A stretch of 64,000 nucleotides of DNA from assembly GCA_025201805.1 (NCBI GenBank), contig MU619261.1:236918-300917 (forward strand), written 5' to 3'. The notes under the pieces were generated by a model that saw only the letters and a program-made list of their open reading frames with translations, had not been told where the DNA came from and did not search any database. The DNA comes from Parasitella parasitica NRRL 2501 (Eukaryota; Fungi; Mucoromycota). Positions 1 to 64,000 of this stretch are shown piece after piece. Each line of letters starts with the position of its first letter. The stretch's first letter is position 1. Both the position numbers and the translations under genes were made by a program.

Positions 1-1
1 C

Positions 2-229
2 TTACAAAGGCCTACAGCTGTCCCTATTGCAGGTGCTCTTCAGTTTGCCAATGCAGTGACCAGTCCATTCAAGAACGCTATCGCCAGCTTGCCAGGTGGA
101 AAGACCATCACGACGCCGCCGCTACAAACAGAACAGGTCGCAAGAGCTGCAATTGCAGCCATAGAATCACAACAGAGTGGAATCTTTGACGTAGAAGGCA
201 TTGAGAAGCTCAGTCGTGCGTACATTTAG
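2..229 (+). CDS. 3' end of an NAD(P)-dependent epimerase/atypical SDR, Coq11/YLR290C-like (partial)
   Basis: Frame from nt 2 reads LQRPTAVPIAGALQFANAVTSPFK...TPPLQTEQVARAAIAAIESQQSGIFDVEGIEKLSRAYI*, with TAG at 227-229. PL-x-x-EQVA-x-AA followed by GIFDVE-x-I resembles the Coq11-type SDR C-terminus. Confidence 0.55.
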   Translation, partial: LQRPTAVPIAGALQFANAVTSPFKNAIASLPGGKTITTPPLQTEQVARAAIAAIESQQSGIFDVEGIEKLSRAYI

Positions 230-399
230 TATCTGCCAATAAAGCATTTTCGCTATTTTCATGCAAAATCATGCCACCGTGTGTAACTGTATTCATCACG
301 TGGTATAGCAACCTAGATTTGGGTATAAAGATGCTCTCTGCTTACCGCACAATCTTTTGTCTTTTTTTTCTATTTTTTTTTTTTTTATCTTCTGTGCAA

Positions 400-1218
400 A
401 TGACATCTATTATTGGCTATACTAGAGTGCCGTTTAACCCCTCATGCTCAATTGCACCTGTTCAACGGCTGTACCAAAGTAGACCTCCATTCAGTAGAAC
501 AGACAATGCTCGCAACAGTAAAAGCAGTGATGGAGATGGTAACAGACCTACTTTTCATCGCATGTTTTCAAGAGAGTCTTTTGGCTCAAACGGCATTATT
601 GAACTGATCACTGACGCTCCCAAGACGCCTCTTCGATCAAGTAAAATATCCATAGTGACAAAGCCGGCCATAGACAACAACAGCAACACCAAGAACGAGA
701 AGATCACGATAAACCACAGAAACTACAACACTCATTTGTCTATTGATCTTGGCAACAAGCGCGACTGCGATCATCTGCCTGCAATGGCCATTGACCAGGT
801 GACGACGACAAACTACGACAGTTTGCAGCGCTTGATGGATTCTATTGCAAAATTAGCACACGACAAGTCTGTCAAATTCTTGAACATCATCGAATTACTA
901 AAACAACTGCAACTGCACCAACCCCAGCATCGTTTTATGAGCTGTATTGACAAGCAAAAGGATGTAATTTTGGTCTACTTTCCTAGCACCATCTCTAAAA
1001 GCGTAGACCAGACTTATAACTGGCTTAAAACGAATGCTGGCATCGATATCAAACACTACGACAATCAATGGAATTTGGTGCAAGACTTTCCAGAAGAAAA
1101 CAACTTTTTCGATGGCCCCAAGTATTTTGAAGATATACACATGTTTATCAATCAGGTGGACGCCTTGATAGAATCAAACGGCCTTTTTTCTCATAAAAAA
1201 AAGGGGGGCAACCAATGA
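400..1218 (+). CDS. Hypothetical protein (~272 aa)
   Basis: Long single ORF. The likely start is ATG 400 (MTSIIGYTR), just after a poly-T leader. No domain recognised. Confidence 0.55.
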   Translation: MTSIIGYTRVPFNPSCSIAPVQRLYQSRPPFSRTDNARNSKSSDGDGNRPTFHRMFSRESFGSNGIIELITDAPKTPLRSSKISIVTKPAIDNNSNTKNEKITINHRNYNTHLSIDLGNKRDCDHLPAMAIDQVTTTNYDSLQRLMDSIAKLAHDKSVKFLNIIELLKQLQLHQPQHRFMSCIDKQKDVILVYFPSTISKSVDQTYNWLKTNAGIDIKHYDNQWNLVQDFPEENNFFDGPKYFEDIHMFINQVDALIESNGLFSHKKKGGNQ

Positions 1219-1749
1219 TGATTTGTCGTTGGTGAGTCAAACGCGCGTCTTGTGATACGAAACTACATTTCACATCCACTAATGCATACCATTTTCTATA
1301 CATACAATATTCATTACATGCCACTTTTTTTTTTTTTTTTTTTAAAAAAAAACTAGTATAAATCTCTCAAATCACATATTAAAAGCGATTGTATATTTCC
1401 TCTGATAAACTCGCCTGGGAAGATGGAAATATGACATATTTGATGCAGTGTCACCTGGAAGCGCCATGATCTGTAATTTATGCAATTTTGAGATTATGTA
1501 GTATGTTCATCAATTAAGCAATACCGACTGATCAGACATTGCCATTTATCCCTTACCGACCAGACAACCAAGAGCAACTTGTAGACGAATACACTACTTT
1601 TGATGAAACGCAAAAAAAGTAGAATATGGCCATGCTGAATATACCGTTATGAATGCTGCCAATAAGGATGCCATGGCCAACAATGAGTCAAAAGATGTAA
1701 AAGACAATTTAGCTAACCTAAAATATTAAAAGAAGACTTTCAGCCAGTT

Positions 1750-2306
1750 CAAATAAAGTACAAAACTATTCCCATGCGGAAATTACTGTTTTTATCCACG
1801 GTTTGCGGGAAGAGGGCTGTAGTGTAACTGAAGTTGCAAAAAGACAAGTATTCTTCGTAGCACAGCCTACAGAATATATGGACAGAGTTCAACGAGAGCG
1901 GCGACAGAGAGCTTCCTGGATTCAAAAANNNNNNNNNNNNNNNAAAAAAAAGACACAAAACAAGACAACTGTGGATTACCTTCCATCTTAAACAAAGAGC
2001 ATTCTCAATTCCTAATCAAGTAAATTGATTCGAATGTTGCATCAACTGTAGACCTGCAAGCTATGTAGAGCCTTTCCGGACTTACAAATATCGGTTAATG
2101 CAGTTTATAAGCATGTGTGGGCAAAACGTAATCTGCCTTTGAAGAGAGCTAAAATATTTCGCGAGGAACGTGATTTATATGAGGTAATTGAAAAGAGGAG
2201 GTTATACGGGATATCAAGAAATGCAAAGAGAATAATGTCGATTGCCAGAAATACTGCGTTTTTATCGATAAAACTGGTACCGTATAATAAGCTTGTAAAG
2301 GTCTAG
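1750..2306 (+). mobile_element. Degenerate Tc1/mariner (IS630-Tc1) transposase, N-terminal HTH region
   Basis: Across frameshifts and stops: NYSHAEITVFIHGLREEGCSVTEVAK / SILRSTAYRI / EFNESGDRELPGFK, then EHSQFLIK*IDSN / LCRAFPDLQISVNAVYKHVWAKRNLPLKRAK. This matches the pattern of Mucorales Tc1-like transposase DNA-binding domains. An N-gap interrupts it at 1929-1943. Confidence 0.65.
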
Positions 2307-3798
2307 GTTCCAACTCAAAAAGGTAGAGCAAAAGACAGCCTTTGGTTTCCAATGATGCCTTAATTCCTCGAATAAGGCAAGCAGATAATTGCGATAGATG
2401 TTTGAATGAAGAACAATTTCATTTTTTTTTTTTTTTTTTTTGGTTTACGCGAACTTCAGTGTGTTATTGTCAGAAAAAAGGCAAAAACTAAGAGAAAACA
2501 ATGTTTAGCGATCTCAGACACAAAAACAAGTAATGCAAAGTAATGAATTAGACTAGAAGACACCTTTTGATTACATATTTGCATAGCTTAGACCAAGATT
2601 TTATGCTCTTTGAGTTGACATCAGATGAAGGTGAGACTTTTCTGACTCTTTTTCGAAAAAGTATTTTTCAAAATCGGAGCGGGAGATCGTCAGGTCAGGT
2701 AGAAGCATGCAAGTACTACCACTAGAAAGCCAAGAAGCACACCATTAAAATAAACTAGTTTGAAATTATTTTTCTCTTAATTTGGTTAATCTATAGCTTC
2801 TCAAAGCTAATGATTTCTTCAAAAAAGAACATCATTTTTCTCTGATAGCGGAGATTAAACGCGTCCAAAATCAGGAAGGTAAAGTTCTTTCAGAAACTCA
2901 ATTTGGACATTTCGAATCCAAAATTACTCCTTTGAGGCAAGATATCATCCTCTGATACTATGCATACCACGGCTGTCAGTCTATGATAATAGCTGTATTT
3001 TTGGGCGTTCTACCCGATGGTATTACTTTATAATTCCCCGTATGCCTGTGGAAGTAATTCTGTTGAGAAAGCTTCAATATCAGATCAAGAGGGAAAGGTC
3101 AACATTTTGCTTAATCAAAGCGCATTGCCAGTTTTTCAGATCATGGAATGGTCTTTTACGATCATTTTCCTCCAATATATGTCATAGTAAAAAGTTGCAT
3201 TTTTGAGGTCAAAAGTGAAGATAATGCATAATTGATGATTTTGGATGTGTGGATACAAGGAAAAAATCGAAAAAAATCTGTCATTTTGCATAGAAAAAAA
3301 AATCATGCTCAAATTGCACCAAAACCATATATAATGCAGTTTTTTCCCAATGAATACTATTTCTGGCGTTTTCAGGGCACTTTTAATTATAAAAATCAGT
3401 CAAAAAATGGCACACAAAGCTAAAGTTCTTGCTTTTAAGCTGTAAAGAATATCTATCTGGAGATGATATCACGTCAATATCAATTATGAAATTTAAACAA
3501 TTTTGTATTGTGATTGTTCAGTTTCAGGTATCTGAAGTACATGTCGTTAGTGTCGAAAAAGAATTGTTATTGCATTGAAAAATGGGATACTAAAAAACCC
3601 AAGTATTCATTCATTAAAAAAATTACTATTGCTCCTGCACAATAGTTGTTTGATAAAAAAAAAAGTCGCAATTTCGCACATTATATCACTATAAAATGTT
3701 CTCTAGTCTCGGACATAAAAAATTGTTGCGCGTATAAATTAATTATCTTGTGATCCTTTTGAAAAGAGNNNNNNNNNNNNNNNNNNNNNNNNNNNNNN

Positions 3799-3853
<55 letters not shown>

Positions 3854-4982
3854 AAGATTAAGATTAAGTGAAACAATTGAAGATATAGATCCTAAATATA
3901 AAGAAGGTAATTATTAGCTTAGTCGTCAAATACAAGACTAATTTAATTAAACAATGCTTAATAATTAATTACTTCTGCAATTGCAGAGATCTCTGCTGCT
4001 AATGTTGCCATGTAAATTAACACCATATCTCAGCAACTTACTGCTGTTATTTTCAACTCCTATGACGACTCATCCTTTTTTAGTCTATAAAGCCTTATGA
4101 ATACGAAGGATTGTAACAGCTTTTTGATTATTCGATGTCCCCTTTGAAATTTTGCGTGATTATTGTGAAAAACAGATACTAAATTTTTTTTTTTAAAAAA
4201 AAAGCAAAAACATCTTCTGTCTTATTCAAGACAAGAAGTTAATATCATATAATATAAACAACATGCCTAGTTTATATGATTCCAGCAGCAGTAAGAGTGT
4301 TGTATCAAGATTTATAAATGAAGAAAGTCCTGGATCATGCAGTACCATGATGAAGCAAGCTCTTTTGGAACTCGGAGATAAGTGAGCTATTCAAGAACTA
4401 TACAAAAACTTATGTCCACTGAAAATGTGAATTCGGTCCTAGTAAAACGTGTATCAAGTAGCTCTGGTCCTGCTGGCTTCAACATAGCACAGTTCTTGAT
4501 CAGATAGATTCTTGGCAGGTAGTGATGTTTTAAAGAGTTGATTTAGAACAAATTTGCCAAAGAATTACACTTTATCACGGATAAATTTCGTAGGTGTATT
4601 TATACGCAATCGTTATTCAAGGAAGGTTGCTATAATGTGGGTGATAACAAAATCCAACACTTATGGAGTGTATTAAATCTAAATCGCCCATGAATTAACC
4701 CGAAAAATATGCGACATATTACCTTTTCCTGAAAATCATATAATGTTTTATCATTGCACTTGGGCTTCTAGCAAAACAACTTTGAGAAATATGAGGATCT
4801 AATTGATAGGCAAATACGATTACAAATATTTGTATCATACACACACTGCTAGTAACACATATACGATCATGTTAAAAGATATGAGATAGGGATTTATTTT
4901 AATGCATGTATTTACATGTATGTTACATTTACTACAATTGCTACTATTTCTGATTCTACTACTTCTATTGCTATACTAATTT

Positions 4983-7540
4983 TCAAATGCCTTCAGTTGA
5001 AACTTTTGCTAAACGTTGAGCCAAAGCAGCCTTGAATTCATCATTTTGAGTAGGTGCAGCTGTTGGGGTGGCACTATGAGCAGTAGTAACAGGAGGCTTA
5101 GGTACAGGTCGAGGGGGCACAATAGGCACTTGATGCTGTAATGATGGCGAATTATTATTCCAAACATCACTCTTTGTTGGCGCAACATGAAAATTCTCTG
5201 TTTCCTCTTTTGATAAACCTTCAGTTGACCCGCCTTCATGAATTGTAACTGGCCTTGCAAAGATGCCATTGCTGCCATCCACACTCTTTCTGAATGGGAA
5301 AAACGAGGACTGGCTGTACCTTCTCTCCTCCTCTTCTTCCACACTACTGTCTCCATGAGTACTAAGCGTGTTCAAAGAAATGGAGCCTGTACTAAATCTG
5401 ACATTGGAACTGGCGTTGCTAAAGACAGAACTGGTCCGGTTGCCATTACTACTGCTACGAGCACCATACATGCTATTTGATTTTACTTGAGGTGGCTCTC
5501 TTAGTGTGCTCAACTCATCTACCGTATTCTGACTCACCCAAGATCGCATCAGAATGTACTGTGTAGCCAATTTCTGCTGCTCATCCAAGTTTTCATCGTC
5601 TCCATCATCCATTGATATGTTGGCTGCGCTGCTGCCGCTGCCGCTGCTGCTGTTGGGCGACTCGTTACCGCCAAAAAATCCACCGCCACTGAACCGCTGT
5701 ATACGGGATGCGCCGCGATGTAAAGCACTGGACAAAGCTGGTCTAAAATGATGTTTTTGCGATGATTTCAAAAACGCAGCAGGTATCGAAGGTGTGTAGC
5801 ATGGCCCTGTTTGAAAACGATGAATGGTATTCAGTACCTCGTGGATACGGGGTTCATTCTCTGCGCTACTGCCAGCGTTTGAGGAGTTCTTGAAGGCGGC
5901 TAGTAAATAAGTGATATCATGGATAAAGGTGCCAAGAAATGGAACTGTGGGTCTCGAGTAATGCTCATCCCGGATCAATTGCACACTTTTGCCGTTAACT
6001 ACGCTGGTTTTCACCATGCCCATATGCTCTCGGTATTGTCCATAATTGTTGGCTTCAGACATGAGTTCGTTCAATGCATCCAGCTTAGTGACGCTCTTCT
6101 TGGGTATATACGCCCAAGTACGCTTAAGACGCTGCACAGGGGGCGTGTTTAGTGCTGATATAATGGCTTTAAGTGTTTGATAATTGTTAATGTCCAAACA
6201 GCGGGAGGCTACTTTGATCCAGTAATGGATGAGTTGGGCTCTTGCTGATGCTTCTTGTGGTAACAATACTGCATGTTCAATACAACGAGTGATGTAGTTG
6301 AAGAAATCCGTCGAAGCTACAATGCGAGGATGGGGGTGTTTGGAAGAATGCTCCAAGAGCGCCAAAGGAGGGATAGCATTGAAGATAGCAGCTTCAATTA
6401 GGGTGATTTGATAAGCAATAACATGTGCTTGAAACTGCAGAATACTTGGTATGGTCGCAGCACTCATGTAAATCGTGCGCACGCCGTTCAAAGTAACCTT
6501 CAATTCCGCCAACACTCGCAAGTACTGTGCAATCATCTGGTCCAGGCTGTCTTCTGTCATCGCATCGAGTGCCTGGCCTTGTGAGATTGCTTGTTTGCGG
6601 GCTCTGCAGCTGCGAATCTTGTCTTCAAATTCATTTACCTTTTGTTGCAACACTCGATGCGTTGTAAGGAGGGGAGGTGCAGGAATCAAGGGAACATGAT
6701 CTGTGCTCATGGAACCAGACGATGGAGCCAGGCTATCGCCGGCATTTGTTTGAGCCGGCACCAGATAATCAGGGTCGATTCCCCCTTCAGCGACAATGCG
6801 AACATTGGCAACATGCGTGGTATTTTCTGACAAATATTCGGTAGACGGCCTTGGGGAAGTCTGCAATGTGCTGATATGATTGTGAGGGAGCGGCGGCAAA
6901 CTAATTGGTCGGCTTTCGTGAACCCGTGGTTTAATCGTCATTGGCTCTTGTTTGTACGAATCGTCTAAAAATCAGATTAACAACCAACGCCTGCTTAAAA
7001 CCTTGCAAATTTACCCAGCAATTCAGTTTCCACAAGAGTGGCGGGTGTTTGCTGAGCAGCTGTTGCCGTCGTCGTAACCGTAGGAGAGGTGACTTTGGGC
7101 TTTGGTGGTACGGCCGGTTTCTGCATTCTCGAAGGTTTTGGAGGCAGAGGAGGGCGCTTTTGATCACCCGTAGTCTGCCTACCGATAGGAGTGTATGTTG
7201 TGGTTGAGTGCTTCTCAATGATATTTTCAATGTGCAGCAAGCATGTTTTGATGGATGATAGCAGCAAGGCGTATTGCTTTGGGCTTGAAATAATGGCTAT
7301 ATTTAAAGAAACAATGTTGGATTGAATGTATCTTTTGCAGTACGCAACTTACAAGAATGTACAAATTTGACATCATTTAATGTTTCAATTGCGCTTTTGC
7401 TGATTGATGTGAATGAGAAATAGGCTTCCTAGTAATGAATTAGGTTTGCAAAGCAAAAAGAAAAAAAAAGCGGGTTCTTTTACTTTTATCTGTCCTCTTT
7501 CTTCCAGCTCAATAGCATTTTGTATATCTTGGTCAAACAT
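4983..7540 (-). CDS. RasGEF (CDC25 domain) protein with N-terminal MIT-like helical region and Pro-rich linker
   Basis: CDC25 motifs IAYQITLIE, RAQLIHYWIKVA, NNYQTLKAIISAL, VQRLKRTW, NYGQYR and PTVPFLGTFIHDITYL. Spliced model starts ATG 7540 (MFDQDIQNAIELEERGQIK-EAYFSF...), with introns ~7429-7483, ~7297-7352 and 6965-7014. Confidence 0.85.
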
Positions 7541-8761
7541 TATCTATATAACAAAAAACTCGAGTCTTTTGATGCCAAGCTTTCTATTTCTACTATGATA
7601 TCAATTAAAGAAGGAGGGAAAAGACAAAAGGACGAAGAGAAAGAGAGAGAAAGAGAGAGAAAGAGAGAAGAAAGAGAGAAAGAGAGAAAACTCGGGGAGA
7701 AAATTTGTGTGAAAATACACCCAGACATGTAATATCTGAACTAGTGCAAACAACTTGAGATAATTATTCCATATAGTTTGTGTATCAATAGCGTTTTGTC
7801 CTGCATCATGAGGGTTTTATCCCAGATAATCTTATGTTAACTAATCATCTGAACAGATCAATTATGCTGTGCATTAATCCGCTATTGCGTACACATACAT
7901 CATCCGACAATACATGGCTTTGGCTCTACTGTTAAAAAGAAAGTCGTAATAAGCTTAAACTTTATATATACAAATCTCCCGCTTTGCCTATTTTGTTATG
8001 TTTCCGTTTAAGGGTGGATAGCCACCTTTTTCCGGGCAAGCTTACTAGCATGATGAAATCTCGGGAATCGAACAAGGCTTTTAAAGGCTCAACCAAGCCA
8101 GCGTAATAATAACAATATTATGTTCTTCGTTTCGTTTGCCTTAAAACCTAGTGAATTGCGTTTTGTCCTATCTAAAAATAAGTCTGATTAGGTATACCTA
8201 TTTTTAAAAAATGTCAACTGTCTCAGGAACGATCGCATAGCTACTTTGGACGCATCAATATTATAAATTATTATTGTCATAATATGTAGAACAAAATTGT
8301 AATGTTGAATTCGTAGGCAAAAATAATCTGACCTACTGAAAGCTTTTCTATCTTGGGATAGATTGATTTTTTAAAGAGTATAATTTATCAAGAGAAATCC
8401 ATTATTAATACTAATCATGAAAAAAGTCTGTTTCAACACTTTTAATAAGGCGGCAGCCGTGTTGCCAAAATTGAAGTAGAACCCATCACTACTTCTTGTT
8501 ATCGGCGATATTTGCTTATTTCAAAAGAGAATGCGCCAAAGCATACGTTAGTGCTAGATGAGCAGTTTTAGAGCAACTGTGCCCGTCAAAGTACCAGGAA
8601 AATCCTACGATATCTATGAATAAGGACAAAGTAATTACATCGAGTACAATTCTTGATTCAAGTAACACAGAAGAAGCTATTATAAAAACACACATTGAAT
8701 ATAGTCAATTCGGGCAACAAGCCATATTGCCACCATACCTTCACTTATTGAGCTAGTACTG

Positions 8762-9289
8762 TTATATCTGTTTCCTAATCAAGCAAATGTACAGTATAAT
8801 GTATAGAATGATATCATGTTTAATTTTAGTTTCATGCATATGTAAGACGTTATTTTTAACATGAGGACTATATACAGTCAAACCTATGAAAGTGACAATT
8901 ATTTTTGTAAAACCGCCAATTTCCATTGGTTTGACTGTATAATGATATTTACCTGTGTTTGTTGGTGTTACAAAGTCTCCTTGTTTTGCTGCTAATGACT
9001 TTGAGTTTGTAGAGACAGCATTTGCTGGAGGCACCCAAATGTCGAGTGATTTGCTGCTTGCAGGATTTTGCTGTGAAGAATTCATGCTAATAGGCTTGTA
9101 CACGGCTCTAATCGAGTTCAAAACGGGATTTTTATCCAAAATGATGTTCTTGGCGCTTAGCGTCGCGTTCATGTGGTCCTGGATAACGAGAAGAGATTGG
9201 GATTGACTATGAGCTAGAAAAGGGGCATACAGCAAGATGGTTGCAGAGATTGGCAACAAAACAGACATCAAAAGACGAAATAGATGCAT
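8762..9289 (-). CDS. Hypothetical secreted/membrane protein
   Basis: 175-aa ORF with a hydrophobic signal-like N-terminus. The 3' end is uncertain (possible intron). Confidence 0.45.
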   Translation of the reverse strand: MHLFRLLMSVLLPISATILLYAPFLAHSQSQSLLVIQDHMNATLSAKNIILDKNPVLNSIRAVYKPISMNSSQQNPASSKSLDIWVPPANAVSTNSKSLAAKQGDFVTPTNTGKYHYTVKPMEIGGFTKIIVTFIGLTVYSPHVKNNVLHMHETKIKHDIILYIILYICLIRKQI

Positions 9290-9415
9290 GACAGAAAAAG
9301 ATGGAGAAAGAATTCAGCTTATCATCATTTCAATTGTTGATTTTTATATACTATATTTTGTAAAAAAAAATTTAACACTTTCATTGTGAAGGGGTTTCAT
9401 TGTGATAGCCAGCTT

Positions 9416-10499
9416 TTATGTGCATGAAAATATCGCCAGAGTCTTCTTGACTCTTTTTGATAATCCCTGGTAGTTTTGTTGTCCCAATTTGAAGTGCTGT
9501 TGATGCTGGTTGGCTTGTGTTACTGGATGATAACAAAATTCTTTGTGGTTATCTTTATGTAACTGTGGTCGTGGTTGCAGCTTATCCCTGACAATCACTA
9601 CGGGTATACTAGAATGTTTGAGTCTATACTTGAATATACCGGCACCGGAATAAGCATGTTTGTATTTCGCTTTATTTCTGGATCCAACAACTAGCATCGA
9701 AGGTTGATACATCCGCAGCTGTTGCCATGCAGAAAAAAAAATTTGTCAATCAGTATTCTCATATTATCAACTGGTGCAAATACCATTTCTTCTAAAGCAA
9801 GTTCAGGTCTGCCAAATGTTAATTCTACAACCATGCTTATCTAAATTGGAATAATCATACAGTGAATATAGGCTAGTCTACATGGATTTATATATTACAT
9901 TGTCCCCTTGGTGCGATTCTACTATCCAATTCATTATCTCTTGTGCTTTATCTTTTGGCTGAAGCTCCTCGTCATCTATTATGTATAAAAAATTACAACC
10001 AAATATCTGATACTCATCATCTTCTTACGATGTAAATATATATATATATATATACCTGCAAGTTGGCCTTGTGAATAGACGCCAACGACAACAACTTCAT
10101 CTCCTTCGTCTACGAGATTCTAGATGTTGGTGATTTTAGGAATAGGATATGTGTCTTTGTATGTGTCAAATTGTTGTCATTAGTGATAAATACCGTCAAT
10201 GCAAATACAAGTGGTTCTACACTACGGCAGTCTAAATCAATAGCCACGATAAATGTACGGGTTCTTCTGTTTCTTTCAAACCCTTTACTGCACTGCTTTA
10301 GTGTAAAAGATTGAAATGCAGGTGAGATATTGGTGACGTTGTCAAAGGAAACTCGTCTTTGATATGTTCTTGAGCTATCAAAAGAGGACTGGATCGAATG
10401 GCGTGATTCCAAAGATAACGATGAAGCTTGCTTATTTAGTTTCGAAGCCAGAGAAGGTTCAACAATCAGTACTTTTCTTGGTTTATTTTCTGCCATCAT
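9416..10499 (-). CDS. Universal stress protein (USP/UspA-domain) protein, multi-exon
   Basis: RRVSFDN and GFERNRRTRTFIVAID in exon 1; PSMLVVGSR...YRLKHSSIPVVIVR in the last exon. These are typical of fungal USP proteins. Intervening exons lie at ~9785-9840, ~9900-9980 and ~10057-10110. Confidence 0.8.
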
Positions 10500-10734
10500 T
10501 TGCCGTGCTACTATGCGAAAGAAAGATTTCTATGTAAGTTTCCGACATCTACTATACAGTGCAAAACGATTTATTTGTTTATTGGTGAAAGCTTTGTTTT
10601 GATGGACACAGACAAAATATATAAGCATTTGGGCTAAAATAATCTGATGGCTAGAAGAAAAATTTACAATTCTGTTGTACAATATATAATATGAAGAGGA
10701 GTTATATGGAATTAGTTTGTTAAAATGCAAATTG

Positions 10735-11796
10735 CTATTGGCGAAATTGCTGTTGTTGTAGTTGCCACGAGTCAGTAGGTTGTTGTTGTTGGCCTAGGGC
10801 TGATACAGTATTATGGGCAAACGGAACTTGCTTCAATTTGGCAATATGCGAATGTTCAATGTGGTACTTCAGTCCATTGAGATTCTTGTAGCGTTTGTTG
10901 CAATAACCAATTGTACACATGTACGGCTTCTGAGCGTCTCTTTCTGCCTCACTTAAAGTATCCTCCTCTGAGTGCCCATGCATTTGATGATATTTAAGTC
11001 CATTTGGATTTTTATAAGCCTTATCGCAACCCTCAATAGGACATTTATAGGGTTTATCTTGACCATCGTCTATAAATTTGGTGTCAGTAGACGACCACTC
11101 AATGACTCATTTTAAAGAACTTACCACAAGTTTGGTACAATGCTTCAGATCTAAAATAATGTAGACTTTCATGGGCGGCTATAGGTGAGCTTGTATCTAT
11201 CAGTGCTGGTAAAGCTTGCTTCAAGATATCTTCAGTATGTTGGCTTTGGCTGATAATTGGAGACGATAATACTTCATTAGTGGTTGTAGGATCACTAGGA
11301 GCAGGAACGTCTCCTACTGGCGTGGGCACCCGTACTTCGATGTTCTTCCGGATTAATGGGCTACTGGTAAGCGCAGCAAGTTCATGGGGCTGCGTGGGCA
11401 AGGCCGTAGAAAACGTATCAACACCCTCCATCACCATGTCACTAACATCATCTTCTCCTTCTTTTGGTTCTGGTTCTTCTTCAATAGGGGCATGATGATG
11501 TTCCTCATAATGATGTAACAGTTCGTGCAAATCTTTGACTCGAGTACCACAGCAAACTAAATCACTGCAAAAAGCAGACTCTAATTCTCTTTGGTGTACA
11601 AAGCTGTCTCTGTGCTGAAATAAAGCTGGCATCGTGTGTGATGAAGGTGAATACGACATTGCTGAAGCTCCATTACCACTACTACATAATATACACAAGA
11701 ATTCATTGAACCGACTTATATTGACGACATATATATGAGATATACTTACATGGATTGTTTCCGCTTAAAGCTTATATTTATATTTTGTGATGCCAT
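10735..11796 (-). CDS. SFP1: Sfp1-like C2H2 zinc-finger transcription factor
   Basis: ESAFCSDLVCCGTRVKDLHELLHHYEEHH, plus DKPYKCPIEGCDKAYKNPNGLKYHQMHGH and KPYMCTIGYCNKRYKNLNGLKYHIEHSH. Start MASQNINISFKRKQS at 11796, with introns ~11682-11749 and ~11070-11125. Confidence 0.85.
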
Positions 11797-13626
11797 GTAT
11801 GTTTATTGTTTCAATTAAGAGAATTTCTTACACAATAACAAAAGATGAAAAGGGAGAAGATAGAAAAGCAAATTATGAAAACAAGTTTCAGTTTTGGTTT
11901 CAAATGTAGCAAGGATATATAGGAAAAAGTGACAGGTTTGATGTGATCAAATTATTAATTGATCATTGCTGATTCATCGCACCAATGTTATGTCATATAC
12001 TAAGCGATACCTGTTACACAAAATCCTACACAATATTGTCTACAAATAATGTCAATACTACTATATTTATATCGCAATCTCTGTTACTCTACAGTAAAGT
12101 CTCTTTAAAGGCTAATCAAGACATCTGATTATAAACTTTAAAAAAAGTAATTAGCCTTGGAGAGAGATGGGTACTATGGAAATTACTGAGGTCATTCAAG
12201 AAGTTTTCATAAAAAAAACGCACAAAAGCAAACTTTTATATTCCAATGTTAGATTGAGTCTTGTATACACACATTGAAGCGATTAATAAACTGGAAATAT
12301 TTGTTTATCTAGTCAAAATACGTATACATGCCTATAATAGGAGTAACCGATGGCTAAAAAAAACAATTGTCTGTATAGTATATTTTGCAGTTCAATTTGT
12401 ATACAAGAAATGCTATTAATTAATATTTTGTAATCATGTAAACATAGGCTTTTTCCAGAAAATTATTTTACTATTTTGTAATGCATTAAATGTAAACATT
12501 ATGCATCAAATCAACATTTCTAGCCAAAATGCACGACGGCTTCATAATTTGTATATTAATACGCACACATGTAGGTATTAAAAAGGACAAATAAAGCAAA
12601 AATAAAGATCATTGACTTTTTAACCCCTAGAATTTTAAATAAGACATGTAACCTTTTGTGTCAAATAAAATATCATTATTTTTTTTAAAACATAGGAGAT
12701 ATATCTAATTTTATATAGCTCGCTTAGAAAGATGTTTTGATCTGACATTATTGATGTGACTCATACAATTGCAATATATACCATTATGTTACGATCAATA
12801 TAGCCGTTACCGATTTTCTTTTTGACAGGAAACGATTTCAAGTTTCCTTAACAACGACGAGTATTTTTTAATTAGTCGTAAATCTCTATAAAAATCGTAA
12901 ATTATATTCAGGCACATGAATGTGATTTTCTCTTAACCGGACTAAATCTTTTGTGCTCCATCTAACAAATTGGATATACAATATGTCTTGTACTACATGC
13001 AATCGAACTATGATAATCAAGTGAAGGCATAATAGCGGCGCGATGTCGTTAGAGAGCTAGAGACGTCTAAGATTATGATACTTTTTGACCATCAACGCAC
13101 TTGATTTATATAATGTCAAAAAATAATGTTGCTTCTAGCAGACTAAAGAGAGATGTTAAGTAAATCTTTACAAATTACAATAACATGTCCTAACCCCTGC
13201 GTCGCTCTAAACCGTTGTTATTATCATGCGTTCAAACCGGGGCAACAGACTATTAAAAAAGCGCTCCAAACGGTGTATTGATTTTTTAGTTTCCATTATA
13301 AATATGTGAGAAAATAAATGTATCATACGAAATCTGGGGTACATTTAGACATGGCTTTTTGCAACTACTGCAACCAAAGAAAGTGACATTTTTTGTGCCA
13401 GTTAAAGCAGCAAAAAGCGAGAATGAAAGGCCTTTAAAAAAGGGAATGCATTCGCTTTTAAAATGTGGAAAATATACAACATTTCTTCACATTGTTTATT
13501 TTTTACATAACGGTAAATACTTGTGCCGTTTATTCTTAAAAGAGTGACATGGTCCCCACTTTTTTTTATTTTTTTTTTTATTATTTTGACTATAACAAAT
13601 CACTTTCTTCTTCTCTTCTGATTGCT

Positions 13627-13630
<4 letters not shown>

Positions 13631-13711
<81 letters not shown>

Positions 13712-13736
13712 TTCTTTCTCTCTCTCTCTCTTTCTC
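13631..13736 (+). repeat. (CT)n microsatellite upstream of the WOPR gene
   Basis: About 105 nt of imperfect CT dinucleotide repeat. Confidence 0.95.
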
Positions 13737-13998
13737 CCTTCTGTTTAGTCTGCTTTGTCTACTTCAAAAACGAGCATTTTGTTTTATAGTATTGAATAAT
13801 TTCTAGAAGAAATTTAGAAGGAACCCTCCCCCCCCTTTTTTATTTCTTTTAACGATTTATTTAAACATTTGACGTTATCATCGTTAAAGAATTAACTAGC
13901 TTTCGAAAATCTAATCTGTATATATTTTTATATTGATATTTACCCCCCTTTAAAAGTAGTAATTACACTATCGTTTTCTGTATCTAGAAAAAAAAGCA

Positions 13999-15722
13999 AT
14001 GTTGGTCACAGAAACATTTCATGGTTACATTGAAACGACGCAAGATGTATTGTTGATATTTGAAGGTTGTCGCAGAGGATTGCTTCCAAGGATATGTAGA
14101 CGACTTCAAGAACGTGAGCGTAAAATGATCAGATCAGGTTCCATCTTTGTATTTGATGAAAGAGAATCAGGTAAAAAAAAAGTAACGAAAATATTCACGG
14201 CACAAACTTAGAAACTTTAAAATTATTCCCCATCCACTCAATCTTAGGCATTAAACGTTGGACAGACGGCCGAGTCTGGAGTCCTTCTCGTATTTTGGGC
14301 AACTTTTTAATTTATCGAGAATTAGATAAGAAAGCCGGTGAAAAGAAATTAGCTGCACTTAACAACAATAACAATAGCAATGAAAGAAGAAGCTTCAGTT
14401 TGGATAGCACAGTTGATAGAAACAAGGAGCGCCAACTTGTTGGTAGTTTATCAGACTCTTATAGATTTAAAGAAGACGGTCTCATCAAAAAGACAATGTC
14501 CATTATTGTAAATGGTGTAGCCCAACATCTTATCTCTTATTATGATCCTCAAGAAGTACTGCAAGAGAAATTACGTGCTCCTTCCTCGGTGCCTGAATTA
14601 GCCAGCCTTGAAATTTCACCCGAATTACTTGTCAAGCAAAACTTTAGAATCCCCCCTTTAGTCGAACCAACATTTGATCAAAATGATCATCATCTAGGGT
14701 CTATTACTCCTCCTGAGGCATCTACGTCCACCGGTTTCAATACAACACGTGCAATGCATCCTCTACGCAGTATGTCTGTAGGATCTATTCGCCATGAACA
14801 GCAACAGCAACAACTGATGTATCACCCATATCAACAACCACACCAGCACAGACCTCAATCTCCTTCGACTAATAACTTTCAGCATCCCCTATCTATACCA
14901 AATGTATATGGAAATAATAACAGCAATACTAATAATACTACAGGATTTCACGCTACAAACATGCCTTCTCCTTCGAGCTTGACATCTTCACCTAGTACAC
15001 CTATGCTTTCGCCCTCTCGCTATCACCACCAGCAACATCATCAACAACAGCAGCACCAAAGGCACTATTCAACTTCATCCGTTTCCTCTATATCATTGCC
15101 GAGATTTGACCCTCGCAACTATTCTGATCCCATGCGACAAGGCTCCTCTTCGTCTTCTTTGAACCAAATCATGACCTCGGAACAAAGTGAGCGTTTTGCT
15201 TCTCCTAATCTTGGTCAGCTATTAAATCCTATCCATCCTCTCAACAATACCAATTCAACTAATGATGCTTCTTCAACTCCTGTGACAGCTTCTCCCGCTA
15301 GTAACGATATTTTGCAGTCTATGGGTATTCATCAGCACTATGAATATAATTCATCTAACCTGCGTAATTCCATCAGCAGTGCTAGCAACGGCAATAATCA
15401 TCATCAAGGTAGCCATGTTGATATAAAGCTTGAAATGAACCCACATACTTCCAATGGCAGTAATGATGGCAATAGGGGTGATAATCACAATCATAGCCAT
15501 TTGCATCGCCATGGCGGGGGCGCCGGCGCCAGCAGTGATGGTTGTACTGAAGGAAGTAGTGGTGGAGGCGGAGGCGGAGGAGGTGATGAAAGCGGTATAG
15601 ATTATATGTACTATCAACGCCCTTTAGCCAACCATCAACAACATTTGCATAATAATTTTATGTTTCAGCAACAAGATGTTTATACAAATGCCCAAGATCA
15701 TAATGATTTAATGTTAAAATAA
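13999..15722 (+). CDS. Gti1/Pac2 (WOPR family) transcription factor
   Basis: ETFHGYIETTQDVLLIFEGCRRGLLPRICRRLQERER...IRSGSIFVFDERESG|IKRWTDGRVWSPSRILGNFLIYREL...GLIKKTMS...HLISYY. Intron at 14171-14248; Q/N/H-rich tail. Confidence 0.95.
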
Positions 15723-18214
15723 TTTGCAGATTGCCTTTTTCGTTTTTCTTTATATTGTATTGCTTTTTTTTTAAAACCCTTTCCATTGTTTCTTTTTGTT
15801 TAAAGAAATATTGTATACATATCTTGCGGTTCTTTTTTATTTATTTTCCTTTGTATGCATGTACATTTTTGTGTAAGAATTGGTCATCTCGATCAATGAA
15901 ATCTTGAAATAAAAAAACTGCGAAAATCTATAATATCTACGTCTATTTGTATTGGTACAAACCCAACCAAAGAAGGTGATTTATGAGCTCTCATTTTATA
16001 GTCTATATCATTAGCGCGCTTAATGATTCGCCTATTGCCACCTTGGTCATTTCACCGACCTATTTAATCTTTACGACAGCAAAGCAAAGGTTTTAAAACA
16101 CAAGCTGTGTTCTATTAAAAATGTTCATGCCTGCAAAAAAAAACCGCTCCTTTTTATGTATACATAAAAAAGGGGGAGGAGGGGACAATTACAAAGCGAC
16201 AAATAAAAAGCAACCAAAGTTCATGACGAAAAAAGACGCAGCGATCAAGTTATAATGGAAAAGATCGAGTGGACTCGATTGGGAAATGAGATTAAAAAAT
16301 GGATACAGAATCTCAATTCTAAACTCATCCTGATCGAATATGTGGTCCTTGGGTGCGTAGACCGTCCGTCCATCACACAGTTTTAAAGTTATTAGCTTTT
16401 ATTCTGCTTCGCCATGTCAAATCCAGGTACAGATTAAAATATTAAAAAACTGCCTTATATTGTTGATAAAGAATGTTTTCGCTCAACCTCATCAGCATTG
16501 AAGATTGGCAAGAAATCAGTCTCCCAAAACTGAAGAGCAAAAAACTGGGTTTCTTCGCTGCTGCTATTTTAGTCAAAAAGCAACTACTTTTGTAGCGAAA
16601 TTCCGTATATGCGTCGCCCTGCGGGAATAAAGTATATATCGGGCAGCCTTGATGATAGCGGTATCAGACAAGTATAAAACATGGCTTGATTTGTTCGTTA
16701 TGCAAAGTTATAAGCGTTTATATGCATATTTTCAATAAAAATTGTTGATTTTTGTGGCCACTGTTTATGTACTATACGCATAGCTTGCTTCCAACGGAAA
16801 CAATGTATGTAGCAGATGAGACTGACTTTAGAGGACATGTTATTTATCATGTCTGATCTTGGATAGCAATGTGAGGGGTCTCGTTATTAGAAGTTGTTAT
16901 ATCAATAACATGCTTTAGTGCTTGTGGCCAGATCAAGGGGCTAAAGCCAATGGATAAAAAAATGATTTACATCGCATGCTCTATATAGTAAACCTTAGTT
17001 GCAGCCGTACATTACGACGTTAGTACATAATGTTGGTTCATATAAATACACCAAGAAGATGTATTTCCTAATAAAAATGAAACTATTTGGCAGATTCATT
17101 TTACGGACTAATTTTGACATAATAACAGAAGGTATATACCAAAAACCATTGTTTATTTATACCGTAGTAGTAATGAAGTAAAGAAGAATATTTAAAAACT
17201 TCGTAGTATCAATAATAGAATCACCATATCAGTAGTAGAAGAAATATAATAGTTATTCGCCATCATTAAGCGTGGCACAATGGCTATGAGAGTGAACAGC
17301 TTGGACAGCTTCGTGAAGCGAAACAAGCTTGGCACATATTCAGCTCGTCTTCTTGTAGAAATACTGTAGTGGTTATAAGTAACATAAAACTCCTTTGAAC
17401 AATTGCAGCTGATAAAATCTCCAGAGCATGCAATAATAGTAGCTTTAATCAGAGTTATTGACATCCAAGCTGCAGAAGAAAGTGCTTTCCATCCATTTTT
17501 GCCTAACGGACTCTCATAAAAATCAAGTAAATTGATGATTATAGAGTGTCGTATTCACATGTTGGCGTTTGCCTTTCTTCCTTCCCTTCAATCAGCTCTT
17601 CAGAGCGTTTCTATTGACTCAATATTCCATTATAGAAAATGTTCTTCAGTTAAATATTTGAACTTTCGCTGCGATTTTCAGATGCATGCTCTAGCTTTTA
17701 ATCAAGCCACAGGGATTCGTTTAAATTCGCATGCTTGTCAACAGTGTTACTATTACAATTCTCTTTTTTTTTTTGCTTTTGTTTTTGTTTTTATTGTTTT
17801 TTTTTGCCTATTTTCATTAATATTTGAGAACGGAGCCATCCATATAGTTTAGAAACATGTTTACTCTTGGAATGGGCTTCATTTGGAATCTATTTAAATC
17901 TCTTTAGAGATCAGCACAATTTATACCTATGGTCTGCATTGTTTTGCATGCATCTTTTACCATGTAGCTTTAATGCAGCAAGGTCTTTCAAAACTCACTG
18001 CATTTGCTCTGTCTCATATACACCATCGAACTAGATACAAATAGTTTTATTTTACACGCTTTGCATTTATACATACATTTTTGTGTTTACGCCAGTGCAG
18101 TTCACCATAAAGGATTCTCACAAATAATAATAATTATGAAAAAAGTATATATATTCGCATGAAACTTGATTTGCCCCCAGGGCAACTATTTAATTCACTC
18201 ATATTTTAATAAAA

Positions 18215-18532
18215 ATGCATTTAGTGACTCAAATACTCATCTCATTAGCACTCGCAAGCTACATGGTACAGATATCCCAAGCTTTGCCTACAGATGGAAT
18301 GATTGGTAAATCTGAAGGCCATTCCCTGAGTAAGCGTAACGGCCTCCCTCTTGTTAGCGACTTACTTGGTGGTATTGGCAATAACAGGAGTGGTGCCACT
18401 CCTAATGCAGTAGCAGCAGAAAATGCTCAACTAATGGGTCATGGCAAGATTAGCAAGACTGGCAAGAGTACAAAATCCAAGAAGCAAAAGAAGCAGAAAA
18501 AGGCGAAGAAACATTTAAAGAAGAATCAATAA
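18215..18532 (+). CDS. Small secreted prepro-peptide with a Kex2 site, GLPLVSDLLGG motif and very basic tail; paralog of 19833-20660
   Basis: Signal peptide MHLVTQILISLALASYMVQISQA, pro-piece ending SLSKR, then NGLPLVSDLLGG and a Lys-rich C-terminus. Start context is aaaATG. Confidence 0.75.
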   Translation: MHLVTQILISLALASYMVQISQALPTDGMIGKSEGHSLSKRNGLPLVSDLLGGIGNNRSGATPNAVAAENAQLMGHGKISKTGKSTKSKKQKKQKKAKKHLKKNQ

Positions 18533-19832
18533 ATGGCCCCTGTTATTGAGCAGTTAGGGCAATGGCAAAATAAATCTTGCGTTATGGTGTACTTGAACAG
18601 CAAAAATAAAGAAGTCTATATACTTACAACAATTGTTGATTGTGGCGAAAGAAGAGTGCATATTCAGATTGTGTGAGGTATCATAATACTGTGATTACTT
18701 ATTCAAGTACATTTATGATTTGTGCATGTACAAGTCATTTAAGCGCTCTATTTAGATCAGAGATCGACCTTACACTGAAATTGACTCAGATCAGTATTAG
18801 AATTTATATTGACAATACAGCCACTATATGATATTACCATAGTATAAGCTTACACAAATAGCTTGTTGAGCTTTCATAGAAGACTAACCATAGTCATTTT
18901 ATCCACATTAATGTCATAAACTAGGGACATTGTATAAAATACTATCACGCACATCAAGGATAAATAACGCAATACAGAAAGACTAATTAATGCAATACAG
19001 AAAAAAAAAAATTAAAAGAGAAATACTACTAAGAAAGGAGCTATACTATGTATGCTTGCATCTACTTTATTCTTCTTTTTGTACATCTTCCTAGTAAAAA
19101 CACAGAGGATACATTCACCATTTCTCATGCGGCTGCAACAGTTTTGATTGTTCATACAATGGGCCCCCTAATTGATCTTTCTCCCTTCTTTGCCTACCCC
19201 GTCCTAATTTACCCCTTACATACTAGAGTTGTTGGAGTATTTCAACGTTTAGCTACATATCACACATACAATCTGACACAGGCTTCGAATGAGGCCTGTG
19301 TTTCTTACTTGGGAATAGCGACTGCAAAATACCAAAAAGGGGGAGTATCTCGCTCAAAAAGAAGGGGAAGACTTGGATGAAACGGGATAAGGGATCAGAA
19401 GAAATGGCAGCACCAAATACACCAACAGCAGGTACAACGACAATTGGTAAGGCTGTGTTCTTGAAATATATATGTATATATTTATTCATTTTTATTCATT
19501 AATATATGATAGCTCTAATGAAAAATGTAATGAAATATTGTGGGTGTAGTACATCATTATACTCAAGACACGTGAGCCACCTTTTGCTTGAGCTTATAAA
19601 GAATATAGACAGGTGGACCTGAAGAAAGCTAAATAATAGGAGTATCTCAATGTTTCCTACTTGCAACACAAATCCTCCCTCTTTATAGTATGCATATGAG
19701 TATATATATATATTTTTTTTTTTTTTACTAAGACCACTATAATCCTTATTCATATATAAGGGTTAATTACCAGTTTTCTTTCCATTGATTTTTAATACTC
19801 TCTTTTTAACTTTATAGAACTTTTTGTATAAA

Positions 19833-20660
19833 ATGCGCACACATACATTATTTGCCGTAGCACTTGCTAGTTTCTTGATCAATTTCTCAGAAGCAGCCAC
19901 CTTGAACAAGCGAAATGAAGCGGTCGATATGGTGACAGGTTTTGTGACACCAGGAGGTGTCAGTAACTTGGCTGGAACTGCTGCTAGTTCAGTTCCTTCC
20001 ACTGCTGGTGTATTGGGTAAACGTGAAGAGGAAATGAAGAGAGATCTCTTGGGTGGCTTGCCTCTCGTTGGTGGCCTTTTGGGAGGTGATGGAAAGGCAG
20101 CCCCTGCTTCAGCAAAGAAAGGCAGTAAAGGCAAAGGCACAGCATCAACTGGAGAAGATGGTCTTTTAGGCGGTTTAGTAAAGCGAGATCTCTTGGGTGG
20201 TGGCTTGCCTCTCGTTGGTGACCTTTTGGGAGGTGATGGAAAGGCAGCCCCTGCTTCAGCAAAGAAAGGCAGTAAAGGCAAAGGCACAGCATCAACTGGA
20301 GAAGATGGTCTTTTAGGCGGTTTAGTAAAGCGAGATCTCTTAGGTGGTGGCTTGCCTCTCGTTGGTGACCTTTTGGGAGGTGATGGAAAGGCAGCCCCTG
20401 CTTCAGCAAAGAAAGGCAGTAAAGGCAAAGGCACAGCATCAACTGGAGAAGATGGTCTTTTAGGCGGTTTAGTAAAGCGAGATCTCTTAGGTGGTGGCTT
20501 GCCTCTTGTTGGTGACCTTTTGGGAAGTGATGGAAATCCCGGCAAGAAAGCTAAGCAAGCTGCAACAAAGGGCAATGGTCGTGGCCGTAAGAGCAGTAGT
20601 AAAACACAAGAAGAAGGTGGTGTGTTAGGTGGTGGGTTGCCTGTTATTGGCGGCCTTTAG
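19833..20660 (+). CDS. Secreted Kex2-processed repeat protein (KEP-type peptide precursor)
   Basis: ATG 19833; signal peptide MRTHTLFAVALASFLINFSEA; six KR sites; three near-identical 48-49-aa units KR-DLLGG(G)LPLVG(D/G)LLGGDGKAAPASAKKGSKGKGTASTGEDGLLGGLV plus a divergent fourth. TATA-like catatataag at ~19751. Confidence 0.85.
   Translation: MRTHTLFAVALASFLINFSEAATLNKRNEAVDMVTGFVTPGGVSNLAGTAASSVPSTAGVLGKREEEMKRDLLGGLPLVGGLLGGDGKAAPASAKKGSKGKGTASTGEDGLLGGLVKRDLLGGGLPLVGDLLGGDGKAAPASAKKGSKGKGTASTGEDGLLGGLVKRDLLGGGLPLVGDLLGGDGKAAPASAKKGSKGKGTASTGEDGLLGGLVKRDLLGGGLPLVGDLLGSDGNPGKKAKQAATKGNGRGRKSSSKTQEEGGVLGGGLPVIGGL
20037..20535 (+). repeat. Coding tandem repeat, 144/147-nt unit, ~3.4 copies
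   Basis: Units start at 20037, 20181, 20328 and 20475 and are nearly identical at the DNA level. Confidence 0.95.
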
Positions 20661-22093
20661 GGTTAAACATAATACTAGAGAATTCAAATAAATTATATTG
20701 TCTTATTACGAATAACATGTTATGCGCATGGCTTTTGCATCGGCATTTCCAAAGCAATGTATATCTGTTTGGAGCATGTTTCTGCTATATCGTTGCTATC
20801 TGTCTAATTCAGATAAGACGCTGTTGCATCTCCTTAACTCTGGGTGTGCTTAGCATCAAGCTTTTTGTCATTAATGAATTCATTACGTAAAATAGACCTT
20901 TCTCTCAACCTGCATCCGTTCTGCGCAATGGGAATTGTACAACATAGTGTAACTGACTGTTGCAATCAATAACGAATACATTTCCTTGATGTTGATCCCA
21001 AGTCTACAATGTTTCAAAAATCGGTCAAACCTGCCCACTCAGTCATAAATTTACTCCTGCAAACAGGCCAATATTATTCCATGCCAAAAAACGTGGCAGC
21101 TGCTATTTGTATGATGAGAAATCCTTTGGGAAACTTGTCTGAAATATTGAATTGATATTTTGAAAGGTTACTGAAAATATAACTGTGATAAATTGAATAC
21201 ACAGCACCTTCGGTCTATGAGCAAAATGGTGGCTTGAATTCAAGATACAACATAGTCATAAAGGTAAACGTAAATGATCATTTCACACTTTTTCATTAGT
21301 AAGTGATGAAGAAACATCTAGTTTGCGCCATGCTGCCACAATAGAAATACAAACTATGTGTCAACGTAAGCAACCAAGTAATCAGATGTCAAGATGAATC
21401 GCATTTTGATTTTCAGTAGAGTAAATGTATTAACAATATAGTGGTATCGTTTATTCGATCAGAGACACATTCGTTATCATTAAAAAAAAATATTTTAGCT
21501 TGAAACGATTATCTCTCCATCCTAAAACTTGACCTGTGGGAATCGTCATGAGGAGCTAGCATTTTCGATCAATTTCCGCATGTTGCTGATACCTTGGAAA
21601 ACTAACACATGCAATTTCATATTTTGAGTGGATGGCGGCAAATGTGGTGTAGCTATTTATCGTGCCCAAAAGGAAAAAAAACTTGTTTGGGGTTACTGAC
21701 CCTTACTTCATTGTGGAAAAAAAGGGGTGAATCGAATCAGTAGCAGTACAAACATAATTACCTGCTTTTATATTCTTGAATTAACATATGAAAATAGTCA
21801 ACCTGATAACTTGCTAATCACAACACCAACACAGTTGACAACCAATTTACAATAGAAAAATGCCATGATTGTGATACAAAGGCAGGCATTCAAAAGCGGA
21901 TTTATGCAAAGGGTGTCTTTTGATATGTCTCATTCGCCCTGGACTGTCCTGCTTGCCACATTTTGTTAACACAGGTTTCACCCATGGAGAAAAAATTAAA
22001 AAAAAAAAAAAGGACCGATCTCTATAAATCCCCATCCGCAATGTCTTGGAATTTCTTTCCCTCTTTCAACTTTCTTTCTTTGTCGTTTCGAAT

Positions 22094-23174
22094 ATGCCTA
22101 TTAGAAAAAGAACAACAGGCCCTAGATCTGCCCCTAAACTCTTCCGATGCTTAGGCTATGGCAATTGTGACATGGTCTTCACTCGAAGCGAGCATTTAGC
22201 AAGACACGAAAGAAAGCATACCGGAGAGGTTGGTACCTTACATTACTTCAAGTTAAAACAGTCATTTACTTTTTATTGCTCCTAGAAACCGTATGAATGC
22301 ATTGTGCCCGGCTGTAATCGAAGATTTAGCAGATTTGACAACATGATGCAGCATACTCAAACTCATGAAAAAACAAAAAGAGCAGCTCACTCTACTGCAA
22401 AATCTACTAAATTAAATCGAAAGCCAAAAGAGAGATCTCCCACTCCGATCAAGTCCGAGTCATTATCATCAGATTACTTGCTTGAAGGATCAAAAGATGT
22501 GCCTGCTCTGGACTTTTCCTCCATGATTGATAGTCGAAAGCTGCCGTTACCAAGACGAGCTTCTCTTACTTGCACCTCCACCACTTACAATTTACCTTTG
22601 ACTTCTGCTTCGTTGATCTATCCAACTCCTCAGCAATCTCATCAAAACACACCTCGAAATCGCTGTTCATGGCCAATTAGAAGGGAACCCTCTTTTTATC
22701 AACAGCCTTATCAACCATACTCGACGAATGAAAGCTATCACAACACTCGTCGTAGATCTTCTACATCTACCCAATCTTCTGAATCGACTTTGGCGACATT
22801 TCCCTCCAATCTCGCAAATCATAATCTTAGACGAAGAATCTCGATTGATGATCTGCGTTTACCAATCGAAGATTTAAAAAATATTCAATTAGGGGAAAAG
22901 CCTAGACTAGACACTGTTGATATTACTCCTGACGAGTATGAAGCATTAGAAGGCTTTAGTCAATTCCATTCCAAACCAGTAATTGCCCCAATACCATGTT
23001 CTCCCACAGGTATAAATATCATCCTCGTTATTATGACATAAGTGGCACTAATTGTTTTCCAAAGATTTGACGCCATCTCCTATTTTGAGAAACGAAAGCC
23101 CAAACTTTGCTTCTCAAGTGTGTGCAATGAGACAGCGTGTCATGACGCTGAATGAATCATTTTCAAGAGGTTAA
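22094..23174 (+). CDS. C2H2 zinc-finger transcription factor, Usv1/Nsf1/Rgm1-like
   Basis: [29 protein letters not shown]|[27 protein letters not shown]. Introns at 22229-22285 and 23010-23064; stop at 23172-23174. Confidence 0.9.
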
Positions 23175-23923
23175 AACAGCAATTTTTTTCAGCTTGTAGC
23201 ACGTGTATTATTGTTTGATTTTTCATTGTAAAGTTTTAATATTATTATATAAGTAAAAAAATAAAATAGCTACCACTGCGGTGTCATGTACGTTGGATTT
23301 GCTTAATGTGGATTGGCACATGCAATTTGAAGAGTTTGTTGTCATGACAGCACTTGTCTGATCTACAATGAATTAGCGAATGATCTCTTATCATGCATAT
23401 GCACATTAGTGACTGTGCGCTACCGTCTGGAGCTCCTTTTATTTGGCACTCTACCAACAGAACATACTCGGGGTTATACCCTGTTTAATAGATAGAAATG
23501 GAGGATACTAGTGTCAAACTCTCTATTGATCTGACTAACAGAGTTTTGCAGCAATTCAATAAATTCTCTCATAAAGCAACCATCACAATAGACATCGGCC
23601 CTAATCTAATGTTGGCCGTAAAGTACTTAGCAAGTTCTTGGATCATCTACAAATCCATTGACGTAAGTTTCAAAGAGTTAGCCAAATAAAGGAATCGAGG
23701 ATATAAAAATTGACGTCAATGATCATTTTATAGGCTGTTTTGAATGCCTATAATAGCAATAAAAAATCTGCCAAAAGTAGTCGCCATAGAATAACTAACA
23801 AGATCCGAAAGAACATGATGAAATGATCAACTCCCAAACTTGAATAGGGGTTTCAAACCAAAATGAATAATAAAGCTTCACATTGCTTTCTCTTTCGTTC
23901 CGGTTCTATACGCCTTTTCAGAA

Positions 23924-24652
23924 ATGAATAGCTTGAGATCTTTAAAAGTTTTTTACAACAAATCCTACGATAAACGCCCAATTCTCACTCTATGCGTTGC
24001 AAATGGCATTCTTGGTGCGGTTAGCGATACAATGGCTCAGAGCATTAGCCTATACAACAAATACAACAAACGTTTGCAAGACGAATTGCTACCTGCTTCA
24101 GTAAAAAAACATCAGAGTATGTGGACATTAACAAATACGTGGGATTTTAAACGCACATTTCGATTTGCTGCCTACAATTTCTGTGTAGCGCCCTTGGGTG
24201 GCAAGTGGTACATGTTTTTAGACAAATTCTTTCCAATGCCTGTGGTTACAGGTGTGGTTACCAAAGCTGTTCAAAGTCAACTCACAAGAAGAGCAAATGG
24301 CATGGCTATCAAGCGTATGGTAACAGATCAAGCACTGTTTGCCCCTGCAGGTTTGGTCCTATTCTTTTCAGTCATGGGTTTGGCAGAAAGTGGCAAATGG
24401 GAGGGTGTAAAAGAGAAGTTCAGAGATGCCTACATGCCTGCTCTAATTGCAAACTACAAGGTGTGGCCGGCTGTGCAATACATTAACTTTAAATTCATGC
24501 CATTACAGTACCGTTTACCTTTTGTCAGTAGCCTGGGCATTGTTTGGAATGCGTATTTGAGTTGGTTGAATAATGCTTCCAAACAAGAGGAAGTTGTGTT
24601 GGAAATATTGGAAAAAGAAGATACCGGATTAGAAGTTGTTCAATCCTCTTAG
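23924..24652 (+). CDS. Mpv17/PMP22 family membrane protein (Sym1-like)
   Basis: RPILTLCVANGILGAVSDTMAQ, WDFKRTFRF, KRMVTDQALFAP, NYKVWPAVQYINFKFMPLQYR and WNAYLS; intronless. Confidence 0.92.
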   Translation: MNSLRSLKVFYNKSYDKRPILTLCVANGILGAVSDTMAQSISLYNKYNKRLQDELLPASVKKHQSMWTLTNTWDFKRTFRFAAYNFCVAPLGGKWYMFLDKFFPMPVVTGVVTKAVQSQLTRRANGMAIKRMVTDQALFAPAGLVLFFSVMGLAESGKWEGVKEKFRDAYMPALIANYKVWPAVQYINFKFMPLQYRLPFVSSLGIVWNAYLSWLNNASKQEEVVLEILEKEDTGLEVVQSS

Positions 24653-25559
24653 ATGACTAGATTATATATAAGCTTTTGTTCATTGCTATGACATATATGT
24701 TTATATACAGACCAATGCCTTACATAATTTATTTTGCAAGTTGATATTAACACTAATAAAGCATTTTATTTCAAGTTTTTGTGCCTGAACGCACTCCTCA
24801 ATTAAAACTTGTTAAAGCACAGTGGCCCACTCGTCAAAGCGACTGACATTAGTAGACATTTATACTCAAAAGTAATAAAAATTGTGATAATTGTCAATCT
24901 GTATAACATTACTAATGCTTATATTCCTGAAGACGCTTAGTAAGATCAAAGTAATCTATAAATTACGGCTGTTTTAATCTTTGGAGAAATTTGAGCTGAG
25001 GGTCCAAGTTTCGACAACAGTCTTTGCTGAAGTCCTGAATCAAATTAATATGCTTAAGGTATGTGAAAATTAAATCAATCCATCAACAAGCAAATTTTAT
25101 TTTAGAGGTGATAGCTGGCCATTCCAATGTAGATTTTATTTCAAACATTACTTATTATTTATCAAGGAAGCTGTTGCTGATAGATCAAAGCATCAAGTCC
25201 GGGATGAATGTGCTGCATACACGGTAATATTCTAATAGACTAACGATGTTGTATCAGACACGGTCAATCGATCATTACGAAATTAGATTGTGGACACCAC
25301 AGTAACAATAAGTAATACGTTCCCTGCGTGGCAAGACAGTTTGGTGTTCTTGAAATGATGGCCAGCTTGGTGAACAAGATTACTTTCTGATTTGAATGCA
25401 GGCTATTTTAAAGTTGATAATATTGCCAACGTAACTTAGATTTACGATTATATATTCCAGAAATGAGTTCATTAGAAGGTGGACCAAGATAATAAAAATA
25501 TGTACAAGAGTTCGTACGCCAAATGTTCTTTACTAGGATTTCCAAAGAATAATACAGAA

Positions 25560-25878
25560 ATAGAAAATTTCCTGACTATAATTGATCTTGGCGATATAAA
25601 TGGGTTCCACGAATATGGCAATACCATAAGACATTCATCTATACAGTGCTTCCATTCTCAATTTACCGACCCGAAAACTTGAAGTTAATTTGACCATTTC
25701 TTCGAAAATAAATTAACCACTTTCAATTAAATGGACCAATATTTTGGTCAAATTGATTACAAAGGCTCTTATTTAAAGTATTTAGGACGAATTTTTTAAA
25801 GACATCCGAATAAAAAGGTTTGGGTCAATTTGGCCGGTCAATCTTTTCCGAAAAAGTGGTCAGAAGCACTGTACCACC
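25560..25878 (+). mobile_element. Possible DNA-transposon end remnant (Merlin/ISXO2-like?)
   Basis: Decayed ORF tail ...HSQFTDPKT*, followed by repeated GGTCA/TGACC motifs and a terminus reading GGTGGTACAGTGCTTCTGACCAC on the minus strand. No partner TIR was seen. Confidence 0.25.
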
Positions 25879-26136
25879 TAAAAGTGTCCATTATATAATG
25901 TTCCATTTTTATTAGGAAAGAAAAAAGGAAAGTTGGAAATTGCTAATTCAAACTTCAAGTAGTTGTGCTGCTTTAATAGATAAATTTGGAACAGCCATCC
26001 CTCACACGATATTATCTTTCCAGTTTCACTACAATATTCTTTCAATAATACAAAAGTGAAAGCGAACATTTTATTTACAATTAGAACTAAACAATTGATT
26101 AAAATATGGTACAAGGCTATTATAAGTGTAATGAGA

Positions 26137-26646
26137 TTAAGGGGCATGCGCAACGACACGTACGACCACAGAATCAACGGTTTGCAAATACTTATTTTGA
26201 CGTCTGACAGCCAACAAGAGAGAGGTGCCATTTTCTGGGACACTGATAGCAGCAGGGGGTACAACAAAAGGGAAACTTGTTTGATTCATGGGACCTCCAG
26301 CTAGTGTATCGGTCTTGTCGAAAAAGAATATGGCAACAGTTTCACTGGGGGCGCCTTCTTTGAACGTAACATTGACTCTTTCGCCAACGTACCAAGTGGT
26401 ATTAACAGTAGGAAATAAAATTTCTATAACAAGCATGTCAGTTAGAATGCGCTTCACATTGAAGAAACTGCATATCTTCTACTTACGTCCTTGGCTATTG
26501 CTAGTGACAGGTGGGGCACTATTTAATTCAGCAACATACATTTTCGCAATTTCGAAATCGTCCATGTTATTGTAAGGAATACTTGTGGATGATGCGAACG
26601 AACATAACAAGGCAAATGCAATGGCTAAAAGTGCTTGGAGTTTCAT
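26137..26646 (-). CDS. Small secreted protein with Kre9/Knh1-N-terminal-like beta domain
   Basis: Exon 1 MKLQALLAIAFALLCSFASST... (signal peptide); intron ~26424-26486; exon 2 QILFPTVNTTWYVGERVNVTF...FPFVVPP. Confidence 0.7.
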
Positions 26647-27087
26647 TTTTTGCTTTTGATTTTTGTTTTTTGTTTTTTTTACAATGGGTTATTTGAATGG
26701 ATACCGATTCTACGCTGGGGTTTATATACGCTTCAACAAAATCATTATCAGAATGTGAATCCAAAAGCCGTCAAAATAGGATAAAGATATAGCCTGAAAC
26801 ATGCGCTATAGCATCATTTGCCATGCAATTGAAGGGTTACTCGCAAATGGTGATAGGTTCGCCTGATTTCATTCATGTAAAAAAAAGAAACATGGAACAA
26901 ATTTCACCTTCAGTTTTATCTTCTCGAGTGGCCAAATTTCAGTGCCACACTTTTGTGCAACTTTATATTGTTTAAAAACAGAGATAGAGTTTGGCATGGC
27001 GTGTGAGAATCGGTTTATTCATTCAAAATGTGTGAATTCGAGAGACAAACTGTGCATAGCCAAGGGGAAATAAAGGAGAGGGATTCT

Positions 27088-27779
27088 TTAAAGTTCGTAT
27101 CCAACAAGAACATAACCTGTTTCTTGGCCGTAAACGGCAGGATCGATCATTTCAAATCCAAGATACATGAAAGCACGCAGCATGGTGCTTAATGTGTCTT
27201 TGTAATCATGGCGATCAACCGCTACAACCAAAGCACTACAGCCCGTTTTTTCCTCGGCAAGTTCAATCAAATGAGTGATACTACATTGCATCATGGCTAC
27301 ATGTCAGTCTACATACGCTGTAAGGCCGAGTTTTTCCTTACCATGATTGAAATTCGCCGTCAGCCCAATTCAATAAACCAGCATTTGGGCCAACAAAAGG
27401 AGAGCTGAGAAAAACCGTGTCATTGTAAATAAATGCTTCACAAGAGAGTGTTCTTATCTCTGGAAATCCTGTTCTGGTCGTCTTGATATTCAAAGTCTCA
27501 TCAACCTGAGCGTGGAATATGCTAGTTTGACCAAATATTTGGACAATAAAGTCATTTGTAACTGTCCATGTTTATGGTTGTAATGAGCCACACGAAGTTG
27601 TCAGAAGCGTTATACTTACCATTACGACCGTTTACAGTGACAAGATCGACTGCAGTTTCTTGTAAGTTTATTTTTGCATCGTTGTTGTTGTTTTGGCTAC
27701 CTGTAGTGGTAGAAGAAACTGATGTCATGGTTTGTAGAGGAATTGGTAATTCCTTTTTTGCAGGACTTGCTATAATCAT
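27088..27779 (-). CDS. OAZ: Ornithine decarboxylase antizyme family protein (3 exons)
   Basis: C-terminus FQSCITHLIELAEEKTGCSALVVAVDR...MLRAFMYLGFEMIDP...YVLVGYEL* is the ODC_AZ domain. Introns 27562-27619 and 27281-27341 give one continuous frame from ATG 27779. Confidence 0.85.
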
Positions 27780-28126
27780 GGACTCAAGGTGTTGAACTGC
27801 TTGCTACTGTTACTACTAATACTAATACTCCTACTGCTACTACTGCTGCTGCTACTACTACTGCTACTACTACTGCTACTACTGCTACTACTACTACTAC
27901 TACTGCTGCTGCTGCTACTGCTGCTACTACTACTACTACTATTACTACTACTACTACTAGTACTGCTCGAGGGTATTATATTCTTTTCTTTGGTGGCCTT
28001 GGAAAAGATGGTGCTTGAAGCGTAAAGAAGGATTACCGTGTGTTTATCCAGTGCTGTTACTCTATTTCCTTGTAGGTGTTTCGCTGTTTTGGTTGTTTGT
28101 GGCGTTAAATGGTTAGCACAAATCAT
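27776..28126 (-). promoter_or_regulatory. Candidate 116-codon poly-Ser uORF whose stop overlaps the antizyme start (CCA-UGA / AUGA)
   Basis: ATG in acaATG context at 28126; ends ...TLSP* with TGA 27776-27778 overlapping ATG 27777-27779. Confidence 0.45.
27804..27968. repeat. (CTA/CTG)n trinucleotide microsatellite
   Basis: About 55 imperfect triplets. On the minus strand they read poly-Ser (AGT/AGC) in the uORF frame and as TAG stops in the antizyme frame. Confidence 0.95.
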
Positions 28127-28680
28127 TGTATAGCATCATGTAGATTACCTGTAAAAACACCTAAAACAAACAGAAATATAAAAAAAGGGGAGGGTCAAGG
28201 GTTTAAAAAGGCTGCAATGAGTAATAATAATAAATAAAAAAAAGTTTGAAGGATAAGGCTTTTCTTTCTTTATCTGCGTATAGATGGGCTGTCTTGGAAG
28301 ATTGACGATAGTAAAAGAAAAAGAAAAGGCTAGTCTTTCGGTTGGTACAGAGGGCTGTCGCGCTTAGGGGCGGTTCAAGTGTTGTAAAGGAAGAAGAAGG
28401 GATTTGGGTGAGAAATTTTCATCGCCTATTTATACGCACTACACGGAGTGTGCTTAAGCAACTAATAATGCCAGCGTAAATAAGAGCACTCGTTCTTGTA
28501 TCACATTTGAATTGGGACTATATGCAGCAATACAATTCATATATCGTGTGTCAAGTTTAGAGAGCTGCATGCATCGCTTCTAGGCACTCCCTTTTTTTTT
28601 TTCTTGAAATGAACCCACAAGTACATATATATATATATACTCGGTTTCTGAAAGCCAGGCATGCCGTTTATTGCCGTTCA

Positions 28681-30051
28681 TCACAATAAGATGCTTCTTT
28701 TAAACACTCGAGTCGAGCCATACTGCAGCTGCAGGTTATTAACAATATCAAGGAGCACTCTTTCGTTGGAGACTGCTGTTAGCGCAGTAATTGGTGTGTT
28801 TGGGTATATACTTGTTATCTTTTCGGCTGCTCTGAGGTATCCAAAGTGAAAATCTGTACCCCATTGCGAAACACAGTGTGCATCCTCCAGCACAAATCTT
28901 GTGATACGTCCATTCTGATGTAGCTGTTTGATGTCTAATGTACATTTTGAAAAGTCGTCAAATGTCATCAAGTACACTGTCGGCTTCTGCAGTGCTTGGA
29001 CAATGGTTTGCTTGAATTCCACAGTGGGGATCCACCAGTTTCTCTTGAGGTTTCGGAACCTTGTTACAAAATAACTCTGCACCTGTTCTAGATTGAATGA
29101 CGGATTTGTCTCTTTCGCGAGCAGGGATGAAAGCGATGGCACTATAACGATGGTAACAAGAAATGGATTATGCTGCAAGGTAGCTGGCAGCAAGTAGCAC
29201 ATATCTCTTGCTGGTCCAGACGGCATAACAATCAAAAGGTTTTCATTGTCAAGATGGGCATATATCGAATCTAGTTGATTGGCCATGAATGCTTTTTGAT
29301 GGAACAGTGCTAGCCGCTCTTCGATTCTTTGCTGTTGGGGTACAATGAACGTTTTGTCGCTGTCATCAGGGTTAGGGTCGGCCGATGTAGGAAAGCTCGT
29401 TTCGCTTTCCCATTCATTCGAAGCATCAAAGTAGAAGGCATCTTCGCTCATGGCACGCGTTACAGATGACCTACTAGGACTGTTTAAAGCTCCATTAGGT
29501 ATTTTCTCTCGATTGCTTAATTTCATATGCCTAATACGAAGCTGTTGGTTTGCTCATATTAGTCTGTATAGCAAGATCCTTTGATGGACTAATTTTACCT
29601 TGGCTACAGGGTCCATAAAACCAGATTTTTGATGGTCAGCGTCCACACCAGCCGGTTGTTTTTCTTCTGAAGGGATGGTTTCAGGCTCCTTGTCTACCAC
29701 AGACCTTGTATCAAATTCTAACAAGGTGGAAAGTTTGCCCTTACCGTCTGCTTCCATATTTGTCGCCCAAACACAAGGATTGTGTGCCTCCTGCTCTTTT
29801 AATGCTCTGTTGCGTACTGTTCTATTGGAATCATCTTTTTCATAATCTAGAGTATAGTATAAGATCATAGCCACCATCTTGTACACATGTAATTAATTAC
29901 TTTCAGAACTCCTCGCCAATTTGGGTTGTTCGTACGGTTTCGTGGCAGAGGCGTGCCACACCCTTGTTTTGATTGCAATAGGAGTAACAGCGTATGGCTT
30001 GACTGTGTTCTCATACCAGGTCAATTGCTCCTTGTAATTAGTGTTCATCAT
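28681..30051 (-). CDS. Truncated RecQ/Sgs1-like protein with degenerate helicase motifs (pseudo-helicase)
   Basis: RecQ-like motifs F..NQLDSI, IVMPSGPARDMCYLLPA, VTIVIVPSLSSL, RFVLEDAHCVSQWGTDFHFGY and PITALTA; ends right after the first RecA lobe. Introns 29847-29900 and 29542-29598 keep the frame from MMNTNYKEQLTWY. Confidence 0.8.
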
Positions 30052-32899
30052 GTTTTTGTTTATAGAGAAGAAGCAATCAAGTTGATTTGTTCGTTTAAGC
30101 TCAGTTTTTGGTCCCTTTGTTACACGTAGCCTCATAAATGCTGTGGGGCACGATGATGGCCAAATGGCATTTTACTATCGTGGCAAAATTTGAACATAGT
30201 GTTTCATCTACCAAATTGTACACTTTTATACCAGAATTTGTGATTCAGTTACGCCACAAAAATAGATAAAGGCCATAATTGGCGTTGAAAATAGGCTCGT
30301 GGTGTTACTACTGAATGCATAAATGAGTTGTATCTCGCTCGAGCACCTAGAAATATGCAAGTTCATATTATGCCGACCCTAGCATAATGCCATTGTGTAT
30401 AAATACATCTACAACAGAATGTATCCGTATTAAAGTGTAATTCTTTGGCAGACTTATATTCTATTTGACTTTTGACATAGCATTGCGTATAACTTTTGAT
30501 ATACACATCACACAGTGAAAATTAAGTAACGCTCAGATAGCCCTGATCATGCCTGTTTAAATCAGATTTAAAACAGTCGAAATTTAGTTTTGTGCGAAAA
30601 ATTATAAGCGTTAATACGTATTTCTTGCATGAAAATTACCGTTTTTTGATGAGAAAGTTGTATATAATATGTATTTTTTTTTGGACAGGAATATATCTAT
30701 AAGATAGTGTTAATTTTACGGTTACTTGAGCAGAAGTTACGATCAACAGTTTTCTAATTATGGAATCAAAAACTATGCTCGCACATAACTTTTGGTATAC
30801 GTGACATGAGATAATACTTTTATAATCAGTGATTTTTACTGGCACAAGCGTCCATGATGTCCTTCGATCAACATCCACCAGGCTATCACTCGTACAATCT
30901 CGTTCATATCCATCTTGTCTATTTTCACTGTTGCTTTATAATACGTTAGCCAATCTTTCACAACGTTCTCGTTTGCGCTTCTGATTTCAGATAATGTTGT
31001 TTCGATTGTGGTTTCGTCGTCTTTCTTTTTTTCATTTAAAATACTTCCTTTGGAGATGACATTCTTCATCCCATCCCCTGCCTCCATTATAATGCGTTTT
31101 TATGTGCAGTTTCATTGTCTTTCCATTTACCTTGAAACACTTCTTGTCAAGTTGCCATGCCCTCGTCTTTGCCTCTGCTATGTGACAATGCATTTTGCAT
31201 GGCGGGATTATTGTTATTGCCTGTGCTTTCTAATATTCTTCGTCTGAAACAAAATCCCTTCTGGAATGAAATAAAGCCTTTTATTGTCATATCATTAATC
31301 GAATTCCACGATTTAAGCCTAAAAGAACACTCACATTAAATCTAGGCATAAAAAGTATAGCTGGGTATTTAAAATATCTGTGAGCGATTGCATTCCTGAT
31401 CAAAGTACAATCTATCACAATACAGACACTCTTTATATCAAGCAATACTTGATTATGCTCGATTTCAGGATTCGATAAAGCATCTGCTCATTAAAGTCGC
31501 AGTTGCATTAATTCTATAGATATAAACAAAAATACCGAATCCCGAAACCCATAAAAAGCTCTGTTGCTTTCTCAACCGAATATAAAATGCATCGTAAGTT
31601 CCAGTATTGTATCGAAATTTCAACTGTTACCCTGTAATGAGAGAATGCCAATAATAGACATTCTTCTTTGTGCCTGTAGAATAGACATGTTCACAGATGA
31701 TGTAACTATTTCACAAATCGTATGAATATAGCTATATTCTCTCCTTCAGATTTCTTTTAGTCAAATAAAGTTAAAAGACTATAATTGTATTTTCTCGCTA
31801 TGTGTTTATTTCTTATAATGTTTATTTTTATCATAAAATTATACAATTTTATTCCACCTTTTTCTATCCAAAATAAAATCATCCTGCAATACTTTGCGCC
31901 TGACTGGAACTGCAGTATATGTCGTGGTAATCCTCATTTTACCAAAGTTGGATGTGCGAAAAAGAGACTATGGGATATGAGCACGGCTTTTGACCACTTG
32001 CCGCAAGCCACTTTGAACAGACTCTTGCATTGGATATTTTGTATACTTTTGACATGCTTTTGCCGTTAAAGTATAGCGCATTGCAAATATACTTCTCTTT
32101 ATGCGTTCCTTTTTGTTTTTTTTTTGTTTTTTTTTTAAAAGCCAGCTACAAAAAATGTCTTTTATCCATGCAGAACGCACGTACCCTTAAGTGTGGCAAC
32201 CTTGCTTGGTGACTCAAATTAGTATTTGCAGACTTTTGACGTTGGCAGGCAGAACTCATTAATAAGCTTTATCGTATTTTTAATTGAGAGACCATAGAAG
32301 ATGTAATCAACAAATGTAAGTCAAGTCGGGAGCATCGACAGAAAATCAGGTACTACAATGAAAAAAATAACACCGACTGCTGTCAATCTTGCATGAATTT
32401 GCAAATATACCCAGTTTTAGCTCGCCAGACCTAGCAGTATTAAGTGCTTGAACATAGAACATAGAGCATAAACAATTCACTGTTGGATTAATGCATTTGA
32501 TATGCGGCTATTAGTACTAGGTATTTCTTGACAAGTGCTAAACGGAAATCAAAAGCAGTACATTAGCATAACATTGTTGCAGAAGGAGGTTATATGTACT
32601 ACTGGAAAGTCTTCAAATGCATACAAGCAAGAGTACACTATACTCGGAGATGAAGATGCTAATAAAGGGTTGCCATTGTAAGCGATACGTGAAATGTTAC
32701 CAGCTGCTTGATTGATCTGGTAGATCAAGGGAAATGAGAACGCGGCTGCGCTGTCAAAGGCATGAAGAAGATACATATGCTTATTATACACCTGTGACCA
32801 TCCTGGCAGTCATATCAACTCTATAATGGTGCAGAGTCTCTTTTTTTTTTCCCTTTGTTTCTTCACGTTTCTGTCAATACTTGAATAAGCTTAAAACTG

Positions 32900-34494
32900 A
32901 TGTCTTTTCAACGCACCCGGACGGACAAACAAGCTAGGAACGAGGCACAGCCTGATACAGGTTCCAATGATGTTGAAGAGCTATCAATTAGTGAAAGCCT
33001 TTTAGGAGACGTTCACATCGATTTCGGACAAGACGACCAAGATCCGGTATTTGATGAGGCCTTGTTGCAATATTTGGATCAACTTCCTATCGCTCCACCT
33101 CCTACTGAAGCCAAATACAGTCCCACTTTTGTTGAAATGGTGTTGAGAGATATACAAACCTTCAAAGAGGAAGCAAGCATTTATGCAGATAGAGGGTCTT
33201 TAGTTGACTTTGAAAAGATGGCTTCAGACTATGCGAGTGTGAACGATGAATATACGGTTGAACAACCGAGACGCCAGCAAGAACAAGAGCCCAATGATGA
33301 ACGTGAAGCTGGTTTCCCATTTGCCTATAACGAATGTCTGCAGTTTCCATTTTCAGAACAAGCATCTTCCGAGTACTCGGCCGGACTCTTTGATCCAGTA
33401 GCCTTTTACAATGACCAGCAAGATATCAACCATACAAATGAGAGCCTCCACTCAATGGTAGACGTGAATGGAGGAGGCTTGCAACTCGCATCCACCAATC
33501 AATTACCTGCAGACTATTTCGATCTTTTAGCTTCTCTGGATGATCAGCAGCAACAAAACCAATTACTTTATGACAAGCAGCAAAGTAATTTTTACAATCT
33601 GTTGTTTGAAGACAATTCAAAGGACTTTTCGTCATGGCTCTGCTTTGAGGATGACAGTGAGGTAACACGATTCAAGGTATATTATGCGTATAGATTTGAC
33701 TGATATTAAATTACTAATATATACCAAAGAATGGCGTGGATCCTTTACTTGCCAGTTCTCATCAAGAATCCGTTATGGGATGCTCCTTCTTTCCCGAGTA
33801 TCCTCTCGAACTAGCAAACCTGATAGATGACGATCGTACTGCTGCTCGTGCCCTTCACGATGAAACCCACCCAAATCCACCTGTTGACACTTTTAAGGAT
33901 AATCAGAAAATTGAAGAATTTTTAACTCAAATGGAGCGCACCATTGATCAAAAGATCAAAAATGTCAACAACAACAACAACAACAACAACATTAACAATA
34001 ACAACGATATCTGCAAGACTGTACACTCGGAGCTACTTTCAAATAACAGCGTACCATCGCGTATTCCCCCTTTTCCACAACAGCAGCATCACCGAAAACA
34101 AAGCATAAAAAAAGAGACAAGTCGCAAACCTATTCCAGCTGTGCATATCTCAAAAGCCGACTTTATGTCTACCGAGGCTCTTGCTGCAACTACTGCATTG
34201 CAAAAAAAGCGATCCTCTTTGCATGATGACGATGATAATCCGGAATATGGCGCCAGTTTTTCAGATTATATCATTGGCACCAGCACGCCTATTAAAACAA
34301 ACAGACACCTTCCCCCTGTTTCCAGCAGCAAAGTACTTTCGGATGTTGACAACCAACAAGAAGTCGGCAGTTCTCTGTATTTTAATACGCGGAGTCGAAG
34401 TCGTAGAAGCGAAAGCACTGTTAACAGCAGCAAAAAACAAGGCAAGACCGAGACCGCAAAGCCTACTTTTAACTTGACAAGGAAACGCCATTAA
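32900..34494 (+). CDS. Hypothetical acidic/low-complexity protein, two exons
   Basis: Two adjacent long ORFs separated by an intron-like segment at ~33660-33730. No domain recognised. Confidence 0.6.
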
Positions 34495-34643
34495 CGATAC
34501 CAACAATAAAGCCATCGATACATATTGAATAAAAGTGTAGTTTTATTATGCTGTTATTTTTTTTTGCGGTATTATATAAATATATTATGTACATTTGTAA
34601 CAAAAATAAGTCTAGATTCTGCTGTAAAACTGCACCAGCAGCT

Positions 34644-35681
34644 TTAATTCAACCTCCAATTAACAATAGATTCATTCAACCCACAATATTCCGGGCCAGT
34701 TACATCATCTATGGCGACATGGTTAGACAAATGCTATTGTATACGAGACAGCGTAATTTTACCCGAGCTATATATTGAACCGGATAGGCCATATGTTTCT
34801 ACCAGATAATCCCACAAAAAGGGGGAAACAATCGAGAACCCTCCTTTGAAGTTACCGCGTGGTCTTGAATTGGGATTCAACTTGCCCTCCCTTTCAGGAT
34901 CATCCAATTCATGGTTGGCAATCGGCCCTGTTCCGATTTTACCATCACATAAGCGTAAAAACCACGAAATCAACCAAATTCTCTCGATGAAATAGTACTT
35001 TTTACCATCAGAAACGACCGACGCTCGGTCTGCGTGTTCCGCATAGAGCTGCCTTTCGTCCATACATTGTGTTCTCCTCGCCATAGCCAGCTTACCTTTT
35101 TCGCTATCACGAGTGAGTGTCTTCAAAAGTGAATCGACATAGAGTGCTTCACTAGAGTCGCCACGAGTTTCGCCGAGCAATCTCTTACAGTCAAAACAGT
35201 ACATTTGCAACACATTCATACGGAACAAAATGCCATGGCCTTTGGCAGATTTATGGTAGCTATAAGCACAATCCTTACAGCGATTTCTGACATTTCCCTT
35301 CCAGATATACAGACAAAGGCCAGTGTCTTTACAATTCGCTCCACAGACGGTGCAGTTCAAGTTTTTTTCCAGCCAATTCAATACCTGCTGGTATTTTGTG
35401 ACATAAGGCGCCAAGGTCGTACCAGTTACATGGCATACATGAGGACACATTTTGCAGTTTTGAGGGTCGGCGGATTTGCGAGAGTACATATCTTTCCAGT
35501 CCTCGGTGGGGAGTTTGTAGGTGATGCCATAGTGATTGTACAATCTCTCTTTCCATACAATGTCGCTGTGTGCGACAAGAGCAAACTTGCGGCACACAGA
35601 TGAAAAGCTCTTGAGGTCATCCTGTGCAAGATGGCCTGCGACGATGATCAGGAGCTCGTTGTTTAGTTCAGCAAAACGCAT
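34644..35681 (-). CDS. F-box protein with ZnF-UBP-like zinc finger and C-terminal DUSP domain
   Basis: F-box MRFAELNNELLIIVAGHL..DDLKSFSSVCRKF...W; CPHV, CTVC, LCL, C..C, H....H, YCFDC; DUSP-like YFIERIWLISWF..GPIANHEL..FSIVSPFLWDYLVETYG. Intron at 34709-34762. Confidence 0.8.
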
Positions 35682-35881
35682 AGTTTGAAGAGCAAGGAAA
35701 AAAAATTGCTGCGACAGGCAAGATTTATAAAGAGGTTCTTGCTTTGTGACGACCAGCATTTTGCTGTTTGATTCGCCCCTGAGTGGAGCCCTGTATTTTA
35801 TTTAGAAGGGTATGATATGCGTCGTTGTAAGTGCAATACAACGAAGAAATGAAAGTGGTATAGCTAAGAAATGCGACAAGG

Positions 35882-36790
35882 TCATGACTGCAGATGGGCT
35901 GTTGACATGGCAAACTCAATGGTCCATTTCTGCTTTGCTGCACAGCCGACAAGAGCTTGTTCGTCTTCATCGCTTTGATCGCTGCTGTTCAGATCAAACG
36001 AGCTACTGCTGCCATTGGCATGTTTGCCATAAAGTCGCACACAAGATATACTGCAATAATGCGATTCCAATGGGATTGTCATTTTGCTTCTAAAGCTATC
36101 CAGTAGAGCATTGACCCCCACAGCGTGAGTGACAAAAATAAGCACAGAATTTGGTTTTGTTGATTTCATGCAGTGGAGGCGCGTATCTTCAAATCGATGA
36201 ATCATGTCTGCGTATCGTTCAGGGTAATTAAAATCCACGTATTCAGATTTGTAGGCATAATCGATCTTTAAGGGGGGCAGCATGGCATCCAAGATTTGCT
36301 TTTTGGCTGCCATTGAGTAAGTGAAGGCTTGCTGTCTTGCCAGCTTTTCCTGCTGACGAGTAACAAAGTGCCCGGCAGAACATGACACTGAATCGAAAAA
36401 TCTCTCACACATCCACTCGCCCAGACCCAGATCGATTCTCAAAGTGGGAGGATTTTTTTTCTGCCTGAGCCCTTTGATAATGCCAATAGACGTATCGATG
36501 CAGCGCTGAAATGGAGAAGTGTATATCACAATATCGATGCTGTCTGGATCCAAGCTTTGCTGATTCTGCATCAGCTCGAGCATCCAGCTGCCTGTCTTTT
36601 CTGCCTGAAGCATCCCTTGTTTTGTCGCGGGCGGATCCCATATTCCAAGCGAAGGGTCTTGAGGCTGCCACAATTTATCAGCATGATCTTTTTGTTAAAA
36701 TGTCAGATCTTGTAAATAGCTTTGCCTTAAATTTATACCTAATCGTTCCCCATGGCGCACGATGAAGGCTGTCGGTATAAAGGCGGCCAT
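35882..36790 (-). CDS. Histidine phosphatase superfamily branch 1 (phosphoglycerate mutase-like) protein
   Basis: MAAFIPTAFIVRHGERL|DH; DPPATKQG; IYTSPFQRCIDT; GLGEW; VTHAVGV. Intron at 36688-36738. Confidence 0.88.
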
Positions 36791-38899
36791 TGTAAGAATT
36801 GAGGCTCTCGTTGTTAAAGAAAAAGGGCAAGAATGAATAAACAGGGAGAAGAAAGAGGGAGACATGTGCCATGAACGTCTTCCATTCTATATGGCAAAAT
36901 TTCAAGTTACACAATGCGTCATATGATTTTTCATATGAATATCTGGTATATGAATCTGTTGCTTCAATGAATTCGCTAGATTGTGATTACTAAAGTGAAG
37001 ACTTGCGGCTCGGAAAACTGTAAGTATGCTCTGCTGCCTTAGAACTGGAGTCTGCACAGCTTGAATTTCCTGCGAGACTGAGGAAGGAGTGAATTTCAAG
37101 TCTTTTAGAGAACATCACATTACCATAGGGGATCATTTCCCTTTATTATAAGTCTTGCGATATCTTGCTTTGGCCAATTGCATGAGCGGGTGTGTTGGGA
37201 GTATTCCGCTCGTAATAGTGCTGATTTCTTTATTGTATAATCCATACTGAAACTCAGTGACTTTTTCAAAAAGTGGATAAAGTCGATCTAGGGCTGCACA
37301 TTTTCGTTTTTCCCTGTTCGCGCAAAAAATGAAAAGTTACCTAACGCCGGAGAAGACGCGAAGCATATTGGATTGGATAAACTCTCAGAACGCTCATGTT
37401 AGGAGAGGCACAACAACAGCAACAATGGCAAATCAAGATGTAAACAAGCCAGCTGCAAGTCGTACGTAAAATGCCTAGATATTTAATCTACAAAAATCAA
37501 ATGATCTCACTCGATAATTGCAGAAAAGAAGAAAAGACGGCGACGCCCTCATAGAAAAAGACCGCGCAAACAGAACAAAGTGGTTTTACAAGAAGAGAAA
37601 GATAAGAGAGCGTTGCAGGAAGAGCAACAACAGCAACAGCAACATCAACAAGAGGCTCAGCAGCAGCAAGATGCGCAATATTAACTACGGAGATTCTGAA
37701 TACATCCATGTAAAGACACAAAGCCATGTATGATATCCTGATATATTTTAATTCAAATAACAAATACTGACTGATTTGAGTCTGCCTACTACTACAGTTG
37801 TTTAGTTACGCAAGGGTTTTCACATTATTGATAATCTATAATTGAACGCTAATTTCCAAAGGCACTTTTGCAGTTGTTCCAAGAATATCATACTTTCGTC
37901 ATCTATGCTTTATAGTCCATGTTTGTTATTGTGAGTTTACTTGTTTACTGGTCTTTTTTTTATACAGATGCCACTTGTTGCCTGCACGAAAGATACCGTA
38001 AACCCAATGAAGTTTTATCCATGTCAATCGTAGCTCTTTCAAGATGATAGATTTTGTAATGTTGCTTTATTGGCTTTATGCGCTGTCTCATAGTGCTCTC
38101 GTAAAACTGTTCTGGCAAGACATGCTAGCCTACATTTGCAGGTACTAGAAACCTTTACGCTATCTCTCTGAAATGGGTCGGCCTATTTTCTTGGGCTGTC
38201 AATGAAGCGCACTTCTCCCACTGCCCGTCTCTGCGAAGTTTCGTTATTTCTTGGTTTTTACATACATATTAGCAAATAAAAAGTAGACGTAGAACTATAG
38301 TAATTTTCAAAATGTTTTATTTACAAATCATTTTTATGTATATATAATACTATTCCTATATTGCAAAACTTGTTAGTAAATTGAATCGATATAACGTTGT
38401 TCAACAAGTTTGTATAATATTTCAGATACGCGACAATCGACATTCCATGTGAGCTTGTACAGGCTCGGTCCGTCCGCCCGTCGATATTTATCATCCTTAA
38501 AAGAATACCAACAAGAAATAAAAGCACTACCTACCATTTGAAATGGTGCACTCTCTATTCCTTACAAGAGTTACACTCACCAACCATGCAAGAGAGAGCT
38601 TTGTGCTTATCTAAAGGGTTCAATTTTAGTAAACTATTGGCCACAATCATAAACAAAAAGGATAAACGAAAAAAATACATCAAGGCAAAAAGAGTCAGAC
38701 AAGGCTGAAAACTTAATGTCTTTTTTAGGCAACATAATGGTAATTCAGGGATGAATATAATTCGGACAATTTATCATCATTCTCGCACCATGATTGTATT
38801 CTCGAAACCCTTTTTACAAGTTTATATATTTACCTTTAATGTTAGCTTTTCTTGAAGAAAGTAGAGTAGATGCCATAACACTTTTATACCTTTCAAAGA

Positions 38900-39900
38900 A
38901 AAATTTTTTGGGACTGCAAAGCCTTTTTGCATTCAATATCCGGGAAAGAGGATGCCCCCACAGCAATATAGCCAATCGAAATTGAATTGAGTTGCCATGT
39001 CTCCTATGACAACACATCGACGATGAATCATGATCTGATGAAAACTACACATGTTGGGCCCCTTATGGGAGGCTTTTCCATCATGTTCTGTCGCACTGAA
39101 GCAAGTAAGCCAAGGTTACATTTGAAAACTTTGGCATCTAGTTTCTCGACATGGAAAAATGCGACCAGATGTCCCAAGCAATATAGCAGCCTATCTGATA
39201 ATAAAATAAATCGTTACGGTCGAACAGTGAGCAACGAAAACTCTTTAAACATCATTGTTTTTGACAGCTGTATTTCTGCTACTGGCATACTTGCAACATT
39301 ATATGGCTGGCCTTTTACAGACGAGTCAGGAATGGTGTATTCTTGAGGATAATTTTGGTCCCAAACCATCGTGTATATCGAATACTAGATCTCAAGGTGG
39401 AAAGAATTTTGCGTTGAATTACTGTTAGAGCAGAAAAATCAGATCGATTGTGCCCGATACTATTTTGGAATATTCCATAAAAAAAACCAGTAAACACGAT
39501 GATCTTGTATAGTCATTTGAGTTTTGCAACAGCTGAGATGAGAAGGGAGAAACATGTGTGCGCATTCACCTACCTTAACTACATGTACATGCAAACATGA
39601 GTGAGAAGAAATTATTGGGCTATCAGCATTTGCAACGCCCTGGCGCTGATACATAAACGAGATTTGAGCCGCCTTGAATTACTATAGAAAACGTTGCGTA
39701 TGATATAATTACCCCTGTTTTCTAGTCTTCTACTGGTTGATTGATGTATTTTACGATACAAGGTTCCAAACAGTTGCATCGATTGTTTGGGCGTCAAAAC
39801 CATGAGATTAATAGAATATTGTAGGAAAAGCCTTTTCTACCAAGAGTTAATACTTCTCCTATATTATCGAAATGCGTTAAGGAGGTGGATTCACATGAAA
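38900..39900 (-). mobile_element. Possible decayed non-LTR (L1/Tx1-like) retrotransposon 3' region
   Basis: Fragmented minus-strand frames, including WFFLWNIPK*YRAQSI*F, resemble the zf-RVT-flanking W..FW...I..AR.IW motif. The region is gene-free with many stops. Confidence 0.3.
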
Positions 39901-41132
39901 TTGCGACGGACATGGTCTAAAATGGAAATTTTTCCTTTTCAATATATTATAAAAACATCAAAGCACACTTGCAACATTCTTTTTTTGTAATTAATATCAA
40001 AGAGGGTCCTTGGTTTTGATTGCAACAAAATCATAAACAGGACCATTGTCCCTCATGTTGCATGTATAACATGATGCCTCGGTATCCAAGGTAGATTTAC
40101 AATACCAATGGGGTATGATCATTTCGTGCTTGCAACATACAACTCCTAACAACAAGCATATGAAAATCCATAGTTATATTTTTATATTATGGGCGATCAT
40201 CTCACTACTCTATTAGTAAAATCGATTTTCCCCATCCTCAATAAACATCCATGTATCTATATATACATACAGGGAGTTGTTATATGCACGTAGATATGCA
40301 GTTCCATAGTAATAATAAATGAAGCATGCGTACAACTGTATACACTATACACAAACTTGCTGAAATGCAATTCAAGGTAAATTGATTAAATCATTCAAGC
40401 AGCATTTGAATTACCCTGCATATCTCAAAAAGTACACTGTATATACAATCGATACATATGCAAATAAAATGATATTCCGGCGTGTAACCAGCATGTTGAT
40501 TGTCTGGAGAAGTTTATACTCATCAATGTCGATCGGCATATATATATAGCATAGTGGTGAATACAATTGAGGCGTTTTACACCAACATCAGCCAGTGATA
40601 ATTGGTATTAATAACCCCAAAAGCAAAAACCATAAATATACTATACAAACCAACAAGTGTGCATAGAGAAATTAGCCGGGTTTATTGGATGTTGAGGCAA
40701 TGTAAGTTTACATCACCTACACTACTGCTACCATAGGTTTAATAGGGGATCTCACACACACACACACACACACTCGATAGCTTCTCCTAATGAAAAAAAA
40801 GGGAGGGGTTATGGAAAGTCTATTTGCCAACGGAGACAGCATAGGCAATTTATATGTCAAGTTACGCCCACCTTTTTGCCTTTTATTTGTAATACGGGAA
40901 GGAGAAGTTGGGGGGGGGGAGGGGGGCAATAATAAGTATGATATGATGGTGATGATTTTCCCCCCCTTTTATTTTCTACAACATGTATAAATTGGATCGC
41001 ATTAATACGACCCTTTTCTCTTTTTTTTCTTCTTTCTACAATCTCTTATTATTACCATCAATTCATTCTAATACCCAAATTCCTTCCATTCAAAAAAAAA
41101 ATTATACAAATATACCTTTTTTCTTTAATACC

Positions 41133-42313
41133 ATGACCTCGACTAATACCTCAGTTGCAACCACCCTACCTAATGGCACCCTAATTGATAATCTACGCAT
41201 TGTCGACGTACTTGGAAAAGGAGCCTACGGCCAAGTCTATCTTGGTCGCCACGAAGACAAAAACGAACTGTACGCCATAAAATCACTCCATCACACCAAC
41301 AAACAGCGAGCGTTGGAAAGAATGGAAATTGGACTTCATGCACGGCTTACAGGACATCCAAACATCATTCAATTGAAAAGGGTCATCCGCGATCAAGAGC
41401 TAGACTGGACACATGTTGTATTGGAATACGGTCCGGAAGGCGACCTTTTCTCTGCCATCACTGAACGAGATTTGTATGCAGGAAACCATCCACTCATTCG
41501 TCGTGTATTTTTGCAGCTGCTTGAAGCTGTTGGTTACTGTCATGACAATCATGTATATCATCGGGATCTCAAACCAGAGAACATCTTGGTGTTTGATGGC
41601 GGCAGAACTGTCAAGCTGGCTGATTTCGGTCTTGCCACAACAAACGCAATTTCTCAGGATTATGGATGCGGTAGCACATTTTATTATTCACCAGGTACAT
41701 GGAAACATCAGTGTTAAATGGGCAATGCAGAATATTAACGTGGTTTTATTTTAAAGAATGTCAAGGCGATTTGTTTCAAAACAGTTCTGACCGTGTTGGT
41801 TACGCAACAGGACCAAACGACATATGGGCATTGGGTGTCATTTTAATCAATTTAGCCACTGGCAGAAATCCTTGGACTCAAGCATCTTTGAAAGATGAAA
41901 CGTTCCGCGCATATTTGGCCGATCCAGATTTTTTGCTGTCCATTTTGCCCATATCTAAAGAGTTGAATCGCATTCTCAAGCGCATCTTTTGCATCGACCC
42001 CATGCGTCGTATTCGCCTGCCTGAATTAATAGAACGTATCCGCAACTGTAAATATTTCACCCGCACTGCTGAAGTCGACCGCTGGGAGCAGTGTATCCAG
42101 AAATCAAGAAGATCCCATCACCACCGAAAGCAAGAGCCTGTTGTTGATTTATTACCGCCTTCTCCACCTGCCACGCCTTGCTCTGGCCGCTCTCGATCTA
42201 GTTCGCCTGCTATCTGGCAGCAACGTATCGACCAAAACATCAATGAAAAACAACAAGAAAACGCTATGCCTGACTCAATCCTTACCTCTATGCTTACTAC
42301 ATTGGTAGTCTAA
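41133..42313 (+). CDS. Ser/Thr protein kinase, Ran1/Pat1 (Sks1/Vhs1) family
   Basis: LGKGAYGQV, YAIK, EIGLHARL, YHRDLKPEN, KLADFGLAT, GCGSTFYYSPE|CQG, DIWALGVILINLATGRNPW. Intron at ~41695-41756. Confidence 0.93.
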
Positions 42314-42684
42314 TCTATGCTCATCTCTACTCATTTATTCGACTCATTCATTTTGCATCTGTTTACAAGGTTGATCCTCGTAAAAAAAAAGACACACCTT
42401 CATTATCTCTATCCTTCAAGTATAATTTATGTATATTTTCTTTTTTTTTTCATTTCTTCGTTTATCTATTTATAAATATGTAAAAAGCAAGCAAGTAGTA
42501 TGAACCCCTTTGTCACCATCCCATGCTTAATAAAAATGATATTCCTTTATGTAAATATATACAACTCTACCTTTTTGCATTTACTAATAAAATAGAGACA
42601 TGCAGGGCTCTGTGTTATATTTATTACCACCGATCAAAAAAGGCATGCGTGGGAAAGGAGATATTTATTTGTGTATATGTCTAG

Positions 42685-44395
42685 CTAAAAGATGCTACTG
42701 TTACCCCAAGGCTGCTGCTGCTTATTGTTAGCGGTGTTGTGGAATGGATTTTTATTATTCAGTGGGGTAGGTGCAGCTACCATGATAGTCGGTTGCTGTT
42801 GTTGAGTGGAAAGTGTAAAAGGGTTACTACTCAATGATTGTTGAGGCTGCGGTGTTAGTAATGGTGGCTGCAAAGCAAGTGTACTACTGAAAGGCGTGTT
42901 CATTTGAGGCATGGTGCTTGCTCGGAAGGGATTGACTTGTTGATTACTTGTGGTAAGCGTTGGCAGCATAGGCTGTTGAGGAAGAGCCACGAATGGTTGT
43001 TGCACGCTGGCATTTGGTGGCGTATTTGTTCGGAATGGATTATGACCAGTAGGTTGAGAAGAGATGACAGGAATAAGCTGCTGCTGTTGATTGTTGTATA
43101 TGGTCACCGTTTCATTTTCAAGGCTTGCAAAGAAATCAGTCAGTTCTTTTGGCTGTCGAGTTTGCGCGTTAAAAGTAATTGTATTATTATCTTGTGGTGC
43201 TGCAGCTACGATTGATGTGCAGAAAAGTAAGTATCTACATATAATCTTTATTCGTCTGAAAACCACTTACTAGGTTCGGCGGTATTGCTGTGTTCTAGAG
43301 AAGGCTTGCTGTTGCTACTAATTTCGTTTGTATTGTCGAGATATTCTTGCAAAGCAGCAGCCAGTGATAAAGGAGCCTGTTTGCCTTGCAATTTTAGCAG
43401 AGAAACATCAGGTAAATCGAACACAAAACCACTTACATGCTTAACGGTCGGAATAGTCATACTCAAATCATTTTGCAGCCTTCGTGCTCTATCTAGAAAC
43501 ACACTTGTATCCTCTGTTTGTTTGGCAAATTTCTTGTAAATCTCGAGGCTGGTTCTAGCATCTTCCTTATCCATCGTGAAATAATGCTCCAGAATATTGA
43601 CAATCGATTCATTAATGACCTGAAATAAAATCACCAGATCCTCGACCAACAATCCATAGGCGTACAGGCTGATACCACTATCCACATCCTCCAAAATGAA
43701 ATTGCTCTTCAGGAGCGTTCCAATCTGCTTTTGCAGCACAATTGTCTCCTTCAAAAGCCCATCTTTCACTGGCAAACGTCTCAGCCTGCCTTCCTTGCCC
43801 CCCATTGTCTTTTTCACATAATCAACCCTTAAATGGCGATAGGCAATCACCCTTTGTTCCAAATAAGCAGTGTATAGATATATGTTTTGAATGTGGACCA
43901 CGCCTATAACCGCATGTTGGTATACTCCCCTTTGCTGCTTTACACGAATCAATGCATGCTTACCTGATGATTTCTCTCTTAATTTGCTTGTGTCTAATGC
44001 CGAGGGCTTTGTCTCAACGTAGGATATCACCTTTTCGCCATCCCCGAGTTTCATCAAAGTGTGAATGATGATCAGAACTTTGAATATAATCTAGCATAAA
44101 ACATGGATGTAGGGAGTTGAGTGAAAAATAGAAAATAAAAATAAAAAAAGATCCCTGTCTATAAGTTACATACTATCCATGAATTCTCTCTCAATCTTTT
44201 ATCGAGTATATCAATAATGCTGGCAGCATTTCCAGGGCTTTGAAACGTCAAGTTTATCAAAGCTACAAACACAAGTTGCTTATTATGGGGTTTTTTTTTT
44301 TTTTTCTTTTCTCGGTGCGATTTCTTACTCTGCAAATGCTTTTGCTTTGGTGGGTTATAGTCAAGTCTGGTTGCTTTTCTAACAGCTGCTTCCAT
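42685..44395 (-). CDS. ANTH-domain clathrin adaptor (AP180/Yap1801-like) with NPF motifs
   Basis: MEAAVRKATRLDYNPPKQKHL, RLRENSWI-IIFKVLIIIHTLM, LFQVINESIVNILEHYF; four C-terminal NPF motifs; multi-exon. Confidence 0.92.
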
Positions 44396-44558
44396 TAAAA
44401 ATAGGCGTATTAGATAGGATGGAGGGGGGGGGGGAGGAAAAAGAAGAAAGAAAAAAAAAAAAAAGAGAGCATTATCTTTAATTGCTTTATTTGGTCTCTG
44501 TAAAAATAGAGGGGATGTTCGATTACTATTTACAGCACAAATGCGGATGTTTACTATT

Positions 44559-45316
44559 CTACGTTGCTGGAGCCTTTCTCTTGCTAGCGATTTTTTTGAT
44601 CTGCGCCTGCACAAAGCCTGAGTCAAATAAATCAGTGAGTATTGATTCAGACTTATCGTTATCCTACTATACTCACCATAAAACCAGTAAATGTGGAGCG
44701 GGTAGACAATTACTGCGATAATCCACATGAACTGAATCCTGTAGTATCTTTTTAAAGCAACCGTCATCCATGCGTGGACCACAAGACGAAGCACAAAAAA
44801 CGTGGAGCCAAACAGAAGGTCGGATCTCCACGCTTGTGCCATGGAGCCTGCAGCAAGGACCAGAGTGGGCAGCTCCAAAATAGAGATGACAGTAAACATG
44901 GACGATATTTGCAGTCGAGGAAACCAGGAGAGAGTAAAGATGTAGAACAGATGGTGCACCCACCCGGTCATCAGTGTGATGCGCTTGGGATAATAGATGG
45001 AACCAAGCAGTAGATCCAGTATCAGGTACGAGATGAAGAAACACACGAAACCAGTGTGGAAGCGGCTGTCCATGGCAAGCAACTCCATGTCGAGATCGGC
45101 ATGGCAGAATTGGATAACAAACGGAATAGAGACGATGGTACATATTAGGCTGCTAACAAGCGTTAGGAACCAGCTTGATTGTCTTTCCTGCTTGACGCTG
45201 TCTTCACGACAGAGATGGTACCGAAACAGCAAGAAGCTGCCTCCGAGAACCAGGAAGCTTGCTGCGAAGGAAACAAGTACAGTGGGCTGTCCAAGCACTT
45301 GCGTTAACGAAATCAT
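44559..45316 (-). CDS. TLC (TRAM/LAG1/CLN8) domain membrane protein
   Basis: Multi-TM; SYLILDLLLG, TGWVHHLFY, LELPT, SDLLFGSTFFVLRLVVH, PLHIYWFYG. Intron at ~44618-44676; stop at 44559-44561. Confidence 0.85.
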
Positions 45317-45642
45317 GTATAGGTGTAGTAAAGGAGATTTTAAAGGAACAAGACAGCAGGAAGAAGAATCGTTTATATACAACATTGTGTCGACCCACCT
45401 CATGATCCACGTTCCACCGTTGAAACAACCAGTTCATACAACTTGTAGATCAACCCATGATCTGTCTACATACTCGACATACCTCAACCTTGGCCAGGTT
45501 GATTGGATTGACCTGGTTATCACAATTACACGCCACCAATCAATGCATAAAATCATTGACACGCATTAGATTAAATCTCGTGAAATTTCCAGATTTATAC
45601 ATGTCATTTGGAAGAGAGTTTTATTCAATAAAGACATGAAAC

Positions 45643-45948
45643 TTAAGCCTTGTAGGAGATGGCACCGTCGAAACGCTGCTTGAACCATTCCATGGCCTCT
45701 TCCTTCTTGATTTGGTGCTTGACACCGACCTTGGCCTTGCAGTGCTTTCTGCGGGCAACACGGTTACCGGGACGACCCATAACTACGTAGTAGTCCATAC
45801 CATAGATACCAATGGAGGGGTCATACTTGATACCCAAATCAATGTGTTCATCAATACCGAAACCAAAGTTACCAGTTTGAGAAAAGTTGCGGGCCTTGAG
45901 TTCGTATTCCTTGACCTTCAAACCACGTTCAAGGATTTCCTCAGCCTT
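45643..45948 (-). CDS. RPL11: 60S ribosomal protein L11 (uL5), 3' part; 5' part lies in the assembly gap
   Basis: [61 protein letters not shown]... Confidence 0.97.
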
Positions 45949-46753
45949 NNNNNNNNNNNNNNNNNNNNNNNNNNNNNNNNNNNNNNNNNNNNNNNNNNNN
46001 NNNNNNNNNNNNNNNNNNNNNNNNNNNNNNNNNNNNNNNNNNNNNNNNNNNNNNNNNNNNNNNNNNNNNNNNNNNNNNNNNNNNNNNNNNNNNNNNNNNN
46101 NNNNNNNNNNNNNNNNNNNNNNNNNNNNNNNNNNNNNNNNNNNNNNNNNNNNNNNNNNNNNNNNNNNNNNNNNNNNNNNNNNNNNNNNNNNNNNNNNNNN
46201 NNNNNNNNNNNNNNNNNNNNNNNNNNNNNNNNNNNNNNNNNNNNNNNNNNNNNNNNNNNNNNNNNNNNNNNNNNNNNNNNNNNNNNNNNNNNNNNNNNNN
46301 NNNNNNNNNNNNNNNNNNNNNNNNNNNNNNNNNNNNNNNNNNNNNNNNNNNNNNNNNNNNNNNNNNNNNNNNNNNNNNNNNNNNNNNNNNNNNNNNNNNN
46401 NNNNNNNNNNNNNNNNNNNNNNNNNNNNNNNNNNNNNNNNNNNNNNNNNNNNNNNNNNNNNNNNNNNNNNNNNNNNNNNNNNNNNNNNNNNNNNNNNNNN
46501 NNNNNNNNNNNNNNNNNNNNNNNNNNNNNNNNNNNNNNNNNNNNNNNNNNNNNNNNNNNNNNNNNNNNNNNNNNNNNNNNNNNNNNNNNNNNNNNNNNNN
46601 NNNNNNNNNNNNNNNNNNNNNNNNNNNNNNNNNNNNNNNNNNNNNNNNNNNNNNNNNNNNNNNNNNNNNNNNNNNNNNNNNNNNNNNNNNNNNNNNNNNN
46701 NNNNNNNNNNNNNNNNNNNNNNNNNNNNNNNNNNNNNNNNNNNNNNNNNNNNN
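45949..46753. other. Assembly gap (N run)
   Basis: About 805 Ns. Smaller gaps occur at 1929-1943 and 3769-3798. Confidence 1.
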
Positions 46754-47566
46754 AAAAAAAAAAAAAAAAAAAAAAAAAAAGATGGATTTTGAACATGGCT
46801 ATAGCTATTAGCAAGAAAAATTTGAGCAGCATAGGGCAATCACAGAAACGATGTTTACATACAGCAAGCATGTGTATATTTCGCAGACTTTGATATGTAG
46901 CATACGCCAGTAATGGTTCAGAGCAGAGCGAGTGATTTGTCAATGGCTAGCACTCACTGTTGTAAGAACAGGTACTATTAAACGCATACACGTAAAAACA
47001 ACGACTTGAACAATTGGCTTCATCAGTTGGTATTTTGCAACAAAAAATCAGGATGGCCTCATCCGAAACATTGGTTATCTCGGACATAACAACAGTAATA
47101 TCAGCGAGACGGTTTACTCATTTAAATGCCTTTCATGGTACATTATGCATCAAAAACTCTATACAACTAGTAATCGAGGGCTCATATTCACGTATTTGTA
47201 ATGATTTATCAGTTGCTGTGTGATTATGACACAAATATTTGTCTGCATAATTAAAGGATCCAATGCGTAGTAAACAGACCAGATACCTCATCATTGAGTA
47301 TATATACATATCTGTGATATTTATTTCCTTTGAATACATGTATGTTAGTTTTAACAAAATTACAAAAGGCTCAACAAGCACCAGGTCAAGTACAAAAAGG
47401 AAGGGGAATATGATGATAAAAAAAAAAAAAGGTGTGTGTGTGTGTGTGTGCTTCCCTGAAGAGAAGAAAAAATATAGTATACAGAATAATGAAAAAGATA
47501 TGTTATATAGTGTCTTGTTTTGTGTGTGGAGAATGCATTGAAAAATAGGTTTGGGGCTGTAGGAAA

Positions 47567-49236
47567 TCAAGCGGATACCGTAGTTTTGATCAAAGAATCG
47601 TTGGGAGGCGCCGCAGTGGAGGTATCTACGTCCATTTTTGTTTCTGGGGGTTTCTCATTGTGCCAGCGATGGTGGTGATGGGAAGGAGACTGATCATAAA
47701 TATGATATGGTCTATTTATGTCCGCTGGAGCCAGACTCTTTTGCTGCTGATGTTGCTGCTGAGCCAACATCTTTTGATGTAATTGCAGCTTTTCTTGAAG
47801 TTCGATCAATTGTCGCTGTTGGGTCTTGTGCTGCAATAAAGCTTTATCACTGCTGTTCGTATTTGCAGCAAAAGTTGTTTTGCTGGCAGGCTCTGCTCTT
47901 GGTGCTGCAGCAGGAGCGGCAGTTGTTGATTTTTTAAAATAAGGTTGACTACTCGGTGTCAAAGAAGACGGCCTGCTTAAGATACCCATCCGGCTTTCCA
48001 TTTCAACACGTACTTCCAAATTCTTGATCTTTTCTCGTAAATTTCGGTTTCTTTTGTCGAGGTACTTGATGTAATCAACCGCTTTAAATAAAACTGTGCT
48101 TTTAGAGTTGTTGATGTTTTTCAAGGTTGGGACAATTTCTGTTAGATCTTTGAATCCTGATCTGATCATACTTCGACGCTTTTGCTCTGATGCAATGTGG
48201 TTGTTTCGCTTTTCTTCTTCTGTTAGCAATTCCTTGTGTGGTTTGCCACGTCGAATAGCACCACCGCCACCGCCACCGCCACCAGCACCACCACCACTGC
48301 CATGAATACTACTGATGTTGCCATGAGTACCGCTGCTATGACTTGAGTTTGGACTATGTGAGACATCATTTTCATCATTCTGTTGTCTTGGTGCTAATGA
48401 TGCTTCACGCGAAACTGGAGGCTTGATAAAAGGAGTAGTAATAGCATTACTTTGTTGAAGGTAAACAGCATCTGGTCTATCCTGATGCTGTTGTTGCTGT
48501 TGTTGCTGTTGGTGCTGTTGGTGCTGTTGGTGCTGTTGGTGCTGTTGGTGCTGTTGGTGCTGTTGGTGCTGTTGGTGATGTTGGTGCTGATGGTGCTGAG
48601 GGTGCTGATGGTGCTGAGGGTGCTGAGGGTGGTGTTGCATATCAAGGTCTTTGTTAAAGTATCTCTTTTGTTCGTCCAGCGACTGAAGAATTGATGATTG
48701 CCGATGGTATTCTTCGTCTGGTTGATGGAAGGGATGCTGAGAATGTTGAAAATGATGTTGTTGGTGGTGGTTATCCAAAGACATGGGAGGAGGATGCTGA
48801 GTATCATACATTGTAAATTGAGGATCTATTTGCATGTTAGGATCAACGAAAAACTGGTCCAAAAATTCGCTGAACGCTCTATGGTCCTGCTCATCCAAAA
48901 CAGCATGATTCATGGACACAGGCATAGTTTCCATATTAAATAAATCAGTTTCACTCATAGGAGGGGGTGGTGGTGGTATATCGAGAGGAATTGGCATGGC
49001 AAATTCAGGATCTAAGCCCAAACTAAATTGGAAGTCTGTAAAGTGGTTTTAGGCTGGTGGTTCATTTACACGGCTTATTTTTTTTTTTTTTTTTTTTTTT
49101 TTTTACCTTCGAATGCAACAGGCTCTTGCAAGGGCGCCTCTGCCGATTGCCGCTGCTGGCTGCTACTGTAATCCACGAAATTCCAATCCTGCGCATTGTG
49201 CTGCTGATTGAATATATTGCTATTCTGGTAACTCAT
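47567..49236 (-). CDS. bHLH-leucine zipper transcription factor (Max/Mlx/Ino4-like) with poly-QH tract
   Basis: ELLTEEEKRNNHIASEQKRRSMIRSGFKDLTEIVPTL...SKSTVLFKAVDYIKYL followed by a zipper. Intron at 49036-49106; (QQH)n repeat at ~48485-48630. Confidence 0.92.
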
Positions 49237-49500
49237 CTTTTTGTAAATGTGTAAAAACAAAAAAAAACAAAAATATAAAATATAAAAAAGAAGAGTAAAA
49301 TATTTTTTCTTGTTCATATAAAGGAGATACGGTATTATCTCTACTTGCTACAACTCCGCATAAACAGGTGGTGGGTACATGTTGTTGAGTGATAAACTCT
49401 CACACTCTCATACAAATGCTGCCACCCCCCGCAAAAATGCTTTCACGTCCTTCAGTGTAACACATTCAATCTAACGCTAAAACCAATCACAGTTTATTAT

Positions 49501-51209
49501 CTAAATTGCACATTCTTTTTCCCAGTCTTCAGGCACTTGATCCTTGACAATCTTTTTGAATGCCTCAAAGGTACAGAGCGATTTATCGCCCAGTTTATGG
49601 CTCCCCTTGGCTTGACACCCAGGCAGCTCGAGCGTATCTTGGTTGTATTTGACTCGAACAAAATGCTGGTCCGACTCTTTTTGCTTGAATAATTCAAACA
49701 AGATGACGGACCCAAATGGAGGCCATCTAATCAAAGTGTCAAAACATCACCCGGCAGCTAAATTAGCTAAAATACAGTACCTGTTGTTAAACGCATCCAA
49801 AATGATTAAAAGTGGAGCAACGGTACTACCAATGACAAAAACCAGAGATTTAATACCAGATGAATATGTGTGGGTCACTTTCTACTTACGTATCATGGCC
49901 AGAGTAGATTGCCAATTTGAGCTTTTCATCATCATCAGCGCCGCCTTTTTCTCGAAGACTCATGCGATCGCGAATGACGCCCATTAGTCTGCCTAGACCG
50001 AGTCTACGAACTTCAGCAGAAGCTGTATGACCATAAAACCATTCCTTGACGACCACATCCTCCAAATCTCTCAATACACCATCATCAATGTCGGACGGCA
50101 ATTTTAATCCATGAGCCTTGGCGGCGACAAGCGTGTCTATATTGTATAAATATTAAAATTTCGGCTGGGCTTCCTAATGGGGCTTATACTTACCTAAAAC
50201 GCCGTTTGCAGATGGATGGCTATCCAAAGACACATCAGAAACATAGTTGGAGAGTCTCTTTGAAAGAGATTTAAATTTGTCTTGCATCATCAACGACACA
50301 GTCTTGTTGAATTCCTTGGACAACAGGCGGAGACGGTAGCAGTGAGGATTAGGGAACATGATATCATCTCTTGGATCTCTGTACGCATGACATAAAATTG
50401 AGTGGGAATGAAACACAAAGCTATTTCCCCTCAAACTACTTTACCTAATTCGAAGTTTCAAGGTAAAATCTTCAGGTCTTTTACCCTCGGGGTACAGCCC
50501 ACCAGCGACTAATTGCTGAACAGATTCCTGCGTGCGTATGTAATCACTGCTTCTTAAATAGATGGCTTCCTCATTGTACACATCGGGCAAAAAATGAAGT
50601 CTGTCACGATGTTGATTAAGCACAACTCAAAGGGCTTTTTTCCGTCGCACTTACTTGTTAATGTACATTTCTCTAATGCGTTCGCCTAGACTTGTCATTC
50701 TATATCTTCCTAAATTAGTCAATTGGCCGTAATAGCTATATTATAGATGTCAGTCCGTAATATGTCAATTTAACAAAAACGTAGATTCTCTACCATGCAC
50801 CGGATTTGATTGGCACAGAAAGGCTTTCTGTTTTTTGAGTTTCGACCATACGCTCTGTACGCACGGATGTCAAGCCTTGCAAATTCTCATTTTCGAATCT
50901 GGCAATGGTAGCAAACATGCTTGTATTGGCGTCGCAGAGGTTCCATACTGCAGGGAATATGCCTTCGAGACGTCTTCTCACTGGCGAACGCTCACCTATA
51001 ACAATACCGTCAATATTTCCTCGAATCGAGGTGCTACCGGCATAAAATTACCGTGTCTGTGAACAATCTGCAACAACCTGAATGCACAAGCAATTGGTGC
51101 ATAAGTAATTGGTAAGCAATAGCGCTCATCTATAGAATGCACACACATACCTCAATTCCAAGTCAGGAGGGTATTGCTCGTCTCTAAATTCAGGTAATTT
51201 GGCTGACAT
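49501..51209 (-). CDS. Histidine acid phosphatase (branch 2; ACP6/lysophosphatidic acid phosphatase-like), multi-exon
   Basis: QIVHRHG|ERSP, GQLTNLG, IYLRSSDYIRTQES, AIYSGHDT|TV, RWPPFGSVILFELF, FVRVKYN. Confidence 0.9.
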
Positions 51210-52576
51210 GGTTGTTTGTTTGTATACAAAGAAAAAAAAGAAGAGGCATATTGGTAGATTTCTGCACAGGTATATAAAACGACGGGAAAAAAAAATACCC
51301 TTGTCCAATAACCTTCATTTCTGTTAGTCATAATCTGGGCATCGTTCATGACTAATAATCGAGAAATCGCTGTAGTCGTGCTATCATATTATCATGGCAA
51401 TGAAAACCTTTTGCCTGTTTTCTGATCATTTGCATTCTTCCACGTATACTTGTGTCATAAAAGTATGAATCTGTACAAGCAATGGGGCATAAATATCAAG
51501 ATTCGGGTTCCGTGATTACATAATCCAGAGGCACCAATATTTGTTAGTAATCTTGCAGATCCAAACCTAATGCCAGTCTTGCTGAAATATACTCAATAAT
51601 TAGATAGAAACCAATATGATTGTCTACAAAGATAGCATAATTATGTACATTCAGTCTTGCTGCCATCTAATGCAGATAAATCAGAAAATGGTACAAGTTA
51701 TCAGATCTGTATGAATCTTTTTTTTTTTTCAAAGCTGTCTAACCATCAAAATACGTGCAAGAAATTTTATCAACGCCATAACTGGGTATGTTGTTTAGAA
51801 CTTTGAAGGCATAGCAGATGGTTGAATAAAGACCTCTGAATCGCGCCAAATGGTTTTCAAAGCTCGTAGCTACCTTCAAATGCCTTTTTCACGAAAAGAA
51901 CATTCAGTGAAAAATTGGCGATTTTCCATAAAGCGTAATAAGGGCAAAATGAAATTCAAAAAGCTTAAATTTGCGATTATTCACGCTTGAATCATTGAAT
52001 GCAGGATTTAAACCTATGCAAGAGGGCTTAGAAGTACACAACATATTTTTTTTTTTAGATTTGAAAGATATTGACGAGCAAATGATGCCCAAAATCTGGT
52101 CGCCTGGACCCCTTCGATTAAAAACAATAATGTATCGGTGTGTTAGTATTTTTCGGCTGGCAGCCAGGTTTAGCTGTTGCTTCAGGTAGCAAGCTGCCTC
52201 GCGAGGGCTACCTGGAGGATTGAACATGATAACGGGTCAAGATGTCTAAATAAAAGACTTTTTTATTTTATTTAATTATTTTCAAGTATATTTTATAGTT
52301 TGGTAGATTACGATATAAGATGTTTGGTTTTCGCCATTGCATGTGATAATGATTTTGCATGCATTGTGCAAATCGAGTACTAATAACAGAATCCGAATTA
52401 TGTTGATATTCGTAATTCACATGAATGAGAAGAACCACAAGGAGGATGTCATTTGTTGAACAATGAATTGTATTCCATAATATGTTCATTTTCGGGAACA
52501 TGTATACATTTCTTTGCAACACTAGTCTATCATTACTTGAACTTGTAAAATGGCTCCTAGACTTTGCATGTTTATA

Positions 52577-52615
<39 letters not shown>

Positions 52616-53077
52616 CAAAAAAAAAATTACAAGAAAGATACTCGAACTTGTAAACATGGGTATCATAATAATGATCGATGTTCAAGATTTATATGGGCAA
52701 GTGGTGTCCCTGACTTGCATCGGCAAGTGTATCATATATGGCTGAATGTAAGATGTCTAAAAATACCGCCATAAAATACGATAATTGCTCAATGCGATGA
52801 AAGCCATTTTAAAAATTGATAACTCTTGATTGCTTTAAAATTTTCTCAAAATACGATGTAAAGCAATTTCGATGAATGTAAGAGGATCCCAAGGTCCACA
52901 CCATGTGTGTTTGATTTGCATTATGACTCTTTTTTTGTACGGTGATGATCATGTATCGCAACGCATGGCAATCATGTGGTATAATAGATGTATATACTGA
53001 GTGCTCATTTTTTCATGATTGACGATATTACATTTATAATTTCAAACGATTATACTGAAGATTATCATGATAGCAGA

Positions 53078-53120
<43 letters not shown>

Positions 53121-53350
53121 CTTGTATTGTTAGTGTCACGAAACCAAAGAGGAAAATTATGCCGTAGAACAAGTGGAGATATTAATTATGCAATCATCCC
53201 TGAAATAGATAAGGGGAGGGGGTGAGGAGCAGGAGGGCAGACAAAGAAGGAAAAAGGAAGCAAAATCCAGCAGCTTGATTCCTCTTTTCTCTTTTACCTT
53301 ACATATTAGCCTGATAGTGTGTTATGTTAATTTCATGAATCAAAAAGAGT

Positions 53351-54106
53351 ATGAATATTCAATATAGTAGTACTAGCAGCACTTCTGATACAACTACTAC
53401 TGATATTGTAACAATAGCAACGACGACAGAAGAATCATCGTCTACTTTGTTACATAGGCTCCACACAAATGAAAGACAATTGAGAACACTGGCTGTTATT
53501 CTTAGTTTAACCGGTGGTCTTTCCTTATCTTTTGCGCTTGGCGTAGGTATTTTGATATACTGGTATACTCGAAAATGCAAGCAAAGACGAAAACAGCACA
53601 CAAAAAATGTGAAAGATGACGACCACTGCGAAGAAGGTGATGATGATGATGGTGATGACGAAAAGTCGTGCACCGCTACAAACTACTCTTATTGCTCAAG
53701 CTGCAATATGATGGTACCAGATCAGCAACTAGACATTACCTCAGAAATTCATAATACTAGCGACACAGTCATAATGCAGTCATCCATCAACACTGATGCA
53801 CCATTACCCATACCATTGATAACCACCGCAGCGACTTCCATGACCTCGTCTTCATCGTCGCCGCTACCATCCACATCTGCTGCCTCGTCTGCTCATCGCA
53901 TAGAAACAACAGATCTAATGAATTTACCCCCACCTCCAACCTCTCATTTACCACCAACGCCTGAACCATCCGCGCCTTCTGCTAAAGAGTTGCATCATTT
54001 GAATTCAAGCAGTAGTAGATCAAATAATCATCAGACAGAACAAGAAGAGGAGGAACTATGCCATGATTGTCTAGTTCCGCCACCAGCATATACCAAGGAA
54101 TTGTAA
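53351..54106 (+). CDS. Single-pass membrane protein with cytosolic PSAP and PPxY motifs
   Basis: S/T-rich N-terminus; TM LAVILSLTGGLSLSFALGVGILIYWY; basic stop-transfer; EPSAPSAKEL and PPPAY near the C-terminus. Confidence 0.7.
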   Translation: MNIQYSSTSSTSDTTTTDIVTIATTTEESSSTLLHRLHTNERQLRTLAVILSLTGGLSLSFALGVGILIYWYTRKCKQRRKQHTKNVKDDDHCEEGDDDDGDDEKSCTATNYSYCSSCNMMVPDQQLDITSEIHNTSDTVIMQSSINTDAPLPIPLITTAATSMTSSSSSPLPSTSAASSAHRIETTDLMNLPPPPTSHLPPTPEPSAPSAKELHHLNSSSSRSNNHQTEQEEEELCHDCLVPPPAYTKEL

Positions 54107-54224
54107 ATATGATCAACAGTGGAATTTTATGTGAAAAAAAAGAGTAGAAGTAGTACGAATGATGACAAAGGAATCTAATAATAATAAAATCGATGCTTTC
54201 CATTGTTGGAAGCAGGCCATGGAT

Positions 54225-54980
54225 TCATGTCAACTGTGATAGAGTACTTCCTGTGGTTGAAGGGGGAGGACTAGGCTTGTTACTGGCACTGCCTAATTTG
54301 AACATACGACCGAGAGATGACCGAAGTGAATAGTTTGAGCTAGTTGATTTTGGTTTCAATGTGCGTTTATAAGAGTCCTATTTCAAGGAGAGTTTAACCA
54401 TTTGTAGCAGGAAACGACATGCTCCATAAAGTATACTTACTAGATATGCTATTTGTGGTTTATTAAATGCCCCTCGTCGCTTTCCTCTAATGAACTCAAT
54501 CGCATCAAGTGGCTTCATCCCCATTTCAATAAGAGCAATGGCTACCAACGCAGGCGCTCTGCCCAGTCCTGCTACACAATGAACAGCAATTGTTGGTGCA
54601 GGAGTGCCTCCCTCTTTTGCTGTTTCAGCTAGCTGTTTATTTTTTTCTACGAGTTGTAACCATTCGCGCACAATCTGTGGTGGAGGCTAGTTCAGCCGTT
54701 AGGATATATCTCTTTCTCCTCCTCTTTTATCTCTACTTACCGCACCACCATCTTTGAATGGAAGATCTAATACTTGTATATTTCTCTCAGTTAAGCGGGC
54801 TGCACTGTACGTAGGTTGGCAGCATCGAACTACAGCAACGACATTTAGTCGCATAAATTCTTCCATGTAAAAATCCAATGTCGATTCAGTTGGGCAATCA
54901 AGAATCAAAAAGCGCAAAGACGAGTTTGGACAATCAATGACTGTAAGCATGCGTCCGAGAGGAGAACCATTTCGAGACAT
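54225..54980 (-). CDS. PRL/PTP4A-type protein tyrosine phosphatase
   Basis: [60 protein letters not shown]. Two introns; the last exon ends ...STLSQLT*. Confidence 0.92.
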
Positions 54981-55003
54981 TTTTTAGAATAAATAAGTAT
55001 ATG

Positions 55004-55040
<37 letters not shown>

Positions 55041-55490
55041 TATGAAAAGGATATAAGCAGCTACTATCGTGGGTCTTGTTGATGGTGTTTCTTTGTTTGG
55101 AAAATAAGGAGTTACTTATGGATGCAAGCACGAGGTGAAAGTGTCGTCGCCGTGAATGAAGAGGATTTGATCAGACTTTAGACCAAAAATGCACAACATA
55201 AAAAATCAAAAGAGAAAAGAAGATGGAAAAGAAATAGAAAAAATCTTTTTCCAATTTAATACTCATGTTTCTCCGCTTTTTTTTGTTCTGAATGAGGATG
55301 TTGATCAGCATAGCACTACTCCACGTGATAATAAAACTTTCCATCTGTAATTGGCCTGTTCATGAATGAGAGGGAAAGGATCCTCCCCTTTATGATGTAT
55401 ATTGTTCTGATTGATGGTTGCCATGGAAACCAAACATTATCATTGCAATTTTAATCAACCCGCGTGCTCCAATGAAATGCTATATTTTAT

Positions 55491-57227
55491 TTACCACAGT
55501 AATTTCAGAGGGATAGATGATGGCTCATCATCCAAGGATACGTTGGCGTCACTACCGACATCATCATCGTAGGAATAAGTATCGAGGTCGCTGTTATTGT
55601 CGTCATAGGAGCCGCTGCTTGAAGTGGAATCCCATCCTCGCATCTCATCAAAGATGGAACCGACATAGTTGAATTTAGACTCCCACTCCCGGGCAGCAGC
55701 GGAAGATTCAGGCAGGAGGTACATACGACACTCTAAATCATCAGGAACCCAGTCTCTTTTGCTTTTGCTGACTGAATTCTCTGTGAATTGCAGGGCAATT
55801 CCCCTCGCTCCAATATCGATACGGATCTCTTCGCCATCTTCTTCGGATGGGTCAAAAGCGCTTATGAAGTGATTCAAGGGAATGACATAGAGGGGAGGTC
55901 GATTCTACGTCCAACGGTCAGCACAATGGGGATACCACTTCTGCAGCACATACCTCTTTGTATTCGAAATCATACAGCTCAAACTGAACGCCACGTAAAA
56001 CACCCCAAAAGCGTTCCCATCTCTACATGAGCAGCAGCAATTAATCGTTTTCAATAACATGGCAAGATGCTATACTTACAGGAACCATGCCAGTATGAAC
56101 GTAGGCAGTAATGAAGTCCTCGAACAGGATGGTGTTATTTAGCATATTTTGTGTTCTGCGACTTACAAATGTGCCGTGAACAACCAGCAGCTGAATGTCG
56201 TTGCTTTGTCCTGCGGCTGGATTGCTGTTTAGGACAAATCTCTCTGTCGTCTTTGATTTAGGATGCAGAGCAATTTGAATGGTCTCTTGGCCCAAGCAGG
56301 CTTCTTGTTTCTGGCTACGACTTTGAAATAGGCTGCTGCTTTTGTTTTGGGCATAGATGCTGATGGTAGCAGTTGTCTGATTGTCTACGTCGCTGTATAG
56401 AGCGTTAGTATATCGACGAATGCGCTGACAAGGCTACTTGCAAAAGGAATGTTTCGTCAAACTGCGCAATGGAACTTTGTCTGCCAGTTTTTTCACTGGT
56501 AATTTGGGAGCTCAAGCACGTCTCTTGGTTGACCTGCACACCGCAGCGAAATAAGCGCGCTATAAACGTATTAGCATAGTCTAATACTCACATATTCAAC
56601 TTACTTTTTGATGTGTCTGTTGCAATCACTTGCAAAACTGTAGGTTCGATTAGTAAAAGCTGTCTCATTACGCGTAAATAGAATACCTCGCAAATAAAAC
56701 ATGCCCTTGGGCTTTGTCTGTGCAGATCTTGGATATGAAGAGCTAATACTGCGAGTCAAAGGCTTTCGCAAGACTATAGATTTGTTATAGTTTGTAAGCG
56801 GATTTTTTACAAGCGTCGATGTTTGCTCGTCCTTGATCCAATTCAGCTTTTCCACCGGCAGTGACTCTAGTGTATGAAAAGGTCCGTTGTAATGAACAAG
56901 CGGCTCGTTGTCTACATTTTTGGCTGTCTTTTTTGCAGAGGAAGAGATAATCTTTTCTGTTGCTGATTTTTGCATGATTTGGCTGCTTTGCTGTGGCATG
57001 ATCCTTCTGTTATGCCCCACTCGAAATGTTGTGCTGGCATTTGAAATTTGTTGCATTGTTTGACTCATAAAACTGCGAAAAGATGCGGTAGAGATTGACG
57101 ACGATAATGAAGCTGTCGTTGATAATGACAAGTTACTGAGCAAATCTGATTTTCGAAACCTACTTCGTGAAGAAGACATGGGTGGACTTGGGAGTAGGGG
57201 GTTTCTTATTGTAGGATAATTTGACAT
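55491..57227 (-). CDS. C2 + PH domain protein (anillin/Bud4 C-terminus-like), multi-exon
   Basis: C2-like GMFYLRVLQV...QFDETFLFDVD..TISIYAQ...LGQETIQI; PH-like FEDFITAY..RWERFWGVLRGVQFELYDFE...AREWESKF. Confidence 0.7.
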
Positions 57228-57270
57228 TGTTAAATAGTCAAATAGTCAAGGAGAGGATGTGTTATTTCAG

Positions 57271-57273
<3 letters not shown>

Positions 57274-57317
<44 letters not shown>
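57274..57317. repeat. (GA)n microsatellite in a divergent promoter region
   Basis: Pure GA run. Confidence 0.9.
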
Positions 57318-57320
<3 letters not shown>

Positions 57321-57624
57321 ATAAATAATGCTTCATGGTTCAGGAACATACCGTTCTTTCATCGGAAGATTTCATTCATTGTAAACAAGACTATCCTTAT
57401 GAAATGCGTGTGTATCATGATTGTCTATAGACCGTTGCATCTGCAACTATTTACCATTTGGCATGGATTGAATGTCTAGATGCGGAGTGTCTTACGTGTG
57501 TATCAGCGACCACTATTAGTACTAACATAGGCGGACGCTCAAAAACCGTAAGCTGCCGCCAAGTGTGCGTTTGTAAGAGAGTAGTTGTGAAGCCTTTTTC
57601 TCCTATCGCCCTTTTGTATGAAAA

Positions 57625-59639
57625 ATGCTTCCTACGCACCGTATTATGAAGAGCGGTCGTGGCGATTTTTATGAAGACGATAAATATAGCAAGACAAACA
57701 ATTACGGATCTCGTGTAATTAAAATGGCACTAGAACTCATCATGAAACTAATGTACGCAATAGAAATCCTGGCGCAACAAGATATGGATTGGTCTAGGCG
57801 TTGTTGCCTTTTGCATGATATGCTATACATACATCCAAACAGATAATGCCCATGAAAGGGACCCCATTCTAGATGTAGATAAAGCCAGGCCTGATTACGG
57901 CCCTATTGCTGATAATGCGAAAGATGAGCCAACAAAAATTCATCCAGTGCTTGTAGCAGAAGAAGAAGAAGAAGAAGAGATATTTGAAGTGGCAGACGAC
58001 GATTTCGAGCAAGAAATTATTAGCATAGATAAACAGCCAACGAATATCTTGTTCACTCAGCATCCTCCACCTCTATCGCTGACACCAAAAAGCCCATTGT
58101 TGGCTTTTCGCCAACAGACAATTATCGAGGCTTTCCAGCATGCGTGGAGGGGTTACTCTAAAGACGCATACGGCCTGGATGAATATCAGCCATTGACGCA
58201 CTCAGGACATAATTGGGCCCCTGGTGGAGTCGGACTGATGATTGTAGATTCCTTGGATACAATAATGCTGATGAACCTCACCAAAGAATACGACCAGGCA
58301 CGGACTTGGATTGAGACCAATTTGGATTTCAACAAAAATCAAGATGTCAATGTATTTGAGACAACCATACGAGTACTGGGCGGTTTGTTATCAGCATACC
58401 ATTTATCCAACAATGATCCTCTTTATCTCAGAAAAGCAGTGGATTTAGGTGATCGACTTTTACCTGCCTTTGACTCAGAATCTGGTATTCCATATTCTGG
58501 GATTACGCTATCAAACGGCGTCCCTGTTGGTTATGGCCCGAGCAGCACAGCAGAAGCAACTACTGTTCAATTAGAATTTAGATATTTGAGCCATCTTACA
58601 GGCGATATGAAGTATTGGAACGCTGTTGAAAAGGTAATGGATAGAATGAGCGAATTGGTTGAAGCAAAGGACAGCTCTGCATTGGATGGCTTGGTGCCAA
58701 TCTATATAGACCCTTATTCTGGAAACTTTGCATCGAGAGAGATTCGGCTTGGCTCTCGTGGTGACAGTTACTATGGTAAGCCATATATGCTTAATACAAA
58801 CAAATGCAATGAGTTCTAAACTCAATATTAGAGTATCTATTGAAATTATACCTTCAAACTGACAAAGCCGAAATCAAGTATCGAGAGAGATATGATCATG
58901 CAGTGGACGGCATCAAGCAGCATTTGATACAGTACAGTTATCCCAGTCATTTAACGTATATAGCTGAATTGATGGATAGCTCGCAGCCCAACAATATTCA
59001 CCCAAAAATGGACCATTTAGTGTGTTTTATGGGCGGCAGTTTTGCACTTGGAGTGACAGAAGGAGCATCTATCCATGATTTGGATCCATTAGATAAGAAG
59101 GATGGCGAGGATTTCAAGCTGGCTCAAGAATTGACAAGAACATGTTACGAAATGTACAATATGACTGCAACTGGCTTGGCAAGTGAAATCGTCTACTTTA
59201 ATACAAACCCTGATAGTGGACCTGAGGATCCTGATATGGACATCCACATGAGAGATAAACACAACCTTTTGCGTCCAGAAACATTAGAGACTCTATTTAT
59301 CATGTACAGAACAACAGGCGAAGAGAAATATCGGTAAACGTGAAATAGAACGCCTTTAGATCAAACTTGAATACTGACGAATGCTTTTTATATAGTGAGT
59401 GGGCATGGAATATCTTTGAATCGTTTCAGACATATACAAAATTACCTGACGGGGGATATGCAGCTTTAAAAGACGTTACAGTGATCCCACCTCCTGCTGA
59501 TAATAGGATGGATACCTTTTTTTTAGCAGAGACATTAAAGTACTTGTACTTGATATTTAGTCCTAATGATATTATACCGTTGGAAAATTATGTATTGAAC
59601 ACAGAAGCACACCCATTGCCTGTGTTTTCAACGTTTTAA
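57625..59639 (+). CDS. MNS1: ER alpha-1,2-mannosidase, GH47 (Mns1-like), type II membrane protein
   Basis: AFQHAWRGY, DSLDT, VFETTIRVLGGLLSAY, AEATTVQLEF, GSRGDSYY|EYL, MDHLVCF, LLRPETLE, FFLAETLKYLYL, NTEAHP. TM anchor IWIGLGVVAFCMICY follows intron ~57715-57763. Confidence 0.95.
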
Positions 59640-60088
59640 ATAAATGTCTATATCTTTTGGCATAATACCTCAATACTAGCAATTTTACCACTGAAAAAAA
59701 GATTGACATTTCTGGTTTTTTATCAATTTGCCTCTATTTTCTGTTCAAGCTCGTCAATCACGTCTCGCAACAATTGACATTCTCTGTTTTAATAAAATGT
59801 TGTGGTTTGAACTAACTTGAATCAATCGCAACAACGGCATAGAAATTGGTCAATGCTGCCTCAGAATTCCCAATATTTAGTCAAGAAGTGAGCAGTATTG
59901 ATTGATAGTTTCAGGGGCATTGTTTCTCAATACAGGGTCGATCTCGGAATTAATACCCTTCACATGCCACAGCCTTGCTTTTCCCACGATTTTTGGTTAA
60001 AAAATAATTGACTCGCTCTAAATAAAATTGCGGAGGCACCAATTTGGGTTCGAGCTCTCTTTTTCTTTCAAAAGAGATTACACATTGA

Positions 60089-61317
60089 ATGCAAACAACA
60101 ACGGCCAATTCTTTGCAGCCTATAGTATCCGCTAATGTATCTACCAAGAAAAAAGCCTCAAAACGCAAGAATGAACATAGCCTGGACTATGTTGTGCGCT
60201 CAGGATTAGCAGGTGGGGTTGCCGGTTGCGTGGTAAGGTTTTTGTAATTTTAGCAAATCAAATTGACATTTTCATTATTATACGCAGGGAAAAACTGTCA
60301 TTGCTCCTCTAGATAGAGTTAAAATCTTATTCCAAGCAAGAAACCCTGTATTTGAAAAGTACTCTGGTAGGTTTACTGGTGTATTCGAGGCAGGAAGGGA
60401 TATTTTCAAAAGAGAAGGCACAATGGGATTATTCCAGGGGCATTCAGTCACCCTATTGCGAATCTTTCCGTATGCTGCAATCAAGTTTGTAGCATTCGAG
60501 CAGATCAGAGCTATTCTCATGCCAACAATTGAAACAAGAGACTCATCTACCCGCCAATTCATTGCAGGCTCATTAGCTGGTAAAGAAGCGATTTTTGTTT
60601 GCTTACGACTGTTGTATTCATATCTATACTGCAGGTGTAACTTCTGTCATGTTTACATATCCGCTAGATCTTGTCCGTGTAAGAATGGCGTATGAAGTCC
60701 GCGAAAAAGGAGCAAAAAGATTGGGATTGGTAGAGGTGTGCAAGATCATTCACAAGGAACCAGCGCAACGCATTCATGTTTTCAATTTCTACCGAGGATT
60801 TTTACCCACAATCGTCGGCATGACTCCCTATGCTGGTGTATCGTTTTGGTTTCACCATATTGCCACTCGATTTTGCCGCCACCATCCAATGGCCACACCT
60901 TTTACCAGAGAAGCGATTGCCGCATTCGATGAATTTGCAGAGGATCTAACGTTTGATCAAAAGAAATATCTAGAGAAGCCTCCGCTTAAAACCTGGGCCG
61001 AGTTATTATGTGGCGGGCTATCTGGGTTAGTGGCACAAACAAGCAGTTATCCTTTGGAGGTAAATCATTAACAGTGATAACACAATACATGTATCTAAAT
61101 CTGGATTCAGATTATCCGTAGAAGAATGCAAGTAGGCGGTTTGCTGGAACCACACAAATTTGTCCGCATCAAAGATGCTGTCAATGACATATACCTAGCC
61201 AAAGGATTCAAGGGATTTTATGTTGGGTTGACAATTGGCTACATTAAAGTGATACCCATGATGGCTGTAAGTTTTCTTGCGTATGATCGAATGAAGCAAA
61301 CTTTAGATATTGCATGA
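60089..61317 (+). CDS. LEU5: Mitochondrial carrier, Leu5/SLC25A16 (coenzyme A carrier)
   Basis: [18 protein letters not shown]|[71 protein letters not shown]|IIRRRMQV. Confidence 0.93.
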
Positions 61318-61595
61318 ATACCTCGATTCATTGTAAATAGACCTTTTTCTTTTTCTTTTATACAAAATCAATCTTTTGGTGAAATAAATGTACATATACA
61401 CAAGCTAATAATTTATACTATATATGTGTTGTTTTCCATGCCTTTGTGTACATCAACATTGATTATTTGGGATGAAATGGAAATGGGGTAAATCCTATAA
61501 AGGCACCATCCAGAAATAGACTGTGACCATTGTGATTTCACTGGAAATAATAACATCCGAGGTCCGTGTTTGATGATTCATCTTTTCTTGTAGAA

Positions 61596-62315
61596 ATGAT
61601 TAAAAGTATCATTGCAAATGGTTTATCGGGACATGGAGCTTCGACAGTGATGTCAGAAGGTAAACACAGCAGTAAAGATATACATTAAATTCTAAAGACT
61701 GTCCTATTGTAGTGGACTGCAGTCAGTTCAGTTCTTGTAGTTCGTGTATCGCACAACAAGTCTGTGGTTTCTGTGGAAATGTCAATAAGTGCGTCAGTGG
61801 TGGATGGTTTGGAGCATTGGACAAATCAAGCTGTGGCCTAAATGATTATTACTTTCACCAGTGCCATAGTAAATTTTGCGAGCAACCGATCTCAAATGAA
61901 TTACTAACGCATTTGATAATACACAGTGTCGACATTGCCGTTGGGAATTCTATCTATAGCCCTGGTTTCCATCATTGTTATAATACTTATTATTGGGTTG
62001 TCGATCCTTTGTTGCTGTTTCTGTTGCAAGTGTTGTCAGAGAGAGAATATCGAGGATGAAGATGAGGATAGACCATTATTAGGATCTAAATATCTGAGGA
62101 GATCATCCACATATTATCAGTGGAACAGACAACCGATAGTTGTTAACAAGATAAATCACACAGAAAATACAAAATCAACGTCATCTATTCCTGTGGATCA
62201 AGTGGGGGACGCAGAACCACCGTATTCATCATCAACAACTGCAAATAGCTGGGAAAATAGACGCACAGCATTATTAAAAAAATATGCTCGAGAACCTACA
62301 TTACCAAATGAATAA
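61596..62315 (+). CDS. PSI-domain single-pass membrane protein (PTTG1IP-like)
   Basis: CSQFSSCSSCIAQQVCGFCGNVNKCV...C...YYFHQC; TM; CCCFCCKCC; EDRPLL; RRTALLKKY. Introns at ~61660-61712 and ~61869-61927. Confidence 0.75.
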
Positions 62316-62569
62316 CTGTATTCAAATAAAAAATTACAATAAATCTTGCATTTTATAATCACCTGTATCATTTAGATTGCCAAGCGAACCTTTGAGATGC
62401 GGCATAAGCCATTGTTTGTAATAATTATCACCTTAATGCAGTGAGCTGTCGGTAAAATTCTACCAAATTTGGAGGAAACTAACCGACCTGTATAAGATGT
62501 GTATCTCTATAAAAGACAACATGTATTTGTCTGGTTTGTCATATGCAGAATACAATATATTTATCAGAA

Positions 62570-63435
62570 ATGAAAGACACATCCCGAGAATACACTGGCG
62601 TTCATTCCAAGCCAGGATATAAATCGACATACACAATATCATCAATGGAAGAAGGGCAGTTCAACCACACGCAAGTAAAGATCAAGCCAACAAGAATGGA
62701 GAGATTCATGGTTTTCTTGAGCTATGCAAGGCCATTGCTGACAATGCTATTTTTTGACGTTGGATTACCACTTGCTGTGTATTACATTCTGAAACTATGG
62801 CTCAGTGTATTGATTTCACTCGTCTTGTCAGGTATCCCACCATTATTACGCGCATTTTACATTTTTTGCAAAAGAAGGCATATTGATATCCTAGGCTGTA
62901 TCTGTGTCTTCTCTTTCATTTTATCCGCTATTCTGTCGATCATCAATGGAGATGCTAGATTGACCTTGCTGCGTAACTCCACTATTACAGCCGTCGTTAG
63001 CTTCATGTTCTTTGTCACTCTTATCCCTATCGAAACAAAATGGTTAAAAGTCAGGCCGATTTTCTTTTTATTCTCTCGTCTGAACAACCTCCAGTTGAAT
63101 GGGTAGATAAACAAGGTGTACATTACTCTCTGGAGATAGCGGAATGGACATGGCAACATGTTGCTTCCTACCGCAAGTTTTGCTATATTTTGAGCGCTAT
63201 GTGGGGTTCTGCCTTGCTAGGACACTTTGTGGCCAAGATTATCATGATTAAAAGTACATTAGACATTGACCATGTTATTCTTTACGGCAATGTCATCATA
63301 ATTTGCGTTATGGTTTCTATGACTTTGGGCACATTTTTAGTCGTACGATTTGTTGGTAAAAAAACTGCTATAGAGTTACAAATATGGTACAAGCAAAATA
63401 TGTATATAGATAAATCTCCATCAGAAAATCTGTGA
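62570..63435 (+). pseudogene. Frameshifted intronless multi-TM protein (VC0807-like membrane family)
   Basis: FDVGLPLAVYYILK, ISLVLSGIPPLL, RHIDILG, GDARLTLLRNS and RPIFF in one frame. The continuation SEQPPVEW...YRKFCYILSAMWG is in another frame, with the switch at ~63060-63085. Confidence 0.6.
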
Positions 63436-63594
63436 AAAGAACAGTATATGAAATACATTCACTATAATAATCTGCATTCCACTTCTAAATTCATCTACTT
63501 ACCTTAAATCAATATATACTATATATGTGCACAATTAATAAGATGTACAATACATATCTATATTATATGAGCTGGTTATTCTGCTCATTTTAGT

Positions 63595-63950
63595 GATTTT
63601 TACACCTTCGCTACGCTACGCTAAAAATCGTCCTTCACGTGGGTTCCATCTCGCTCTGCGAGGCTGCCAATCTCCATAATAAATGAAATTTTACTGTATT
63701 GTATTTATACGGCATAAAAGGAAATAGCGTGTAATTGTGGCACACTTGTCAAAATTAGATGCACACATTTTGAAATTCTGATGTGCAAGTAGCTGTTGTG
63801 TACATTTTTAGTTTCACACGAGCTTTCATACACCCCCCAAACTATGGTGAAAAAAATCGACCTTCGCTTCGCTTCGGTGATATTTTTCGACCTTCGTTCT
63901 ATTGGGGGGTGCATAGCTCGCGCCTGCAGCGGGCTGTCCCACTCGACAAT
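63595..63950. repeat. Imperfect hairpin/direct-repeat motifs (CCTTCGCT[AT]CGCT[AT]CG), probably a mobile-element end
   Basis: ccttcgctacgctacg at ~63605 and AAAAAATCGACC-TTCGCTTCGCTTC-GGTGATATTTTT at ~63851-63888; GC-rich relative to flanks. Confidence 0.4.
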
Positions 63951-64000
63951 GCTAAATCAAACGAAATAAAAAAAAAGTTCCAGTTTGTATAGCACAGTTT

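What the first reader, a model, noticed from the sequence alone, without database searches (positions are those of the whole stretch)
19833..20660. Kex2-processed repeat precursor releasing tandem amphipathic-cationic-amphipathic peptides
Seen: a signal peptide followed by six KR sites. Predicted products are NEAVDMVTGF...AGVLG, a spacer EEEM, three near-identical 46-47-aa peptides DLLGG(G)LPLVG(D/G)LLGG-DGKAAPASAKKGSKGKGTAST-GEDGLLGGLV, and a divergent C-terminal peptide ending GGVLGGGLPVIGGL. There are no Cys residues and no aromatic residues in the repeats. Known: KR-delimited repeat precursors give rise to yeast alpha-factor, Ustilago Rep1 repellents and Candida Ece1/candidalysin; the LPLVGxLL core resembles temporin-type amphipathic helices. 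Inference: a Mucorales secreted peptide system acting as a surface-active, hydrophobin-substitute coat or as a membrane-active/antimicrobial peptide. No DUF3328 oxidase is visible nearby, so the products are probably linear rather than dikaritin-type cyclic peptides.
Basis: partly seen in the sequence, partly recalled or inferred. Interest (0 to 1): 0.85.

Follow-up and report, generated by a model that had tools for sequence, protein, structure and literature searches.

The report
Mucoraceae secreted KR-delimited repeat peptide precursor
This is a real, conserved gene of Mucor-type moulds that encodes a secreted, unstructured precursor apparently cut at Lys-Arg sites into several Gly/Leu/Lys-rich peptides; that makes it a new, uncharacterised member of a known class of fungal peptide precursors, and its function is still untested.

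Summary
Window 19833-20660 (+) is an intact, intronless 275-codon ORF with a signal peptide, six Lys-Arg sites, three near-identical 46-47-aa units (147-nt repeat, 97% identity) and a divergent 59-aa C-terminal peptide.

It is a real gene:
- Orthologues exist in Parasitella and at least six Mucor species, in conserved synteny.
- dN/dS is 0.15-0.33.
- The KR sites are conserved in position.
- A single-unit paralogue 1.3 kb upstream (18215-18532) carries the same R-[D/N]-GLPLVxDLLGG module. This lead came from earlier scan notes on this same stretch.
- Genome-wide, the motif occurs only at this locus.
- The genome encodes two kexin-type convertases. No UstYa/DUF3328 and no hydrophobin was detected.

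The protein has no Pfam, NCBIfam or PDB match and is predicted disordered. It meets the published operational definition of a Kex2-processed repeat protein (KEP), a class already catalogued in Mucoromycota.

The units have net charge 0 to +1, their hydrophobic moment is about 0.3, and no helix is predicted. Transcript evidence is only suggestive: one run of uncertain type, with the repeat unitig about 40-200 times deeper than its neighbours.

Verdict: a new member of a known kind, of moderate interest.

The parts
19753..19760 (+). TATATAAG, a TATA-box-like element 73-80 nt upstream of the ATG
   Evidence: Read from the sequence. This is a consensus match only.
19833..20660 (+). Complete intronless CDS of the 275-aa precursor, including the stop codon
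   Evidence: Collinear from end to end with annotated orthologues. dN/dS 0.15-0.33.
19833..19895 (+). Signal peptide, aa 1-21, with predicted cleavage SEA|A
   Evidence: Hydropathy and the -3/-1 rule. The only AF2 helix, pLDDT about 70. Nearly invariant across the family, with dN/dS 0.02-0.18.
19908..19913 (+). KR site 1 (TLNKR|N)
   Evidence: Shared with Parasitella P0001 and P0009.
19914..20018 (+). 35-aa N-terminal peptide NEAVDM...AGVLG, net charge -2
   Evidence: Conserved block with invariant D32, V34, V38, G41, G42, T49, A50 and A51.
20019..20042 (+). KR site 2, acidic spacer EEEM, KR site 3
20043..20180 (+). Repeat peptide 1 (46 aa, net +1)
20181..20186 (+). KR site 4 (GLVKR|D)
   Evidence: The site is at a conserved position as GGL[LV]KR|DLLGGG in homologues.
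20187..20327 (+). Repeat peptide 2 (47 aa, net 0)
20328..20333 (+). KR site 5
20334..20474 (+). Repeat peptide 3 (47 aa, net 0). It differs from unit 2 by one synonymous base.
20475..20480 (+). KR site 6
20481..20657 (+). 59-aa C-terminal peptide (net +3). It has the GLPLVGDLLG motif at its N-terminus and GGLPVIGGL at its C-terminus. This is the most conserved unit of the family.
   Evidence: Invariant columns G220-G231, K239, A243-244, G249-R252 and G262-L275. The corresponding peptide in Mucor spp. carries +10 to +15.
20658..20666 (+). TAG stop followed by GGT TAA. Orthologues read Leu-Gly-stop here, so this copy ends two residues early.
   Evidence: The family profile aligns through the TAG.
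20687..20692 (+). AATAAA, 27 nt after the stop codon
   Evidence: Read from the sequence. This is a consensus match only.
18215..18532 (+). Single-unit paralogue (105 aa): signal peptide, short propeptide, KR, NGLPLVSDLLGG, then a Lys-rich tail. The predicted 64-aa product has net charge +13.
   Evidence: Orthologues lie beside the KEP gene in M. lusitanicus and M. circinelloides, and two locus tags away from it in M. velutinosus. M. bainieri has three in tandem on another contig. dN/dS 0.13.

Best explanation
The gene encodes a lineage-restricted (Mucoraceae) secreted Kex2-processed repeat protein (KEP).

Inferred pathway:
- The signal peptide takes the disordered precursor into the ER.
- A Golgi kexin cuts after each conserved Lys-Arg.
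- A Kex1-type carboxypeptidase trims the basic pair.
- The cell releases one 35-aa N-peptide, three near-identical 46-47-aa peptides and one 59-aa C-terminal peptide.

Each released unit has three blocks. A Gly/Leu-rich hydrophobic cap (D-LLGG(G)-LP[LVI]VG[D/G]LLGG) becomes exposed as the new N-terminus. A flexible Lys-rich linker follows. A second, shorter Gly/Leu cap sits at the C-terminus.

The same module, exposed after an invariant Arg, recurs in the neighbouring single-unit gene. The functional element is therefore most likely the terminal GLPxVGxLLG cap tethered to a basic segment.

The most likely role is extracellular. The peptides would associate through the caps with hydrophobic surfaces, membranes or each other, and through the Lys/Arg segment with anionic wall or membrane components.

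Shown here: gene reality, conservation, the KR pattern, the paralogue, the presence of kexins, and the lack of a fold. Inferred only: cleavage, secretion and any activity.
For: - Intact ORF with signal peptide and six KR sites.
- Orthologues in Parasitella parasitica (59% identity, full length) and at least six Mucor species. Microsynteny is conserved: Gti1/Pac2, small paralogue, KEP, zf-C2H2, Mpv17/PMP22, antizyme.
- Purifying selection: dN/dS 0.15-0.33 overall and 0.02-0.18 for the signal peptide.
- KR sites are conserved in position, almost always with Leu, Val or Lys at P4. They always sit at the borders of Gly/Leu motifs.
- Outside the signal peptide and one GRGR stretch, Arg occurs only in KR. 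The Lys-rich linkers contain no Arg.
- The number of repeat units differs between species, from 1 to 4, as is typical of KEPs.
- The DNA-level motif G-L-P-x-[VI]-x-[DG]-L-L-G occurs five times in the 32.8-Mb genome, all at this locus, with none in the reverse or control scans. Profile searches find no other copy.
- The paralogue family keeps R-[DN]-G-x-P-L-V invariant.
- Two loci have Peptidase_S8 plus P_proprotein architecture.
- AF2 gives mean pLDDT 44 and ESMFold gives 0.37, so there is no fold.
- The protein meets Umemura's KEP criteria: signal peptide, at least 3 repeats of 8-100 aa between dibasic sites (PMC7329392).
- In run X1 the collapsed repeat unitig has k-mer depth 835, against 4-15 for neighbouring contigs. 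The same run holds a GTAAGT..AG spliced junction nearby, which suggests RNA and high expression.
Against: - There is no direct evidence of cleavage, secretion or any peptide.
- The nature of run X1 is only a guess. The unique 5' and 3' parts of the gene were not seen in it, so the high depth could instead reflect a larger repeat array than the one assembled.
- Some homologues have Glu-Arg rather than Lys-Arg in front of the motif: QER|DLLGGG in several Mucor KEPs and MER|DG in the M. bainieri paralogues. That is a poor Kex2 site.
- In Lys/Arg-rich homologues the KR count alone is not above chance, with shuffle p of 0.06-0.18 in six of them.
- The repeat peptides of this genome are net-neutral, have a low hydrophobic moment and show no predicted helix. 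That weakens a membrane-active reading.
Confidence: 0.62

Rival explanations
1. It is an unprocessed, intrinsically disordered Gly/Leu/Lys-rich secreted or wall-matrix protein. It would act as a flexible polyampholyte coat or spacer, and the KR dipeptides would be conserved for charge rather than for cleavage.
For: - No fold is predicted.
- The composition is low-complexity: G 65, L 42, A 28 and K 27 of 275 residues.
- The KR count is not above chance in several basic homologues.
- Some motif-preceding sites are ER rather than KR.
Against: - The KR sites are conserved in position, have aliphatic or basic P4 residues and always lie at unit borders.
- Within the units Arg is used only in KR.
- An acidic EEEM spacer sits between two KR sites.
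- The single-unit paralogue places the motif directly after a short propeptide ending in KR.
Confidence: 0.2
2. The released peptides are membrane-active host-defence or cytolytic peptides. They would be functionally analogous to candidalysin (Ece1) or to amphibian temporin-type peptides.
For: - The precursor layout is a hyper-conserved signal peptide, acidic spacers, KR, then a hydrophobic LP[LVI]VGxLL motif.
- The family's conserved C-terminal product carries +10 to +15 in Mucor spp., and the paralogue product carries +13.
- From memory, untested: many temporins share an (F/L)LP(L/I)(I/V)GxLL core, and frog AMP precursors have the same layout of conserved signal peptide, acidic propiece and KR.
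Against: - In this genome the three amplified units have net charge 0 to +1, a hydrophobic moment of about 0.3 and no predicted helix.
- The motif carries Asp where temporins carry Lys, Asn or Arg.
- The peptides are 46-93 aa, not 10-31 aa.
- There is no homology to any such family.
Confidence: 0.12
3. The peptides are Rep1-like repellents. They would coat hyphae and sporangiophores and lower wettability in a lineage that lacks hydrophobins.
For: - No hydrophobin Pfam match was found in the genome. A survey found three Mucorales without canonical hydrophobins (bioRxiv 10.1101/2022.08.19.504535).
- Ustilago Rep1 is a KEP whose Kex2-released peptides are water-repellent and needed for aerial hyphae (PMC7329392).
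- From memory, the unit size of 46-47 aa falls within the Rep1 peptide size range.
- The run X1 data may indicate very high expression.
Against: - The peptides are only weakly hydrophobic overall (GRAVY 0.04-0.12) and a third of each is a Lys/Ser/Gly-rich hydrophilic linker.
- There is no sequence similarity to Rep1.
- The hydrophobin searches had silent controls, so absence is not shown.
- There is no developmental expression data.
Confidence: 0.12
4. It is a precursor of a ribosomally synthesised, cyclised peptide (a dikaritin or ustiloxin-type RiPP), or of an alpha-factor-like mating pheromone.
For: It has the general KEP architecture.
Against: - No UstYa/DUF3328 was found in the genome.
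- There is no Tyr in the protein, and Tyr is mandatory for that cyclisation (PMC7329392).
- The units are 46-47 aa, against 8-14 aa in known cores.
- There are no Ste13 XA/XP dipeptides after KR.
- Mucoromycotina use apocarotenoids as sexual pheromones, as stated in PMC6339444.
- No modifying enzymes lie among the neighbouring genes.
Confidence: 0.03

Closest known systems
Kex2-processed repeat proteins (KEPs) as defined by Le Marquer et al. 2019 (PMC6339444) and Umemura 2020 (PMC7329392)
   Same: It has a signal peptide and at least 3 tandem repeats of 8-100 aa bounded by dibasic sites. The class is already catalogued in Mucoromycota: 357 KEPs in 39 strains, including 8 in Parasitella parasitica and 6 in Mucor ambiguus.
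   Different: KEP is an architectural class, not a homologous family. This peptide family has no detectable relative outside Mucoraceae and has not been described. The part of Umemura's Table S2 that is held here has no Mucoromycota rows, so I could not tell whether the Parasitella orthologue is listed. [quoted passage not shown]
Ustilago maydis Rep1 repellent precursor
   Same: It is a secreted precursor cut by Kex2 into several similar peptides of tens of residues that act at the cell surface (PMC7329392).
   Different: There is no sequence similarity. The units here contain a long Lys-rich hydrophilic linker. Wall association and repellent activity are untested.
Candida albicans Ece1 / candidalysin
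   Same: It is a KR-delimited polyprotein in a pathogenic-fungus lineage that releases linear peptides (PMC7329392).
   Different: Candidalysin is a single 31-aa amphipathic helical cationic peptide among non-identical pieces (from memory). Here the units are repeated, 46-47 aa long, net-neutral and not predicted to be helical.
Amphibian temporin/preprodermaseptin-type precursors (recalled from memory, a lead only)
   Same: The layout is a hyper-conserved signal peptide, an acidic spacer, KR, then a hydrophobic peptide with an LP(L/I/V)(V/I)GxLL core.
   Different: They belong to a different kingdom and share no homology. Temporins are 10-14 aa, C-terminally amidated and net-positive. Here the motif is only the cap of a much longer peptide and carries Asp.

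Membership tests
KEP (Kex2-processed repeat protein; Umemura 2020 operational definition) | N-terminal ER signal peptide | tested here: met
   There is a basic n-region, a 14-residue h-region (mean KD 2.06) and a SEA|A c-region. It is the only helix in the AF2 model and is conserved in all homologues. SignalP itself was not available.
KEP (Kex2-processed repeat protein; Umemura 2020 operational definition) | At least 3 tandem repeats of at least 8 aa and at most 100 aa between dibasic (KR/KK/RK/RR) sites | tested here: met
   There are three units of 46, 47 and 47 aa, each bounded by KR. The criteria are quoted.
KEP (Kex2-processed repeat protein; Umemura 2020 operational definition) | Actual cleavage by kexin and release of peptides | not testable with these tools
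   Support is indirect only. Two S8 plus P-domain convertase loci exist in the genome, and the KR sites are conserved in position.
Dikaritin / ustiloxin-type RiPP precursor | UstYa/DUF3328 oxidase gene near the precursor | tested here: not met
   PF11807 gave no match in the whole genome. The controls were silent, so this is weak evidence. No such gene is called in the syntenic loci of Parasitella or M. lusitanicus.
Dikaritin / ustiloxin-type RiPP precursor | Tyr in a short (8-14 aa) repeated core | tested here: not met
   The protein has no Tyr and the units are 46-47 aa. The requirement is stated in PMC7329392.
Alpha-factor-type pheromone precursor | Ste13 XA/XP dipeptide repeats after the KR site, and units of 9-24 aa | tested here: not met
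   KR is followed by DLLGG, NEAV or EEEM, and the units are 46-47 aa.
Hydrophobin (class I/II) | Eight conserved Cys; Pfam PF01185 or PF06766 | tested here: not met
   There are no Cys residues and no Pfam hit.
Rep1 repellents | Sequence homology to Rep1, and wall-bound amyloid-like surface-active peptides | tested here: inconclusive
   Broad profile and word searches returned no relatives outside Mucoraceae. Physical properties cannot be tested here.
Temporin-like antimicrobial peptides | Short (10-14 aa), net-positive, amphipathic helical peptide | tested here: not met
   The units are 46-47 aa with net charge 0 to +1 and a hydrophobic moment of about 0.3. No helix is predicted.

The most novel reading that the evidence does not exclude
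The two adjacent genes form a Mucoraceae-specific peptide system. Convertase cleavage after an invariant Arg would expose a Gly/Leu-rich GLPxVGxLLG cap tethered to a polycationic segment. This would be a previously unrecognised class of fungal surface- or membrane-active peptides, either filling the hydrophobin/repellent niche or acting as host-defence or cytolytic peptides in a lineage that includes agents of mucormycosis. Its precursor design would be convergent with amphibian antimicrobial-peptide precursors.
Probability: 0.15. Interest if true: 0.75.

Novelty: new member of a known kind. Interest (0 to 1): 0.45.

Why it matters
KEPs have been counted in early-diverging fungi, but none has been characterised there. 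Le Marquer et al. state that their role in Mucoromycotina 'remains to be elucidated'.

This locus is a clean candidate for a first functional study:
- It is single-copy.
- It lies in conserved synteny across Mucor and Parasitella.
- It has a companion single-unit gene that shares the same motif.
- It is possibly very highly expressed.
- It has an orthologue in the genetically tractable M. lusitanicus (MUCCIDRAFT_115294).

If the peptides turn out to be surface-active or membrane-active, that would bear on two questions. One is how moulds in which no hydrophobin has been found build hydrophobic aerial structures. The other is how they interact with competitors or hosts.

If they are merely a disordered secreted protein, the finding is an ordinary lineage-specific orphan.

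Tried and rejected
- **Family and structure searches gave nothing.** Pfam, NCBIfam and PDB sequence searches returned no usable match.
- **ESM Atlas gave nothing usable.** The feature search found no hit, and the structural neighbours (TM at most 0.31 to methyltransferases) are meaningless for a model with pLDDT 0.37.
- **The family is tiny.** The profile search of 1.84 billion representatives returned five proteins. One of them (P0012) is an unrelated KEP-like repeat protein matched on composition.
- **The paralogue alone was too weak a query.** A single-sequence search found nothing. The alignment-based search worked.
- **The gene's own product is not on record.** An exact look-up found nothing, so no transcript contig could be identified that way.
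- **Literature searches found no paper.** Searches for the orthologues' accessions and locus tags returned none.
- **Supplement searches were inconclusive.** Those of the two KEP surveys could not show whether the family was listed.
- **No Parasitella paralogue was found.** A search of the 8 kb upstream of the Parasitella gene found none. That stretch contains an assembly gap.
- **GPI anchoring was considered and set aside.** The C-terminal Gly/Leu stretch is only about 13 residues, and the same motif recurs internally straight after KR. No GPI predictor was available.
- **Complex prediction was not used.** The report claims no binding.
- **The joined-exon rule did not apply.** The gene is intronless.

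Full report
**1. What is in the sequence**

Window 19833-20660 (+) is an uninterrupted 275-codon ORF. It starts at an ATG with A at -3. A TATATAAG element lies 73-80 nt upstream and an AATAAA lies 27 nt after the stop. These two are consensus matches only.

The product begins with a textbook signal peptide, MRTHTLFAVALASFLINFSEA|A. The h-region has a mean Kyte-Doolittle value of 2.06.

There are exactly six Lys-Arg dipeptides. Cutting at them gives these pieces:

| Piece | Length (aa) | Net charge |
|---|---|---|
| ATLN remnant | 4 | 0 |
| N-peptide | 35 | -2 |
| EEEM spacer | 4 | -3 |
| Unit 1 | 46 | +1 |
| Unit 2 | 47 | 0 |
| Unit 3 | 47 | 0 |
| C-terminal peptide | 59 | +3 |

TRF reports a 147-nt unit x 3.4 at 97% identity. 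Units 2 and 3 differ by a single synonymous base. Unit 1 differs by a 3-nt indel plus one Gly/Asp change.

The protein has no Cys, Trp or Tyr. Outside the signal peptide and one GRGR stretch, every Arg is part of a KR. The Lys-rich linkers contain no Arg at all.

**2. It is a real, conserved gene**

A word-indexed search of 5.8 billion proteins found ten relatives. All named ones are hypothetical proteins of Parasitella parasitica (59% identity, full length) or of Mucor species: ambiguus, fragilis, bainieri, velutinosus, circinelloides and lusitanicus.

An HMM built from the family and run against 1.84 billion cluster representatives found only five proteins. The family is thus confined to Mucoraceae-like fungi.

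The annotated orthologues are collinear with this ORF from Met1 to the C-terminus, so no intron is involved.

Synteny is conserved. In M. lusitanicus the order is Gti1/Pac2, a 109-aa gene, the orthologue, zf-C2H2, Mpv17/PMP22, then antizyme. The window has the same Gti1/Pac2 and Mpv17 neighbours.

Nei-Gojobori dN/dS values are as follows:

| Comparison | dN/dS |
|---|---|
| Window vs Parasitella | 0.33 |
| M. lusitanicus vs a M. circinelloides-type contig | 0.15 |
| Signal peptide only | 0.02-0.18 |

The gene is single-copy in its 32.8-Mb genome.

**3. Evidence that the KR sites are processing sites**

The KR sites are conserved in position across the family. They fall into four groups:
- ...KKKR|[DS]GLPLAG after the N-peptide;
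- GLLKKR|GLVDGLLGG;
- DE-x-TKR|S after an acidic block;
- GGL[LV]KR|DLLGGGLP[VLI]VG before each unit.

P4 is nearly always Leu, Val or Lys. From memory, that fits Kex2's preference for an aliphatic or basic residue at P4.

The number of units varies from one to four between species, as is usual for KEPs.

The genome encodes two convertases with Peptidase_S8 plus P-domain architecture.

A second gene 1.3 kb upstream (18215-18532) was flagged by earlier scan notes on this same stretch and verified here. It encodes a signal peptide, a short propeptide, KR, NGLPLVSDLLGG and a Lys-rich tail.

This paralogue has orthologues in several Mucor species:
- They lie beside the KEP gene in M. lusitanicus and in M. 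circinelloides (locus tags PS15m_005619/005620).
- In M. velutinosus the two genes are two locus tags apart (ATC70_002800 and 002802).
- M. bainieri has three in tandem, on a different contig from its KEP orthologue.
- Across these proteins R-[D/N]-G-x-P-L-V is invariant.

At the DNA level the motif G-L-P-x-[VI]-x-[DG]-L-L-G occurs five times in the whole genome. All five are at this locus. None appears on the reverse strand or in the reversed-pattern control.

Two caveats apply. Several homologues have Glu-Arg rather than Lys-Arg in front of the motif. In the more basic homologues the KR count alone is not above chance.

**4. What the products look like**

Neither AF2 with the family alignment (mean pLDDT 44, pTM 0.15) nor the Atlas ESMFold model (pLDDT 0.37) predicts any structure apart from the signal-peptide helix and a low-confidence helix over aa 62-72, around the KR-EEEM-KR spacer. 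There is no Pfam, NCBIfam or PDB match.

Each unit has three blocks: a Gly/Leu-rich cap, a Lys/Ser/Gly/Ala linker, and a shorter Gly/Leu cap.

In this genome the amplified units are net-neutral. The helical hydrophobic moment of the caps is only 0.27-0.31 at mean hydrophobicity 0.59. They are hydrophobic and glycine-rich rather than amphipathic.

The evolutionarily conserved product is the last unit. In Mucor species it is 78-93 aa long, carries the full GLPVVGGLLG motif at both ends and has net charge +10 to +15. The paralogue product carries +13.

The common design is therefore a terminal GLPxVGxLLG cap exposed after Arg and tethered to a basic segment.

**5. Expression**

Only one public run holds this DNA. 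Its type is recorded as a guess.

Its contigs match the window perfectly over about 1.6 kb. They include a 177-nt unitig, which equals the 147-nt unit plus k-1, on the repeat. That unitig has k-mer depth 835, against 4-15 for neighbouring contigs.

The run also holds a junction that skips 18288-18365. Its ends read as GTAAGT...AG on the minus strand. The junction and the patchy coverage suggest RNA, and the depth then suggests strong expression.

However, the unique 5' and 3' parts of the gene were not among the contigs shown. Contigs also cannot show strand or transcript ends. The alternative, a much longer repeat array collapsed in the assembly, cannot be excluded. I count this as suggestive only.

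**6. Interpretation**

The best-supported reading (about 0.6) is a secreted KEP-type precursor processed at KR into linear peptides.

It meets Umemura's operational KEP definition. KEPs are already known to be common in Mucoromycota, at 9.15 per strain, with 8 in Parasitella. Their roles there are unknown.

Dikaritin-type modification is unlikely. The protein has no Tyr, and no UstYa was found. A pheromone role is also unlikely. There are no Ste13 dipeptides, and Mucoromycotina use apocarotenoids.

- *Hydrophobin substitute.* No hydrophobin Pfam hit was found in the genome (controls silent), and a survey found three Mucorales without canonical hydrophobins. That only leaves the niche open.
- *Membrane-active peptide.* The neutral charge and lack of predicted helicity of the amplified units argue against a classical cationic amphipathic peptide. 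The strongly cationic C-terminal and paralogue products in relatives keep the idea alive.

**7. Verdict**

This is a real, conserved, uncharacterised two-gene peptide-precursor locus. It is a new member of a known kind (KEP). Interest is moderate at 0.45.

No sequences resembling human DNA were met. No spliced model had to be joined.

Noticed in passing
window 18288-18365 (minus strand), inside the paralogue ORF 18215-18532: Run X1 holds a junction that skips 78 nt. Its ends read as GTAAGT...AG on the minus strand (spliced depth 6.6, unspliced depth 15). This suggests a spliced antisense transcript over the paralogue gene. On the + strand the skip is in frame and would remove the propeptide, the KR and most of the motif. 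The contig chain runs from about 17796 to 18581 and ends 7 nt after an AATAAA at 18569-18574.
   Followed up: partly
window 20658-20666: The gene ends GGL-TAG-GGT-TAA, whereas every orthologue ends GGLLG-stop. A Leu codon appears to have become TAG, which shortens the conserved C-terminal motif by two residues. The old stop codon is still in place two codons later.
   Followed up: partly
window 20161-20337 (position 20221): The high-depth repeat unitig of run X1 has G where the assembly has A, giving Gly instead of Asp in GLPLVG[D/G]LLGG. This unit type is not present in the assembled array. Possible causes are strain variation, a collapsed or mis-assembled array, or an RNA/DNA difference. These cannot be told apart without DNA reads of the same strain.
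   Followed up: no
window 14295-15722 (+): A Gti1/Pac2 (Wor1/Ryp1/Sge1-type regulator) gene lies upstream of the two peptide genes. This arrangement is conserved in M. lusitanicus. It is adjacency only, and no regulatory link was tested.
   Followed up: no
P0010, P0011 (loci L013-L015): Divergent relatives from Logan assemblies keep the signal peptide, the KR sites and the GLP[VIL]VG motifs. They add a different C-terminal piece after KR (TGFPET...GKT[IV]LVFDA). They lie next to Mpv17/PMP22 in a different order.
   Followed up: no
P0020: A paralogue-family protein is labelled Rhizopus arrhizus (G6F42_010881), yet it closely matches the M. circinelloides-type sequences in L016 and L017. It could be a mislabelled or contaminated assembly, or a true Rhizopus member.
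   Followed up: no
window 19833-19895 and orthologues: The signal peptide is the most conserved part of the protein. It is nearly invariant across genera, with dN/dS 0.02-0.18 against 0.15-0.33 overall. Synonymous divergence in it is normal in the Mucor pair, so the constraint acts on the protein.
   Followed up: partly
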